A stretch of DNA of 64,000 nt from the NCBI GenBank assembly GCA_038330145.1, contig JBBQNR010000006.1:2773-66772 (forward strand). The letters are read 5' to 3'. Of the stretch, positions 1 to 64,000 are shown in pieces (position 1 is the first letter of the stretch; each line of letters begins with the position of its first letter). Both the position numbers and the translations under genes were made by a program. The stretch comes from Solirubrobacterales bacterium. GTDB lineage: Bacteria > Actinomycetota > Thermoleophilia > Solirubrobacterales > JBBDJG01. The notes beneath the pieces are model-generated. The model saw only the letters and a program-made list of their open reading frames with translations, was not told the origin of the DNA and searched no databases.

Positions 1-19
1 GTGTCGCGATCCCTGATCG

Positions 20-835
20 ATGAGTGAGCTTGAAGCCATCGTGCTCGGGATCGTGCAGGGGCTGACCGAGTTCCTGCCGATCTCCAGCACCGCCCACCTG
101 CGGATCGTGCCCGCCTTTCTGGGCTGGGACGATCCGGGCGCCGCCTTCACCGCCGTCACGCAGCTCGGCACGATGGCGGCCGTGCTGGTCTACTTCCGCC
201 ACGACCTGCTGCGTATCGCGCGCGCGTGGCTCGCCAGCATCACCAAGCCGCAGCTGCGTGGCGAGCTCGATGCCAGGCTCGGCTGGTACATCCTGCTGGG
301 CACGATCCCGATCGGGATCTTCGGGCTCGCGTTCAAGGACCAGATCGAGAGCGGTGCGCGATCCCTGTACCTGATCGGCAGCACGCTGATCGTGCTCGGG
401 CTCGTGCTGCTGTGGGCTGAGAAGGTCGCCGCTCACGATCGCGACCTGCGCAGCCTCAACCGCCGGGACGCGACCGCGATCGGCTTCGCGCAGGCGCTGG
501 CACTCGTTCCGGGCGTCTCGCGCTCTGGCGCGACGCTGACGGCCGGGCTATTCATGGGCCTGGACCGTCTCTCGGCCGCGCGCTACTCGTTCCTGCTGTC
601 GGTGCCGGCGGTGGTGATGAGCGGCCTGTTCGAGCTTCGCGACGCCGTGCACGGCACCGGCGCCAGCGCGTCCGGCACGCTGCTGGCGACGGTCTGTGCG
701 TTCATCGTCGGCTACGCCTCGATCGCGCTCCTGCTGCGCTTCCTGGTCACGCACACGACGAAGGTGTTCGTTGGCTACCGCGTGCTGCTCGGCACCACCG
801 TCCTGATCCTGGTCAGCACCGGCGCAATCAGCTAA
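20..835 (+). CDS. uppP: Undecaprenyl-diphosphate phosphatase (BacA/UppP)
   Basis: Motifs GIVQGLTEFLPISSTAH and PGVSRSGAT; multiple TM helices. Confidence 0.95.
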   Translation: MSELEAIVLGIVQGLTEFLPISSTAHLRIVPAFLGWDDPGAAFTAVTQLGTMAAVLVYFRHDLLRIARAWLASITKPQLRGELDARLGWYILLGTIPIGIFGLAFKDQIESGARSLYLIGSTLIVLGLVLLWAEKVAAHDRDLRSLNRRDATAIGFAQALALVPGVSRSGATLTAGLFMGLDRLSAARYSFLLSVPAVVMSGLFELRDAVHGTGASASGTLLATVCAFIVGYASIALLLRFLVTHTTKVFVGYRVLLGTTVLILVSTGAIS

Positions 836-842
836 CGGGCCA

Positions 843-1754
843 CTAGACGTCAGGGGGCGGGAAGTACTCCGCCGCGACCAGCTTGCCGTCGTCGAAGCTG
901 AGCGCCCACACGCTGGCCTTCTTGGAACGCTGCGGATCCGGCAACTCGACGCCGCCCTCCTTCGCCAGCCGCTCGACCATCTCCGGCACGACCACCCGCT
1001 GGCTGCACACCGCCACCGCCTGCTCGTGGTCGCCGAGGTCGCGAATCGCGTTGACCGCGTCCTGCTCGTGGCCGGGAAACCCTTCCTCGGAGAGCAGCGG
1101 CTGCTCCTCGATCTCGACCCCCAGTGAGTCGGCCGCCGGTTGAAGTGTCTGCACGCAGCGCAGGTAATCGGCCGAGACGAGGCGCTGCACGTCGAAGCGC
1201 GACAGCAGCCGCACCAGCTCGTCCGCCTGGTCGCTGCCGATTTCGTCCAGCGGTCGCAGGCGGTCGTCACCCTTCCACTTGTCGCGGTCGCCGGCGCTTG
1301 CGTGCCGCACCAGCAGCACCGTGCCCGTGCGAACGGGGCCGGAGGCGAAGCGCTCCAGCACCTCGCGGTCGCTGGGTCGCGTCAGAAGCGCATCGGCTCC
1401 GTCCGGCGACACCCACATCAGCTCATCGACCTCTCTGTTGGGGGCGAATGCTCCGGCCACCGCACGCATCGCCCAGTAACGGACCACCTTCTCGCGCGAG
1501 CGCCCGTTGGAGCTCTTCAGGTAATGCACCTCTCCCAGCCCTCGGCCGGGCCGCACCCGGTAGCCGGTCTCCTCGAACACCTCGCGCAGGGCCCCTTCCA
1601 ACTCCGACTCTCCGGAGGCAAGCTTGCCCTTGGGGATGCTCCAGTCGTCGTAGCGCGGGCGATGGATGAGCGCGACCTCGATCGCCTCGCTGTTGGAGTG
1701 CTCGGCGGCGGTGCGCCAGACGACGCCCCCCGCTGCGCGGATCGGCTTGCTCAC
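843..1754 (-). CDS. NUDIX hydrolase fused to histidine phosphatase domain (MutT1-like)
   Basis: Nudix box GKLASGESELEGALREVFEETG plus RHASAG...RCVQT phosphatase motif; GTG at 1754 overlaps the upstream TGA (GTGA), preferred over the ORF-track start 1817. Confidence 0.88.
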   Translation of the reverse strand: MSKPIRAAGGVVWRTAAEHSNSEAIEVALIHRPRYDDWSIPKGKLASGESELEGALREVFEETGYRVRPGRGLGEVHYLKSSNGRSREKVVRYWAMRAVAGAFAPNREVDELMWVSPDGADALLTRPSDREVLERFASGPVRTGTVLLVRHASAGDRDKWKGDDRLRPLDEIGSDQADELVRLLSRFDVQRLVSADYLRCVQTLQPAADSLGVEIEEQPLLSEEGFPGHEQDAVNAIRDLGDHEQAVAVCSQRVVVPEMVERLAKEGGVELPDPQRSKKASVWALSFDDGKLVAAEYFPPPDV

Positions 1755-3274
1755 GCCCCTTCCTCGTCGCCTGGGCGCATCCAGCGGCGCAGCTCCGGCT
1801 TGTCGAGCTTCTTCCATGCCTTCGGGAAGGAACCACGTGCATGGCGGCCGGTCTGCTCCTCGCGCTCGAGCAAGCGGCCGGCCGCAAGCGCAAAGGTGCC
1901 GTCGGTCGGCCGCGACGTCGCCAGCTCCCGGACCAGGTTGCGAGCCACCACCGAGTCCTGCAGGCCGCCGAGCATGTCCTGCACGGCTGCTGCCCGGCGC
2001 GCGAAACGCGACGCTGTGTGAGACTGGGCCTCGTCGAGCGAAGGCGCCACCGCCTCGGCCGCGTAGCGGGCGCGTTTGGCGAGCTTCCGGACCTCGTGGA
2101 AGTTGTCGTCCGGATCGGCTTGGTCGAGCTCTCGGGCTGCCTTTGCCAAGCGTGACCAGGTACGACGCGCAAGCGGCGGCAGCGCCTCACCGGCCGGCGT
2201 CCAGGCCGCCGTCGTGAGCACCGGGCTGCGAGCCGCCTCCACCAGCGCATCCAGCAGCTCGACATAGCGCTCGCTGCGCAGCGCCGTCAGCAGCGCGGCG
2301 CGGCCGACGAGCTGCTGCTCGTCGAGGTAGCCGAACAGCGGCTCGATCTCGGACTCCAGGCCCTTGGCGTGCTCGCGCAGCAGTTCCTGCATCACATCCA
2401 GGTCGCGAGCCTGCCCGAGCGCGGATCCCAGCCATTGCAGCTCATCGCGCAGCCGCTCCGCCCACGCTTCGTCCAGCAGCGGCGCGAACGTGCGCAGGTC
2501 GCTGCGCAGCCGTCGCGCGCCGACCCGCATCTGGTGCACGGGCTCCACCTCTCCGAGGCGCGCGCCCGGGTCGTTCGTGAAGATGCGCTGTACGCCGCGC
2601 GCGATCGCCGCCTGCACCGCGTATGCGGCGGGTTCGTCGGGACGAAGGTGTGGCGGGGCGATGATGTCGGGCATTCGCGTCGCTCGGGCGCCAAGCGCGC
2701 GCACCACCTTGGGCACAGGACGCGGAGCGGAGGCGCCGGCAGCCTGGAGCACGGCGGCGATGCGCTCGAGGGCCGGGCGGTCGAGAGCCCGGCTCTCCAG
2801 CTCCAGCTCGCGGAAGCGCTCCACGATGCGGCCCTGCTTGATCACGGCAACTCTGTCGTCGACCAGCTCGGCCAGCTCCCTGCCGTCGCTCGAGCGCAGG
2901 CACCAGCGGCGGCGGCGAGTGCGAAGCCGCGCCACCGGCTCCAGCGGGGCCGAACGGACGAACGCCGTCACGAGGTCGCGAGCGCCTGCGGGCACACTTC
3001 CGGCCGGCCCGTCGAAGTGCAGCTCGTCACGACTTGCGCCGTCGTCGCCGAGGACCGGCAGCTTCAGGTGCCAACCCGACTCGTCGCCCTCACCCGTGCG
3101 GTAGCGAAGCGTCGCCCCATGGCGTGCCAACCGCAGGTCGGCGGTGTCGAAGTAGGTCGCGTGCAGGTCGAGCGGCGGAAGCTCCTCCATGCCCGCGACG
3201 TCGACCCCCTCGGGCCGCAGCGCCGGCGTGACGAACGGGTCGTCGACCGAGAGCTTCAGCTCCAGCTCACGCAT
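1751..3274 (-). CDS. CYTH + CHAD domain protein (polyphosphate-binding)
   Basis: N-terminal ExExK (RELELK), YFDTADLRL, ELELE; CHAD motifs VHQMRVGARRLRS, HEVRKLAKRARY, QDMLG. Confidence 0.9.
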   Translation of the reverse strand: MRELELKLSVDDPFVTPALRPEGVDVAGMEELPPLDLHATYFDTADLRLARHGATLRYRTGEGDESGWHLKLPVLGDDGASRDELHFDGPAGSVPAGARDLVTAFVRSAPLEPVARLRTRRRRWCLRSSDGRELAELVDDRVAVIKQGRIVERFRELELESRALDRPALERIAAVLQAAGASAPRPVPKVVRALGARATRMPDIIAPPHLRPDEPAAYAVQAAIARGVQRIFTNDPGARLGEVEPVHQMRVGARRLRSDLRTFAPLLDEAWAERLRDELQWLGSALGQARDLDVMQELLREHAKGLESEIEPLFGYLDEQQLVGRAALLTALRSERYVELLDALVEAARSPVLTTAAWTPAGEALPPLARRTWSRLAKAARELDQADPDDNFHEVRKLAKRARYAAEAVAPSLDEAQSHTASRFARRAAAVQDMLGGLQDSVVARNLVRELATSRPTDGTFALAAGRLLEREEQTGRHARGSFPKAWKKLDKPELRRWMRPGDEEGA

Positions 3275-3292
3275 CGTCGGGGCGCCGGCCGA

Positions 3293-5464
3293 TCAAACCG
3301 CCGGCTCGTTCATCAGCTGCTTCTGATATTCGAGCGCTGGCTCGTCGCCCGGAGTGCGGCGGGTCCAGGTGCCGTCGCCGTCGAGAGCCCACGACGAGAC
3401 GTTGTCCGAGAGCGCGAGCTCGAGCAGGAACCGGAGCTGGCGCTTGAGGTCATCCGAGCTGATCGTCGCCAGCGCCTCGACGCGTCCGTCGAGGTTGCGC
3501 TGCATCATGTCGGGGCTGCCGAAGTAGAACTCCTCGTCGCCGCCGTTCTGGAAGTAGAAGATGCGTGAGTGCTCCAGGAAGCGGCCAAGAATGCTGCGCA
3601 CCCTGATGTTCTTGCTCAACTTCTTGATTCCCGGGCGCAGCACGCAGATGCTCCGCACGAGCAGGTCCACCTTCACGCCCCGCTGCGATGCACGGTAGAG
3701 CGCGTCGACGATCGCCGGGTCGCCGAGGTTGTTGAGCTTCATCACGATCCGGCCCGGCTGCTCCGCCGTGCTGAGCGCGATCTCGCGCTCGATCATCCCG
3801 ATCATGCGGTCCCTCATGCCGAGCGGGGCCACGATCAGCGACTCGTACTCCCTCTTGCGCGAGAAGCCCGTGATGAAGTTGAACAGGTGGCTGACCTCGG
3901 AGCCGAGGCCCTCGTCGGCCGTCAGCAGGCCGATGTCCTCATAGAGGCGGGCGGTGATCGGGTTGTAGTTGCCCGTGCCGACGTGGACGTAGCGCCGCAG
4001 CTCGCTTCCCTCCCGGCGCACGACCAGGCACAGCTTGCAGTGGGTCTTCAGGCCCGCCAGCCCGTAGACGACGTGGCAGCCCGCCTGCTCCAGCGTTCGC
4101 GCCCAGGTGATGTTGGCGCTCTCGTCGAATCGCGCCTTCAACTCCACCAGCACGACGACCTGCTTACCCCGCTCCGCCGCCTCGATCAGGGCGTTCACGA
4201 TCGGGCTGCCGGAGGTGCGGTAAAGGGTCTGCTTGATCGCCAGCACATCGGGATCCGCGGCGGCCTGCTCCACGAAACGTTGCACGCTGGTGGTAAAGGA
4301 CTCGTACGGATGGTGGACGAGCACGTCGCGATCGTGCAGCAGCTCGAACACGTCCATGTCCTCGTCGGTCAGGGCCAGGTCCGGATGGGTGAGGGGGACG
4401 AAAGGAGGGTCCTTGAGGTCCGGCCGGTTCAGCGCATGAAGGGTCCACAGTCCGGAGAGGTCGAGCGGGCCGGGGAGCCGGGTGACGTCGGCGTCCGCCA
4501 GCTCGAGCTCGCTCATCAGCAGCTCCAGCACGTGCTCCGGCATGTTGCGTTCCACCTCGAGGCGGACCGCGGGGCTGAAGCGCTTGCGGCTCAGCTCCTC
4601 CTCCAGGGCCTCCATCAGGTCTGCGGCGCCGTCGTTGATCTCGAGGTCGGCGTTGCGGGTGACCCGGAAGGTGTGGTGCTCTACGACGTCCATGCCGGGG
4701 AAGAGCTGGTGCAGGTTGGCCGCGATCAGGTCCTCCAGCGGCACGTACGCTCGCCCTTCCGCGAACGCCACGAAGCGGGGCAGCGAAGGGGGCACCTTGA
4801 CACGCGCGAAGTGGATGCGCCCGCCCTCCGCGTCGCGAACCAGAACAGCCAGGTTGAGCGACAGGTTGGAGATGAACGGGAACGGCCGTCCGGAATCGAC
4901 GGCGAGCGGAGTCAGCACCGGAAACAGCTCATCGGTGAAGACCTCGTTCAATTCGTCGCGCTGCGCCTCGGTGAGGTCCTCCCAACGCTTGATCTCGATG
5001 CCGGCCCGGGCCAGCTCGGGCATCACGTCGTCGATGAACAGGCTCGCGTGGCGCTGCGCGAGCGGCTCCACCTTGGCCGCGATCGCCGCCAGCTGCTCCG
5101 TCGGAGTGAGCCCGTCGGCGGACTTGCTGACGAGCCCCGCCTCGACCTGTCGCTTGAGGCCGGCCACGCGCACCATGTGGAACTCGTCGAGGTTGCTGGC
5201 GAAGATGGCGAGGAACTTCGCGCGCTCCAGCACCGGCGCGTCGACCTCCTCTGCAAGCGCAAGCACGCGCGCGTTGAAGTCGAGCGACGACAGCTCCCGG
5301 TTCAGGAATCGGTCGGCTGAGCGGGCGGTCGGTTGAGGGGCGGCCTCCGGGTGGCCCGGCGGCGCAGCGATGGGTCCGCTCTTCCCGGCCGCTGCTTTCT
5401 GCTCCGCCACCGATCCCCGCCCGGCGCCCTGCCTCTGGCTGGTGGGCTGCGCTGACAAGTCCAA
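3293..5464 (-). CDS. ppk1: Polyphosphate kinase 1
   Basis: FLNRELSSLDFNARVL, SNLDEF, HHPYESF, ELKARFDE, KTHCK, GTGNYN, GRFLEHSR; exact start uncertain (TTG at 5464 or a downstream GTG). Confidence 0.96.
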   Translation of the reverse strand: MDLSAQPTSQRQGAGRGSVAEQKAAAGKSGPIAAPPGHPEAAPQPTARSADRFLNRELSSLDFNARVLALAEEVDAPVLERAKFLAIFASNLDEFHMVRVAGLKRQVEAGLVSKSADGLTPTEQLAAIAAKVEPLAQRHASLFIDDVMPELARAGIEIKRWEDLTEAQRDELNEVFTDELFPVLTPLAVDSGRPFPFISNLSLNLAVLVRDAEGGRIHFARVKVPPSLPRFVAFAEGRAYVPLEDLIAANLHQLFPGMDVVEHHTFRVTRNADLEINDGAADLMEALEEELSRKRFSPAVRLEVERNMPEHVLELLMSELELADADVTRLPGPLDLSGLWTLHALNRPDLKDPPFVPLTHPDLALTDEDMDVFELLHDRDVLVHHPYESFTTSVQRFVEQAAADPDVLAIKQTLYRTSGSPIVNALIEAAERGKQVVVLVELKARFDESANITWARTLEQAGCHVVYGLAGLKTHCKLCLVVRREGSELRRYVHVGTGNYNPITARLYEDIGLLTADEGLGSEVSHLFNFITGFSRKREYESLIVAPLGMRDRMIGMIEREIALSTAEQPGRIVMKLNNLGDPAIVDALYRASQRGVKVDLLVRSICVLRPGIKKLSKNIRVRSILGRFLEHSRIFYFQNGGDEEFYFGSPDMMQRNLDGRVEALATISSDDLKRQLRFLLELALSDNVSSWALDGDGTWTRRTPGDEPALEYQKQLMNEPAV

Positions 5465-5505
5465 TTAAGGTTAAGTGACGATCAGTGGCTGTGCCAGCGC
5501 CGATT

Positions 5506-5523
5506 GGTGAACAACTGGTGAAC
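5506..5523 (-). promoter_or_regulatory. PHO-box-like direct repeat (GTTCACC x2, 11-bp period) upstream of ppk1
   Basis: ggtgaac at 5506-5512 and 5517-5523; matches the actinobacterial PhoP GTTCA-type 11-nt repeat unit. Confidence 0.7.
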
Positions 5524-5572
5524 GAGCGAGCTGGGACGGGGCCTGAGCCGAGGCCACGACTAGGGTGAGGGG

Positions 5573-6400
5573 ATCGCCAAGCCAGAAACCGGCCCAGAAC
5601 GCCCCACCGTCGCCGAGCTGGCGGGCGCCGCTCGCATCAGCGCGCCCACACGCGGCAACCGCAGGCTGGAGTCACTGCTCGAGGCGGCCAACTCGGACGA
5701 CCAGCTCAAGGGATGGTGGTACGTCGCCCAGGTCAACGCGGACCGTCTGGGCATGTCCGACCACTCCTGGGTACACGTTCAGATCGTCGTCAACATCGCG
5801 CTGCGGTTGCTTCGGCTGCTTCAGCGCAGGGGTGTTGAGACCTCGATGGTGACCGACCACGGCATGAAGCAACGCGACGCCGAGGTCGTCGTGGCGGCAG
5901 CAGCACTGCTGCACGACACCGGCATGTCGATCCATCGCGTGGACCACGAGGCCTACAGCCTCTTCCTCGCGGCTGCCAAGCTCGACCAGCTGCTCGCTGA
6001 GTGCTATACGGAGCCGGTGCGGTCGGTGGTGGCATCGGAGGTGCTGCACGCGGTCATCGCGCACCGTCGCCGCGGTGAGCCAATCACGATCGAGGCGGGC
6101 GTGGTTCGCGTGGCGGATGCGCTGGACATGGCCGAGGGTCGCTCACGCGTTCCCTTTGAGAGCGGTCGACAGAACATTCACTCGCTGTCCGCCGCCGCCA
6201 TCGAGAAGGTGCGAATCGAACCCGGTGAGGAGCGCGCCGTGCAGGTGGAGATCGACATGACCAACTCGGCCGGCATATTCCAGGTCGACGAGCTGCTGGC
6301 GACCAAGCTGCGAGGGTCAGGCCTCGAGGAGCACATCGAGGTGGTGGCCCGGATCGAGTCCGAGCACGAGAAGCGGCTGCTGCCCGTCTTCAGGCTGTAG
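5573..6400 (+). CDS. HD-domain phosphohydrolase
   Basis: DHSWVH, LLHDTG, VADALD motifs; frame open from the TAG at 5561, first ATG only at 5753; 5573 (ATC) is an inferred start. Confidence 0.8.
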   Translation: MAKPETGPERPTVAELAGAARISAPTRGNRRLESLLEAANSDDQLKGWWYVAQVNADRLGMSDHSWVHVQIVVNIALRLLRLLQRRGVETSMVTDHGMKQRDAEVVVAAAALLHDTGMSIHRVDHEAYSLFLAAAKLDQLLAECYTEPVRSVVASEVLHAVIAHRRRGEPITIEAGVVRVADALDMAEGRSRVPFESGRQNIHSLSAAAIEKVRIEPGEERAVQVEIDMTNSAGIFQVDELLATKLRGSGLEEHIEVVARIESEHEKRLLPVFRL

Positions 6401-6560
6401 CCGAATCAGCGCGCGACGCGCTCGGGCGAGAAGCGGTATCCGATAGGGGGCTCCCGGTCTCCTGCGCTGCGGTTCTGAAGCTCGGGATTCACCCTGACGG
6501 AAGCTATGGCCGGCGGAGACGCGGCTGGTGAAGCTTTGGTTACGGCCATGGAAGATCCGG

Positions 6561-7265
6561 TTACCGTGCGGGGCCCGGGAGGTTGTCCGGCGCGGACGCG
6601 TCCGTGAACTCCCGGAACTGGCCGCTGATGACGAACGCGATCTGCTCACCGATGTCGACTGTGTGGTCGCCGATGCGCTCTATGTAGCGCGCTATCAGCA
6701 TCATGTGCGCCGCCCACTCCCTCGTCTCCGGAATGCTGCCGCCGATGTCGATCGCGGCGTTGAAGACCTCGCGATTGAGGCGATCGATGATGTCGTCCTG
6801 CTTGACCAGATCCTCGGCGAGCTCGAGGTTTCGGTCCCGGAACGCGATCTGAGCCTGGCTGATCTGGTCTCGCGCCTGCTGCGCAGCTTTGTCGACGCGC
6901 GTGAAGATTTCCTCTGAGCCAGGTGGGCTCTCCGGTATGAAGTAGACCAGCTTTGCGATGTTCACGCACAGGTCTCCGATCCTCTCTATATGGACGATCG
7001 TGTGCAGCAGCGCTGCCACCAGGCGCAGATCGCTCGCAACCGGAGCCTGCCGGGCCAGCAGGCCAAGAATTCCCTGGTGACTGTCCAGGTAGCGGCCGTC
7101 GACGCGATCGTCTCCGTCGATCACGATCCGGGCCAGTTCCGCGTCGTTCGTGGTCACCGCCTCGATCGCCTGGTCCAGCATCGTCGTGGTGAGGTCGGCA
7201 GTCGAGATGACCTCGTCCTCGAGCTCCCGCAGCTGCTCGTGGAACTCGACTCGTACCTGAGCCAT
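6561..7265 (-). CDS. phoU: Phosphate signalling protein PhoU
   Basis: Two PhoU repeats: QAPVASDLR, ERIGDLCVNIA, ERIGDHTVDI; directly downstream of pstB. Confidence 0.95.
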   Translation of the reverse strand: MAQVRVEFHEQLRELEDEVISTADLTTTMLDQAIEAVTTNDAELARIVIDGDDRVDGRYLDSHQGILGLLARQAPVASDLRLVAALLHTIVHIERIGDLCVNIAKLVYFIPESPPGSEEIFTRVDKAAQQARDQISQAQIAFRDRNLELAEDLVKQDDIIDRLNREVFNAAIDIGGSIPETREWAAHMMLIARYIERIGDHTVDIGEQIAFVISGQFREFTDASAPDNLPGPAR

Positions 7266-7269
7266 CGTC

Positions 7270-8193
7270 TCAGCCCACCCTTCCGGTCACGTAGTCCTCG
7301 GTGCGCTTGCTCTCGGGGTTGGTGAAAATGCTGCCGGTGTCGGCGTACTCGACGATGCGGCCCACCGCCCGGTCGCCGTCGCGAACGTCGGGCATCAGCA
7401 CCGCGGTCATGTCCGACACGCGCGCTGCCTGCTGCATGTTGTGCGTAACGATCACGATCGAGTATTGATCCTTCAGCTCGAGCATCAGGTCTTCGATACG
7501 AGCGGTTGCGATCGGGTCGAGCGCGGAACAGGGCTCGTCCATAAGGATCACGTCGGGCTCGACGGCGAGACAGCGCGCGATGCAGAGCCGCTGCTGCTGG
7601 CCGCCCGAAAGCGAGTAGGCGTTCTCCTTCAGGCGGTCCTTGACCTCGTCCCAGAGGGCGGCTCGCCTCAGCGCCCGCTCGACGATGCCGTCCATGCTGC
7701 CCTTCATCCCGATCACGCGTGGGCCGAAGGCGATGTTGTCGTAGATCGACTTCGGAAACGGATTCGGCTTCTGGAACACCATTCCAATCAGCTTGCGAAC
7801 CTCCACGGGGTCGACCCCAGGCCCGTACAGGTCCTGGCCGTGATAGACGATCGCTCCGCTCACGCTTGCGGCCGGGATCAGGTCATTCATGCGGTTGAAG
7901 CAGCGGATCATGGTGCTCTTGCCGCAGCCCGATGGGCCGATCAGCGAGGTGATGCGCTTGCGCCCGATGTCGAAGCTGATGTCCTCGATCGCCGGCTTGC
8001 CGCCGTACGCGACCGTGAGGTCCTTTACTTCGAAGATCGGCTCGGAGGACATGGGCTTCTCGTTGGACCTACGCTCGGCCAGCACCCGGGGGAGTGCCAG
8101 GGCTCCGTGGGACGTTATGCGCTTCCTCGGCTGAGACTCTAGCGACGGGTCCAACTGCTCCTGCTCGGTTGTCTGCTCTCTCGTCTCTGGCAT
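7270..8193 (-). CDS. pstB: Phosphate ABC transporter ATPase
   Basis: [44 protein letters not shown]; ATG at 8193 preceded by GAGGAG. Confidence 0.96.
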
Positions 8194-8198
8194 CTCCT

Positions 8199-9116
8199 CT
8201 ACCACTTTCGCTGGTATCGATTGCGTATCCAGATCGCGAACGCGTTCATCGTCAGCAGCAGCACGAGCAGAACGATGATGGCGGCGGCCGCGAGCAGCTT
8301 GAACTCATCCTGCGGTCGGGTCGTCCAGTTGAAGATCTGAATCGGAAGCGCGGTGAACGGGCTGCTGAGGCCGTCCGGGTTGAAGGGCACGAAGGTCAGT
8401 GCTCCGATCAGGATCAGCGGCGCGGTCTCGCCGATCGCCCGGGACAGCGCAAGGATCGAGCCCGTGGCGATCCCGGGCACCGCCGCCGGCAGCACCTGGC
8501 GGCGGATCATCTGCCAGCGCGTGGCGCCAAGTGCCAGCGCTCCCTCGCGTATCGAGGCAGGCACCGCTCGAATCGCCTCGCGCGCGGAGATGATCACGAT
8601 CGGGAGCACGAGCAGCGTCAGGATCAGCGCTCCGGCCAGCAGCACGCGTCCAAGCGCCAACCCGCGGACAAGGAATGCGAGGCCGAGGATTCCGTACACG
8701 ATCGAGGGAACCGCGGCCAGATTCTGGATGTTGACCTCGATCGCGCGGTTGTACCAGCGGTCCCTGTCCGCGTATTCCTCGAGGTAGATGGCTGCTCCGA
8801 CACCGACCGGGATCGCGAACAACGCGACCAGTCCCATCAGGTAGATGGTCCCGACGATGGGTGACTGGATGCCTGCGTGCGAGGGAATCGACGACGGGAA
8901 TGAGGTTATGAAGTCCCAGCTGAGACGAGACAGCCCGTCGGAGGCAACGTTGACCAGCAGCGCGATCAGGGTTACGAAGCCGATGCCGAGGCTGAACAGC
9001 AGCGCGCCCTTGAAGAGTGCGCTCTTGACGCGGTTGTTGCGCGAGGTGTCGACGAGCCCTCCGCCTCCACCGCCGGTGTCGATGCCCAGCGGAGCGCCCA
9101 TCCCGCCGACGCTCAC
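8199..9116 (-). CDS. pstA: Phosphate ABC transporter permease PstA
   Basis: [37 protein letters not shown]. Confidence 0.95.
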
Positions 9117-10057
9117 TCGTACACCTGCCGGTACTTGCGCACCAGTCGGATGCTGACCAGGTTCATCAGGAAGGTGGCGATGAACAGCGTGGTGCCGACC
9201 GCAAAGATGGTCTTGTACTCGATGCTGCCGGTCGGCACGTCCCCGATCCCTGTCGCGGCGATGTAGGCGGTCATGGTCTGCACTGCCTCGAAGGGGTTGA
9301 AGCTGCTGTTTGGTTGCGCTCCGGCGGCTATCGCGACGATCATCGTCTCGCCCACCGCGCGAGAGATTCCGAGCACGAACGACGCCACGATTCCCGACAG
9401 TGCCGCCGGCACGACCACCCTGGTCGAGACCTGAAGCTTGTTCGCCCCCAGTCCGTATGCGCCCTCACGCAGCGCCATCGGCACTGCGGTCATGGCGTCG
9501 TCGGAAAGGGAGGCGATGGTCGGGAGGATCATCACTCCCATCACCAACCCGGCGGAGAGAGCATTGAAGACCTCCACCGGCAGGCCGATGTCACCCAGCA
9601 GCGGCGTGACGAAGGTGAGCGCGAAGTAGCCGTAGACGACGGTCGGTATCCCCGCCAGCACCTCCAGCGCCGGCTTCAGGTAGCGGCGGGTGCGGTTGCC
9701 CGCATATTCGGACAGATAGATCGCCGCGCCGAGACCGAACGGCAGCGCGACCACACATGCCCAAAGAGTGGTGCTGAGCGTGCCGATGACGAGCGGCAGA
9801 ACGCCGAAGTGCTGCGGCTTGAACAGCGGCGCCCAGGTGTCGCCGGTGAGGTAGTCGAGCACGCTCACCTCGCCGAAAAATTCGATCGTCGGCTGCAGCA
9901 GCGCCACGAGGATCCCGACCGTGGTCAGTACCGATACGAGCGCGCACAGCAGCAGCAGCAGACGGATGGCGGTCTCGCCATAGCGTTTGCGGCCGGTCAC
10001 GAGCCGGCGCGCCTCAAGCGCGCCGGCTCGTGATGCGACCTGTGAGGCTGCTTCCAA
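9113..10057 (-). CDS. pstC: Phosphate ABC transporter permease PstC
   Basis: [34 protein letters not shown]. Confidence 0.95.
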
Positions 10058-11008
10058 CTACGTCTTGCCGGTCAGCTTGGCCAGCTCGTCCTTGGACTGT
10101 TGCGCCTGCGGATCCGTCATCGGCACGAACTTGGCCTGCTCGGCGATCGTGTTGTAGTTCTCGATGTAGTAGTCGACGAACGCTTTCACCTCGGGCCGGG
10201 CGAGTGCCTTCTCCGACGGGTAGATGAAGAGCGGCCGCGAAAGCGGCGTGTAGCTGCCGTCCTGGACCGTTTGCGTGTCGGGCGCGACGCAGCCCTTGCC
10301 GCCGTCGACCTGGAGCGTCTTGACCTTGTCCTTGTTCTCGGTCGCGTAGGAGAGGCCGAAGTAGCCCAGGTTGCCCTTCCCGCCGCCGACGCCCTGGACC
10401 GTGACGTTGTCGTCCTCGGAGGGGCTGTAGTCGGACCTCGAGCGGCCTTCCTCGCCGTTGATCTTGTCGGTGTAGAAGTCGAACGTTCCGGAGTCCGTGC
10501 CTGGACCGAACAGCTTCATCTCCTGGTCGGGATAGCTGGGCTTGACCTGGTTCCAGTTCTTGACGTTGGAGCCCCTGTCCCAGATCTTCCTCAGGTCTGC
10601 TGTCGTGATGCAGTCCACCCAGTCGTTGTCCGGGTTCACGACCACCGCGATGCCGTCGTTGGCGACCTGCAGCTCGTCGTAGGCGATGTTCTCCTTCTTG
10701 CAGTTCTTCACCTCGTCGGGCTCGATCGAGCGCGAGGCGTCGCTGACGTCCGTCTCTCCGGCGCAGAACTTCTCGAAGCCGCCGCCGGTCCCGGAGATGC
10801 CTACCGTGACCTTGACGTCCGGGTTCTGTTGGCGGAACAGCTCGGCGGCGATCTCGGTCAGCGGGCCGACCGTGCTGGATCCGTCGATCGCGATCGTGCC
10901 GGAGAGGTTTCCGGAAGCGCTGCTCGTGTCGTCGCCACCGCAGGCTGCCACAGCCACGGCGAGCGCCAGGGCCGTGATCGCGGCCGGGATGAGGAACCTT
11001 GAGCGCAC
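10058..11008 (-). CDS. pstS: Phosphate-binding lipoprotein PstS
   Basis: Lipobox [42 protein letters not shown]; GTG at 11008 preceded by AGGAGG. Confidence 0.95.
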
Positions 11009-11098
11009 GTGCGCCCTCCTTTTCTTGTTGCCTGAACTTATGTCCCGGTCAGCCTGACCATCGCCCGCCCCATTCTGGTTAAGACCGCGTAGCCACCG

Positions 11099-11116
11099 TG
11101 TGAACATCCTGTGAAC
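11099..11116 (-). promoter_or_regulatory. PHO-box-like direct repeat (GTTCACA x2, 11-bp period) upstream of pstS
   Basis: tgtgaac at 11099-11105 and 11110-11116; variant ggttaag at 11077-11083 is in phase (22 bp away). Confidence 0.72.
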
Positions 11117-11167
11117 CAGAGTCTCCAGGCCGCGGTTACCTCCGGCCGGCCTTTACACTCGTCTTGG

Positions 11168-11968
11168 ATGGAGACCGTGGAAGGAAGGCTCGGCCAGCTC
11201 TCTACGCTGGAAGAGGCGATCGCCGCCCCCGCGGCCATCCGCCTGGCGGTTGTGGACGCGGACTCCGGCTTCACCCAGGTGCTCTTGAAGCGGGTCTCGG
11301 CCGTCGGCTGGCGGGCGGACCTGCTGCCCGCTCCTCCGCCGGTCGAAGAGCTGAACGCGATGCGGCTGCACGCCGTGGTGATCGATGTCGCCCAGCTCGG
11401 CTCGGAGGCATGGAATTACCTCGGCCGCCTCTGCGGATCCTCCTCGGCCCAGGTCGTGATCGTCTGCACCGGCGCCAGCTCGGTGGCACAGCGGGTTCGC
11501 GGCCTACGGCTGGGCGCCGACGACTGGATCAGCAAGCCGTGCCATCCCGAGGAGGTGCTTGCGCGCGTGGAGGCCTCCGTGCGAGCGCGCCACGCCGGCG
11601 GCGTCTCCGCTCCCGACCCTGTCGTCGCCGGTGAGCTCGAGATCCGGCCGGACATGTTCGAGGCCTTCGTCGGGGGGCGGGCGCTGGGACTCACCCGCAG
11701 GGAGCTCGAGCTCCTTCAATTGCTCGCCTCTCAGAGCGGCAGGGTCATCCCGCGAGAACGCATCTACGAGCGGGTCTGGGGTTACTCGATGGCCCACGGC
11801 GACCGCTCGGTGGACGTCTTCGTCAGGAAGCTGCGCCGCAAGCTCGAGGGGGCGTCGCCGGGCTGGCGCTACCTGCACACGCACTTCGGGGTCGGGTACC
11901 GATTCGACCCCCAGGAGGCCGGGAGCGGTTCCTCACCCGGCCCCTCTGCTAGCTTGCCGCCTGCCTGA
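11168..11968 (+). CDS. OmpR/PhoB-family response regulator
   Basis: GADDWISKP receiver motif; winged helix LTRRELELL, VWGY, RSVDVFVRKLRRKLE, THFGVGYRF; TACACT 8 nt before the ATG. Confidence 0.88.
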   Translation: METVEGRLGQLSTLEEAIAAPAAIRLAVVDADSGFTQVLLKRVSAVGWRADLLPAPPPVEELNAMRLHAVVIDVAQLGSEAWNYLGRLCGSSSAQVVIVCTGASSVAQRVRGLRLGADDWISKPCHPEEVLARVEASVRARHAGGVSAPDPVVAGELEIRPDMFEAFVGGRALGLTRRELELLQLLASQSGRVIPRERIYERVWGYSMAHGDRSVDVFVRKLRRKLEGASPGWRYLHTHFGVGYRFDPQEAGSGSSPGPSASLPPA

Positions 11969-12008
11969 GTCGGGCACTCTCCCCGGCTCGTATCGGGCGC
12001 CGCTTCAG

Positions 12009-12629
12009 ATGGCTCGATTTAGCCTCGTTCCAAAGGACCGCGAGTTCTTCAACCTGTTCGAGGAGGCTGGCGCCAACATCATGCACGCGGCGCAGCTTCT
12101 GACCAAGCTGATGAAGACGTGGCCCGACGCCGGCGGTCTCGGTCGCGAGATCCTGATCTGCGAGCAGGAGGGCGACCGGATCACGCACGACATCATCCAC
12201 CGGCTCAACAGCACCTCGGTGACGCCGATCGACCGCGAGGACATCTACGCGCTCGCCTCGGCGCTCGACGACGTCGTCGACTTCACCGAGGAGGCGGCCG
12301 ACTTCATGGGCCTCTACAACATCGAGGCCCCGATGGAGCAGGCTCAACAGCTGACGAGAGTGCTGGAGGATTCATGCCGCAACATCGCCCAGGCGCTGGC
12401 GAGACTGCGTGGCATGAAGGAGCTGAACCACTACTTCGTCGAGGTCAACAGGCTCGAGAACGAGGGCGACAGGATCACTCGCGAGGCACTGGCATCATTG
12501 TTCAGGAACGGAATCGACCCCATGATGGTCATCCGCTGGAAGGACATCTTCGAGCGCCTCGAGCACGCCATCGATGCCTGTGAGCACGTCGCGAACATCC
12601 TCGAAGGGATAATCGTCAAGCACGCATGA
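12009..12629 (+). CDS. DUF47 family phosphate transport regulator (Pit accessory)
   Basis: EQEGDRITHDI, TPIDREDI, LENEGD, DACEHVA; immediately upstream of pit. Confidence 0.9.
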   Translation: MARFSLVPKDREFFNLFEEAGANIMHAAQLLTKLMKTWPDAGGLGREILICEQEGDRITHDIIHRLNSTSVTPIDREDIYALASALDDVVDFTEEAADFMGLYNIEAPMEQAQQLTRVLEDSCRNIAQALARLRGMKELNHYFVEVNRLENEGDRITREALASLFRNGIDPMMVIRWKDIFERLEHAIDACEHVANILEGIIVKHA

Positions 12630-12642
12630 CGGGTAGGGGTGC

Positions 12643-13773
12643 ATGGACAGCGACGTTGTCCTTGTAATCGTCGTCGCCACCGCGCTCGCGTTCGACTTCA
12701 CCAACGGCTTCCACGACACGGCCAACGTCGTGGCGACGGTGATCTCGACCCGGGCGCTGCCGCCGCGCGTGGCCGTGGGCCTGGCCGCGATCCTCAACTT
12801 CGCGGGGGCGTTCATCTCGCTCGCGGTCGCGGCCACCGTGGCGAAGGGAATCGTCGAGGCGGACCTGATCACCCCCACGATCGTGTTCGCCGGCCTGATT
12901 GGCGCCATCACGTGGAACCTGACCACGTGGTACTTCGGCCTTCCCTCGAGCTCGTCGCATGCGCTGATCGGGGGCGTGGTGGGGTCCGCCCTGGTGGCGG
13001 AGGGAACGGCGGCCATCAACGGCGACGGGCTGCTCTCCAAGGTAATGGTGCCGGCGCTTGTCGCTCCCCTGCTCGCCTTCGTCATCGCCGGCACCGCAAT
13101 CGTGATCGCCTACCGCATCACCGGGCGCATGAGACCCGGCAACGTCAACCGCGGATACCGGCTGGGTCAGATGCTCTCCGGCGGGATGCTGGCGCTTTCC
13201 CACGGCACCAACGACGCCCAGAAGACGATGGGCATCATCACGCTGGCGCTGATCGCCCACGGCGACATCGCGGCGGACAACTTCCACGTCCCGTTCTGGG
13301 TCGTGGCGTCGTCTGCGACCGCGATCGCGCTCGGCACCTACGTCGGTGGCTGGCGGATCATCCGCACCCTCGGCACGAGGATCATCAAGATGGACGCGGC
13401 CCAGGGCTTTGCCGCGCAGAGCTCGGGGGCGGCGGTGATCCTGGCCTCGTCTCACTTCGGCTACCCACTCTCGACCACGCACACGATCTCGGGGGCGGTG
13501 ATGGGCGCCGGCGCGGCCAAGCGCCTGTCCGCCGTGCGCTGGGGGGTGGCCGGCAACATCGTCGCCGCCTGGATCCTCACCCTGCCCGCCGCGGGAGCGA
13601 TCGGCGCGGCCTGCTACGGCCTGACGCGGATATTCGGCACGGGAGCGCTCGGGCCATTGGTGGTTTCGGTGCTCGCGCTGGGCCTGGTCGCGGCGCTGTT
13701 CGGGAAACGACTGCGCCACGCGACTCCACCACCACCGCCACCTCCGCTGCCCGTTGCCGAGGTCGAGCGATGA
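12643..13773 (+). CDS. pit: Inorganic phosphate transporter, PiT family
   Basis: FTNGFHDTAN, PSSSSHALIG, HGTNDAQKTMG, PLSTTH. Confidence 0.95.
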   Translation: MDSDVVLVIVVATALAFDFTNGFHDTANVVATVISTRALPPRVAVGLAAILNFAGAFISLAVAATVAKGIVEADLITPTIVFAGLIGAITWNLTTWYFGLPSSSSHALIGGVVGSALVAEGTAAINGDGLLSKVMVPALVAPLLAFVIAGTAIVIAYRITGRMRPGNVNRGYRLGQMLSGGMLALSHGTNDAQKTMGIITLALIAHGDIAADNFHVPFWVVASSATAIALGTYVGGWRIIRTLGTRIIKMDAAQGFAAQSSGAAVILASSHFGYPLSTTHTISGAVMGAGAAKRLSAVRWGVAGNIVAAWILTLPAAGAIGAACYGLTRIFGTGALGPLVVSVLALGLVAALFGKRLRHATPPPPPPPLPVAEVER

Positions 13774-14015
13774 CCGTGCTGGCGACGATCGTCGACACCT
13801 CGGCTCTGCTCAAGGTGGTGGTCTACTCGCTGGCGGCCGTGGTGGGGGTCACCGTTGCCGTGTCGCTGGCGATCCTGGGCGCCACCCGGTTCGCGGACAT
13901 GCGCGCCGACGAGCGCCCGCTCGAGGCGACGGCCTTCGCCATCCTGACCGCCCTGGCGCTTGCCGCCTCGATCGGGTCGGCGGCGCTCGGGGTAGCAGTT
14001 ATGTTGTCGAAGTAG
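13770..14015 (+). CDS. Small two-TM membrane protein
   Basis: ATGA overlap with the pit stop; two hydrophobic segments. Confidence 0.7.
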   Translation: MTVLATIVDTSALLKVVVYSLAAVVGVTVAVSLAILGATRFADMRADERPLEATAFAILTALALAASIGSAALGVAVMLSK

Positions 14016-14017
14016 CC

Positions 14018-14377
14018 ATGCCGCCCCTAGCGCGCAACATCGCCATCATCGCCCTGGTCGCGCTCGCGATCGTGGCGCTGCCCGGAGGTGGCACCGCCGC
14101 AGCGGTCGTGGTCGCCGTCATCTCGCTCGCCTTCCTGGGAGCGATGGCCTGGTTCGCCCAACGTCTATATAAGGAGAACCAGTTCACTCTCCTGAGCATG
14201 ACCACGGCTCACCGGGCACTGCTCTACGGCGGCATCGCGCTCGCCTTCATGACGCTTGTCGCAACACCGGAGCTGACCCAGACCGGCGCCGGCACGCTGG
14301 CATGGATCGTGTTGCTGGCGGCCGCCGGCGGCTCGGTGTTCTACGTCTGGAACGAGTCCAGGCGCTACCGGATCTAG
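14018..14377 (+). CDS. Membrane protein (about 4 TM)
   Basis: ATG 2 nt after the previous stop; hydrophobic helices; high-GC codon pattern. Confidence 0.7.
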   Translation: MPPLARNIAIIALVALAIVALPGGGTAAAVVVAVISLAFLGAMAWFAQRLYKENQFTLLSMTTAHRALLYGGIALAFMTLVATPELTQTGAGTLAWIVLLAAAGGSVFYVWNESRRYRI

Positions 14378-14465
14378 GCCTCGGCGCCGGCCCTAGGCCC
14401 TCGGCGCCGGGATCTAGGCTCGGCTCCGGCCGGCCCTGGGCGCCCTCGGCACCGGGATCTAGGCG
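14368..14465. repeat. Imperfect ~20-bp tandem repeat (CTCGGCGCCGGGATCTAGGC-like) between convergent genes
   Basis: About five units visible; first and last CTAG supply the stop codons of both flanking genes. Confidence 0.7.
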
Positions 14466-14893
14466 CCCTGGTCCTTCGCGGTCCTCGGCTTCAGGCCCGC
14501 TGCCGTCAGCGCCTCTCCGCGGTCGTAGAAGACCCTGACCTCGCGTGCCGACGTGGGACCCACCTTCCAGAGCATGGCGACCGGGGCCTCGCCCTCGACC
14601 TTGCTGGTGGTGCCGCGTGCCCAGATGCGCAGGAACACCAGCACCTGGTCGTCGCCGACGGGGATGAACTCGTCGGCATCCACGCGTACCCCTTCCCAGG
14701 ACTCACCGAGCTTCTCGAAGTAGTCCCGCACGCCCTGGTGGCCCTTCCAGGTTCCGTTCAACGGCGGTGGCGTGAGGGCGATCCACTCGATTTCGGGGTC
14801 GAGCAGCCACAGGATCGCGTCCACGCCCTCTTCCTTGAACGCCTTATAGCCGAGCCTCATCACCTCGACGTTGCGATTGGAGATCTCTGACAC
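14459..14893 (-). CDS. SnoaL-like (NTF2-fold) protein
   Basis: NVEVMRLGY, LDPEIEW, WKGHQGVRDYF, EALTAAGL; GTG 6 nt after GATACT. Confidence 0.85.
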   Translation of the reverse strand: MSEISNRNVEVMRLGYKAFKEEGVDAILWLLDPEIEWIALTPPPLNGTWKGHQGVRDYFEKLGESWEGVRVDADEFIPVGDDQVLVFLRIWARGTTSKVEGEAPVAMLWKVGPTSAREVRVFYDRGEALTAAGLKPRTAKDQGA

Positions 14894-15032
14894 GTGCCAA
14901 GTATCCCGTTTCCAGCCGGAAGGGGAGATTCGATCAGGCCGGCGGGCAAGTCGTTGCCGACTTCCCACAGGTCCGTGACACCGATGCCGTCAGCCACAAC
15001 CGTCGCCTGGCTAACTTGGCGGCGAGGCAAGG

Positions 15033-15413
15033 ATGCAAACGATCGGAGCGCAGCGAAAGGATTCGGAACGCGGGCAGGCGACCGTCGAGTTCGTCGGCAT
15101 CCTGCCCGCGGCGCTACTCGTTGCCGCGCTCGCGCTGCAACTTGCAGTGGCCGGCCATGCGACCTGGCTGGCCGCCAATGCTGCCCGGGTGGCCGCTCGG
15201 GCGGCGGCGGTCGGCGGCGATCCCAGGCCGGCGGCACGCAGTGCGCTGCCCTCGTACCTCGAGCGTGGGATGAGCGTCTCCGCAGAGCGGAGTGGAGCCG
15301 GGCGTGGCGCCGTCACCGTCCGCGTGCGTATGCCGCTGCTGGGAACGCGATGGCGGTCGCCGCTCTCGGTCCGGGCGCGAGCCGCCATGGAGCCGCAGTC
15401 GGATGGCGGTTGA
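15033..15413 (+). CDS. TadE-like minor pilin
   Basis: Prepilin-type motif RGQATVEF, TM helix, AARVAARAAA. Confidence 0.8.
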   Translation: MQTIGAQRKDSERGQATVEFVGILPAALLVAALALQLAVAGHATWLAANAARVAARAAAVGGDPRPAARSALPSYLERGMSVSAERSGAGRGAVTVRVRMPLLGTRWRSPLSVRARAAMEPQSDGG

Positions 15414-15756
15414 CGGAGCGGCCGGACAGGCCACCGTGGAGATGCTCGGTGCAACGGTCGCGCTGCTGCTTGCCGGCCTGATCGCGTTCCAGTTGCTGGC
15501 GGCCGGCTACGCCGCCGTGATGGCCGACCATGCGGCCGAGGCGGCGGCACTTGCGCTCGTCAACGGGCGCGACCCGAGCGCAGCCGCTGAGCGAGCGCTT
15601 CCGGGCTGGCCCCGGCGAGCATTGCGTGTGAGGTCCGAGGGCGGCACGGCGGTGGTGACGCTGGTGCCACCTTCGCCACTTGCCTTCCTACGCGACCGCC
15701 TCTCCTTCACCGCCGAGGCGACGGCGCGGATGCCCGCGGCCCTGCCGGGAAGTTGA
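15403..15756 (+). CDS. TadE/TadF-like minor pilin
   Basis: GQATVEML, TM helix, AAEAAALA; overlaps previous gene. Confidence 0.75.
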   Translation: MAVDGAAGQATVEMLGATVALLLAGLIAFQLLAAGYAAVMADHAAEAAALALVNGRDPSAAAERALPGWPRRALRVRSEGGTAVVTLVPPSPLAFLRDRLSFTAEATARMPAALPGS

Positions 15757-16451
15757 GGGAGCTGCTGACAACCGCACTTCAGCGCGCCAACGGCTATCTG
15801 CTCGAGCCGCCGGCGGTTGCCGTTGCGGAACCCGAGATCGAGATCCGGCCGCGCGAGGCTCCGTCTGTCGGCCTCAACGTTCTGCTGCTCGGGCTGACCC
15901 GTCCCTGCGGTCTCTCGACGCTTGCGCGTGGCCTGGCCGCCCAGCTCGCGGCAGGCGGTGCGCGGCCGGCGCACGTCATCTCCCTCGGTGCATCCGATCA
16001 GGTCTCGGCGCGGCCGCAAAGGATCCAGGGCGGCGGCCGCGTCTGGGACGTGCCCTCCACCCTGCAAGACCAGCAAGAGGTGGCGGAGTACGGGCGCCTG
16101 GTCAGCCGCGTCGTCGGTGACGCCGCCATCGTCTGGGACGTCCCGGCCACCGAGGTCGAGCGCGTGAAGGGCCTTCCCCCCGGGCTGACGCTCGTTCTGG
16201 TCGCTCCCGCTGTGTCGCAGCCGGCGCTCGCCCAACTCGTCGCCGAGATGCTTTCGGAACGCTTTGCCGGGCTGCGCGTGGTCGTCAACCGGGTTCGCTC
16301 GCCCGATCGCTGGTCGGGTCCGGCGGCGCTGTGCATTCCCGAGTCGAAGGTCGCCGCCATGCTGGCGAGCAGGGGTAGGCGCCCGGGCGGCGAGTTCGGT
16401 GCGGCGCTCACCCGGTTGGCGGCGCTGGTCGGTGTCGAGTCGCTTCCATGA
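15753..16451 (+). CDS. Degenerate MinD/CpaE-like P-loop protein
   Basis: LLLGLTRPCGLSTLARGLA resembles a deviant Walker A; IVWDVP and VVVNRV; overlaps both neighbours by 4 nt. Confidence 0.5.
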   Translation: MRELLTTALQRANGYLLEPPAVAVAEPEIEIRPREAPSVGLNVLLLGLTRPCGLSTLARGLAAQLAAGGARPAHVISLGASDQVSARPQRIQGGGRVWDVPSTLQDQQEVAEYGRLVSRVVGDAAIVWDVPATEVERVKGLPPGLTLVLVAPAVSQPALAQLVAEMLSERFAGLRVVVNRVRSPDRWSGPAALCIPESKVAAMLASRGRRPGGEFGAALTRLAALVGVESLP

Positions 16452-17785
16452 CCGCGACACCGCGACACCGCGAACGTGGCCAGGCATTCGTGCTGCTGGT
16501 CGCGGCGCTGCTGGCGCTGGCCCTCGGCGTCGGAGCGCTCGGCGCGCTGGGGCGGGCTCTGCTCGGGAAGGGCAGGATGCAGCGCGCCGCCGATCTTGCC
16601 GCCGTGTCGGCGGCTCGCTCCATGCGCGACGACTTCCCGCGTCTGTTCGAGCCGCCGGTCGACCGGGCGGGCCGGCCCAACAGCCGCCATCTCGAGAAGG
16701 ATCGCTACTTGGAACGAGCCCAGCGAACCGCCGTGGAGGTGGCGAGGCTCAACGGAGCGAGCCTGATCCGCTCCGACGTCGACTTCCCCGACCACACCAG
16801 CTTCGCGCCGGTTCGCGTCCGCGTCCAAATGCGAGGCATGCTGGAGACCGGAGGCTCACGCCGTGCTCGCGACCGGGTTGCAGCGAGCGCGACCGCGGAG
16901 GCACAGTTCGGCCTGCCCGCACAGCCAGGCAACACCACCATGGAGGGAGGCGGTTACCAGGGTCCGTTCGCCTACCGCCAGGGCAAGCCGATGCGTCCGG
17001 ACGTGGCGCGGGCATTCGACCGCATGCAATCGGAAGCGCGTGGCGACGGCATCCAGCTCGTCATTGCGTCCGCATATCGCTCCGATGCCGAGCAGGCGCA
17101 GCTCTACGCCCGACATCCCGATCCCCGCTGGGTCGCCCCGCCCGGCACGTCGCTGCACCGCCTCGGCACCGAGCTCGACCTCGGCCCACCATCCGCGGAT
17201 CGCTGGCTGGCGGCCAACGCCGGCAGCTTTCACTTCCTCCAGCGCTATTCCTGGGAGCCGTGGCACTACGGCTACACGCTCAACCCGCGTTCGACTCCCG
17301 ACCATCTGCGGGGAGCCGGCCGGCCCGGTGACGGCGAGACGGCAATGCCGTCCTTCGTCCCGGCCGGATTTCGGCCACAGATCGCCCATGCCGCCAGCCG
17401 TTGGAACGTCTCGGCCTCGTTGCTGGCCGCCCAGCTCTACGTGGAGTCCAACTTCAACCCGTTCGCCGTCAGTCCGGCCGGCGCCCGCGGCATCGCCCAG
17501 TTCATGCCCGGCACCGCCCAGTCATACGGCCTCGACGATCCCTTCGACGCCGCCGCGGCCATCAACGCCCAGGCGCACCTGATGCGCGACCTGCTGCGGC
17601 GCTTCGGCTCCGTCGCCCTCGCACTCGCCGGCTACAACGCCGGGTCCGGCGCCGTCGACCGCTGCGCCTGCGTTCCCCCCTTCATCGAAACCCAGGCATA
17701 CGTCGCCAGGGTGCTGGCGTTGATGGGTGGAGCGGGGGAGACGACCGGCGCCGCAAGCACCCTCGAGGTTCGCTTGGTCAGCTAG
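16448..17785 (+). CDS. TadG-like pilin N-terminus fused to M15 D,D-peptidase and SLT lytic transglycosylase
   Basis: RGQAFVLL, TM, MQRAADLAAVSAA; SAYRS...SLHRLGTELD...EPWHY; VESNFNPFAVSPAGARGIAQFMP...GYNAG. Confidence 0.85.
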   Translation: MTATPRHRERGQAFVLLVAALLALALGVGALGALGRALLGKGRMQRAADLAAVSAARSMRDDFPRLFEPPVDRAGRPNSRHLEKDRYLERAQRTAVEVARLNGASLIRSDVDFPDHTSFAPVRVRVQMRGMLETGGSRRARDRVAASATAEAQFGLPAQPGNTTMEGGGYQGPFAYRQGKPMRPDVARAFDRMQSEARGDGIQLVIASAYRSDAEQAQLYARHPDPRWVAPPGTSLHRLGTELDLGPPSADRWLAANAGSFHFLQRYSWEPWHYGYTLNPRSTPDHLRGAGRPGDGETAMPSFVPAGFRPQIAHAASRWNVSASLLAAQLYVESNFNPFAVSPAGARGIAQFMPGTAQSYGLDDPFDAAAAINAQAHLMRDLLRRFGSVALALAGYNAGSGAVDRCACVPPFIETQAYVARVLALMGGAGETTGAASTLEVRLVS

Positions 17786-17951
17786 TGGCCCTTCTCAAAA
17801 CGTTTCACCGGGAACGGCGGCCTCCGTGGCCGCCATGCGGCGTCCTCGGTCGACCCTGTACTGGCCAGTACAGGGTCTCCCTGCGTTCTTGCCTGGCGGC
17901 CTCCGGGGCGCCTCGCCGTTCCCTGGCGAACGTTCCGAGAAGGCCCACTAG
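17782..17951. mobile_element. MITE-like element with imperfect terminal inverted repeats bounded by CTAG
   Basis: Left ctagtggcccttctcaaaacgtttcaccgggaacggcg vs reverse complement of right ctagtgggccttctcggaacgttcgccagggaacggcg; internal palindrome gaccctgtactggccagtacagggtc; no ORF. Confidence 0.75.
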
Positions 17952-18310
17952 ACGTCGACAATCACCTTGAAGCCGCCATAGACCATGCGCTTGCCGTCGA
18001 AGGGCATGGCCTTCTGACCCATCATGTCGGCCATCCGCGGGTCCTACATCACCTTGGCGTTGATGCGGTCGCGATCGGCACGGGACTTGTAAACGATCCA
18101 CGAGAACACGACGGTCTCGCTGGGCTTGAGCTTGACGCTCTGTGGAAATGACGTGACCTTTCCCTTCTTCACGTCGTCGGCGACGCATTCACGGTATTCG
18201 AGCGCGCCGTGCTCGCGCCAGATCTTGCCCGCCTTGCGCGCCATGCGGCGGTAGGCATCGATGTTGCGCTTCGGAACCGCAACAACAAATCCATCGACGT
18301 AGTTGGCCAT
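17948..18310 (-). pseudogene. DUF1428 family protein with in-frame TAG
   Basis: MANYVDGFVVAVP...INAKVM*DPRMADMMGQKAMPFDGKRMVYGGFKVIVDV; TAG at 18044-18046 with the family C-terminus continuing in frame. Confidence 0.8.
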
Positions 18311-18455
18311 GCGAATCTCCTCTGGTTGCTGTTGGTGGACGTAGTGACGTCCGGGGACCGTGCGGCGGTCGGCCAACGGACCCTATTACGAGAGAAGACC
18401 GCCGACGGCGAGCAAAATCATCGCTCCCGCCCATTAGTCCGAGATCGGCCCGCGC

Positions 18456-18899
18456 TCAGCGCTCTGCGCCGGCGAGCTTGCGCAGCAGGCGGCGAAGCGT
18501 CTCCAGCTCGCGTTCGTCGAGCGGGGCGAACACCTCCTGCGCCATCTTGGTGGCGGCGTCTCGCGCCCGCTGAAGCGTTCTGCGGCCGCGCCCGGTCAGG
18601 TGCACCGCGTGCTTGCGACGGTCCTCCGTGTGCCGGCGGCGCTCGGCGAGCCCCATCTGCTCCAGCTCGTCGATCACCGCCACCATCGAGCTTGGGTCGA
18701 TCAGTGAGCGGGTCACCAGCTCCTGCTGGGCCAACCCGGGATGCGCGTCGATCAGCGTCATGACGCCGAAGTGGGGTGGGCGCAGTTCGAGCGGCGCCAG
18801 CGCCGCGGCGAACCTGTATGCCATTCGCTGCCCGTTCCAGGAGAGCAGGAAGCCTGGGGCGCTCGCCAGCGGCTCGGGTGGCGGGTCATCGAAGCGCAT
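18456..18899 (-). CDS. MarR-family transcriptional regulator
   Basis: QQELV, SMVAVIDELE, EDRRKHAVHLTGRG; divergent from MMPL gene. Confidence 0.92.
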   Translation of the reverse strand: MRFDDPPPEPLASAPGFLLSWNGQRMAYRFAAALAPLELRPPHFGVMTLIDAHPGLAQQELVTRSLIDPSSMVAVIDELEQMGLAERRRHTEDRRKHAVHLTGRGRRTLQRARDAATKMAQEVFAPLDERELETLRRLLRKLAGAER

Positions 18900-18924
18900 T
18901 GTGTGACCAAAGATACTACGGACT

Positions 18925-18937
18925 ACAAATCATTTGT
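18925..18937. promoter_or_regulatory. Candidate MarR operator ACAAAT-C-ATTTGT
   Basis: AT-rich palindrome in the divergent marR-mmpL intergenic region. Confidence 0.55.
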
Positions 18938-18988
18938 GATAGAAACTGTTTTTTGGCCCAACCAGAACTTCCCCGGAGGTAGCAATCG

Positions 18989-21148
18989 ATGTCTTCCCTC
19001 ACCCGCTGGGTGCTGGCCCACAAACGCACGGTCGTCATCTCCTGGATCGTGCTCACGATTGCGGGCATCGCCGCCGCCGGCCCGGCCACCGATGCGCTCG
19101 ACCCTGAGTTCTCGGTGCCCAACAAGGAGGGCTGGGAGACCAATGTCGCGATCGCCGATCACTACCGGGGAACCGGCGGCGACACGGCACCGCTGATCCC
19201 GGTGGTCACGCTCCCGAAGGGCCAGACGGTCGACTCTCCCCGCGTTAAGGCCGACCTGGCAAAGGTCGACGCAGGCCTGAAGCGGGCGCTGCCGCAATCC
19301 CGTCTCGCGTCATACGCCTCCACCGGCGATAAGACTTTTGTCTCGGACGATGGCCGCACCACCTTCGCGATCATCTATCCGCAGCCCGACCCGGACTCGG
19401 CGTTCGGAGAGAACCCCAGGGCCGAGAAATCCGCGAGTCGTGCGCTCGACAGCGTTTCGGTTGCTGGCGCACCGGTGCATCTGACCGGCTTCGATGCGCT
19501 GACCGAGGACAGCGGTGCCGGCAATGACGGCCCCGGCGTGCTGATCGAGGCGCTGATCGGCGGCGTTGGCGCGCTGGCGGTGCTCAGCTTCGTGTTCGCA
19601 TCCTTCCTCGCGGTCGTCCCGATCCTGATGGCCGTGGTCTCGATCATGACCACGTTCCTGCTCCTGTTCGGGCTGACGCAACTCACCTCCGTCTCACCGA
19701 TCGTCCAGTTCCTGATCGCTCTGATCGGCCTCGGTGTCTCGATCGACTACTCACTGATCGTCGCCTCGCGCTGGCGGGAGGAACGCTCGCATGGGCGCGT
19801 TGGCGACGAGGCCGTCCAGCGGGCGATGGAGACTGCGGGCCGCGCGGTCGTCTTCAGCGGCATCACGGTCGCGATCGGGCTGCTCGCGCTGATCGCGCTG
19901 CCGCTGCCCTTCCTGCGCTCGATGGGCTACGGCGGCATGCTGATCCCGCTCGTCGCGACGCTGGTTGCGATCACGCTGTTGCCGGTTGTGATGGCGAAGC
20001 TTGGTTCGCGCCTGGATTGGCCGCACCGGCGCACCGACGACAAGGCGAGCCGGGCCTGGACCCGCTGGGCGCAGGCAGTCTCACGTCGGCGCTGGGTCGC
20101 AGCCGGCGCCGGGATGGCGGTGGTCCTGGCGCTCGCCTTTGCCGCCACCGACCTGCGGTTCGGCACCTCGGACGCCAACACGATTGCGACGTCGGGCGAT
20201 TCCAAGGACGGGTTGGTCGCGCTCGAGAAGGCCGGGATCGGGGAGGGCTCGCTGCTTCCCCACGAGATCCTGATCGAGGGCGGCACCGACCCGAACAGCG
20301 TCGCCGCCGCGCTCAAGAAAGTCGACGGGATCCAGGGGGCGGTCGCTCCCAAGAGCACTGAATGGAGGCGCGACGGTACGGCGATCGTCGAGGCGATCCC
20401 GGTCCCGGACAGCGGATCCGACCAGGGCGGCGCGACGTTGGACAGTGTGCGCGATACCGCACACGCGGCGGGTACGGACGTCCGCGTCGGCGGCCAGCCT
20501 GCGGCCAACGACGACTTTGTCAAAGCTGTCTACGGCAGCTTTCCGCTCATGATCGCGTTGATCACGATCACCACCTTCATCCTGCTCGCGCGCGCCTTCC
20601 GCTCGCTGCTGCTGCCGGCGAAGGCGATCGTGCTCAATGTCCTCAGCGTCGCCGCCGCTTGGGGCGTGTTGGTTCTGGTCTGGCAGAACGGCCACGGCTC
20701 GGAGCTGCTCTTCGGTGTGCAGGCGACCGGCTCGATCCCCTCATGGATGCCGCTGATGATCTTCGCCTTCCTGTTCGGACTGTCGATGGACTACGAAGTC
20801 TTCATCCTGTCGCGGATGCGCGAGGAGTACGACCGCACGGGATCGACCGAGGCCGCGGTCGTGCAGGGAATCGGGCGCACCGGGCGGCTGGTAACCAGCG
20901 CCGCGCTGATCCTCTTCCTCACGTTCATCGCGATGGCCTCCGGCCCCGGAACCGATCTGAAGATATTCGCGACCGGGTTGGCGGCCGGGATCCTGCTGGA
21001 CGCGACGGTGATCCGGGCGCTGATCGTGCCGGCGGTGATCTCGCTCATGGGGCGCTGGAACTGGTGGCTGCCGGCATGGCCGGCCCGGCTGCTGCGGGTC
21101 GAACCCTCACTGCCGCCGCGCGCGGCGAGCGAGGCGAAGGCGGGCTGA
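18989..21148 (+). CDS. MMPL (RND-superfamily) transporter
   Basis: GLGVSIDYSL, TAGRAVVFSG, FGLSMDYEVFILSR, TGRLVTSAA, LDATVIR, NWWLP. Confidence 0.93.
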   Translation: MSSLTRWVLAHKRTVVISWIVLTIAGIAAAGPATDALDPEFSVPNKEGWETNVAIADHYRGTGGDTAPLIPVVTLPKGQTVDSPRVKADLAKVDAGLKRALPQSRLASYASTGDKTFVSDDGRTTFAIIYPQPDPDSAFGENPRAEKSASRALDSVSVAGAPVHLTGFDALTEDSGAGNDGPGVLIEALIGGVGALAVLSFVFASFLAVVPILMAVVSIMTTFLLLFGLTQLTSVSPIVQFLIALIGLGVSIDYSLIVASRWREERSHGRVGDEAVQRAMETAGRAVVFSGITVAIGLLALIALPLPFLRSMGYGGMLIPLVATLVAITLLPVVMAKLGSRLDWPHRRTDDKASRAWTRWAQAVSRRRWVAAGAGMAVVLALAFAATDLRFGTSDANTIATSGDSKDGLVALEKAGIGEGSLLPHEILIEGGTDPNSVAAALKKVDGIQGAVAPKSTEWRRDGTAIVEAIPVPDSGSDQGGATLDSVRDTAHAAGTDVRVGGQPAANDDFVKAVYGSFPLMIALITITTFILLARAFRSLLLPAKAIVLNVLSVAAAWGVLVLVWQNGHGSELLFGVQATGSIPSWMPLMIFAFLFGLSMDYEVFILSRMREEYDRTGSTEAAVVQGIGRTGRLVTSAALILFLTFIAMASGPGTDLKIFATGLAAGILLDATVIRALIVPAVISLMGRWNWWLPAWPARLLRVEPSLPPRAASEAKAG

Positions 21149-21329
21149 CCGGGACGAAGACGCGCAACCGCGCGCTTAACTCATGCACGGGTCAAATCCG
21201 GGGCAGGCTCGATTCCTACCTCCGCGGCCGACTCTAGCCGAACCGTTCGTCTGCCCACCATCGCGCAATGCCTCTTCGGGGCGGCGCCGGCGGGGTGCTT
21301 CCCGTGTCGATGCGGGCTACGATCGCCAC

Positions 21330-21638
21330 GTGGCCGCTCGACGTGTGCTGCTGGTGGCGATCGCAAGCGGGTTGCTCGCGTGGTCGCCCGGCGCGAGCGC
21401 TCAAGGACCCGCGATCTCTGGTGTCCTGATCTCCCACTGCATCAACGTCGACGGCACCGGCAGCTTGATCGCCAACCCGGTTCCCCCCCGGGGGGGGTCG
21501 GATCGATCGGCTGGGAGGCCTGCCCGGCCGGTGGCGCCTGCTCGCCGGTTGCGTCCGATTCGCGAGGACCGTGACGCGTCGTGTTACGTTGCCGGAGCGC
21601 TGGAAACCTCTCCGGGCACGCTGATCGTGCGCCTTTAG
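21330..21638 (+). pseudogene. Probable degraded secreted-protein gene
   Basis: Signal-peptide-like start after TACGAT; plausible coding shifts frame at the C7G8 run (21483-21497). Confidence 0.35.
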
Positions 21639-21671
21639 GAGCAACGGGCGGCAGCCTCTGGCGCGAGTACG

Positions 21672-23453
21672 ATGTCCGGCTCGATGGCCCCCGAGAGCCA
21701 CAGGCGCGGGCGCCGCGCGGGCCTACTCGCGATCCTCGCCGTCGCTGTGGCCTGGGCGTTCGTCATCCAGGCGTCCGGGTGGGCGCAGACCGCGAACTTC
21801 GCGCTCGTTCGCGCGCTGGCGCACGGCACCCCGGAGATCGACCGCTACCACTGGGAGACCCGGGACAAGTCCTACTTCGAGGGCCACTATTACTCGGTCA
21901 AGGCGCCGGGGCTGCCGCTGCTGACCCTGCCTCTATACGAGACGCTCGACGCCGCGGGAGCGCAGAGCCTTTCGCGCAGGGCCTCCCACAACGCGGACGT
22001 CCACGGCGCCGGACGCTGGGTGCAGGGCGGCCCGCCGCGCGGCAACTACGGGTATAGCCAAGCGCGGGCGCAGCAGGTGCGGGGGGAGATCAACAACGCC
22101 ACACCGATGATCTGGGCGCTTGGCCTGCTCGGCGTGGTGGCGCCCGCCGCCCTGCTGCTGCTGCTGGTGCGGGCGCTCGCGGAGCGGATCGAGCCCGGGT
22201 ACGGGACGGCCGCCGCGGTGACGCTGGGGCTGGGGACGCTCGTGATGCCGTTCTCGACCCTGTTCTTCTCGCACATCCTGGCGGCGATGCTCGCGTTCGC
22301 GGCTTTCGCGCTTCTGTGGCGAGAGCGGGAAGGGACGCCACGCATGTCGCTTGTCGCCGGGGCCGGCCTGCTCGCCGGCCTGGCCGTTACGACCGAGTAC
22401 CCGCTCGCGATAACTGGCGCGGTCGTCGGCCTCTACGCGATCTCACGCGGCGACGTCGTTCGGCGTGGCGCGGCCTACGCCGCCGGCGTGGTGGTGGGGG
22501 TGATACCGCTCGTGGCCTACAACCTGTGGGCCTTCGGGTCGATCACGCACTCCTCCTACGACGACGCGGTGGCCCTGCAGGGAGCTTCCGGCCATGCCGT
22601 GCTCGGCCTCAACGACGGAGGCTTCTTCGGCATCGGCCAACCAAGTGTCGAGGTTGCCGTGAAATTGCTGTTCTCGGGCCGCGGTCTGCTCACGCTCTGC
22701 CCGGTGCTGGCGCTGGGCGCGATCGGCACGATCGTGCTCTACCGGCGCGGGCGCCGGGCGGAGGCGCTCACGATCGGCGGCGTGGCGCTCGCATACCTGA
22801 TCTACAACTCGGGCTACTGGCTGCCGTTCGGCGGCGGCTCGCCGGGGCCGCGCTTCCTGATCCCGGCGCTGCCCTTCCTGGCCGTGCCGATCGCGATCGC
22901 GTACCGGCGCTTCCCGGCGACCACGCTCGGGCTGGCCGTGCCCTCGGCCCTCCTGATGGTGGCCGGGACCACGACGCTGCCGCTGATCGGCGATGGCGAC
23001 ATCGGGGCCTGGGGACACCTCCTCAACGTGGGGATCTTCCAGCACACGATCGTGTCCGTGCTCGGCGGCGACAACAGCTGGCCGGCACTGCTGCCGGTGC
23101 TGGCGGCGATCGCCGCCGCGGTGGCGCTGGCCGCCGCCGTGACCCCTCGCCTGCGGGTCGCGCGCGATGCGCCAATGGCTGTCGCGGTGCTCGGGTCGTG
23201 GGCGCTCGTGGCCAGTCTCGTGCCTCGCGCCCTGGTCGAGGCCCCGGGCAAGGGACCGAGCGACGGTGCGACGGCGATGATCGTGGCCTGCGCGCTCGCC
23301 GGCCTCGTCACGCTCGGGGCGGTGGCTCTTGCACAGCGCCGCCTGCCTCGAGAGCCGCGCCTAGTCGCGCCGCCCCCCGCGCGCCTGGGCCGCTTCAGAC
23401 GGCCGCTCGCCGGCGACGCCTCATCGCAGCCCGAGGTCGTAGAGCACAACTGA
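21672..23453 (+). CDS. Multi-pass membrane protein, GT-C glycosyltransferase-like
   Basis: DKSYFEGHYYSVKAPG, FGGGSPGPRFLIP, many TM helices. Confidence 0.65.
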   Translation: MSGSMAPESHRRGRRAGLLAILAVAVAWAFVIQASGWAQTANFALVRALAHGTPEIDRYHWETRDKSYFEGHYYSVKAPGLPLLTLPLYETLDAAGAQSLSRRASHNADVHGAGRWVQGGPPRGNYGYSQARAQQVRGEINNATPMIWALGLLGVVAPAALLLLLVRALAERIEPGYGTAAAVTLGLGTLVMPFSTLFFSHILAAMLAFAAFALLWREREGTPRMSLVAGAGLLAGLAVTTEYPLAITGAVVGLYAISRGDVVRRGAAYAAGVVVGVIPLVAYNLWAFGSITHSSYDDAVALQGASGHAVLGLNDGGFFGIGQPSVEVAVKLLFSGRGLLTLCPVLALGAIGTIVLYRRGRRAEALTIGGVALAYLIYNSGYWLPFGGGSPGPRFLIPALPFLAVPIAIAYRRFPATTLGLAVPSALLMVAGTTTLPLIGDGDIGAWGHLLNVGIFQHTIVSVLGGDNSWPALLPVLAAIAAAVALAAAVTPRLRVARDAPMAVAVLGSWALVASLVPRALVEAPGKGPSDGATAMIVACALAGLVTLGAVALAQRRLPREPRLVAPPPARLGRFRRPLAGDASSQPEVVEHN

Positions 23454-25121
23454 GCCACTGCGCGCGCGCCGGACTCCAAGGCCGGCGATGGGCCGTCGGT
23501 CGGCGCCCTGCCAGGGACTGCCGTCGGCCAGAGGGGGATGAAAGACCACCGTGCGCACGCCGAGCGTCCGCAGGCGCGCCACGCTGCCTGCGTCGGGAAA
23601 GCGCTCCACGTCGCGCGCCAGGTGCACGAACTGTCTCGGAACGAAGCTGCCGCGCCCGTTGACGATCTGCGCGAAACCCTCGCTTGACCACAGCACGTAA
23701 CGGCGGTTGGCGGGCACCGTGATCGGCAGGTGCAGCTGCGGCGCGGGTGCGCCCAGCTGGCCAGCTGGCGGTTTCGGCACCGGCGGGTGTGCCGGCGCAG
23801 CGATCAGACTGTCCGTGCGCCCGAGGCCGAATCCCGACCCTTCGATCACCACCGCGGCGACGAGCAGTGCCGCGACCGCGACCCCCGCGCTTGGACGGCG
23901 TCGCGACGCTGCCGCATCGACCAGCCGCTGCGCTCCCGCGGCCGCAAGCAGCGCGAGCGCCAGCGACGTCAGCGTCATGATGCGCCCGGGCACGCGGATC
24001 CCGCTCCATCCCGGACCGAGCTCGTAGAGCCAGCGGTAGGGATAGAGGAACGCCACCGGATCGTGAAAGCCGAGCGACAGCACGGCGAGCACCAGCGCCG
24101 CGAGCCCGAGCCCGAGCCGCAGCCGTCGCGGAAATGTCAGTGATCCGAGGCCCGCGAGAGCAAGCGCCAGGATCGCGACGCCTGGGAAGAGGGTCTGCTC
24201 GGGCACCGAGGAGAGCCCGTCGCGGATCGGCTCCGTCGCCGCGCCCCAGACCAGGTTCTGCTCCGGTGCGGCGAGGAACTGCTGAACCGGCCCGGAAAGG
24301 CCCTCCACCTGGGCCGTCGTGCGGTGCGCTTCGGGATGGTCGTCGAGCACCTGCATGTACGGTCGCGCGAGCAGCACGGCCGCCAGCAGCACGACGGCAA
24401 CGCCGGCGGCGCTTGGTAGGAGCAGAGAGCGGGGCAGAGGTTGCCGCGGTCGTTGTCTGAGCCAGGGCACGAACACGATCAGGCCGATCGCCGCGAGCAG
24501 GTAGCCGAGCTGCAGGCCGAGCGTGAAGCCGAGCGTCACCTGCCAGGCCGCCACGAGCCAGCCCGCCAGCACCGTGACCGGCGCACGCCCGCGATAACCA
24601 CGCACGAGCAGGAACAGCGACAGCGGGATGCCGCCGCTAGAGAGCACGTGCAGGTGGCCGTCCTGCTCGAGCCGCCAGGGCGCGTAGGCGAACGCTGCTC
24701 CCGCAACCGCGGCGCCGGCTCGGCCCGTGCCAAGCTGCCGCGCGAGCAGGTACGCGCCGGCGAACGCCAGCGCATAGGAGAACAGGAACAGCAGGTTGTA
24801 GCGAGCAATCGCCGCCTCGAACCCGTTTCCGACCAGCCCGGCGGGCGCATAGCCGGCGAGCGCGTCCGAGAAGGCGAGGCTGTTCCGCAGCGGCCAGAAG
24901 GTGTTGGCCTGGAAGTAGTCGAGCGGCTGGTGGCCGAGCGCGTGGCCGCCCCAGGCAACCTCCCAGGCCTGCACGAGGGGGTCGCCGGTATCGCGCGACA
25001 CCTGCGAGGACAGATGGGCCGGCAGCGGCCAGTGCATGAGCGCCGCCAGGGCACAGGCCGCGAGCACCATCACGGCGACCTCGCGGGCGGTGAGCGATCG
25101 AGATTGGCCCGGCGCCTTCAA
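23421..25121 (-). CDS. Multi-pass membrane protein, GT-C/YfhO-like
   Basis: GDPLVQAW, NSLAFSD, AFAYAPWR, IRVPGR; overlaps the convergent gene by 33 nt. Confidence 0.65.
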   Translation of the reverse strand: MKAPGQSRSLTAREVAVMVLAACALAALMHWPLPAHLSSQVSRDTGDPLVQAWEVAWGGHALGHQPLDYFQANTFWPLRNSLAFSDALAGYAPAGLVGNGFEAAIARYNLLFLFSYALAFAGAYLLARQLGTGRAGAAVAGAAFAYAPWRLEQDGHLHVLSSGGIPLSLFLLVRGYRGRAPVTVLAGWLVAAWQVTLGFTLGLQLGYLLAAIGLIVFVPWLRQRPRQPLPRSLLLPSAAGVAVVLLAAVLLARPYMQVLDDHPEAHRTTAQVEGLSGPVQQFLAAPEQNLVWGAATEPIRDGLSSVPEQTLFPGVAILALALAGLGSLTFPRRLRLGLGLAALVLAVLSLGFHDPVAFLYPYRWLYELGPGWSGIRVPGRIMTLTSLALALLAAAGAQRLVDAAASRRRPSAGVAVAALLVAAVVIEGSGFGLGRTDSLIAAPAHPPVPKPPAGQLGAPAPQLHLPITVPANRRYVLWSSEGFAQIVNGRGSFVPRQFVHLARDVERFPDAGSVARLRTLGVRTVVFHPPLADGSPWQGADRRPIAGLGVRRARSGSVVLYDLGLR

Positions 25122-25175
25122 GACCCGGGGATCTTTGCCGGTTTCGGCCCGGCGGACGCAGCTCCGGCGGGCCCC

Positions 25176-25239
25176 CGACTCAGCGAGGCGCCCGCGGCGG
25201 ACGCACTTCAGGCGGCCCGGCGACTCAGCGAGGCGCCCG
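25176..25239. repeat. 19-bp direct repeat cgactcagcgaggcgcccg x2
   Basis: Exact copies at 25176-25194 and 25221-25239. Confidence 0.7.
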
Positions 25240-25922
25240 AGCGCCGGCGAAGTGGAGGCGATCCGTGAGCACGATCAGGCAGTCGGGTGGCGGCGCGTCT
25301 TCGAGCGAGTTGCCGCAGTAGCCGTTGGCGGCGTCAGGGGCGAGAACCTCATATGCCCGCCACTGTCGTAGGAGAACCCGGTCAGGCGCCGGCCGAAGCG
25401 GGCGAGCGCATATCTCTTGGTCCCGAGCGAATATCGGAACGCTCCGAACCTCCCGCGACCGCAACCTACGGGTTCCTGCTAGCAAAAGCGCGCGAAGTAC
25501 AGCGTTGCCCGCCGCAGAGCCGGGACGGAATGCCCGGCAGCTGTTTCGATGGCCGGGACCGGGGCGCGCTCAGCCTACGGGTGCAGATCCGCGGCCTACG
25601 AATCGCGCCGGCGTCTGGTCGCCGTGCCCAAGCGATACGCCCACGACAAATTGTCGGCGCGGTCTCCGACGCGGTTGGCGAGCTCGCGCCGACGATCCTG
25701 GACGCCCTGCCGGCCGACAGCGAGTAGCGATAGAGGTCGCACCCGCGAGGCCGCAGGCCTGTCGAGGCGCAGCGTGAGTAGAAGATCGGACCGGATGGCG
25801 GTCGGGCGCTTCGTCGTCGCTATCTGCGTGTCGGCGCTCGCGCCGGCATCCACGGCCACCGTACCCAGGCCGGCGATGCACGCCGCGGCCACCAATCGAG
25901 CGCGCATCGCGCTCCTCTTCAC
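25225..25922 (-). pseudogene. Fragmented secreted-protein gene
   Basis: Signal peptide MRARLVAAACIAGLGTVAVDAGASA and a Cys-containing tail (YCGNS...PDCLIV) lie in different frames. Confidence 0.4.
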
Positions 25923-26257
25923 CTGAGCTCTCCTTACGGTGCGAACGCTCCCTCCGCTCGAGCTATTCCCTCGTCACCCCGACTATCCACCAGCGGCCGT
26001 GCGTGGCTCTGCCGCTGCTGGCCTGAAGCGGCCGGCTGCCTCCTCCAACCAGGCGATTGCCCCAGACGAGATCGGGTAGGCGAATCAGGAGGCTGGCCTC
26101 GCCGCCCGCCCGCCATATTTTTTCGCGGTCGGGGTGTCGATGTCGGTCCTAGGTCAGGCATGACCGCGCGCAGGCCCGGATCGTGGGAGCCGGGCCTGCG
26201 TCATCTGCATATCCGCCGGTGGGCCCGCCAGGTCGCGCATCTATCCTCAATCGTGCG

Positions 26258-28120
26258 ATGGAGGAGACCGACAGGCTCACAGAAATACGGCGTGACCTGC
26301 CCGACACCCCCGGCGTCTACCTGTTCAAGGACGCCGGCGGCCGCGTGCTCTACGTGGGCAAGGCGAAGTCGATCCGCAAGCGGGTCGCCTCCCATTTCAG
26401 CGGCCGCACGGCCCGGGCAGCCAACGACCTGCTCAGCCGCATCGAGGCGATCGAATTCGTCGGCACCGGCAGCGAGGCCGAGGCTCTGCTGGCCGAGCAG
26501 AACTTCATCAAGCAGCACCGGCCGCCCTTCAACATCCGGCTGCGGGACGACAAGTCCTACCCCTACGTCGGGATCTCGCTCGACGAGGAGTACCCCCGCG
26601 TCTACTTCACGCGTGAGCGGCACCGCCCCGGCCGGGTCTACTTCGGCCCCTTCTCGAGCGCCAAGCGGGTGCGGGAAACGCTCGACCTGCTGGGCCGGCT
26701 GTTCCCTTACCGGACCTGTGAGGGGCCGGAGCCCGGCCGCGCCTCCGGCAACCCCTGCCTGGACTACTACATAAAGCGCTGCCAGGCGCCCTGTGTCGGC
26801 TACATCTCGCGGGAGGGATACCGCGCCAACATCGACGCGATCATCGACTTCCTCTCGGGGCGGTACAGGCATATAGAGAGGGAGCTGGAGCAGTCGATGG
26901 CGACCGCCGCCGCTGAGCAGGAGTTCGAGCAGGCCGCGATCTTCCGCAACCGGCTGCGCGCGGTGCGCTCGCTGTTCCAGCGCCAGCGGGTGGCGAACGA
27001 GTCCGTCGGCACGCTCGACGTGATCACCGTCGCGCTGGAGGGCACGGACGCCAACGCTCAGGTGTTCCAGGTGCGCGACGGCGTGCTCGCCGACCGTCAG
27101 AGCTTCTACCTCGAGAACCGCGCCGGACGCAACGAGGACGAGGTGGTCGAGGAGTTCGCGCTCCAGTACTACGCGACGTCGCTGTCTATACCGGCCGAGA
27201 TAGTGGGACCGGCTTCGCTCACCGAGGCGGAGGGCCTGGTCGAAGCGCTCGAGCAGCGTCGCGACGGCCCGGTCGAGATCCGTCACGCTCGTCGCGGCGA
27301 CAAGCGGCGCATCTTCGAGCTCGCGCAGCGCAATGCCCGGCTGGCGCTCGAGCAGGACAAGCTGCGCAGCCAGCGCCGCCGCCAGCAGCGCGTCAACGCG
27401 CTGGACGAGTTGCGTGAGCTGCTCGGCATGGAGTCGCTGCCGGTGCGAATCGAATGCTTCGACGTCTCGAATCTCGGTTCCACGCATCCGGTCGCGTCGA
27501 TGGTCGTGTTCGAGGGCGGCGCTCCCAAGAAGTCCGACTACCGCCGCTTCAAGGTTCGTGGGCTGAACGGGCGCCAGAACGACTTCGCCGCCATCGAGGA
27601 GGTGCTGGCGCGTCGCATGGCTCAGTACCTGGAGCAGAAGGAGCGCTCACCTCACGACTCGGCATACGACGCCAGCTTCGCGGCGCTGCCCGGCTTGATC
27701 GTGATCGACGGCGGCCGCGGTCAGCTCTCCAGCGGGCTGAGGTCGCTGGAGCGCTTTCGGGAAGAGGGCGTCATGGTGGCGGGCCTGGCCAAGCGGCTGG
27801 AGGAACTATTCGTGGCGGGACGCGGCCGGCCGATCGTGCTTCCGCGCGTATCGGTGGCGCTCCAGCTGCTCCAGCGTCTGCGCGACGAGGCGCACCGTTT
27901 CGCCGTCGACCATCATCGGATCCGGCGGGACCGTTCGATGAAAACCTCGATCCTCGATGAGCTGCCGGGGATCGGGCCCGCCCGCAAGCGGACGCTGCTG
28001 CGGCACTTCGGTTCGCCGGAACGGTTCATGGGTGCCACGCGCGAAGAGCTCGAGGCTGTCCCGGGCCTGCCGGGCAAGGTGGCGCGACGCCTGCACGAGC
28101 AGCTGCATCGCACCGGCTAG
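26258..28120 (+). CDS. uvrC: Excinuclease ABC subunit C
   Basis: GIY-YIG PGVYLF...YVGKAKS, RDDKSYPY, RIECFDVSN, IDGGRGQ, RDEAHRFA, HhH PGIGP. Confidence 0.97.
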   Translation: MEETDRLTEIRRDLPDTPGVYLFKDAGGRVLYVGKAKSIRKRVASHFSGRTARAANDLLSRIEAIEFVGTGSEAEALLAEQNFIKQHRPPFNIRLRDDKSYPYVGISLDEEYPRVYFTRERHRPGRVYFGPFSSAKRVRETLDLLGRLFPYRTCEGPEPGRASGNPCLDYYIKRCQAPCVGYISREGYRANIDAIIDFLSGRYRHIERELEQSMATAAAEQEFEQAAIFRNRLRAVRSLFQRQRVANESVGTLDVITVALEGTDANAQVFQVRDGVLADRQSFYLENRAGRNEDEVVEEFALQYYATSLSIPAEIVGPASLTEAEGLVEALEQRRDGPVEIRHARRGDKRRIFELAQRNARLALEQDKLRSQRRRQQRVNALDELRELLGMESLPVRIECFDVSNLGSTHPVASMVVFEGGAPKKSDYRRFKVRGLNGRQNDFAAIEEVLARRMAQYLEQKERSPHDSAYDASFAALPGLIVIDGGRGQLSSGLRSLERFREEGVMVAGLAKRLEELFVAGRGRPIVLPRVSVALQLLQRLRDEAHRFAVDHHRIRRDRSMKTSILDELPGIGPARKRTLLRHFGSPERFMGATREELEAVPGLPGKVARRLHEQLHRTG

Positions 28121-28288
28121 CGTCGGGCCGAGAAGCGGCTTCAGAATCGCAAAAATGCCGCTCGCAGCTTAATTTGCGCTTAACCGCCAACCGGTTATAC
28201 GCTTGATCACAAGTCGTTAAGATGGCCGCGGAAGGCCGGTGGCCCCCTGCGGGTGCCGGGGTCTAGTGGACGGAGGAGAGACATTTCT

Positions 28289-29038
28289 ATGCCTAAGTTC
28301 GTAATAGCAGCGCTTGGCCTGCTGGCCACGCTCGCGATGGCGGCTGCGGTCGCCCAGGGAGATCCCGTGACGAGTCCGGGCGGCCAAACCCAGACGCTCG
28401 ACATCAAGCAGAGCTCTACAAAGCCCAAGAAGGGCTTCAAGGTGACCGTCACGCTCTCGATCACCTGCGCCGCCGACAAGCAGTGCCAGCCAGCGCCTGC
28501 CCCGATCGGCAAGGCCTCGCCGGTGCTGAACACGGTCGTGAACCTGCCCAAGGGCACCAAGCTCGGCTACAAGTCCTTTGCGACCTGCGACCCGAAGAAG
28601 CTAGAGAAGAGCGGCGTAAAGGGTTGCTCCAAGAAGGCTCGGGTAGGCAAGGGCACGCTGACCGCTGACGGTCGCCCCGTCGTCGAGGCGCCCGTGCAGG
28701 GCACCGTGACGGCCTTCAACGGCACCCACAAGCGCTACCTGCTCTACGTGATCCCGGAGCTGAGCTCGCCGCTGGTCCTGGTGGGCAAGCTGAGCGGCAC
28801 CAAGCTGTCGATTCCGGTCCCGCCGGTTCCGACTCTGCCAGGCCAGCCGGGCGCCACGCTGACCAAGTTCCAGGTCAACACCGGCGGCACGGTCACGGTG
28901 AAGAAGGGCGGCAAGAAGAAGAAGATCAACTACCTACAGAACGGAAGTAGGTGCCCGAAGGGCGGGCGCCTGTGGAAGTTCGACTTCAGCTACGAGAACG
29001 GCGAGAAGTTGTCGCCAACAGACACTGTTTCGTGCTAG
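28289..29038 (+). CDS. Secreted Lys-rich hypothetical protein (paralog of 46498-47250)
   Basis: Signal peptide, GGAGGAG upstream, six Cys; shares PELSSPL and PTLPGQP with the paralog. Confidence 0.8.
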   Translation: MPKFVIAALGLLATLAMAAAVAQGDPVTSPGGQTQTLDIKQSSTKPKKGFKVTVTLSITCAADKQCQPAPAPIGKASPVLNTVVNLPKGTKLGYKSFATCDPKKLEKSGVKGCSKKARVGKGTLTADGRPVVEAPVQGTVTAFNGTHKRYLLYVIPELSSPLVLVGKLSGTKLSIPVPPVPTLPGQPGATLTKFQVNTGGTVTVKKGGKKKKINYLQNGSRCPKGGRLWKFDFSYENGEKLSPTDTVSC

Positions 29039-29063
29039 GTACGTAACGGCGAAGTAGACCTGC

Positions 29064-29091
29064 GAGGGGCGGCCGCGGACGGCCGCCCCTC
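29064..29091 (+). terminator. GC-rich hairpin (terminator or processing site)
   Basis: gaggggcggccg-cgga-cggccgcccctc, 12-bp stem; no clear U tract. Confidence 0.6.
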
Positions 29092-29158
29092 TGGGTCGTT
29101 AGGGGAGTAGGGGCGGAATCCCACGACAAGGGTCAAATAGGACAAGGGGACGGAGAGG

Positions 29159-30511
29159 GTGACGATCGCACGCGGCGCGGCCATAGGCTCGCTTCTTGCT
29201 GCGATCGTGGCTGTCGGGATCCTGATGTTCGGGGCCGGCGGCCGTACGACTTACCACGTCCGCCTCCAGAACGCGAACCAGCTCGTAAACGGAAATCAGG
29301 TGCAGGTCGCCGGCAAGAAGGTCGGCAACATCACCAACATCGCGCTGTCGGACAACAACCAGGCCGACATCACGATCGAGGTCGAGGACGCCTTTGCCCC
29401 GCTGCACAAGGGCACGACCGCCATAGTCCGCGTCATCTCCCTTCCGAGCATCGCGAACCGCAACATCTCGCTTCATCCGGGGCCCAACAATGCTCCGGAG
29501 ATCAAGGAGGGAGGCTGGCTCCAGGCCGACGAGACGACCACGGCCGTCGACCTCGACCAGCTCTTCAACACCTTCGACAGCAAGACCCGCCGCTCGCTCC
29601 AGAACGTGCTGGCCGGCTTCTCGGCCTGGTACGTCGGCAAGGGCGGCGAGTTGAACGACACTCTTAAGTACTTCGGAGACGCGCTCGGATCGACCTCCCA
29701 GGTGATGCAGGAGCTGGCAGCCGACCAGGAGGTCTTCAACAGGTTCATCGTCGACGCATCTCGCACGGTCACCGCGCTCGCCGCCCGCAGCTCCGACGTG
29801 ACCGGCTTCGTCACCAACACCAACCAGGTCGTGAAGGCGATCGGCGACGAGAACGTCCAGCTCGCGCGGGCGCTCAAGTTCCTGCCCACGACCCTGCGCA
29901 AGGCCAACACCACCTTCGTCCGGCTGCGGGGTGCGTTCGACGAGCTCGACAAGCTCACCAACGTCACCAAGCCGATCGTGCCCAGGCTTCAGCCGTTCTT
30001 CGCCCGGCTCGACAAGCTGATCAGGCGGGGAACGCCGACGTTCCGGGACTTCGGCCGGCTGCTGCGCCAGCAGGGCAAGACCAACGACCTGACCGACATG
30101 CTGAGGGACCTGCCCACACTGGCAAAGGTTGCGTCCAGCAACTCGAAGAACTCGGTCAAGGCTCTGCAAAAGTCGCAAAAGGTGATCGAGTTCCTGCGGC
30201 CATATGCACCCGATTTCACCGCCTGGATCTCCAAGTTCGCCGAGGCGACCGCGTACTACGACGCCAACGGTCACTACGCCCGGGTGCAGCCGATCTTCGA
30301 CGCCTTCCGCTTCGATGACACAGGTGGTGACGGAACGCTTACCCCGCTCACTCCGGCCGAGCGCAGCGATGCCTTCAAGAACCGCCGCGCCGAGCGCCGC
30401 TGCCCGGGTGGGGCGCAGCAGCCGGCGCCTGACGGCTCCAACCCGTTCACCGACGACGGCAGGCTGACTGCCGCCGACTGCGACCCGGCCGCGAGGCCGC
30501 CCGGACCATGA
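29159..30511 (+). CDS. MCE/MlaD family protein 1
   Basis: N-terminal TM, NANQLVNGNQVQVAGKKVG, VDLDQLFNTFD, helical region. Confidence 0.9.
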   Translation: MTIARGAAIGSLLAAIVAVGILMFGAGGRTTYHVRLQNANQLVNGNQVQVAGKKVGNITNIALSDNNQADITIEVEDAFAPLHKGTTAIVRVISLPSIANRNISLHPGPNNAPEIKEGGWLQADETTTAVDLDQLFNTFDSKTRRSLQNVLAGFSAWYVGKGGELNDTLKYFGDALGSTSQVMQELAADQEVFNRFIVDASRTVTALAARSSDVTGFVTNTNQVVKAIGDENVQLARALKFLPTTLRKANTTFVRLRGAFDELDKLTNVTKPIVPRLQPFFARLDKLIRRGTPTFRDFGRLLRQQGKTNDLTDMLRDLPTLAKVASSNSKNSVKALQKSQKVIEFLRPYAPDFTAWISKFAEATAYYDANGHYARVQPIFDAFRFDDTGGDGTLTPLTPAERSDAFKNRRAERRCPGGAQQPAPDGSNPFTDDGRLTAADCDPAARPPGP

Positions 30512-32040
30512 GACGCGTCGTGACAGTCCTGCTGCTGCTGCTGGTCGTCCCGGCCGTGGTCGTGCTCTCCGCGGGAGCGGGCAACGACAACAACGGTGCT
30601 TACAAGGTGCGCGCCATCTTCGACAACGCGTCCTTCCTGATCAAGGGCCAGGACGTGAAGGTGGCGGGCGCGAAGGTCGGTGTCGTCGACTCGCTCGACG
30701 TAACGGCCGACCACAAGGCCGCGATCATCCTCGACATCCAGCGCAATGGATTCAAGGACTTCCGCAAGGACGCGAAGTGCGAGGTACGCCTGCAGTCGGT
30801 GATCGGCGAGAAGCTTGTCGAGTGCTCCCCGACGCAGCCGCGCGAGCCGGGGCAACCGGAGGCGGCGCCGCTGGACAAGATCCGCGACGGCGAGCCCGGC
30901 GCCGGCCAGTACCTGCTTCCGGTCGAGAACACGGTCACGCCTGTCGACGCCGACCTGATCAACAACATCCAGCGCCGTCCCTATCGCGAGCGCCTCTCGA
31001 TCCTCCTGAACGAGTTCGGCACCGGCCTCGCGGCGCGGGGCCAGGACCTCAAGGAGGTGATCCGTCGCGGCAACCCGGCACTGAAGGAGTTCGACGACTT
31101 CGTGCGCATCCTCGCCGGCCAGAACCGGATGCTGAAGCAACTGACCGCCGACGCCGACCGCATCTTCAAGTCCTGGGCAGCCAACCGCAAGGGAACTGCG
31201 CAGTTCTTCGTCCAGTCGCGCATTCCGGCGCAGGTGACGGCGGAGAACCGTAAGGACTTCGAGCGCAATCTTCAAAAGTTCCCGCCCTTCCTGCGCGAGC
31301 TGCGGCCGTTCATGCAGCGCTTTGCCGCGCTCTCGCAGGCGATGGAGCCGGTGGTCTCGGACCTGCGCGCCTCGGGGCCCGACGTCAGCCGCCTGATGAA
31401 GGCGCTGGGCCCGTTCTCCACCAATTCCACGGCGGCACTTCAGAGTCTCGGCAACGCCGCGGACATCGGGCGGCCCGCGCTCGTGGGCGCCAAGCCGCTT
31501 GCGGACCAGCTCTCCCGGCTTACCGCTCGCGCACGCCCCGTGATCAGGAACCTGCGCCTGCTGCTGACCGACCTCGACGCCCACCAGGGGATCGAGCGCT
31601 TCCTGGACGTGCTCTTCTACCAGACGCTCAGCTTCAACGGATTCGACGAGGTCGGGCACTACCTACGCAACAACCTGATCGTCACGATCTGCTCCGGCTA
31701 CTCGATCACTCCCACGATCGGCTGTTCGGCGAACTTCCAGACGGCGGGCAGCTCGAGCGCAAGCTCGGCCGCCACCTCGAACGCGTCCGCCTCAACCGTC
31801 GCGCGCAGGCTCGCCAGGATGATCTCGGGCGGCGACGTCTCCGGCAGGAGCAAGAGCAAGCAGAAGAGCTCCAGCTCCACCGGCAGCGAATCGGCCGGTG
31901 GCGCCCCTGGCACTGCGGCTCACGAGCCCCGGCCGCAGGCACAGTCGCCCAGCCAGCCGGCGCCCCAGCGGTCACCGGGAATCAAGCAGCAGAACCCGGG
32001 CGACCCGATGCTGGACTACCTGCTCGGAGGTGACCAGTGA
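30508..32040 (+). CDS. MCE/MlaD family protein 2
   Basis: FDNASFLIKGQDVKVAGAKVG, SVIGEKLVE; ATGA overlap. Confidence 0.9.
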   Translation: MRRVVTVLLLLLVVPAVVVLSAGAGNDNNGAYKVRAIFDNASFLIKGQDVKVAGAKVGVVDSLDVTADHKAAIILDIQRNGFKDFRKDAKCEVRLQSVIGEKLVECSPTQPREPGQPEAAPLDKIRDGEPGAGQYLLPVENTVTPVDADLINNIQRRPYRERLSILLNEFGTGLAARGQDLKEVIRRGNPALKEFDDFVRILAGQNRMLKQLTADADRIFKSWAANRKGTAQFFVQSRIPAQVTAENRKDFERNLQKFPPFLRELRPFMQRFAALSQAMEPVVSDLRASGPDVSRLMKALGPFSTNSTAALQSLGNAADIGRPALVGAKPLADQLSRLTARARPVIRNLRLLLTDLDAHQGIERFLDVLFYQTLSFNGFDEVGHYLRNNLIVTICSGYSITPTIGCSANFQTAGSSSASSAATSNASASTVARRLARMISGGDVSGRSKSKQKSSSSTGSESAGGAPGTAAHEPRPQAQSPSQPAPQRSPGIKQQNPGDPMLDYLLGGDQ

Positions 32041-33488
32041 GCCGCCGACGCACCGGCGCCACCGCGATCGCCTCCAACCCCGTGCTGGTCGGCGTTGCGA
32101 CGACGCTCGTGATCGTGGTCGCGGTCTTCCTGGCCTACAACGCCAACCAGGGACTTCCGTGGGTTCCTTCGTACAGGCTGACCGCCGAGGTGCCCACCGC
32201 CGCCAACCTGGTGCGCAGCAACGAGGCGCGCATCGGGGGGCTGCGTGTCGGGGTGATCGACAAGATCACGCCGGTGCAGAAGGAGGACGGCTCGTACGCG
32301 TCGATCCTCGACCTCAAGCTCGAGACCAGGGTGCGACCGCTGCCGGTCGACTCCAAGATCATCATCCGGCCCCGGTCTGCCCTCGGCTTGAAGTACATCC
32401 AGATCACCAGGGGCACGTCGTCGAAGGGATTCGCCGACGGCGACCGCATACCGGTCACCAGCTACGCCAAGACGCAGCCTGTTGACATCGATCAGTTCTA
32501 CAGCATGTTCGACACCAAGACCCAGCGGGCGATCCAGGTCAACGAGGGCGGTTACGGCAGTGCCTTCGCGGGTCGCGGCGAGAGCATCAACCGCGCCATC
32601 GAGGCGCTGGTTCCGCTGGCCATCAACGCCGAGGCCGTGTTCAAGAACATCACCGGCATCGACGCCGACCTGAAGGACTTCTTCAAGGAGCAGGGGGACG
32701 CAGCGCGCATCGTGGCGCCGGTCGCGGACATCCAGGGCGAGCTGTTCACGAACCTCGCCACCACCTTCACGGCGTTCGCGGAGGTGTCGCGGCCCTACAT
32801 CGAGCAGTCCATCCGCCTCGGGCCCAGCGGCCTCGATACCGCCACCGAGGTGTTCCCGCGCCTGCACGCCTTCCTCGAGAACACGGATCAGTTCTTCACC
32901 GAGCTGCAGCCCGGCACTAAGGCGCTGCGCGCTTCGCACAGGGACCTCGCCGATGGCTTCGTGACGGGCGTCAGCGCGACGCGGCGCTCGGTCAGCCTCA
33001 ACAACGAGCTGACCGGCTTCCTGCGAGCGCTCCAGCGCTTCTCGAATGACCCGGTGGTCCCGATCGGGATTCGCGACCTGATCGACACCGTCGACGCACT
33101 CGACCCGACGTTGCAATACCTGACGCCGGCCCAGACCGTCTGCAACTACATCGGCCTCTTCATGCGCAACGCCAGTTTCCTGGCCTCGGAGGGCGACGCC
33201 AACGGCACCTGGTGGCGGTTCATCCCGATCATCACGCCGCAGGGCCCGAACAACGAGACCGGCCCCGCGTCCGCTCCCGCCAACGGCGGTGGGCCGGACA
33301 TCACCAACTCGTCGCGCAACTACCTGCACGTGAACCAATACCCGAACACCGCAGGGCCGGGCCAGACGCGTGAATGCGAGGGCGGCAAGGAGACCTACGC
33401 GAAGGGCCGCCAGTCGATCGGCAACATCCCCGGCGCACAGGGGACGAGCACGGACGAGCAGAAGCCCGAGAAGGCGGTGAAGCAGTGA
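32037..33488 (+). CDS. MCE/MlaD family protein 3
   Basis: AANLVRSNEARIGGLRVG, SALGLKYIQITRG. Confidence 0.9.
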   Translation: MSRRRTGATAIASNPVLVGVATTLVIVVAVFLAYNANQGLPWVPSYRLTAEVPTAANLVRSNEARIGGLRVGVIDKITPVQKEDGSYASILDLKLETRVRPLPVDSKIIIRPRSALGLKYIQITRGTSSKGFADGDRIPVTSYAKTQPVDIDQFYSMFDTKTQRAIQVNEGGYGSAFAGRGESINRAIEALVPLAINAEAVFKNITGIDADLKDFFKEQGDAARIVAPVADIQGELFTNLATTFTAFAEVSRPYIEQSIRLGPSGLDTATEVFPRLHAFLENTDQFFTELQPGTKALRASHRDLADGFVTGVSATRRSVSLNNELTGFLRALQRFSNDPVVPIGIRDLIDTVDALDPTLQYLTPAQTVCNYIGLFMRNASFLASEGDANGTWWRFIPIITPQGPNNETGPASAPANGGGPDITNSSRNYLHVNQYPNTAGPGQTRECEGGKETYAKGRQSIGNIPGAQGTSTDEQKPEKAVKQ

Positions 33489-34993
33489 CGGCGGCGGGAG
33501 GCAGACCGAGGGTGATCAAGAGTCCGCAACGACTTCAGCACCGCGTTTCACCGCTGCGTGCGGGCCTGATCGCGGTCTTCCTGATCATGATCGCCACCTT
33601 CCTGGCCTTCAGCAAGTCGCTGCCATGGAAGCAGCCGTTCGAGTTCAAGGGCGTCTTCGAGTCGGCCGCCAACATCCGCCTCGACTCGCCGGTGCGGGTC
33701 GCGGGCGTCGAGGTCGGCACGGTCACCGGCGTCGAGCACTTGGACGACTCCAACCTCGCCGTGGTCACGATGGAGGTCAAGGACGAGGGCCTGCCGATCC
33801 ACGAGGACGCCACGCTGAAGATCCGGCCGCGGCTTTTCCTCGAGGGCAACTTCTTCGTCGACGTGAGCCCCGGCACGCCGGCCAGGCCGACGATCGACGA
33901 CGGCGACACGATTCCCGTCACCCAGACGGCCTATCCGGTGCAGCTCGACAACATCCTGACCTCGCTGCAGAAGGACACGCGCAGGGACCTCCAGAAGCTG
34001 CTGGAAGGGTTCGGCGACGGTCTCGTGCGCAAGCCGTCCGCACAGGACGACATCACGCAGGACCCGGCCGTGCAGGGCGAATCCGCCGGGCAGGCGCTCA
34101 ACGACTCGCTGACCTATGCCCCGGGCACGGTCAAGGGAGCGGCACGGGTCAACGAGGCCTTCCTCGGCACCGAGCGCGGCGACCTGCGCAAGTTGATCGC
34201 GGGCCTTCAAAAGACGCTCGGCGGCCTCGGCCGCAACGAGGAGCAGCTCAAGGACCTGTTCACCAACTTCAACATCACGATGGCGGCGATCGCCTCTGAG
34301 CAGGACAATCTCGCAAAGGCGATACGGCTGCTCGGGCCGACGCTCGAGCAGGCGGACTCCTACTTCGGCCACTTCGCCGACGCGCTGCCATCGACGCGAG
34401 AGTTCGTGCGCAGGTTCATACCGGTCGTCCAGGAGACGCCGGCCACGATCACCGCGGCGGGTCCGTGGCTGACGCAGTTCACGGCGCTTGTGTCGAGGCC
34501 GGAGCTGGGCGGCCTGCTGAAGGACCTGAGGCCGATGACCGCCAGCTTTGCCCGCGTGGTCAACAGGTCGATCGCCTTCAACAGGCAGACGAACAACTTC
34601 AGCCGCTGCTTCAGCAACGTCATCCTGCCGGCGGGCGACGCCGTGCTCCAGGACGGCGCCGCCACCACCGGCGCTCAGACCTTCAAGGAGTTCTGGTACC
34701 TCGTGACCGGCTTCACCGGTGAGGGCCAGGATTTCGACGGCAACGGCCAGTACACGCGCGTCCAGACCGGTGGCGGGGCCAACATCGTCAAGAGCGGGAA
34801 GCTCCCCGGCCGTACCGCCGTCGACGCTCAACTGTTCGGCAACGCGATCGTTCCGCCGCTCGGTACGCGCCCGGCGCGCCCGAAGAAGAAGCCTCCCTAC
34901 AAGCCGAACTCCGCCTGCTACAAGCAGAAGCCGCCGGACCTCAACGGCCCGGCCGCGGCGGCAGGACCCCCGGACGCGAGGGTCGGCCCGTGA
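33485..34993 (+). CDS. MCE/MlaD family protein 4
   Basis: AANIRLDSPVRVAGVEVG, RLFLEGNFFVDVSPG; GTGA overlap start. Confidence 0.9.
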   Translation: MTAAGGRPRVIKSPQRLQHRVSPLRAGLIAVFLIMIATFLAFSKSLPWKQPFEFKGVFESAANIRLDSPVRVAGVEVGTVTGVEHLDDSNLAVVTMEVKDEGLPIHEDATLKIRPRLFLEGNFFVDVSPGTPARPTIDDGDTIPVTQTAYPVQLDNILTSLQKDTRRDLQKLLEGFGDGLVRKPSAQDDITQDPAVQGESAGQALNDSLTYAPGTVKGAARVNEAFLGTERGDLRKLIAGLQKTLGGLGRNEEQLKDLFTNFNITMAAIASEQDNLAKAIRLLGPTLEQADSYFGHFADALPSTREFVRRFIPVVQETPATITAAGPWLTQFTALVSRPELGGLLKDLRPMTASFARVVNRSIAFNRQTNNFSRCFSNVILPAGDAVLQDGAATTGAQTFKEFWYLVTGFTGEGQDFDGNGQYTRVQTGGGANIVKSGKLPGRTAVDAQLFGNAIVPPLGTRPARPKKKPPYKPNSACYKQKPPDLNGPAAAAGPPDARVGP

Positions 34994-36303
34994 CCAGGGC
35001 GATCCAAAAGCACCTGCGCGACTTCATCGCGATCCTGGTGCTGATGGTGCTGGCGTTCGCGGTCGGCGGCTACATCCTCTCCAACCAGCGCTTCTATTTG
35101 CCCGGTTGGGTGCCCGTGCTCGGCAGCGACTTTTTCGAGCTCAAGGGCGAGTTCTCGACGGCACAGTCGGTCATGCCGGGCCAGGGCCAGACGGTCGACA
35201 TTGCCGGCGTGGCTGTCGGTGACGTCAAGAAGGTTCAGCTCGACAACGGCCGAGCCGTGATCACGATGACGGTCAAGCCGAAGTACGCGGACATGATCAA
35301 GAAGGACGCGTCCATGCTCCTGCGCCCGAAGACGGGCCTCAACGACATGATCATCGAGCTGGACCCGGGCTCGGCCTCGGCCGAGAAGGTCACGGACGGC
35401 TACACGCTCCCGATCCGTTCGACGCTCCCGAATGTCAACCTCGAGGAGTTCTGGGCCGCGCTCGACAAGGACACGCGTGACTATCTGCTGCTGCTGCTGA
35501 ACGGCGCCGGCCAGGGCCTCTCGGGCCAGGGGCGCAACCTCTCGGCGGTACTGAAGCGCTTCGAGCCCACCAACCGCGACATCGAGAAGATCACGAGCCA
35601 GGTCGCCCTGAGAAGGAAGAACCTTGCCAATCTGATCCACAACTTCCAGCTGCTCGCCACCGAGCTCGGCAAGCACGACACCGAGCTGGCCGAGTGGGTC
35701 GACTCCACCTCGGCTGTCTTCGGGTCGTTCGCAAGCCAGGACAGGAGTCTGCGCGAGACGATCCGGCTGCTGCCCGATGCGCTGCAGTCGACCAACCGTG
35801 CCCTCACGTCCGCCGACAACGTCGCCCGGGATCTTGGTCCGGCCACGCGGTCGTTGCTTCCTGGCGTGAAGGCGTTCCCGGACTCGATGCGCAAGTCACG
35901 CACCTTCTTCCGCAAGACCACCGGGCCGGTTAGGGATCAAATTCGGCCGTTCGCGCGTGACGTGCAGCCAACCGTGAAGGCGCTGCGCCCGGCCAACCGC
36001 GACCTGGCGGCGGTGACGCCCGACCTCGAGAAGAGCTTCGGCGTCTTCAACAAGTTCGTCAACGGCTGGGCCTACAACCCGCCCGGCCAGGCCGAGGGCT
36101 TCCTCTTCTACACGATCTGGGGCGTGCACATCGCGGCCTCGGCCTTCACGGCACAGGACGCGCACGGCCCGGTGCGTCGCGGGCTGATCCTGACCACCTG
36201 CCGCAGCCTCGGCATCCTCCAGAGCGTGCGAAAGGCCGATCGCCAGCTGTCGACGATCATCGACCTCCTGAACCCACCGACACAAGAGCAGGCCTGCCCG
36301 TAG
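34990..36303 (+). CDS. MCE/MlaD family protein 5
   Basis: GQTVDIAGVAVG, LRPKTGLNDMIIELDPG. Confidence 0.9.
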   Translation: MTRAIQKHLRDFIAILVLMVLAFAVGGYILSNQRFYLPGWVPVLGSDFFELKGEFSTAQSVMPGQGQTVDIAGVAVGDVKKVQLDNGRAVITMTVKPKYADMIKKDASMLLRPKTGLNDMIIELDPGSASAEKVTDGYTLPIRSTLPNVNLEEFWAALDKDTRDYLLLLLNGAGQGLSGQGRNLSAVLKRFEPTNRDIEKITSQVALRRKNLANLIHNFQLLATELGKHDTELAEWVDSTSAVFGSFASQDRSLRETIRLLPDALQSTNRALTSADNVARDLGPATRSLLPGVKAFPDSMRKSRTFFRKTTGPVRDQIRPFARDVQPTVKALRPANRDLAAVTPDLEKSFGVFNKFVNGWAYNPPGQAEGFLFYTIWGVHIAASAFTAQDAHGPVRRGLILTTCRSLGILQSVRKADRQLSTIIDLLNPPTQEQACP

Positions 36304-36306
36304 CCC

Positions 36307-37788
36307 ATGCAGAAGCAAGCACCGACACTCGGCCGAATCCTGATCATGACGACGTTCACGCTGTCGTGCTTCGGCCTGCTGCTGTTCCTCTGGTCGGCGT
36401 TCGGTGGCCCTGTGCCATTGAAGCCTCGCGGCTACCAGTTCACCGCTTCCTTCGACGAGGCCACGCAGCTGGCCCAGGAGGCCGACGTGCGGATCTCCGG
36501 CGTCCCCGTCGGCAAGGTGAAGAAGATCGAGCTTGGCGACGACGGTCTCACGCAGGCGACGATTCAGATGGACGAGAAGTACGCGCCGGTCGCCTCGGAC
36601 GCTCGCGGCATCCTGCGCCAGAAGACGTTGCTCGGCGAGACGTACATCGAGATTACCCCCGGCACGAAGGGAGCACAGCCGCTGGCGGAGGACGGTCACC
36701 TGGAGACGAAGAACATCGCCTCCACGGTCGAGCTGGATGAGATCTTCCGCTCGTTCGACAAGAAGACGCGCACGGCGTTCCAGGTCTGGCAGCAAGAGGT
36801 GGCTCAGGGGATCACGAGCAACTCCGCCAACTTCTCCGACGCGCTCGGTTACCTGGAGCCCTTCGCGGTCGATACCAACGAGGTTCTGAAGGTGTTGAAC
36901 TCTCAGAGCCGCGCCACGAGACTGCTGATCAAGAACACCGGCGCCTTCTTCAAGGCGCTGACGGCGGGCGATCAGGCGCTCGCCGATCTGATCGTCAACT
37001 CGAACAACGTCTTCAGCACGACCGCTCAGCGAGACCGCCAGATCAGCGAGACGTTCATCGCCCTGCCGACCTTCATCCAGGAGTCGAAGAAGACCCTGAG
37101 GCGGTTCGAGTCCTACGCGGCGAACACCAACCCGCTGATCACCGACCTGCACCCGTGGGCGCGGCAGGCGAGCACGACCCTGCGTAGCCTCCAGGACCTG
37201 GCTCCCGAGTTCAACTACTTCATGCAGGCGCTCGGACCGGCGGTCACGGCCTCCAAGGCCGGCTTCCCGGCCGGCACCAGGTTCCTCGACGACCTGCGGC
37301 CGCTGCTCGGCCAGCTCGATCCGTTCCTGCGCAACTTCAACCCGTTCCTGCGCTGGCTGGGCCTCTACAGGCAGGAGTTCAGCGCTTTCTTCGCCAACAT
37401 CACGGCGTCGCTGGGCTACAACGACAAGCCGGGCGACGACGTGCGGGCGCTGCGCCTTAGCGTGCCTGTCAACCCCGAGACGCTGGCCAGCTATCCGCGC
37501 CGGATCGGGCCCAACCGTGCCAACGCCTACTTCGCGCCGGGCGCTTATCGCAAGCTGCCGAGCGGGCTCGAGATGTTCGACTCGCGCAACTGCGCCAACG
37601 GCGGATACCCGGACCTGGCGCCGGCCTCGCCGACCTTCTCGGAGGACCTGCGAAACCGCATCATCGAGTTCTTCTACCAGGGCACCGACGGCCAGGCTTC
37701 CCCCTGCAAGCAGCAGGCGCCGATCACCTCCGGCGGCGAGACGACGCAGTACCCGCACGTGCGCGAAGACGCGCGCCCGGCCCCGTAG
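36307..37788 (+). CDS. MCE/MlaD family protein 6
   Basis: EADVRISGVPVG, QKTLLGETYIEITPG, VELDEIF. Confidence 0.9.
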   Translation: MQKQAPTLGRILIMTTFTLSCFGLLLFLWSAFGGPVPLKPRGYQFTASFDEATQLAQEADVRISGVPVGKVKKIELGDDGLTQATIQMDEKYAPVASDARGILRQKTLLGETYIEITPGTKGAQPLAEDGHLETKNIASTVELDEIFRSFDKKTRTAFQVWQQEVAQGITSNSANFSDALGYLEPFAVDTNEVLKVLNSQSRATRLLIKNTGAFFKALTAGDQALADLIVNSNNVFSTTAQRDRQISETFIALPTFIQESKKTLRRFESYAANTNPLITDLHPWARQASTTLRSLQDLAPEFNYFMQALGPAVTASKAGFPAGTRFLDDLRPLLGQLDPFLRNFNPFLRWLGLYRQEFSAFFANITASLGYNDKPGDDVRALRLSVPVNPETLASYPRRIGPNRANAYFAPGAYRKLPSGLEMFDSRNCANGGYPDLAPASPTFSEDLRNRIIEFFYQGTDGQASPCKQQAPITSGGETTQYPHVREDARPAP

Positions 37789-37848
37789 CGCACCGCGCCC
37801 GTAGCGCGAGTCATCCTTTCCTAGTACGCTCGGTGGCCGGGATCAAGG

Positions 37849-39009
37849 ATGACCCAGCAGGTGGAGACGCAGACCAAGGAGGCCAGGAAGGCCGCGCGCG
37901 GGACGGCGGGAGAGCTGCTGCCGCCGGCCGCTGCGGAAGAGGAGCGGGCTCGCCTGGCAATCGGGCGGCTCGGAGGCCTGCTGTTCTGCGCCGGCGCGGC
38001 AATCGCGCTGCCGAGCCTGATTACGCTCGACCCGGCGCCACCGGACTGGCTGTTCGTGATGGTGGCCTTGGCCGTGACCGCGGGGCTCGCCTGCCTTTGG
38101 ACCGAGTGGGACCTGCTGCCGGCCGCCTGGCTGCACGCGATCCCGCTCACCGGCACGTTCATGGTGACGGCCGTGATCGCGGGCACCCATGCCAGAGGGG
38201 GCCTGTATGCGTGGCTGTACATCCTGGTGCTGGTATTCGTTGCCTATTGCTTCCAGAGCCGCATGGTCGTGGCGGCCTATCTGCTGCTGATCTCGGCAGG
38301 CTGCGCCGCGCCGCTCCTGGACCCACAGGTCAGCAGCAGCGAGACGCTTCGCTTGCTGCTGGTGTGCGTGCCCAGCCTGGTGCTGGCGACCACGGTCATC
38401 ATGCATCTTCGCGAGCGGCTGGAGGCCGGGCGCGACGCCTTTGAGGAGCTTGCGCGCCGGGATCCGCTGACCGGGGTCGGCAATTACCGCAGGCTCCACG
38501 AGCGCCTCGACTACGAGATCGCACGGCACGAGCGGCACCGGCGCAGCTTTGCAGTGATGCTGCTGGACATGAACCGCTTCAAGGACGTCAACGAGGAGCA
38601 CGGGCACCTGGAGGGAGATCGCGTGCTGCGCGAGGTTGGCCAAGCGCTTGCCGCTACCGTGCGCGACCAGGACACCGTCGCCCGCCAGGGAGGCGACGAA
38701 TTCTCCGTGCTGGCTCCCGAGACCAGCACGGTGGAGGTGATGGCACTGGCCAGCCGGCTCCAGCGGGGCCTATCCCTGATCAGGATCGGCGACCGCACGC
38801 TCAGTGCCAGCATGGGCTGGGCGATCTACCCGCAGGACGGGGAGACGGCGCAGGAACTGCTGGCGTGCGCCGACGATGCGCTGATGGCGGGCAAGTCGCG
38901 CTGGCTTCCCCAGCAATCGCGCGACTTCTGGCCCGAGCACGTGCGCCGCCTGAGCGACGCTCCGGCGACCGTCAGGCCCAGCACCGGGGAGGCAAGCGCG
39001 GCTTCCTGA
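37849..39009 (+). CDS. Membrane-bound diguanylate cyclase (GGDEF)
   Basis: Several TM helices, DPLTG, DMNRFKDVN, RxxD I-site (RDQD), RQGGDEF. Confidence 0.9.
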   Translation: MTQQVETQTKEARKAARGTAGELLPPAAAEEERARLAIGRLGGLLFCAGAAIALPSLITLDPAPPDWLFVMVALAVTAGLACLWTEWDLLPAAWLHAIPLTGTFMVTAVIAGTHARGGLYAWLYILVLVFVAYCFQSRMVVAAYLLLISAGCAAPLLDPQVSSSETLRLLLVCVPSLVLATTVIMHLRERLEAGRDAFEELARRDPLTGVGNYRRLHERLDYEIARHERHRRSFAVMLLDMNRFKDVNEEHGHLEGDRVLREVGQALAATVRDQDTVARQGGDEFSVLAPETSTVEVMALASRLQRGLSLIRIGDRTLSASMGWAIYPQDGETAQELLACADDALMAGKSRWLPQQSRDFWPEHVRRLSDAPATVRPSTGEASAAS

Positions 39010-39082
39010 TCGGGGCTGGCGATTGCCGGCGGCTGCTGCTCGCAACGGCCGCCACGTTCATGGAGGTCCGGACGGCGGATAG

Positions 39083-40171
<1,089 letters not shown>

Positions 40172-40181
40172 GTCGTACGTC

Positions 40182-41405
40182 TTGACTGTGGCCGCCACGG
40201 AGCGCCGGCGACTGTTTCCGAAGAAGACCGTCAGGGACGTCGACGTCGACGGCAAGCGGGTTCTGGTGCGCGTCGACTTCAACGTGCCGCTGGAGAAGCG
40301 CGACGGGAAGGTCGAGGTCGCCGACGACGGCCGTGTGCGCGCGGCGCTGCCGACGATCGAGCATCTGCGCAAGCGCGAGTCGAGGCTCGTGCTGGTGTCG
40401 CACCTTGGGCGACCGAAGGACCGCGAGCCCGAACTGTCGATGGCGCCGGTATCGCGCCGGCTGGCGGAGCTGACGGGGGCGCCCGTCGAGCAGGCCGCGG
40501 CGGTGGTCGGCCCGGACGTGGAGCGGGCCGCGTCCCAGCTCGGGCCGGGCCAGATCCTGATGCTCGAGAACTGTCGCTTCGAGCCCGGTGAGACCAGCAA
40601 CGACCCGCAGCTCGCGCGGGCGCTCGCATCGCTGGCGGAGCTGTACGTCGACGATGCCTTCGGCGCCGTGCACCGCGCTCACGCCACAACCGTCGGCGTG
40701 GCGCAGCAGCTGCCGGCCGTGGCGGGGCTCCTGCTCGAGCGCGAGGTGACCTTTCTCAATCGCCTCGTGCAGGACCCGGAGCGGCCCTTCGTGGTCGTGC
40801 TCGGAGGAGCGAAGGTGAGCGACAAGATCGGCGTCATCGAGCGCTTCCTCGAGCTGGCGGACGCGATCCTGATCGGCGGCGCGATGTGCTTCAGCTTCTT
40901 TCGCGCCCAGGGAAGGCCCACGGGCGACTCGCTGGTGGAGGAGAAGGGCGTCGAGCTGGCAGTCCGTGCGCTGGAGCGGGCTTCGCAGTCGAGCTGCCGG
41001 CTCGAACTGCCCCGCGACCTCGTGATCGCCGACCGCTTCGACGGGGGCGCGCAGCGGCGCGAGATCGACGGCGTCGACGTGCCGGACGACTGGATGGGCC
41101 TCGACATAGGCCTGCGCACGGCGGAGACCTACGCCGACGAGATCGGCCGAGCCCGGACGGTGTTCTGGAACGGCCCGATGGGAGCCTTCGAGCTGGAGCC
41201 GTTCGCGGCCGGCACGCGAGCGGTCGCCGAGGCGATGGCGGGCTCGGACGCGACCACGGTGGTCGGCGGCGGCGATTCTGCGGCGGCTGTCGAGCGCTTC
41301 GGGCTGGCGGCCTCGATGACGCACGTGTCGACCGGCGGCGGAGCGGCACTGGAACTCCTGGAGGGAAAGCCACTGCCGGGTCTCGAGGTGCTCCAAGATG
41401 CCTAG
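40182..41405 (+). CDS. pgk: Phosphoglycerate kinase
   Basis: RVDFNVP, SHLGRP, GGAKVSDKI, WNGPMG, VSTGGGA. Confidence 0.97.
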   Translation: MTVAATERRRLFPKKTVRDVDVDGKRVLVRVDFNVPLEKRDGKVEVADDGRVRAALPTIEHLRKRESRLVLVSHLGRPKDREPELSMAPVSRRLAELTGAPVEQAAAVVGPDVERAASQLGPGQILMLENCRFEPGETSNDPQLARALASLAELYVDDAFGAVHRAHATTVGVAQQLPAVAGLLLEREVTFLNRLVQDPERPFVVVLGGAKVSDKIGVIERFLELADAILIGGAMCFSFFRAQGRPTGDSLVEEKGVELAVRALERASQSSCRLELPRDLVIADRFDGGAQRREIDGVDVPDDWMGLDIGLRTAETYADEIGRARTVFWNGPMGAFELEPFAAGTRAVAEAMAGSDATTVVGGGDSAAAVERFGLAASMTHVSTGGGAALELLEGKPLPGLEVLQDA

Positions 41406-41441
41406 ACCTACAGCGAGACCCTGTCTCACGGAGGGCCGGCG

Positions 41442-42221
41442 GTGAGCACCAACGTAGAGAGCATGCGCCGGCCCCTGATCGCCGGCAACTGGAAGATGAA
41501 CAAGACGAACGAGGAGGCCGAGGCGTTCCTGGCCCGTTTCCTCGCTCGCTTCGACCGCAGGCGCGGGGTCGATGTCACGATCTGCCCGGCGTTCACCGCG
41601 CTGCGAACCGTCGTCGAGCACACGCTGGACTCAGGCCTGCGCGTGGGAGCTCAGAACGTGCACGAGGCGCCGGAGGGCGCGTTCACCGGCGAGGTCTCGA
41701 TACCGATGCTGCTCGAGCTGGGGGTCAGCACCGTCATCCTCGGCCACTCCGAGCGTCGCGCGCTTTTCGGCGAGACCGACGGAGCGCTGCAGCGCAAGGT
41801 GCCGGCGGCGCTGGAGGCGGGGCTGAGCCCGATCCTCTGCGTCGGCGAGACGGAGGAGGAGCGTGACGCCGGAGAGATGCAGCGCAAGCTGCGGCAGCAG
41901 GTGCAGGTGGACCTGGCCCAGGTCGAGGACGGCCTGCTGCCGTTCGTGGTGCTCGCGTACGAGCCGATCTGGGCGATCGGGACCGGGCGCACGGCAACCC
42001 CGGATCAGGCTCAGGAGGCGATCGCTTTCGTGCGCGCGCTGGTCGGGGACCGCGACAGCGACGCGGCGCAGCACATGCGGATCCTCTATGGCGGCAGCGT
42101 CAACGCAGGCAACGCGGCGGAGCTGCTGGCGCAACAGGACATAGACGGCGCGCTGGTGGGGGGCGCCAGCCTCGACCCGGACGAGTTCGCGGCCATCGTG
42201 GCGGCCGCGACGGTGCGATGA
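41442..42221 (+). CDS. tpiA: Triosephosphate isomerase
   Basis: AGNWKMN, GHSERR, AYEPIWAIGTG, YGGSV, LVGGASL. Confidence 0.98.
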   Translation: MSTNVESMRRPLIAGNWKMNKTNEEAEAFLARFLARFDRRRGVDVTICPAFTALRTVVEHTLDSGLRVGAQNVHEAPEGAFTGEVSIPMLLELGVSTVILGHSERRALFGETDGALQRKVPAALEAGLSPILCVGETEEERDAGEMQRKLRQQVQVDLAQVEDGLLPFVVLAYEPIWAIGTGRTATPDQAQEAIAFVRALVGDRDSDAAQHMRILYGGSVNAGNAAELLAQQDIDGALVGGASLDPDEFAAIVAAATVR

Positions 42222-43861
42222 GCGCTCCATCGACGGTCGAGCGCCGCCGCGCGATGAGTCTGCCTCCCGGCCCCGGCGCCCTGCCCGTGCCGTCGCTCGC
42301 GCTGGTGGTGCTCGATGGCTGGGGCCTGGCGCCGGACGGTCCCGGCAACGCGATCTCGCTCGCCGACACGCCCATGTTCGACGAGCTGTGGTCGAGCTAC
42401 CCGCACACGCAGCTGAGTGCCTCGGGCCGCAGCGTCGGCCTGCCGGACGGACTGATGGGCAACTCGGAGGTCGGACACCTGAATCTCGGTGCCGGATCGA
42501 TCATCAAGCAGGACCTGGTGCGCATCGACGACGCCGTCGAGGATGGAAGCTTGTTCCAGAGCGAGGCGCTGAAGCAGGCCTGTGCCGCGGCTCGGCGTGG
42601 TGGGCGGCTGCACCTGCTGGGGCTCGTCTCGGACGGCGGAGTGCATTCGAGCATGGACCACCTGCGCGCCTGCATCGAGCTTGCTGCTCGCGAGCACGTG
42701 CCCGAGCTGGTGCTGCACGCGTTCACCGACGGCCGCGACACCTCACCGACGTCCTCGCCCGCCTATCTGGCGCAGGCGCAGCTCTGGCTCGACGTGGCGG
42801 CGGAGCAGGGCACGCGCGCTTGGATCGGCTCGGTGACCGGGCGCTACTGGGCGATGGACCGCGACAGCCGCTGGGATCGAACCAGGCGCGCATACGACCT
42901 GCTGCTGCGGGGCGAGGGCCTGCGAGCGCCGACGGCGCAGGCGGCCGTCGAGCAGGCCTACGAGCGCGGAGAGACCGACGAGTTCATCCAGCCGACCCTC
43001 GTCGGGCCGGCGGCGGACGAGCCGCAGGGATCGGGTCCGGTCGGGGACGCCCACAGCATCATCTGCTTCAACTTCCGCCCGGACCGCATGCGCCAGCTCG
43101 TGCGAGCGCTGGCCGAGCCGGACTTCGGCGAGTTCGAGCGCGCCCCCGGCGTGCGCCTGCACCTGACGACGATGACCCGCTACCGGCAGGGCTGGACCTA
43201 CCCGGTCGCGTTCGAGCCGGCCCGGCCCGAGACCACGGTGGCCAGGTTGCTGGCCGCGCGCGGCGACGCTCAGCTGCACGTGGCGGAGACGGAGAAGTAT
43301 CCGCACGTGACCTACTTCTTCAACGGCGGGGTGGAGGAGCCGTACCCGCTCGAGGAGCGCTCACTCGTGCCCTCGCCGCGCGACGTCCCCACCTACGACC
43401 ACAAGCCGGAGATGAGCGCCTCCGAGGCGGCGGGCGAGTTCGTTGCCCACTGGCGCTCCCACATCGAGCAGGGGCAGCCCTTTCGCTTCGGCATCATCAA
43501 CTTCGCCAACGCGGACATGGTCGGGCACACCGGCAGCATCCCGGCCGCCACGCGGGGCGTCGAGACGGTGGACCGCTGCCTCGGCGAGGTCGTGTCGGTG
43601 GTGCACGAGCACGGCGGCGCATTGATCGTGACGGCCGACCACGGCAACGCGGACGAGATGCTGGAGCCGGACGGGAGCGCGGACACAGCTCACTCCACCA
43701 ACCCGGTGCCGCTGATCGTCACCGTGCCGGGCCTGGAACTGGGGGAGGGGGTTCTGGCCGACGTCATCCCCACCGCTCTGGAGCTGCTCGGCATCGAGAA
43801 GGACCCTGCCATGACGGGGCATTCGCTGCTCAGGAGCGCACCAGCAGGCCGGCGCGGGTGA
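42218..43861 (+). CDS. gpmI: 2,3-bisphosphoglycerate-independent phosphoglycerate mutase
   Basis: LDGWG, MGNSEVGH, DGGVHS, GRYWAMDRD, AETEKYPHVT, DMVGHTG, TADHGNA. Confidence 0.97.
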   Translation: MSAPSTVERRRAMSLPPGPGALPVPSLALVVLDGWGLAPDGPGNAISLADTPMFDELWSSYPHTQLSASGRSVGLPDGLMGNSEVGHLNLGAGSIIKQDLVRIDDAVEDGSLFQSEALKQACAAARRGGRLHLLGLVSDGGVHSSMDHLRACIELAAREHVPELVLHAFTDGRDTSPTSSPAYLAQAQLWLDVAAEQGTRAWIGSVTGRYWAMDRDSRWDRTRRAYDLLLRGEGLRAPTAQAAVEQAYERGETDEFIQPTLVGPAADEPQGSGPVGDAHSIICFNFRPDRMRQLVRALAEPDFGEFERAPGVRLHLTTMTRYRQGWTYPVAFEPARPETTVARLLAARGDAQLHVAETEKYPHVTYFFNGGVEEPYPLEERSLVPSPRDVPTYDHKPEMSASEAAGEFVAHWRSHIEQGQPFRFGIINFANADMVGHTGSIPAATRGVETVDRCLGEVVSVVHEHGGALIVTADHGNADEMLEPDGSADTAHSTNPVPLIVTVPGLELGEGVLADVIPTALELLGIEKDPAMTGHSLLRSAPAGRRG

Positions 43862-43886
43862 CCCAGGCGGCCCGGGCCGACCATCT

Positions 43887-45098
43887 CTATTGCTGCTCGC
43901 CGGACTCGATCAGGTTGCGGACGCTGTTGTACTGCTTCTGGCCCGAGTCGATCAGGTCGCGAACCCCGTTGATCTGGTCGTCGATGGTCGTGCGGACCAC
44001 GCGCTCGAAGTTGCGGCTCGGTGAGTTGTTCGAGCTGACGATCACCACGGCGGCCACGACGGTGGCGATCAGCATGAACAGGAAGGCCAGCGCCAGGAAG
44101 CGCCCGAACACGCCGCGGCGCCTGGCGGGATAGGGCTGAGCCGATGTCTGGTAGACCGGCGCGGGTGGTGGAGGCTCGGCGACGACGGGGGCGGGCGCGG
44201 ACCGGGGCGCAACGTCTGCCGCCGCCATCTGCCTGGTTGCGGCGGTCGCGAGGGCGATCGTCACCTCCGCGTCCCGGCCCCGGAGCGCCTCCTCGATCGC
44301 TTCACGCAGCTCGGGCGGAGTCGCGTAGCGGTACTCGGGGTCCGACGCCAGGCAGCGCGCAACGGCGCGCTCGAGCTCGGGGCCGACCTCGGGGTTGTAG
44401 ATCGAGACCGGCGGTGGCTCGCCCTCCTGCTGCTTCAGCGCCAGCTCGGTCAGCGAGCCGGTTTCGTAAGGAACGCGGCCGGCGAGCATCTGGTACAGCA
44501 CGACCCCGAGCGAGTACACGTCCGAGCTCGGCGTCGCCTCCTCGCCGCGCGTGCGCTCGGGCGAGAGGTAGGCGGCGGTGCCGAGCACCGAGCCGATCTG
44601 CGTGATCTTCGAGTCCTCGGCCGCTTTCGCGATGCCGAAGTCGGCCAGCTTGACGACGCCGTCCGTGTTGATGATCAGGTTGCCCGGCTTGACGTCACGA
44701 TGGATGACGCCGCGCCGGTGCGCGTAGTCCAGTCCCAGACAGGCTTGGGAGACGATGTCGACGGCCTCCTCGACTCCGAGCTGCTTGCGCTCGCGCAAGA
44801 TGTCGGCGACGCTGCGGCCCTCGACGTATTCCATGACTATGTAGTGGCGGCGGGTGCCCGCGTCCTGGCCGGAGTCGTAGACCTGCACGATGTTGGGATG
44901 GACCAGCTTGGCGGCGGCCAGAGCCTCGCGGCGGAAGCGGGCCACGAAGTCATCGTCCTCTGCCAGGTGCTCGGCCAGAAGCTTGACGGCGACCTCCCGC
45001 TCGAGCACCTTGTCGAACGCCACGAACACGGTCGACATGCCTCCGGCGCCCAGCCGGCGATCGAGTCGGTAGCGGTCCGCGATTTCAGAGCCGAGCAT
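43887..45098 (-). CDS. Hanks-type Ser/Thr protein kinase with C-terminal TM
   Basis: LGAGGMSTV, VAVKLL, HRDVKPGN, DFGIA, GTAAYLSPE; no PASTA repeats. Confidence 0.93.
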   Translation of the reverse strand: MLGSEIADRYRLDRRLGAGGMSTVFVAFDKVLEREVAVKLLAEHLAEDDDFVARFRREALAAAKLVHPNIVQVYDSGQDAGTRRHYIVMEYVEGRSVADILRERKQLGVEEAVDIVSQACLGLDYAHRRGVIHRDVKPGNLIINTDGVVKLADFGIAKAAEDSKITQIGSVLGTAAYLSPERTRGEEATPSSDVYSLGVVLYQMLAGRVPYETGSLTELALKQQEGEPPPVSIYNPEVGPELERAVARCLASDPEYRYATPPELREAIEEALRGRDAEVTIALATAATRQMAAADVAPRSAPAPVVAEPPPPAPVYQTSAQPYPARRRGVFGRFLALAFLFMLIATVVAAVVIVSSNNSPSRNFERVVRTTIDDQINGVRDLIDSGQKQYNSVRNLIESGEQQ

Positions 45099-45129
45099 GT
45101 TCACGTCGAGGCACTCTGGATTTCCGCGA

Positions 45130-45681
45130 TCACGGCTGGATCCCTCCGGACCCGCCACTGTCGCCGGTGGCGCCCGTGTCCGGGCTCGGCTGCTCGTCGG
45201 CCGGTGGCTCGACCGGCGGGATCTGGTCAGGCTTGCCCTTGCCCTTCTTGGGCTTCTTCTGCTCCTGCTTCCGCTTCTGCTTGTTGTCCTTGCCGTTGTC
45301 GCTCTGCCCGTCGGTGGTCGCTCCGGTGGTCGTGCCGGCCGGCGTCGTGGGCCCGGTCGCGCCGGTGGCGCCGCAGTCTTGCTTGATCAGCGTCTGCAGC
45401 CTCTGAGCCGAGCTCCTGAGGGCTCGCCTCAGGTCGGAGTTCACTCCCTTCGGCAGGTCCGCCGCCTCCTGCTCGAGCGTCTGCGCCTTGGCCGCGGCGT
45501 CGTTGCAGTCGCCGGATGCCACCGACTGCTCCACCTGTGCCAGGGTCGAGCGCAGCTCGGATGCCCTGGTGGCGGATAGACGCCTTCCCTGGTCGTCGTT
45601 ACCGCAGGCGCCGAGCATGGCCGCCGCCGCGACGAGCAGGACGGCCGGCGCCCGCGACGTCCACCTTCCCGCACGAAGCAT
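45130..45681 (-). CDS. Lipoprotein with low-complexity tail
   Basis: Lipobox LGAC; TATCTT 7 nt before the ATG. Confidence 0.7.
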   Translation of the reverse strand: MLRAGRWTSRAPAVLLVAAAAMLGACGNDDQGRRLSATRASELRSTLAQVEQSVASGDCNDAAAKAQTLEQEAADLPKGVNSDLRRALRSSAQRLQTLIKQDCGATGATGPTTPAGTTTGATTDGQSDNGKDNKQKRKQEQKKPKKGKGKPDQIPPVEPPADEQPSPDTGATGDSGGSGGIQP

Positions 45682-45722
45682 GCGGCTCAAGATAACCCCT
45701 CGGCCACCCAGCGCCCCCGGAT

Positions 45723-46451
45723 CTAGTGCCCCGAATAGAGCCGCTGTGCGAGGTCGGGCGGCAGCCCAGCGGCCAGGATTGCCTCGGCCGCCTCGTCGAT
45801 CGCGTATTCAACACGCTGGTACGAGGCCGTCCAGTCGCCCGTGTCGAGCACGAGATAGGAGGCGCGCGGATCGCCGTCGCGGGGCTGACCGACGCTGCCC
45901 GGATTGACGAGCCACTCGCCCTGCGCCATCTCGAGCACAGTGCCGGCCGCCGCGAAGGCTCCCTCCGTCTCACCGCTGTCGCGCGAAAAGTGGCAGGCGA
46001 TGTGCGAATGGCCGATCAGGCAGACGCGCTGAGCCTGCAGCTCGAGACAGTCACGGGCCTGCTGGATCGAGAGCACGTACTCCCAGACCGGGTCGCGCGG
46101 GCTGGCGTGGTAGAGGCCGACCTCGTCGCTTTCGCCGACCGGTTTGAGGGAGCGCAGGAACTCGCGTGTCTGGGGCTTGATCACCTCCATCGTCCAGCGG
46201 GCGGCGGCCGCAGCGCTGCGTGTGAAGTACTCGATGTCGAGCTCGCCCGAGACGACGAGGTCGTGGTTTCCTCCCAGGCAGAGGTCTGCGCGGTCCGCCA
46301 CCAGGTCGGTGCACCGATCCGGCATCGCGCCGTAACCGACCACGTCGCCCAGGCACCAGATCGTTTCGGGCCGGCGCTGCTCGAGGTCGTCGAGCACGGC
46401 CCTCAGGGCGGGCAGGTTGCTGTGGATGTCCGAGATGACCGCGACGCGCAT
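45723..46451 (-). CDS. Calcineurin-like metallophosphoesterase
   Basis: SDIHSN, LGDVVGYG, GNHD, GHSH, NPGSVGQPRD. Confidence 0.92.
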   Translation of the reverse strand: MRVAVISDIHSNLPALRAVLDDLEQRRPETIWCLGDVVGYGAMPDRCTDLVADRADLCLGGNHDLVVSGELDIEYFTRSAAAAARWTMEVIKPQTREFLRSLKPVGESDEVGLYHASPRDPVWEYVLSIQQARDCLELQAQRVCLIGHSHIACHFSRDSGETEGAFAAAGTVLEMAQGEWLVNPGSVGQPRDGDPRASYLVLDTGDWTASYQRVEYAIDEAAEAILAAGLPPDLAQRLYSGH

Positions 46452-46497
46452 GTCCGGTGGAGAACCTACGCCGGGCAGCCCTCCCGGTCGGGAAACC

Positions 46498-47250
46498 CTA
46501 GCGGCAACGCGGCCCGCCGCGGAGCGTGAAGCGCTCGTAGACGGTGTTCGTGATGCCGTTCTGGTAGCTGAAGCTGCCGTCGAGCAGGAAGAAGGTGCCG
46601 TTGCACAGCACCGGTCCCTCGATGTAGTGGATGGTGCGCCCCCTGCGCCTGACCTTCTTGTCGAACGTCGTCGCGTCGAAGGTCGAGACGGCCGCGTTCG
46701 GTTGGCCGGGCAGCGTGGGGATCACGGGGATGTCGACGTCGAGCACGTATCCGTAGTTCTTGCCGCCGCGCTTGAGCTCGCCCACGATCGTGAGTGGGGA
46801 GGAGAGGTCGGGGAAGGCGTAGATGATGATCGTGGGGTTGCCGTTGCGAGGCAGGCCGTTCAGGAGCGTGATCTTGGCGTTGACCGGGTCGTTGACGATC
46901 GGTCGGGCGTCGGCCTGAGCCTTGCCGGATCCGATCTGCGACGCCTTCGCGCATCCCCTCAGGCCCTTGGTCTCGAGGTTCTTGGGATTGCAGCGCTTGA
47001 AGTACTTGGCGTTGACGATCGCGCCCTTGGGAAAGCGCAGGGTCGTGTTCGTGAGCGCAGGCCGCAGGCCACCGGCGGTGTCGCCGATGGTCAGCCGGGT
47101 CCTGAGGGTGATACCCCCGAAGTCCTTGCTCTTGGCGCCGCGGACGTACTTGGCCGTGAAGTCGACGGTCTGCACCGGTACCGCGTGAGCCACGGACGCT
47201 CCCGCCAGTGACGCCAGGGCAAAGATGGTGACTGCCATGGTCTTCCGCAT
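46498..47250 (-). CDS. Secreted hypothetical protein (paralog of 28289-29038)
   Basis: GAGGAG RBS, signal peptide, PDLSSPL, PTLPGQP, four Cys. Confidence 0.8.
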   Translation of the reverse strand: MRKTMAVTIFALASLAGASVAHAVPVQTVDFTAKYVRGAKSKDFGGITLRTRLTIGDTAGGLRPALTNTTLRFPKGAIVNAKYFKRCNPKNLETKGLRGCAKASQIGSGKAQADARPIVNDPVNAKITLLNGLPRNGNPTIIIYAFPDLSSPLTIVGELKRGGKNYGYVLDVDIPVIPTLPGQPNAAVSTFDATTFDKKVRRRGRTIHYIEGPVLCNGTFFLLDGSFSYQNGITNTVYERFTLRGGPRCR

Positions 47251-47385
47251 TGCTCTCCTCCTCGATAGGCGCCGAATGGCGCAACCCGCCCCGCTTGCTG
47301 CAGACGTTATCGACCGCCGATCGGTGATGCGGCGGTCGCAAGTGGCCTGCAAGACCGCTGACGGCGAGCGGCTACAGTGGCAACG

Positions 47386-48681
47386 GTGAGGCTGCGGCGA
47401 CTGTCCGGTTCGCTTCGGCACGGGAGGCTGAGCCTGCCGGCCGCCGTGATAGGGGCGGCGCTGGTGGCCGAAGCGGCGGTCTGGCTGCTGCGACCGCACG
47501 GCGTGATCGATCCCGTCGAGGTGCGCGAGACTGCGTACTTCACGCGCTCGCAACTGGAGCGCGCGGTCGATTTCAGGACCGGGCAGCGCTGGCTCGGCCT
47601 CGGAACGCTTGCCGTGCAGGCGGGAGTGCTTGCCTTCCTGGTCGCCCGGCCGCCGAGGCGCACACTCGCGCTCCTGGAACGCGCCGGCCGCGGTCGCCGG
47701 CTGGCCGCCGGAGCGCTCGCCGGGGCGGGTCTCGTGACGGTGTTGCGGCTCGCGCCGCTACCGCTCGAGGCGATCGCGCGCGAGCGCGCCGTAGACGTCG
47801 GCCTGGTGACCCAGAGCTGGAGCGGCTGGGCGTGGGACCTGGTCAAGTCGGTCGGCATCGGAGCCGCGCTTGCGGCGGCCGGCGCCGCGCTGTTCCTGGG
47901 GTTGATGCGGCGCTTCCCGCGACGCTGGTGGCTGGCCGGCGCGGCCGCGGTGGTAGTGATCGAGATCCTGTTCGTGTGGCTTGCGCCGGTCGTGCTGGCG
48001 CCACTCTTCAACCGCTACGAGAAGCTGCCGCAGGGTGCCACCCGCACGGACGTCACCGAGCTGGCGCGGCGAGCGGGCGTGGACGCGGGGGAGGTCTACG
48101 TCGTCGACGCCTCCCGTCGCACCACCAGCGCCAACGCTTTCGTGACCGGGCTTGGACACACGAAGCGGGTGGTGCTCTACGACACGCTGATCGACCGCTT
48201 CAAGCCGGGCGAGGTGCGCGTGGTGGTCGCGCACGAGTTGGGCCACGTCAGGCAGCACGACGTGCGCCGCGGCATGATCTGGGTCGCGATCGTCGCTGCG
48301 CCGGCGATGCTCGTGGTGATGCTGCTGACCGGGTGCTGGTCCAGGCGCGCCGGCGCGTCACCGGGGACGGCGGCAACCCTGCCCGCGTTCGCCCTCGCTC
48401 TGGCGCTCGTCTCCTTCGGAGCCAGTGTGGTCTCGAACCAGCTCTCACGACGGATCGAGGCCAGGGCCGACACGTTCGCGCTCGATCTGACGCGCGATGC
48501 TCCCGGCTTCATCGACCTCGAGCGAGGCCTGGCGGTGGCGAATGTGGCTGACCCCGACCCGCCGAAGATCTTCGTCTGGCTGTTCGGGACCCATCCGCCG
48601 ACGATCGAGCGCATCGGCGCCGGCGTCTCGTTCGAGCGCAGCCAAAAAGGAGCGCCCGAATCCGGCGAGCAGACCCGCTAG
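47386..48681 (+). CDS. M48 family zinc metalloprotease (Ste24-like)
   Basis: NAFVTG, VVLYDTL, AHELGH, EARAD, THPP; TACAGT 7 nt before GTG 47386. Confidence 0.9.
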   Translation: MRLRRLSGSLRHGRLSLPAAVIGAALVAEAAVWLLRPHGVIDPVEVRETAYFTRSQLERAVDFRTGQRWLGLGTLAVQAGVLAFLVARPPRRTLALLERAGRGRRLAAGALAGAGLVTVLRLAPLPLEAIARERAVDVGLVTQSWSGWAWDLVKSVGIGAALAAAGAALFLGLMRRFPRRWWLAGAAAVVVIEILFVWLAPVVLAPLFNRYEKLPQGATRTDVTELARRAGVDAGEVYVVDASRRTTSANAFVTGLGHTKRVVLYDTLIDRFKPGEVRVVVAHELGHVRQHDVRRGMIWVAIVAAPAMLVVMLLTGCWSRRAGASPGTAATLPAFALALALVSFGASVVSNQLSRRIEARADTFALDLTRDAPGFIDLERGLAVANVADPDPPKIFVWLFGTHPPTIERIGAGVSFERSQKGAPESGEQTR

Positions 48682-50912
48682 TCGTCGCCCTGATCTGGAC
48701 GGCCGGGCGAGGGACCGTTCTCCTCGACACGGTCGCGAGTGCGGCTGATGCCCGGGCCGCGCAACGGGAACCCGCCCTCGCTGACCCCGAGGTCTCCGAT
48801 ACGGCCGCCGTCAGCGGGTGACCGGTACACGACGTGGCCACCCTTCCCCTCCTGCTTGGCCTTGTACATGGCACGGTCGGCATTGCGCAACAGGTCGCTT
48901 GGATTGGTCTCACCGGGCTCGTTGAGAGCGATCCCGATGCTGATCGTGAGATTTGTCTCGTTGCCCTCAACGACGAACGGCGTGCGCAGCGAGCTCTCGA
49001 TTCGCTCGGCGACACGAGTGGCCTCGTGCTCACCGGCGATGTCCTCGAGCAGGGTCGTGAACTCGTCGCCTCCCAGCCGGGCGACCGTGTCAGCCGGCCG
49101 AAGCGACGCACGAAGGCGCTGCGCCACCGCGATCAGCACCTGATCCCCGGCGTCGTGGCCGTAGTTGTCTTTGATCTCCTTGAAGCCGTCGAGGTCGCGC
49201 AGCATGACGGCGACCGACTGATGGCCGCGGCGGGTGCGCGCGAGCGCGTGCTCGAGCCGGTCCCTGAACAGTGAGCGGTTCGGCAACTCCGTCAGGGAGT
49301 CGTGGAAGGCCTGCTGCGACAGCTCGTCGATGCGGCGCGCGCTGGTGGTCCGCAGGGCGGCGTTCTCGATGATGAGCGAGCCCTCCAGCGACAACTGCTC
49401 CACGAGCTGACGCTCGTCCTCGGTCCAGTGGCGTGGGCCACGAGTGTCGCTGCAGACCACGATGCCGAGCGCTCTGTCCGCGGACAGCAATGGGAATGCG
49501 ACATACGCGCGCAGCCGCAGCAGCGCGACCAGCTCAGCCGGTATCAGCTGGCTCTGCGCCGCATCCTCGACGAAGACCGGTTCACGCTGGCGCGTCAGGC
49601 GCCGCCAGAGCCGGAACTCCTGCCCCGACGAACCGACCAGACGCTCGCTTGCGATCGCCTGGAAGTCGTCCGGGGCGTCGACTGCCACGTAGGCGATGCG
49701 GTCGTCGTCACCGGCGAGGAAGACGCTGGCGTGCTCGGTGTCGAGGGCGTCGCGGCTCACCTTCGCAAGCGCTTCGGCAGCCTCCTCGATCGACGTTGCA
49801 CGCGATCCCTCCTCGAGCAGGCGCCGGATCGTGGTGGCGGCCTGAAGATTGGTCGTTCGCTCCTCCATCGCGCGGGCGAGCTCCACGATGCCGCCGAGGC
49901 GTGCCGCGGCGTCGGCCAGCAGATGACCGTCGGACTCCGCGAACGCACCCGCGGCGGGAGAGTCGAGCGCGATGACCCCGACGACGTCGGTTCGGCGGCC
50001 GATCGGCGCCGCAAGCGCGGAGCCGACGGCGAAGGTCTCGGCCCACCAGCCGTCGATCAGAGGCGAGTCGGAACGTTCGGCGATCACGGCGTCCCCGGCC
50101 TCGAGGGCCGCGTCGACCAGCGGCAGCGGCGTGGCAGCGCCGCGGAAGAGGTCGCGGTCGTCCGGGTCGCAGGAGCCCTCGGCCGGCCTCGCCATCCTCG
50201 GCACGGCACGGCCGTCCTCGAGCAGGAAGACGGCTGCGTGGCGGGAACCGAGTTGACGGGCGAGCCGCTCGCACACAGTCGCCAGTACGCCGTCGAGCGA
50301 GTGCTGCTCCGAAGCCGCCTCGATCAGATCGAGGATCCACTCCGTCTCCGGATGCTGCGGCTCGGAGCTGCGACGGGCCTGGACGCGCGCAACGCTGGCC
50401 GCGACCAGGGGCACGATCGACTCCAGGTCGGGATTGGCCGCCGCACCGGCCGGCTCGATCGCGAGCATGCCAACGGGCTCGCTCGTCCACAACGGCTCCA
50501 GGTGGATGGATGTGACGCCAAAGTCGGCGGCCATCCCGGGCGGCAGGCGCACGTCACGCTGCCCGTCCTCGATATCAACCGGTTGCTGGTCGAGCAGGAC
50601 GCTGCGGGCGGCTGGAAAGTCGTCGAGCGGTATGCGTGACCAGCGCCGCGAAAGCTCTCTCAGGCGGTCGTCGTCGGGCCGGTCCGACGTCAGCGGCGAG
50701 ATCGTGCGTGAGGATGGGTCGTACACCAGCACGGACACACGGCGCGCGCTGAGGATGTCCCGAACCGCGCTGCAAAGCTGAGCGACCCGAAAGACGAGCC
50801 TTCTCGTCGAGTCGGGGCGCCGTCTAGTGGGTGCATCACTCACCGCTGTTGCGCTCCCTGCTTGACTGCATTCCGTGCCTTCAGCGCCCTCGGCGCTCGT
50901 GGCCAGGGCCAC
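48678..50912 (-). CDS. Multi-GAF + GGDEF diguanylate cyclase
   Basis: Three GAF-like segments; HDSLTELPNR, RLGGDEF, ADRAMYKAK. Confidence 0.88.
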   Translation of the reverse strand: MALATSAEGAEGTECSQAGSATAVSDAPTRRRPDSTRRLVFRVAQLCSAVRDILSARRVSVLVYDPSSRTISPLTSDRPDDDRLRELSRRWSRIPLDDFPAARSVLLDQQPVDIEDGQRDVRLPPGMAADFGVTSIHLEPLWTSEPVGMLAIEPAGAAANPDLESIVPLVAASVARVQARRSSEPQHPETEWILDLIEAASEQHSLDGVLATVCERLARQLGSRHAAVFLLEDGRAVPRMARPAEGSCDPDDRDLFRGAATPLPLVDAALEAGDAVIAERSDSPLIDGWWAETFAVGSALAAPIGRRTDVVGVIALDSPAAGAFAESDGHLLADAAARLGGIVELARAMEERTTNLQAATTIRRLLEEGSRATSIEEAAEALAKVSRDALDTEHASVFLAGDDDRIAYVAVDAPDDFQAIASERLVGSSGQEFRLWRRLTRQREPVFVEDAAQSQLIPAELVALLRLRAYVAFPLLSADRALGIVVCSDTRGPRHWTEDERQLVEQLSLEGSLIIENAALRTTSARRIDELSQQAFHDSLTELPNRSLFRDRLEHALARTRRGHQSVAVMLRDLDGFKEIKDNYGHDAGDQVLIAVAQRLRASLRPADTVARLGGDEFTTLLEDIAGEHEATRVAERIESSLRTPFVVEGNETNLTISIGIALNEPGETNPSDLLRNADRAMYKAKQEGKGGHVVYRSPADGGRIGDLGVSEGGFPLRGPGISRTRDRVEENGPSPGRPDQGDD

Positions 50913-51017
50913 TGGTGGCTAGCCGCAGACTAGTAGTAAAACAGAGCGCCGCGCAAGCGCGATGCGCGATGGAAAGCCGAAATCAGTGCTCTGCGGGCCG
51001 GGATCGGGCGCCGGCGA

Positions 51018-51353
51018 CTACTTGGTCGAGCTGCGGCTGGGCTCGTCCCCCTGGTCGCCGCCCTCCCTGTACTCGGGCAGGTTCTTGATCCCCTCACGGG
51101 TCGACCACTTGGAGTAGTTGTCCTCCAGGGCGTCGATCAGCTCGCGCATGAATCGAGGCGAGGCGCTCACGCGCGAGACCACCACGCCGGGGATCTCGTC
51201 ATCTTCGATCTCGTGGTCCAGGCGGGCGAACGTGATGGTGAACTCGTAGTCCGAGTGGCTGATGTTGGCGAAGTTCGCGTATACGCCGGCCATCACCTCG
51301 GGCGACATGTGCATGTTGATGTGTCGCTCGCGCTCGCCGTCGCCGTCGCTCAT
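51018..51353 (-). CDS. DUF3467-like small protein
   Basis: GVYANFANISHSDYEFTITF, VVVSRV. Confidence 0.75.
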   Translation of the reverse strand: MSDGDGERERHINMHMSPEVMAGVYANFANISHSDYEFTITFARLDHEIEDDEIPGVVVSRVSASPRFMRELIDALEDNYSKWSTREGIKNLPEYREGGDQGDEPSRSSTK

Positions 51354-51439
51354 AGAACTTCCTTTCCGAGGGCTGCTTGAAGTAGGCGCCTCCACCGGGC
51401 ATCCGGCGAATTGCCCTAGTATCGCACCGTGGTGACGGG

Positions 51440-51901
51440 GTGCGAATAGTCGTCATCTGCGTGGGCAGGGCGCGAGCTCCCTTCGCCGACGGCGTCGCCC
51501 ACTACGAGCGCCTGCTCTCGCGGCAGGCACGGATCGAGTCCGTCGAGCTGCGTGAGGCGGGTGCCGACCAGGGCCGCAGGCCGCAGATACAGGCCAGAGA
51601 GGCCGAGCAGATCGCCGCTCGCATCCCGGAAGGCGCGTTCGTCTGCGCACTCGACCGTGAGGGCACCCAACTCTCCAGCATCGATCTGGCGCGCTGGCTC
51701 GAACAGCGGCGGACCGACGGCCGCGATCTGTGCTTCGTCGTCGGCGGTCCGCTCGGCCTCGATGCGAGCGTGATCGAGAGCGCCGAATCGACGCTTTCGT
51801 TCGGGCCGATCACGCTTCCCCATCAGCTCGCACGTGTGGTGCTGCTGGAACAGCTTTTTCGCGCTCACAAGATCATTGCCCGAGAGCCATACCATTACTA
51901 G
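51440..51901 (+). CDS. rlmH: 23S rRNA m3-pseudouridine-1915 methyltransferase
   Basis: LDREG, FVVGGPLG, TLPHQLARVVLLEQLFRA, PYH. Confidence 0.95.
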   Translation: MRIVVICVGRARAPFADGVAHYERLLSRQARIESVELREAGADQGRRPQIQAREAEQIAARIPEGAFVCALDREGTQLSSIDLARWLEQRRTDGRDLCFVVGGPLGLDASVIESAESTLSFGPITLPHQLARVVLLEQLFRAHKIIAREPYHY

Positions 51902-51937
51902 CGTCGTGAAGAGGGTCATGAACGAGACGATTAGCTG

Positions 51938-53584
51938 ATGCCTTCGGACGCAGGGCCGACCGAGGCGCTGCGCGGCGCCGTCGCCGACGCCGCCGGATCG
52001 CTGCGCGGGAACGGAGAGGCTCCGGCATCTTCGCTCGAGCGCCCGCCCCGAGCCGAGTTCGGCGACTACTCGAGCAACGCCGCGATGTTGCTGGCGCCCG
52101 CGCTGAAGGCCCCACCGCGGGAGGTCGCCGAGCGCCTTGGCGCGGAGCTCAAGGAAAGCATGGGCGACGCCCTCACTCGGGTCGACGTGGCGGGGCCGGG
52201 CTTCGTGAACCTCTTCCTCTCCGACAACTGGTTCCTGAGCTCGCTTCAGGCGATACGGGATGCGGGAGAGCGATTCGGCGTCGACCTGGTGCCGGAGGCG
52301 TCGCGCGAGCGGGTGCTGATCGAGTTCGTGAGCGCGAACCCAACTGGTCCCCTGACGGTCGCGAGCGCGCGTGGCGCTGCGCTGGGCGACTCGGTCGCCC
52401 GGGTTCTCGCCTTCGTCGGTCATGAGGTCGAGCGCGAGTACTACGTCAACGATTACGGCACGCAGGTGGAGCTGTTCGCCGCCTCGATCGCCGCCGCGAT
52501 GACGGGTGCGGAGGTTCCCGAGGACGGATACCGCGGCGAGTACGTGGGCGAGCTGGCCAAGCTGCTTCAGGACGAGAGCCTCGGGCCGGACGACCTGGAA
52601 GCCATCGCCCGCCGCGCGGTCGAGCTAATGCTGGATCAGGTAAGGGTCTCGCTCGAGCGCTTTCGCGTGCACTTCGACCGCTGGTTCTCCGAGCGCGAGG
52701 CCAACGAGAGGGGAGAGGTCGAGCGCGCGCTTGCACAGCTCGAGCAGGAGGGCCACGTGTACTCCTCGGAGGGAGCCACGTGGTTGCGCACCAGCTCCTT
52801 CGGCGACGACAAGGACCGGGTGTTGCGTCGCTCGACCGGGCAGCTGACCTATTTCGGGTCCGACATCGGGTATCACAACGACAAGCTAAGTCGCGGCTAC
52901 GACCGGCTCATCAACGTGGTGGGCGCCGACCATCACGGCTACGTGCCGCGCATCAAGGCCGCCTATCAGGCGCTTGGCGGCGGGCCGGACGCGCTCGAGG
53001 GATTGATCATGCAGCTCGTGCACGTCGTCGAGCGCGGTGAGCGCGCGCAGATGTCGAAGCGCAAGGGAGAGTTCGTGACGCTGGACGACCTGATCGACGA
53101 CATCGGTGTCGACGCTGCACGTTTCTTCATGCTCCAGCGCTCACACGACACGCCGCTCGACATCGACCTCGACCTTGCCCGCGCGCAGAGCCAGGAGAAC
53201 CCCGTCTATTACGTCCAGTACGCACACGCCCGCATCGAGAGCATCCTCGTCAACGCGGGCCCCGAGCGCGTGGCGAGCGCGGAGCGCGTCGACCTCTCGA
53301 GCCTCTCGGTCTTGCTGCACCCGGCCGAGCGCACGCTGATCAAGCGGCTGCTCGAGCTGCCGGACGAGCTGCTGGAGGTGACCGAGCGCCGGGCTCCTCA
53401 CCACCTCACCGTCTACGCCCACGAGGTGGCGTCCGACTTCCACGCCTTCTACCGAGACTGCCGCGTGGTCGGCGCCGAGTCGCCGGAGCTGGAGAACCTG
53501 AGGATCGCGCTCTGCGTCGCCTGCAAGGGAGTGATCGCGCGCTCCCTGGATCTGCTCGGGGTCGAGGCTCCCGAGCAGATGTAG
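51938..53584 (+). CDS. argS: Arginine--tRNA ligase
   Basis: FGDYSSN, AGPGFVN, EFVSANPTGPL, GADHHGY, MSKRKG, NPVYYVQYAHAR. Confidence 0.97.
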   Translation: MPSDAGPTEALRGAVADAAGSLRGNGEAPASSLERPPRAEFGDYSSNAAMLLAPALKAPPREVAERLGAELKESMGDALTRVDVAGPGFVNLFLSDNWFLSSLQAIRDAGERFGVDLVPEASRERVLIEFVSANPTGPLTVASARGAALGDSVARVLAFVGHEVEREYYVNDYGTQVELFAASIAAAMTGAEVPEDGYRGEYVGELAKLLQDESLGPDDLEAIARRAVELMLDQVRVSLERFRVHFDRWFSEREANERGEVERALAQLEQEGHVYSSEGATWLRTSSFGDDKDRVLRRSTGQLTYFGSDIGYHNDKLSRGYDRLINVVGADHHGYVPRIKAAYQALGGGPDALEGLIMQLVHVVERGERAQMSKRKGEFVTLDDLIDDIGVDAARFFMLQRSHDTPLDIDLDLARAQSQENPVYYVQYAHARIESILVNAGPERVASAERVDLSSLSVLLHPAERTLIKRLLELPDELLEVTERRAPHHLTVYAHEVASDFHAFYRDCRVVGAESPELENLRIALCVACKGVIARSLDLLGVEAPEQM

Positions 53585-53593
53585 CGTCGGGCC

Positions 53594-54742
53594 TCAGCAG
53601 TCCTTGGACGCCAGGCAGGGCCCGATCGCGCGCAGCTTGCTCCAGTCGACGCCGCTGTCGACGTCGAACGTGTAGACGGTCCTGTTGATTGCGTTGTCGA
53701 ATGACGACGGAAGGTGGTGCCGCTTGGCGTACGTCACCCACGGGTCGGCCAGACCGAAGCTGGTGTAGCCGGTCCCCGACTCGATCGGGAACACCTTCAG
53801 CGATTTGTTGGTGGAGTCGCCCAGGTAGAAGCCGTAGTCGCGAATCGCGCGCAGCACGGCACGCTTCCACGTCGGGTAGGTGGCGAGCCGCGCGTCCGTC
53901 ATATATGCCGGATCGAGCTGGAAGCGCGTTCCCATCGGCGGATAGCCCTTGCCGGGATCCCACCGGCCGTCGGACTTCTCGGCCGGATAGACCCATGTGT
54001 AGGCGACCCGCGACGAGGCCGCGAACAGCGCGTGGTCGATGCGGCCGGCCGCCAGCTCCTGGTAGCGGATGCGCCCGCCCAGCGACGGGAAGCGAGAGGA
54101 GGTGTCGGCGGCGTGCAGACCCACGCCATCGATCGGGACACGGCGTCCAGCATCGCAATGAAGCACGTGAGCGTTGGTGTCGATCCGGGCCCGATAGCAG
54201 CCCCAGTGCTCGCCGTCGTAGACGATCGCGAGGTGGCTGTCCTCGCCCGCCGCCGGCTTGGCGCCCTTCGGGATGCGGACCTGCCGGCCGTTGATCGCGT
54301 AGGGGTCCGTTCTGGAGCCGCCCTCCACTCGGTAGAGCGGGTCCTTTGAGTTCGCGAAATAGATCGCATGCGAGAAATCGCTCGAGGTATCGGCTATTCC
54401 GACACGCAACGGCTCCACCGGACCGGGCTCCAACAGACGGTCGACGAATCGAGTCGAAAGCGGATCCAAGGGAGCGCGCTGCGGAATGCGCTGGTTCCAC
54501 GGCGAGTCGTCGGCCCAGGGCCGCCAGCTGGCCGGCGGGAACTTGTCGGGCGAGTGGAAGTTGCCGGCGGAGCGTGCGGTGCGGGGCGTGCTGGTGTCGC
54601 CGCCGGCGCCTGAGCCATCGCCGGATTTGGAGCTCGAGCCACATCCGGCCGCCAGCGCGATCAGCGCTGCCACCAGCACCGCAGCACACGGCCCAAGCCA
54701 CCCTTCCCTGCGCGAGCGTCCGGCTCGCCGGCCACGGATCAC
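53594..54742 (-). CDS. Lipoprotein of unknown function
   Basis: Lipobox LAAGC, Ser/Gly linker, globular domain (SPWNQRI, PMGTRFQL, RDYGFYLGD). Confidence 0.75.
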   Translation of the reverse strand: MIRGRRAGRSRREGWLGPCAAVLVAALIALAAGCGSSSKSGDGSGAGGDTSTPRTARSAGNFHSPDKFPPASWRPWADDSPWNQRIPQRAPLDPLSTRFVDRLLEPGPVEPLRVGIADTSSDFSHAIYFANSKDPLYRVEGGSRTDPYAINGRQVRIPKGAKPAAGEDSHLAIVYDGEHWGCYRARIDTNAHVLHCDAGRRVPIDGVGLHAADTSSRFPSLGGRIRYQELAAGRIDHALFAASSRVAYTWVYPAEKSDGRWDPGKGYPPMGTRFQLDPAYMTDARLATYPTWKRAVLRAIRDYGFYLGDSTNKSLKVFPIESGTGYTSFGLADPWVTYAKRHHLPSSFDNAINRTVYTFDVDSGVDWSKLRAIGPCLASKDC

Positions 54743-54748
54743 GGCAGC

Positions 54749-55498
54749 TCAGATGTCCTGGAAGAAGTTGACGTTGAGGTCGTTCATCGTTCTCTGCGCC
54801 TCGGCGTTGAGCCGCGTCAGCTCTCCGGTCAGGACGAGCACGCCGATTCCGATCAGCAGCACTCCGGCCAGCCCGTTGATGACGGCATAGTGACGCTTGA
54901 GCCAGCCGAAAGCCGTCGTCGCCCTGTTGAACGCCACCGCCGTGAGCAGGAACGGAACCGCCAGCCCGGCAGAGTAGACGGCCAGCAGGGCTCCTCCTTC
55001 GGCCACCGAGTCGTTCGTTGCCGCCAGTCCGAGGATCGAGGCCAGCGCCGGGCCCACGCAGGGTGTCCACGCGATCGCGAATGCCGCGCCGACAATCAGC
55101 GGGCCGCCGCGACCGACACGCGTCATCAGCGCATCGGGATGCCACTCACGGTTGAGCACCGGGAGGAAGAGCGCGAGCACGAAGAAGGCGCCGAGCACGA
55201 TGATCGCCACGCCGGCCACCTTCTCGAGCGCCGTGCGGCTCTCGAACAGCGCGTTCCCGAGCCCCGTTGCGGTCATGCCGAGCAGGACGAAGATGAGCGA
55301 GAAGCTGAGTATGAAGAGGCCCGCGCGCACGAGCACGCTTCGCAACGCCACCCCTCTGGCGCCGCGCAGCTGCGACGGTGTCAACCCGCAGACGGTCGAC
55401 AGATAGCCCGGCACCAGCGGCAGCACACAAGGCGAGATGAACGACACGAAGCCGGCCGCGAAGGCGAGAATGATGCTTGGGGCACCCGGGTCGTTCAC
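54749..55498 (-). CDS. ccdA: Cytochrome c biogenesis protein CcdA
   Basis: SFISPCVLPLVPGY and WTPCVGP; GTGA overlap with ccmH. Confidence 0.92.
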   Translation of the reverse strand: MNDPGAPSIILAFAAGFVSFISPCVLPLVPGYLSTVCGLTPSQLRGARGVALRSVLVRAGLFILSFSLIFVLLGMTATGLGNALFESRTALEKVAGVAIIVLGAFFVLALFLPVLNREWHPDALMTRVGRGGPLIVGAAFAIAWTPCVGPALASILGLAATNDSVAEGGALLAVYSAGLAVPFLLTAVAFNRATTAFGWLKRHYAVINGLAGVLLIGIGVLVLTGELTRLNAEAQRTMNDLNVNFFQDI

Positions 55499-55959
55499 AG
55501 GTCGTAGCGCGACAGGTCCTGGTCGAGGCGCGCGGAGTCGGCGGCTGAAAGCTCGGGCTCCGGGGTCGGCCGTGGGTCGGGGCGGCGGCGCCACCTGACC
55601 AGGCCGAACCCCAATGCGACCATGGCGAGCAGGACGGCTGCGGCCGGGACCAGGTAGGCGGTGAGGTCGAATCCGTTGTCGTCTGGCAGCGCCAGCACCT
55701 CGGACCCGAACTCCGACACGAGGGCGTCCTTGATCTGCGCCTTGGTCTTCCCCTGGTCGATCTGGCGACGTATGAACACGCGCTCGCGCTCGGCCTGCGG
55801 CGAGTTGGCAAGGTTCAGGGCCGTGCCACAGGTCGGGCACATGACCTCGTCCTCGATGTCGGGAAGGGAGGCTCGTGGCTCAGCCGCCGACGGGCCCGCC
55901 GCGACCGTGCCGGCGAGCAGGAGGACCGTCGCCAACCCGATCAGATACTGCCTGTACAT
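55495..55959 (-). CDS. ccmH: Cytochrome c biogenesis protein CcmH/NrfF
   Basis: Signal peptide, VMCPTC, LVSEFGSEVLALP, C-terminal TM. Confidence 0.88.
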   Translation of the reverse strand: MYRQYLIGLATVLLLAGTVAAGPSAAEPRASLPDIEDEVMCPTCGTALNLANSPQAERERVFIRRQIDQGKTKAQIKDALVSEFGSEVLALPDDNGFDLTAYLVPAAAVLLAMVALGFGLVRWRRRPDPRPTPEPELSAADSARLDQDLSRYDL

Positions 55960-56004
55960 GCTCGCTACAAGGTAGCGAGCCAGGGCAAGAATTACCCCCG
56001 CACA

Positions 56005-56682
56005 CTACGGGTGCCTCAGGAACAGGTAGGCACAGTCCTCGAACTGCTCCAGGTTGCCCCAGCGGCCGCCGTTCTCGCAGTAGGTGAGCGTGAAACCGAG
56101 CGCGTCCATCTCGCCTCGGAGATCCGAGTCGAGGATCCCCCACTGCCAGATGTTGAACACGTCCCGGTAGGGACGGCCCTTGTCGGGGGCGGTTTCGTCC
56201 AGCCGATCGAGGAGCCCGGTGGTGTACCGGTGTTCAGGAACCGCTGCAAGGTAGCCCTCCCGACCGAGGTCCAGAAGCCGCGTCGTGCGGTCCGCTCCGA
56301 TGAACTGCGGATTGGCGATGGCGAACGCACGCGTCAGCGGTGCGTACAGACGCAGAATCGCGTCCCAGTCCGGGGCGACCTGGTGCAGCAGGACGTCGAA
56401 CAAAAGGATGAGATCGACCGGGTCGATGCGATCGCGGACCTCCTCAGTGCCGAAGTTCCCCTCCACGAGCTTCAGCTGTGGGAAGCCGGCGGCACGCTGA
56501 CGCGTCTCCTCGTTCATCTCGTCGTCAACCAGGAACGCGTGGTCTACGGCGGTCGACTCGAGCAGGTGGAAGCTATATCCGCCGTGGACCTGCCAGGCCG
56601 CTCCGAGGTCAGCAAACGAGCGCAGCCGCACCCGATCCATGGCAGCGTCGAGCAGTCGGGTCTTGATCGGGCGAAGTTTCAC
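56005..56682 (-). CDS. Hypothetical protein, SAM-methyltransferase-like
   Basis: SFADLGAAW and DLILLFDVLLH resemble class I methyltransferase motifs. Confidence 0.55.
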   Translation of the reverse strand: MKLRPIKTRLLDAAMDRVRLRSFADLGAAWQVHGGYSFHLLESTAVDHAFLVDDEMNEETRQRAAGFPQLKLVEGNFGTEEVRDRIDPVDLILLFDVLLHQVAPDWDAILRLYAPLTRAFAIANPQFIGADRTTRLLDLGREGYLAAVPEHRYTTGLLDRLDETAPDKGRPYRDVFNIWQWGILDSDLRGEMDALGFTLTYCENGGRWGNLEQFEDCAYLFLRHP

Positions 56683-56713
56683 AGCGTTGGTCGCAGACCG
56701 GCAACTTCCACCC

Positions 56714-56719
56714 TACAAT
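56714..56719 (+). promoter_or_regulatory. -10 element TACAAT of the tRNA-Gly gene
   Basis: 8 nt upstream of the tRNA 5' G. Confidence 0.55.
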
Positions 56720-56727
56720 GCGAATAC

Positions 56728-56771
56728 GCGGACGTAGCTCAGTTGGTAGTGCGTCGGCTTCCCAAGCCCGA
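56728..56771 (+). tRNA. tRNA-Gly(CCC), 5' half only (disrupted integration site)
   Basis: GCGGACG-TA-GCTC-AGTTGGTA-GTGC-G-TCGGC-TTCCCAA-GCC; no GTTCGA T-arm follows; integrase stop ~45 nt downstream. Confidence 0.8.
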
Positions 56772-56813
56772 CCAGGGGTTGCAGACGTTTGCAGCCGTTC
56801 GGCAGTTTCCCCA

Positions 56814-58064
56814 CTAGGCCGCCAATCCAAGCTCGACACGCGAGTCAGCCGTTGCATCGTTTTGCATACGGCCTGTTGCCCCCGCGTTGCCCCGAGAGGG
56901 TTCCAGCGGCTCGCCGATATCGCCATCGAGCAAATGGACGTATGCGTCGAGGGTGAAGCTCGGCGAGTGGTGGCCGAGCCACCGCTGGACTTGCACCACG
57001 TTGCGGCCCTCCGCGAACAGTCGCGAGGCGACCGTATGGCGGAATGTGTGGAACCCCGCCCACTCGACGCCAGCCTCTTCGCAGGCTGGCGAGAGTACCC
57101 GCCGGTGGACGTTGTCGGGGTCTAGAACGGTCCCAACCCCGGTCGTGAACACAAGCGCGTCCGGCCGCCTGGCTTGCGCTCTGAGGCGATCGGCCAGCCA
57201 GACCGGGATAGGAACGTCCCGACGCGCATAGCGGGACTTCAGCGGGCCGATCACGAGTCCGGCCTTGTGCTGTCGGCGCACGCGCTGGCGCACTTTGACG
57301 TATGGGTTCGCACCGTCGAGCGCCAGGTGGCGGTCCTCGAAGGCCAGCAGCTCCGAGCGTCGTACACCCGTGGCCGCCAGTAGCTCGAACATCAGCCGGT
57401 AATCGGAATGCACGAGCTTGACCACCATTTCCATTAGCGGCTCGCCCTGGTCGTCAGTAGCAAACGGCCGGGCACGTTCTTCATCGTTGACGATTTGCTC
57501 TCGGTAGGGCAGGGTTGCCTCGCTGGTCGGATCGTGGCGAATCAGCCCTTCTCGCCGTGCCGTTGCCAAGCAGGCCGACAGCGGCTTGAATGCGTTGCGG
57601 ATTGACGAGTCCGAGAGTGTGCGGCCCTTGTGCCCGTTCGCTGGCTGCTTCGCGAGCCAGCCGATGTAGTTAGCCACTATGCGCGGGGTCAGCTCGGCGA
57701 GCCGCAGCCCCGGCGGGAAGTGGCGCAGCACGTACCGATTCAGCAACCGGCGGTAGTCGTCGCGCGTCTCTTCGCGAAAGCCCCGGCGGCCGGTACCTTG
57801 ATAGCGGTCGATCCACTCGAGCGCATACTCGTGCAGCGTTAAGCGAGTCGCAGCGGTGAACTCTCCCCGCGCAGCGTCGGCCTCGTTGATTCGCTTGGCC
57901 TCGCGAGCCTCGGCGAGCGTGCGATGCGTTCCCTTGTGCTGACGGCCTCGCGCTCGCCACGTAGAAACGTAGGAGCAACTACAGCGCCCCTTACCATCGC
58001 AGCCCTTGACGTGCCGTCGGAAGATGCCAGGAGCACCCTCCACCGGCGTTAGCTTGGCGGCCAT
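56814..58064 (-). CDS. Tyrosine recombinase / phage integrase
   Basis: TGVRRSEL, KSR, HTFRH, LGHH, DAYVH catalytic set; N-terminal arm-binding region (TLAEAREAK). Confidence 0.93.
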   Translation of the reverse strand: MAAKLTPVEGAPGIFRRHVKGCDGKGRCSCSYVSTWRARGRQHKGTHRTLAEAREAKRINEADAARGEFTAATRLTLHEYALEWIDRYQGTGRRGFREETRDDYRRLLNRYVLRHFPPGLRLAELTPRIVANYIGWLAKQPANGHKGRTLSDSSIRNAFKPLSACLATARREGLIRHDPTSEATLPYREQIVNDEERARPFATDDQGEPLMEMVVKLVHSDYRLMFELLAATGVRRSELLAFEDRHLALDGANPYVKVRQRVRRQHKAGLVIGPLKSRYARRDVPIPVWLADRLRAQARRPDALVFTTGVGTVLDPDNVHRRVLSPACEEAGVEWAGFHTFRHTVASRLFAEGRNVVQVQRWLGHHSPSFTLDAYVHLLDGDIGEPLEPSRGNAGATGRMQNDATADSRVELGLAA

Positions 58065-58311
58065 CAGGGCCGCACCGCAGTTCTTACTTCGGCCATCAAG
58101 GCTCCCTTCGTTGTTGGTCCGATGGACCGAAGGGACGGGCTGCGGCGGCGGATAATCTTCCCGCTGCGCCGAAGGCTCGCCCTTCGGTGCCAGCCCCGGG
58201 GTGTTAGCGCACCGCCGGGGCATTTATTTTGTGGTTGATCCTACCGGCCCCTGGACTCTCAATCCAGACCCCTGTTAGGTTGGCTTGGTCAAGGATTGAA
58301 AGGGGACCGCA

Positions 58312-59448
58312 ATGTCCGTTAGTCAGGTAGCTCGGGGAACCGCAGTGGCTGCTGCGTTGGCCACGTTCATTGTGCTGGGCATGGCGCCTGGGGCTCAGGC
58401 GGCATTTCCAGGTGCGAACGGCAAGATCGCTTTCGAGCTCGGCGAGAAGGGTCTCTTTACCGTCAATCCTGACGGCACGGACCAGGAGCTCATCGCGGCT
58501 GGCGGCGACCCTGCCTGGTCGCCCGACGGGACGCGGATCGCGGCAGACGGAGCCGTGATGACTCCGAGCGGTTCGCTCCTGAGCACTTTTCAAGGTGCGA
58601 ACCCGTCTTGGTCGCCCGACGGAACGAGGCTCGTCTATGAGGTCAGTGTCCGACCGCCGGACCCTCCGCGCCCCGCACCCTTCATCGACCTTGTCACTTC
58701 CGAACCCGATGGAGCGGCCCCGTTCCGACTGACCACCGACGGCGAGCAGGGTGCCGCGAATCTCTTTCCCGCTTGGTCCCCTGACGGCTCGAGAATTGCA
58801 TTCGACTACGTTGCGCCTCCTTTCGGAGGCATAGGGACGTACACCATCAGACCTGACGGATCTGACAGGACACGTATTACGCCGGGGGGTCATCCCGACT
58901 GGTCTCCGGATGGACGTTTCATTGTGTTCGCCGGTGGCTACATCGCCAACGCCGATGGAAGCGGCGTCATACGGCAGATCAACCCACTCGGAGAGATGTT
59001 GTTTCCACGATTTTCCCCGGACGGCCGTTGGCTGGTGTTTTCGGCTCATGCTCCAGCGGCCGGACTCACCGTTTGGATCGTGTCGGCTGAGGACGGATCG
59101 GGTCTCCGGCGCCTGACGCCTGATGAGACATCGCAAGATATTCCGAGGGCGGACTGGCAGCCGCTGCCCCTCGGCCCCTCTGATGGCGACGGCGATGGAA
59201 TTCCGGACGCAAGCGACAACTGCTCCACCACGTCCAACCCAGACCAGAAGGACAGCGACGGGGATGGAGCAGGTGATGTGTGCGATGCCACTCCGTTCCC
59301 TGGGCCGCAACGAAGCGATTACAAGAACGCGGCGCAGTTCTGCAAGGCCGAGGCGGACTTCCTTGGAGACACACCGTTCCGTCAGAAGTACGGCACGAAT
59401 GGGAATGGCGTTAACGCTCATGGCAAGTGCGTGAGCCAGAGCAGGTAG
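58312..59448 (+). CDS. Secreted TolB/PD40-repeat protein with thrombospondin type-3 repeats
   Basis: AFPGANGKIAF, repeated PAWSPDG, DGDGIPDASDNC...DGDGAGDVCD, C-terminal YKNAAQFCKAE...HGKCVS. Confidence 0.88.
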   Translation: MSVSQVARGTAVAAALATFIVLGMAPGAQAAFPGANGKIAFELGEKGLFTVNPDGTDQELIAAGGDPAWSPDGTRIAADGAVMTPSGSLLSTFQGANPSWSPDGTRLVYEVSVRPPDPPRPAPFIDLVTSEPDGAAPFRLTTDGEQGAANLFPAWSPDGSRIAFDYVAPPFGGIGTYTIRPDGSDRTRITPGGHPDWSPDGRFIVFAGGYIANADGSGVIRQINPLGEMLFPRFSPDGRWLVFSAHAPAAGLTVWIVSAEDGSGLRRLTPDETSQDIPRADWQPLPLGPSDGDGDGIPDASDNCSTTSNPDQKDSDGDGAGDVCDATPFPGPQRSDYKNAAQFCKAEADFLGDTPFRQKYGTNGNGVNAHGKCVSQSR

Positions 59449-59452
59449 CGAA

Positions 59453-60475
59453 TTGGTGGTTCGGAAGCTGACGGCCACGATTATCTGCATCGCCAGTTTG
59501 GGGCTCACTGCTCCAGCGGTGTCTTTTGCCGCTCGCTGTCCTGACGATCGTTACGACCATGCGGCGGCGGCGGCATACGTCCTTGGGGGCGTGGCCCCAC
59601 TGATCGCCACCGCCTTCGACGTTAGGTGGAACTTCCTTCTGCCCGGCTTCAGTTCCCCCAGCCTGTCCGAATCGAACCTCCGAGTGTCCATTCAAGCCGC
59701 AACCGCGACCCCTATCAGCCATCCTTACAGCGGCACAGGCGGGGAAGTGATCTTCCGGTTCGAGCCTGGCGACGGCCCCGCGTTGGTCTCCGCACAGTGG
59801 GACGTCAGCATCGACCCCTACTCCCAAGCCCCACTTTCGTGCGACTCGTCCACGAGCAAGGTCGTTAGTCCAATGCCGCCGGACCCTGCGGAAGCTCCAC
59901 CGACTGGGCCACCAACACTTGACCCGGTCTGGGTTGACCGCAGCGCGAGAAGGGCACAGGAGGTCAACTGGGATTTCAATATCACGGACAGCCCTCCCGG
60001 CTCCCTCGCAGTTACGGTCTGGGCAAAGGGGGTCCGGGCACGCGTTGAGTCCCAAAGCGATGAGACGCCTTTTCTCTGGGATGGCGGATCGGTCAGACGT
60101 CGCGGCCGGTTTGTGTTGTTGCCAACCATCGACCGGGACAATTACACGGCACACGTTACGTTCCGATCGCTTAGGAAGCGGACTGGCAATAAGAAGTACT
60201 TCTATCGAGCGGCTCTCGACGGGAAGGTTCTCAAGAGAGGAAGCTTTCGTGTACGGACTCGATTCCATCGTCGTATCCGTGGCTTCACGATTCCTGGTGA
60301 CGCACCTAGAAAGGTTTGGGAAGGAAGTGACCAGTTCTTTAACTATTGCTTGAAGAAAAACCGGGAGATCTGGAGTCAGAACGGACGGCTGTATTGCTGG
60401 TGGGGAGGAACAGCTGACCTGCATTGGCGAGGCCGCTCCGCGTATACGAGTGTCAGCATCCGGTTGTTGCACTAG
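59453..60475 (+). CDS. Secreted hypothetical protein
   Basis: Signal peptide; 340-aa ORF with codon usage unlike host genes. Confidence 0.6.
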   Translation: MVVRKLTATIICIASLGLTAPAVSFAARCPDDRYDHAAAAAYVLGGVAPLIATAFDVRWNFLLPGFSSPSLSESNLRVSIQAATATPISHPYSGTGGEVIFRFEPGDGPALVSAQWDVSIDPYSQAPLSCDSSTSKVVSPMPPDPAEAPPTGPPTLDPVWVDRSARRAQEVNWDFNITDSPPGSLAVTVWAKGVRARVESQSDETPFLWDGGSVRRRGRFVLLPTIDRDNYTAHVTFRSLRKRTGNKKYFYRAALDGKVLKRGSFRVRTRFHRRIRGFTIPGDAPRKVWEGSDQFFNYCLKKNREIWSQNGRLYCWWGGTADLHWRGRSAYTSVSIRLLH

Positions 60476-60502
60476 CGGCAACCCCCCTTACTGGCGAGCG
60501 GC

Positions 60503-60952
60503 TCATTTGCCGCCCTCGGCGTCGACGGCCAGGAGGCGGCGGCGGGAACGGCTTCTGCTGCTGGCGGCCGGTTGCTCAACAGCCTCACCGGGCTTTGCGA
60601 TCCGCCAGCGAAGGTTGCGCTTGCCCTTCGGAGTCAATCCGAGCGTATCCATGCGGAGTCTGATCTCCCCGGCAAGCGAGCCAGTCGGCTGGCGGTCGAA
60701 TAGGTCGACCAGCCGCAGCGTGTCGATCGCAAACGCCACGTCGCCCGAACTCCACCGGGTATTCGCCGGGTCACGGCACCATGCATCCCAATGCGCTTGC
60801 GCACGCTGCGACCACTCGCCTTCGCCGCCGCGCGGGGGAAGCGGCCGAGCAACGGGTTGTTCGAGCGGCAGCAGGTCGATCCATTCGCCGCCCGCTGGCG
60901 TGTTGTGACGGCGGCGGGCATTCCGGTCTTTCGGAGGCGGTCCAGGGGTCAC
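60503..60952 (-). CDS. Phage terminase small subunit-like protein
   Basis: PGPPPK...RRRHN, W...W...W core, GEIRLRMDTLGLTPKGKRNLRW; GGAGG before the GTG. Confidence 0.72.
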   Translation of the reverse strand: MTPGPPPKDRNARRRHNTPAGGEWIDLLPLEQPVARPLPPRGGEGEWSQRAQAHWDAWCRDPANTRWSSGDVAFAIDTLRLVDLFDRQPTGSLAGEIRLRMDTLGLTPKGKRNLRWRIAKPGEAVEQPAASSRSRSRRRLLAVDAEGGK

Positions 60953-60984
60953 GTCTTCGCCTCCTGCGGGATACTGCGCGGGCG

Positions 60985-61386
60985 ATGAGACCGAAGGTAT
61001 CGATCGTCGGCCAGGAGGCCGATACCGTGCGCATCGAGCGGCCCGATGGCAAGGCCGTTGACTGTTACTGGCGGAGCGACGGCAAGTTTGTCGTCTACGA
61101 CATGCGGACGCAGAAAAGGCTCGCCGAGATTGAAGTTGATACGGGCCAGCCTTCCGCGAAGTCGAAGGGGACGGTGGCAATGCCAGGCCACGACGTCCTC
61201 GTCGTCCCGCCGACGCGCTCCCGCACCGGCAAGCTGCTCGTCAACTGGTCGAAAACGCACGCGCTCGACTGCAAATGGGCGCTCGGCTACCAGCACAACC
61301 TCCCGTATGGGCCGTACACCCGGATGCCCGCGTCGGAGGTGCCCGCGCATGTGGGGGGTTGCGCCCGTTGCGGAGGTGGGCGATGA
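60985..61386 (+). CDS. Hypothetical cargo protein (C-terminal CxxC)
   Basis: Begins at the ATG of the left box; HALDC...CARC possible zinc ligands. Confidence 0.55.
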   Translation: MRPKVSIVGQEADTVRIERPDGKAVDCYWRSDGKFVVYDMRTQKRLAEIEVDTGQPSAKSKGTVAMPGHDVLVVPPTRSRTGKLLVNWSKTHALDCKWALGYQHNLPYGPYTRMPASEVPAHVGGCARCGGGR

Positions 61387-61423
61387 GAGTCGTAACGCAC
61401 GAACGAGGAAGAGTGTCCGGTTA

Positions 61424-61651
61424 ATGGGCATTCTGCGAGGAATCTTGAGAGGCATTGAGTGGACCGCGAGGGAGGTGCAGGAAAGCCGCTATAGACAAAA
61501 CCTGACCCCTCTCGAATACGACAAGCTTCAGCGGTTGAGGAGGTTGGGGGGAAAGGCGACGCCGAAGGAAAGGGCCGAGGTGAACAGGCTTATCCACAAA
61601 GCACGCGTGAAGGCCAAATATCGCTCGCGAAACCGCCCTCGAAGCCGCTGA
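61424..61651 (+). CDS. Small basic hypothetical cargo protein
   Basis: GAGGAAG upstream; last codons and stop are supplied by the right box. Confidence 0.45.
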   Translation: MGILRGILRGIEWTAREVQESRYRQNLTPLEYDKLQRLRRLGGKATPKERAEVNRLIHKARVKAKYRSRNRPRSR

Positions 61652-61813
61652 CCTGTTGGCAGCAAGACGCTCACGCCGAATCCTCGTAACCCGTACATAA
61701 GGTGAGCGGCAGCCCTCGACGGTCCCGATGTGAGCAGCACCTGGGGCCATCCCCACCCCGTGGGCCATAGCGCCCTGCGCAGGTCCCGTGGTCGTCAGGC
61801 GGCGCCTCTTGCG

Positions 61814-62254
61814 CCTGCGGGATACTGCGCGGGCGATGTCGCAGGAGAACGTGGAGTTGGTGCGCCGGGGGATCGAAGCGTGGAACAGAGGCGACGTGGA
61901 CGCCATACTGGCCATTTTTCATCGCGACCTCGAGTATGTGACTACGGGTTTGTTTCCCGGCCTTGATCCCGTCTATCACGGCCACGACGGCTTCAAAAGG
62001 TTCTGGCAAGACTTCCGAGAGACCTGGGAGTCGCTCTCGATCGAGGTTCACGAGCTGCGTGACGCTGGCGAGCGAGTCCTCTCTCACCTCACGTTCAACG
62101 CTCGCGGGCGCGATGGCTTGGCCGTGCGCCGACAGGTGGCCAGCGTCGCGACTATCCGAGACGGCTTGGTGGTGCGTCACGAGAACTACGGGAATTGGAC
62201 AACAGCCCTCGAAGCCGTGGGCCTGTCGGAGCAAGACGCTCACGCCGACTCCTG
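61814..62254 (+). mobile_element. Cassette 2: same boxes, CCTG duplicated, SnoaL cargo
   Basis: cctg at 61814-61817 and 62251-62254; inserted opposite to the phage backbone. Confidence 0.7.
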
Positions 62255-62255
62255 A
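61836..62255 (+). CDS. SnoaL-like (NTF2-fold) protein, MSQENVE type
   Basis: MSQENVELVRRGIEAWNRGD, YHGHDG, ALEAVGLSEQDAHADS. Confidence 0.9.
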   Translation: MSQENVELVRRGIEAWNRGDVDAILAIFHRDLEYVTTGLFPGLDPVYHGHDGFKRFWQDFRETWESLSIEVHELRDAGERVLSHLTFNARGRDGLAVRRQVASVATIRDGLVVRHENYGNWTTALEAVGLSEQDAHADS

Positions 62256-62320
62256 TTCCGGTTCCGTTCCCTGCCGCGCTGAGCCTCGGCCTGAGACTTG
62301 CGAGCGTGCGCGCTCGACGG

Positions 62321-63026
62321 TCATGGCTGCTCCTCGACCAACATCAGCAGCGCCACCGTCAACGCGTCGGGGTCGCGCTCCACCGGACTGTTCGGTTGCA
62401 GGCTCGTGATTGACGCCTGATAGGCCGCAGCCTTCTCCTGCCTACGGGCTAGGCGACCGGGGTTCGGCGGGCGGTAGTCCCAACTTGACGGGTCGCCGTG
62501 GAAGTTGCGAAGGGCACGCAGCAGCACGCGGTCGACTTCGAGTCCTGTGAACTCGCCTCGCAGCTTGTCGACCAGCTTGCGGATCGCGTCAGCGTGGCCC
62601 TGGCCTCGCTGCTCGACATCGGCCACCCACTCGCCGTAGTGCTCGCGCATGGCCTCGCCTTGTGCATAGACCGCAGTTCGCACGTTCTCGGCGGCCGCCT
62701 GCTCGAGTCGGTTGGCCTCCCCCAGCGCCTTGTGTGCTGCCGGGTTCGGTCGGCTCTGGCGGACCCTCGTTCACGTCGAGGGCCTTCGCGTCGGCTTGCA
62801 GGTCATGTGCCGGGGCTGCCTTGTGCGCCTCGTGGGCCTCGTGAAGAGCGGCCTTCGCTTGCTGGTGGGTCTCCCAGGCTGCGCGAGTCTTGGCCGCCGC
62901 TTCGCTTACCGGCTTCGGCATCCCCGAAACGTCGGGGATCAGCAGCCCTTCCGATAGACGATCCAGCACTCGGATTCGCTTCGGCCTCGGCAGCGTGGCG
63001 GGTGTGGCTTCTGTGGTCGTGTTCAT
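62321..63026 (-). pseudogene. Helical phage protein split by a single frameshift
   Basis: ORF 63026-62589 continues plausibly into ORF 62683-62321 if one base is skipped near 62741 (EP/AAHKALGEANRLEQ). Confidence 0.55.
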
Positions 63027-63397
63027 GATCGCCTCCGTCGTCTAGTTGTGGCGATACCAGGGGCAGGCTCGCCATCGTCATTTCCGAAGATCCGTCGCGC
63101 GTGATCTTCGACCGACATCTCTTCAAGAGAAGGCTTGTCGGCCGGGTCGTCGTCGTCCTTCAGGCTCGCGGCGCGACTCACCGTGGCGCGGTACTCCCGG
63201 TATTCGTCCGTCTCGAACTGCGGCTCGGGGGCCTGCCGACCCTGGGCCTGTATGCGCTCGAAGTGTTCATCCGTGGTCAGCTCCTCCATCGTCTTGAACC
63301 GGCGCGGTGGCTCTCCGAGTTTCGCCTCGATCCGCCCGCGAATGGAGTGCTCCACATGGTTTAGGTGCTCCACATCGGTTAGGTGCTCGTCAGTCAT
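63023..63397 (-). CDS. Small acidic phage hypothetical protein
   Basis: AAGGA RBS before ATG 63397; ATGA overlap with the next gene; 18-nt tandem repeat near the start. Confidence 0.6.
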   Translation of the reverse strand: MTDEHLTDVEHLNHVEHSIRGRIEAKLGEPPRRFKTMEELTTDEHFERIQAQGRQAPEPQFETDEYREYRATVSRAASLKDDDDPADKPSLEEMSVEDHARRIFGNDDGEPAPGIATTRRRRRS

Positions 63398-63551
63398 AGC
63401 GTCCTTTCTGCTTGGCGTGGAAACGCGAGCGGGAGGCAGCCGCCTTTTAGGCCTCCCGCTCACGCGGCGGCGCGGCGGCTTTGTGGCGGCCAGCGCTCGC
63501 GCTCGCCGGGACAGGAGTGATCCCGGCGAAGTTGTCTAGGTAGCTGCCGAT

Positions 63552-63827
63552 TCACGACGGGCACCGTCCGCTGCCGCTTCGCACCCAATCGTCCAGCTCA
63601 CTACGTCGGAACAGCGTGCGGCTGCCGTCCTTGTGGAACGGGACTCGGCGTGCCGAAACGAGGCTGTAGATCCGCGAGGGTGTGCAGCGCAAGTGCTCGG
63701 CCGCTTCGGCAACGCTGAGCCAGGAATCTTGCGCGTGGCCGTTGCGCTCGGCAACCAGCTCGGCGGCACGCTCGGCGATTCGTTCCACGGCTTCAGGCGT
63801 CAGCTCGAATGTCAAAGGCTCGGTCAC
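63552..63827 (-). CDS. Excisionase-like HTH DNA-binding protein
   Basis: WLSVAEAAEHLRCTPSRIYSLV...GSRTLFRRSELDDW. Confidence 0.85.
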   Translation of the reverse strand: MTEPLTFELTPEAVERIAERAAELVAERNGHAQDSWLSVAEAAEHLRCTPSRIYSLVSARRVPFHKDGSRTLFRRSELDDWVRSGSGRCPS

Positions 63828-64000
63828 GTCGCTCGCCCCGTGCGGGGCCAACCCCAGCAGCGAGTGCACCGGTCGTCGTCGTCCTCGACGCGCGGTTCCG
63901 GGCAGTTGCAAACGGGCCTAGTAGGAACATCTCCCGTCGGGGACGCCCCACTGTCCCTACTGCTGTCACCGGAGCCTGAAGGGGGCTCTGCACGGCCATT

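Follow-up and report, generated by a model that had tools for sequence, protein, structure and literature searches.

Whether two neighbouring segments with shared ends and unrelated interiors represent mobile gene cassettes, or something else, is the question raised by positions 60962-62255 of the window, a 64,000-nt stretch of DNA from a Solirubrobacterales bacterium. The first-pass annotation had read them as recombinase-less, non-autonomous units moved in trans. The repeats on which that reading rests are genuine and well beyond chance. The left 25-mer CCTGCGGGATACTGCGCGGGCGATG is 100% identical at 60963-60987 and 61814-61838, and the right-hand repeat is found in two pieces, with 83% identity between 61631-61659 and 62201-62229 and 96% between 61661-61684 and 62230-62253; the offset of one base indicates a 1-nt indel between the pieces. 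In the whole 3.3-Mb assembly, the 21-nt left core occurs exactly only at the two window sites and with one mismatch at three more, and solo half-modules lie on contigs C46, C12 and C85 of the same genome. The interiors are indeed unrelated, with a SnoaL_2 gene (PF12680) in one and two family-less ORFs in the other, and the unit ends lack terminal inverted repeats, as annotated. The short 'direct repeats' said to bound each unit, TCCT and CCTG, are present, but they are built into every copy of the boxes in every genome and therefore are neither separate flanking repeats nor target-site duplications.

Both units lie on the strand opposite to the genes of an integrase-bearing island, between its excisionase-like/early genes and terS. 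The tyrosine integrase (56814..58223, minus strand; PF00589, E 2.4e-14, with Phage_int_SAM_5) is 2.7 kb off, which calls for a correction to the first-pass annotation, although the gene lies outside the units and is part of the surrounding integrated element. The phage terminase small subunit gene, TerS (60503..60952, minus strand, GTG start; PF25673 Terminase_7, E 1.7e-19, phrog_226), abuts the first left box, as evident from its ribosome site GGAGG, which is the complement of 60960-64. On the other side, an HTH_17 excisionase-like gene of the island (63552..63911, minus strand; PF12728, E 1.9e-13, phrog_66) provides context. Of 121 genomes of the order, only this one has the integrase/TerS island. 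A search for related prophages as a source of an empty site revealed no relatives of TerS in the 120 other genomes of the order or in viral contigs, and the left box has no exact match in viral contigs.

Unit 1 is a SnoaL shell, the interior of which has been swapped for two unrelated ORFs, and unit 2 is an ordinary intact member of the family. The first left box (60963..60987, plus strand; -10-like GATACT at 60970-60975, ATG at 60985-60987) is the 5' module of a SnoaL unit. ORF1 (60985..61386, plus strand, 133 aa), which has no assigned function, begins at the box ATG as cargo in place of the SnoaL interior. ORF2 (61427..61651, plus strand, 74 aa) displays a weak coding signal and runs in a different frame into the right-box remnant (61631..61684, plus strand), a degenerate SnoaL 3' tail (...TCCTCGTAA) with a 1-nt indel and a lost TGA. 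Neither ORF matches any family in Pfam, PHROGs or NCBIfam, and the coverage of the slot by the SnoaL profile is 0.0. The GC3 of the ORF1 frame is 0.80-0.90, and the only relatives of ORF1 are in G013 (first 30 aa) and P0002; ORF2 has no relative among 17 other genomes of the family. A 129-nt spacer follows (61685..61813, plus strand), the final ~14 nt of which (61800-61813) resemble a decayed right-box end, since BLAST matches in relatives begin at 61800 and overlap the right-box matches. The second left box (61814..61838, plus strand; GATACT at 61821-61826, ATG at 61836-61838) opens the intact SnoaL_2 (NTF2-fold) gene of unit 2 (61836..62255, plus strand, 139 aa; PF12680, E 4.9e-20). Its score of 72.5 bits against a cut-off of 27 places the protein in the SnoaL_2/NTF2-like superfamily, and its best relative among the sampled loci shares 48% amino acid identity. 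The gene ends in a right box (62201..62255, plus strand) consisting of the coding tail ...ALEAVGLSEQDAHADS and TGA, which in arrays forms the first half of a longer junction.

The boxes, proposed to be the private ends of a mobile element, are mostly the termini of SnoaL paralogs; of 184 left cores, 154 lead into a SnoaL N-terminus. In tandem arrays the abutting unit ends form one ~52-nt junction, ...AGCAAGACGCTCACGCCGACTCCTGA-nn-CTGCGGGATACTGCGCGGGCGATG, of which the upstream half is AGCAAGACGCTCACGCCGACTCC. This junction holds the stop codon (with a read-through tail ...QDAHADS before the stop), the start ATG and, nine bases ahead of it, a -10-like GATACT. The spacing from ...CCGACTCCT to GGGATACTG is 8 nt in 77/87 unique contexts. 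The unit boundary had been placed at a duplicated CCT; however, the right box runs directly into the left box on contigs C60, C24 and C1 of the same genome and likewise in relatives, so that homology continues past the CCT. The junction comes in two types, set apart by a clean ~44-nt indel (TCGGAG-TAG-GCGATG versus TCGGAG-[44 nt]-GCGATG), and the distribution of slot lengths has maxima at 1, 2, 3 and 4 gene units. About 90% of the units belong to one protein family.

In the genome itself, tblastn gives 47 hits and 53 SnoaL domains are intact, many of them in tandem. The closed genome of a same-genus relative (G002) carries 34 left and 27 right boxes, where reversed-pattern controls gave 1 and 0, and one of its arrays exceeds 25 units. 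Of 47 stretches with the junction pattern, 44 come from metagenome-assembled genomes (MAGs) of Solirubrobacterales, and dozens of copies occur per genome in uncultured members of this soil actinobacterial clade. The family tally from BLAST in relatives is 16/17 with the unpublished genome G004 and 15/16 without it; G004 enters no other result. Among the papers listed by full-text literature searches, none describes such arrays. Contigs assembled from public runs break at the boxes, and tandem-type joints were seen among them from other loci and organisms; none joins across unit 1, a result that is silent on excision, circles and expression. No RNA run is listed among the public runs that contain the locus.

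The termini MSQENVE.../...DAHADS, noted as invariant, are conserved at the level of nucleotides. While gene interiors share only ~31% amino acid identity, the Ser2 codon is TCG in 154/161 genes (21% in interiors), the Glu codon of the ALEA motif is GAA in 151/160 (22% in interiors), and Val6 is encoded by GTG in 138 cases and GTC in 10. Fixation of synonymous sites in the gene ends shows a constraint on the nucleotides and not solely on the protein. The 52-nt consensus of each genome equals the overall consensus in 8/9 genomes with four or more copies, in a sample biased to consensus-like copies because most loci were fetched via a junction match. The junction is retained even when non-coding (L011 8484-8433). 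Junctions differ by 3.91 per 52 nt within genomes and by 4.46 between genomes; they are only slightly more alike within a genome, and concerted evolution is thus weak. This weakness counts against the explanation preferred below, as does a constraint over 52 contiguous bases, for which that explanation does not account.

The junction may act as a promoter. In leaderless-type actinobacterial promoters, a -10 element TANNNT stands a few bases before the start codon and the 5' end of the transcript lies at or near the ATG. The left end, annotated as supplying promoter and ATG, resembles a promoter (-10-like GATACT) plus start codon, and non-SnoaL ORFs in unit 1 of the window, L044 and L049 do make use of it. 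An ORF of at least 80 aa follows GGGATACT in 15/33 cases, as compared to 3/33 in the reversed orientation. The gap from GATACT to ATG is 9 nt, above the peak of 6 nt for other GATACT-ATG pairs, and a sigma-70 consensus scan returned no sites; both results count against the explanation preferred below. No terminator-like site was detected by an intrinsic terminator scan of 60400-62700. The junction was also considered as an RNA structure. A 7-bp hairpin within a CUCCUG/CAGGAG stem can be folded, but its 5' arm varies freely, its mismatches are uncompensated (72/184 at the outer pair, for example) and the outer stem has no double changes. The fold energy of the left box does not stand out from shuffles (z = -0.48), and Rfam gives no match; for lack of support, this reading was rejected.

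Cargo other than SnoaL occupies 9/122 unique left-to-right slots, and in this descriptive sense the cargo is interchangeable, as the first-pass annotation had it. The ends are not fixed, as evident from cargo breakpoints that differ from case to case: on the left they fall after the ATG, after ATGTCGCAG, or 13, 24 or ~30 nt into the gene, and on the right the retained box ranges from 54 nt down to ~10 nt. The box ATG and TGA share the reading frame of several cargo ORFs (L049, L075, L011 9818-10432). Two genera carry the same ABM-like cargo with an identical left border, ATGTCGCAGGGATAG, each with different SnoaL genes around it. In 10/12 cases the top-scoring cargo ORF points the same way as the array, which is weak evidence only, as the GC3 strand test is ambiguous in 2/12. 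As for what the cargo does, the protein atlas returned only unnamed clusters, with scores of 0.80, and NCBIfam gave nothing. Fragments of ORF1 abut SnoaL junctions in two further sources. In G013 a SnoaL stub is followed by ~240 nt and then by GCGATG-ORF1, a layout that fits microhomology deletion as the origin of the left junction in the window. Foreign cargo in 9/122 slots shows more order than would be expected of random decay; this observation, the in-frame cargo ORFs and the left border shared by two genera also count against the preferred explanation.

The enzymes, circles and recent copies expected of cassettes moved in trans were sought. No recombinase is associated with the arrays. 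In closed G002, the three tyrosine recombinases (PF00589) are 16, 22 and 96 kb from the nearest box, and the largest array is flanked by housekeeping genes (MOSC, DsbA-like, glycosylase, SDR, two-component, oxidoreductase and hydrolase genes). Y1 transposase (PF01797) has no hits in either of the two genomes searched. The DEDD domain PF01548 has none in the genome of the window; G002 carries three IS110 copies that are 99.8-100% identical, and IS110 was rejected as the agent since the sequences on either side of these copies bear no relation to the boxes. What looks like an IS110 N-terminal fragment on contig C38 of the same genome as the window was recognised by eye only. The predicted circle junction GACTCCTGCGGGATACT does not occur in the genome or in any of the fetched loci. 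Apart from overlapping loci, no within-genome pair of units reaches 85% amino acid identity, and there is thus no sign of recent copying.

Comparison of orthologous units indicates that the single unit is what is shared between genomes. Unit K8 shows 84% nucleotide identity across three genomes, with homology stopping at the unit borders; its upstream junction is of the short type in one genome and box-bearing in two, and its neighbours differ, so that the sites are not strictly orthologous. Orthologues are patchy, and genes of the present genome often have their best hits in other genera and not in same-genus G002.

The anatomy and distribution of the junction, its nucleotide-level constraint, the recurrent foreign cargo and the lack of nearby recombinases are, with moderate confidence, best explained by a recombination-prone SnoaL paralog family with a functional promoter/start/stop junction, and a trans-mobilised cassette is disfavoured. 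In this reading the boxes are the termini, conserved on both the 5' and the 3' side, of SnoaL_2 units; a tail and the next 5' module together make the single ~52-nt junction, a functional DNA element under nucleotide-level selection. Since the junction is repeated dozens of times, whole units of the arrays turn over, probably because the shared ends recombine homologously or undergo gene conversion, with occasional illegitimate or microhomology events; this mechanism is read from the homology borders. Unit 1 probably arose by deletion between two GCGATG motifs, which would have placed ORF1 under the box promoter and ATG, and both window units would be opposite-strand passengers of the integrase-bearing island, with no dedicated recombinase involved. 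The initial interpretation is thus partly supported: interchangeable cargo, invariant termini and a putative promoter with ATG stand, while fixed ends, circles, a recombinase and recent copying do not. As a full model, that of non-autonomous cassettes with fixed asymmetric ends and a CCT core, moved as circles by a site-specific enzyme in trans, it is very improbable, and the refuting conditions that the first-pass annotation set for itself already weaken it. The asymmetry of the ends without inverted repeats, the interchangeable cargo and the ATG from the left end speak for it; the breakpoints variable on both sides, the missing circle junction, the distant recombinases of G002, the housekeeping genes flanking the largest array, the absence of PF01797, the unrelated IS110 copies and the absence of recent within-genome copies weigh against it. 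Scarcely any probability attaches, likewise, to the opposite extreme, in which unit 1 stems from the chance replacement of the interior of a duplicated SnoaL gene and carries no broader significance. Its degenerate right box with an indel and a lost stop, the relative-less ORF2 and the simple deletion suggested by G013 are in line with such an accident; however, it is contradicted by replacements of the same type in other genomes, at no fewer than 8 further slots, and ORF1 fragments stand next to SnoaL junctions elsewhere.

Two further explanations give the junction itself a larger part. The arrays could be a homology-anchored, recombinase-independent, integron-like capture platform, with the invariant ends kept as recombination anchors. 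Each genome would thereby keep 50 or more SnoaL/NTF2 proteins as a hypervariable set without redundancy, single units would pass between arrays and genomes, partly with islands or phages as shuttles, and foreign ORFs would be captured for expression from the junction promoter and ATG. This joint claim is considered unlikely. Homology confined to single units among differing neighbours, patchy orthologues with best hits in other genera, within-genome pairs all below 85% identity, mostly co-oriented foreign cargo, the ABM-like cargo sharing one left border in two genera, and window units riding an island unique in the order all agree with it. However, differential loss from a large ancestral array could yield an equal pattern, plain purifying selection on a regulatory element would agree with a consensus that is identical across genera, and neither an exchange event nor a donor-recipient pair nor a population variant came to light in genomes mostly covered by sampled loci only. 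Less probable still is that the ~50-66-nt junction is a small MIRU- or MITE-like insertion element spreading between genes with its stop, promoter and start. The clean ~44-nt indel, the two junction types upstream of K8, the solo half-modules, the occasional module between non-SnoaL genes and the recurrence of the left border at TCGGAG would suit such an element, as would the overlap of MIRUs with flanking gene ends (PMC3184786). Against it stand the absence of the terminal inverted repeats and target duplication expected of a MITE- or MIRU-like repeat, the near-constant tie of the module to SnoaL, a box hairpin devoid of compensatory changes, the absence of Y1 transposase in both genomes searched, and IS110 flanks unrelated to the boxes.

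A recombination-prone family of this kind matters in that one small-protein family takes 50 or more genes in a 3-4-Mb genome, with no two copies alike (<85% identity). Diverse copies with DNA ends near-identical across genera are typical of repertoires under diversifying selection (immunity, binding, sensing) and of cassette systems, and here the combination occurs without any recombinase found. A junction that served both as a portable promoter/start/stop module and as a recombination anchor would offer bacteria a simple route to build and reshuffle repertoires and plug in foreign genes, and high-GC actinobacteria would provide a use for it as a compact expression element. In annotation, read-through into the junction explains why unrelated proteins carry odd '...QDAHADS' tails, and the boxes account for breaks in these MAG assemblies.

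Among known systems, the rAID-1 arrays of Bacteroidales orphan immunity genes hold up to 31 genes with repetitive intergenic sequences 'reminiscent of integrons' and a conserved XerD-family recombinase at the array head (bioRxiv 10.1101/471110). SnoaL arrays resemble these as large arrays of diverged small genes (>25 units), and differ in that no head recombinase was found and the SnoaL_2 proteins have no immunity-family hits. Mycobacterial MIRUs are 40-100 bp long, lie between co-oriented genes with ends overlapping the flanking stop and start, and are dispersed among unrelated operon genes in variable tandem copies (PMC3184786). The SnoaL junction is similarly an actinobacterial repeat between co-oriented genes, overlapping their stop and start; as compared to MIRUs, it is single-copy per site and bound to one gene family.

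Integron cassette arrays share with SnoaL arrays the single-gene units, the repeated junction, the unit as the grain of synteny and the occasional unrelated genes in slots. However, no IntI-type integrase adjoins the SnoaL arrays, and their junction has neither a supported attC-like hairpin nor a GTT core; ~90% of the units are of one family, the junction holds a promoter-like element and a start codon, and cargo borders vary. Elements of the IS110 or IS200-IS605 type differ in having a cognate transposase with matching ends, which was not found for the boxes in the two genomes searched. Like phage morons, the window units are independent and lie on the opposite strand between phage/island genes; unlike morons, they show no terminator of their own in 60400-62700, and they come from a chromosomal array family that is not phage-specific. 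Gene-conversion cassette families, such as Anaplasma msp2 and Neisseria pilS, have near-identical ends around a hypervariable core, with homologous recombination as the presumed driver, and combine silent donors with one expression site. SnoaL units likewise share near-identical 5' and 3' ends around highly divergent interiors, whereas each of them forms a whole gene and carries start signals of its own.

The 25-mer that stands identically at 60963-60987 and 61814-61838 of the window opens two segments on the + strand, and the right-hand repeat of ~54 nt that closes them (61631-61684 and 62201-62253) aligns in two pieces of 83% and 96% identity with a one-base offset. Unit 2 is an intact gene for a SnoaL_2 protein (61836-62255, +; PF12680, E 4.9e-20), and a decayed right-box end, recognised from sequence and BLAST matches in relatives, lies just 5' of its left box (61800-61813). 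Unit 1 contains ORF1 (60985-61386, +), with a clear coding signature and a third-position G+C of 0.80-0.90, and ORF2 (61427-61651, +), with a signature weaker than that of ORF1; neither matched any family in Pfam, PHROGs or NCBIfam. A mismatch-free 21-nt core occurs only at the two window sites in the whole assembly (3,302,156 bases, 182 contigs, 67.7% G+C). The paired repeats described in the first-pass annotation are real, and represent the local trace of a far larger, clade-wide feature.

Box matches were found in 16 of 17 other genomes of the family (15 of 16 without the unpublished G004), many of which carry dozens at 90-100% identity. In the closed same-genus genome G002, 34 left and 27 right boxes were counted at up to 3 mismatches, as compared to 1 and 0 for reversed-pattern controls, and more than 25 SnoaL units stand there in one tandem array. 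The exact junction pattern was present in 47 stretches of a species-representative collection, 44 of them from Solirubrobacterales-labelled MAGs and one each labelled Ilumatobacteraceae, Mycobacteriales and Thermoleophilaceae. The Ilumatobacteraceae-labelled contig (L033, 299 kb), whose label denotes another actinobacterial class, bears 12 intact SnoaL units with the same junction, reflecting either misbinning or inter-class transfer. Across metagenome assemblies from soil and sediment, summed contig depth was ~46-2719 at the box regions (window 61738-61965 and 62194-62307) and ~0-9 at the unique parts; this excess indicates that the junction is very abundant there, across many loci and organisms.

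A tblastn search of the window's own genome with the SnoaL protein gave 47 matches; intact SnoaL domains number 53, often in tandem (contigs C24, C60, C50, C1, C5, C40 and C66). In the long junction of such arrays the left box follows immediately on the right box (...GAGCAAGACGCTCACGCCGACTCCTGA-nn-CTGCGGGATACTGCGCGGGCGATGTCGCAGGAGAAC), so that the 'left end' and 'right end' of the earlier proposal are halves of one junction. Of 87 unique contexts, 77 have a spacing of 8 nt from ...CCGACTCCT to GGGATACTG, and the intervals between a left box and the right box that follows it show peaks at one, two, three and four gene lengths. A second, short type (...TCGGAG-TAG-GCG-ATG) differs from the long one by a clean indel of ~44 nt. 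A third type has the right box, a 57-72-nt spacer (alike at two G002 sites) and then CCACGGGATACTG... (L011 9305-9374; L014 ~3815-3915; own contig C40 ~5800-5900). A leader variant in 6 unique contexts, including own contig C1 ~111,600-111,720 outside the window and loci L057, L069, L040 and L030, has the box followed by ATGTCGCAGGAGAGGCCATGA (mini-ORF MSQERP*) and ~60-70 conserved nt ending in GAGGGCGT-ATT-TCT-GAG-CAG-AAC-GTG, the SnoaL body apparently starting at ATT after the small upstream ORF; the variant could represent a leader with a regulatory role, or a small insertion.

Solo boxes also occur outside arrays in the same genome: a right box that immediately follows the stop codon in an unrelated 335-aa gene's case (C46 19823-19873), a left box ~110 nt 5' of an unrelated gene (C12 36242-36262) and a left-box core with no ORF behind it (C85 ~6957). 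By eye, one array begins right after a tRNA-like 3' end (GGTTCGAATCC; C50 ~1460-1500), and an isolated right-box piece is flanked by an apparent IS110-transposase N-terminal fragment on one side and another tRNA-like end on the other (C38 ~650-1010).

Conservation of the junction was followed at the nucleotide level, in a sample whose paralogues are non-independent and many of whose loci were fetched by junction match. SnoaL interiors have a median pairwise identity of 31% (aa), the same within and between genomes; the best sampled relative of the window SnoaL reaches at most 48%, and no within-genome pair, overlapping loci aside, reaches 85%. Synonymous sites near the gene ends are nevertheless fixed, bearing out the invariant SnoaL termini noticed earlier: in the C-terminal ALEA motif, Glu is GAA in 151 of 160 genes (22% in the interiors of the same genes) and Leu is CTC in 150 of 160 (interiors 37%), Ser2 is TCG in 154 of 161 (21%), and Val6 is GTG in 138 and GTC in 10 (34% versus 46%). 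The 52-nt long junction was recovered in 107 unique contexts from 16 genomes, and in 8 of the 9 genomes with at least four copies the genome's own consensus is the same as the overall one. Copies differ at ~4 of 52 bases, 3.91 within a genome versus 4.46 between genomes (label permutation, p ~0.006). At L011 8484-8433 the junction is retained untranslated, beyond the gene's own stop codon. Even in such a sample, the pattern is that of DNA-level purifying selection on a sequence element, with little genome-specific homogenisation.

The left half carries GATACT nine bases 5' of the ATG and no Shine-Dalgarno sequence. Leaderless promoters of actinobacteria have TANNNT shortly 5' of the start codon. 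In the window's own genome, an ORF of at least 80 aa begins 3-15 nt after GGGATACT in 15 of 33 cases, versus 3 of 33 in the reverse orientation, and the gap from GATACT to ATG peaks at 9 nt in the SnoaL family and at 6 nt in other genes. A sigma-70 scan of 60400-62700 found nothing. We infer that the junction is a putative promoter-plus-start module; since its upstream half ends in TGA, a stop-less upstream gene continues into it and acquires the tail ...(E)QDAHADS. Interpretation of the junction as a hairpin or RNA structure was tested and dropped (Rfam, 0 matches; no compensatory changes; z = -0.48 versus shuffles).

Foreign cargo between the boxes was surveyed in 122 unique left-box-to-right-box slots from the fetched loci and the own genome. 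SnoaL profile coverage was at least 80% in 94 and 50-80% in 14; four at 20-50% are frameshifted SnoaL genes, and one (L050) of the ten below 20% resembles by eye a decayed SnoaL gene. Unrelated cargo thus occupies 9 of 122 slots, window unit 1 among them. The family scan comprised ten cargo ORFs, seven of them from slots and three from G002 sites that the slot count does not include (L011 7016-7429, L011 9818-10432 and L018); none of the ten matched a SnoaL family, and two gave above-cut-off matches to other families, a Methyltransf_24 fragment and an Ion_trans_2 channel. In 10 of 12 cases the highest-scoring cargo ORF runs in the same direction as the array, the remaining 2 being ambiguous. 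Cargo starts exactly at the box ATG in unit 1, L044 and L049, which supports the 'expression cassette' anatomy put forward for the units, and ends in frame within the box tail in L049, L075 and the G002 ORF at L011 9818-10432. The cassette ends had also been claimed to be fixed; this does not hold, as cargo borders vary on the left (SnoaL remnant of 3, 9-10, 13, 24 or ~30 nt) and on the right (box retained from the full 54 nt to ~10 nt). An ABM-like cargo is shared by two genera (72% nt identity); its two copies have a common left border (box + ATGTCGCAGGGATAG) and differ in right border and SnoaL neighbours. At L041 2990-3389, L073 ~1250-1650 and L040 (minus strand), a 4-codon mini-ORF (ATGTCGCAGGGATAG or ...GGTTAG, MSQG*) lies directly 3' of the left box, and the cargo behind it has a Shine-Dalgarno site of its own.

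Relatives of ORF1 were found in two other places only, in G013, a genome of a different genus, and in one metagenomic protein. In G013 a right-box/left-box junction is followed by a 15-codon SnoaL stub, ~240 nt and then GCGATG-AGACCGAAGG..., with 96% identity to the window over 83 nt and divergence beyond. In the metagenomic protein (99 aa), the N-terminal half of ORF1 continues into a translated junction (...GLPEQDA...ERADTGRGMSQE...). GCGATG is common to the left box and the own start of ORF1, and a deletion between two such motifs in a G013-like arrangement would yield exactly the window's left border. ORF2 has no relatives in the family and terminates, in another frame, within the degenerate right box.

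Turnover of array units was assessed in a sample covering only part of most genomes. One orthologous unit, K8, is present in the own genome, G002 and a third genome at 84% DNA identity, with homology from ~15 nt before the ATG to ~30 nt past the stop codon; both neighbours differ in all three, and three kinds of upstream junction occur (a box plus a 57-nt spacer, a box plus a 66-nt spacer, and the short junction). Clusters at ≥65% aa identity spanning two genome labels hold 121 of 288 sampled units, an upper bound because six genomes appear under two labels, and best matches of own-genome units often lie in other genera rather than in G002. Such single-unit homology and patchy matching would fit recombination in the shared ends; differential loss fits the unit-wise pattern as well. 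Movement of recombinase-less cassettes through circular intermediates, the mechanism proposed earlier, is not supported, there being no recombinase near the G002 arrays and no predicted circle junction in the own genome or any fetched locus. The three PF00589 genes of G002 lie 16, 22 and 96 kb from the nearest box, the sequences flanking its three identical IS110 copies bear no relation to the boxes, its largest array is flanked by ordinary chromosomal genes, and PF01797 had no match in the own genome or G002.

In the window, the two + strand units lie amid - strand genes of an integrated element, namely a tyrosine integrase (56814-58223; PF00589), a terminase small subunit (60503-60952), whose GTG start and GGAGG site adjoin the first left box, and an HTH_17 excisionase-like gene recognised by profile matches (63552-63911); owing to this arrangement they look like moron-type passengers of an island. 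A stretch of lower G+C (0.545-0.63) lies beyond the integrase at 58.2-60.5 kb. The small subunit has no relatives in 120 other genomes of the order or in viral contigs, and no large subunit was seen adjoining it within 56814-64000; the element may be a degenerate prophage or an island of satellite type. Beyond the window's end the contig continues for 148 bases. PF00589 matches number 15 in the own genome (14 above cut-off) versus 3 in G002, which suggests many integrated elements, or mobile-element contigs binned into the MAG.

Among the papers listed by full-text literature searches, none dealt with such SnoaL arrays. They are tandem arrays of paralogues separated by a repeated junction, and resemble integrons and rAID in array layout and MIRU in a junction that overlaps gene ends.
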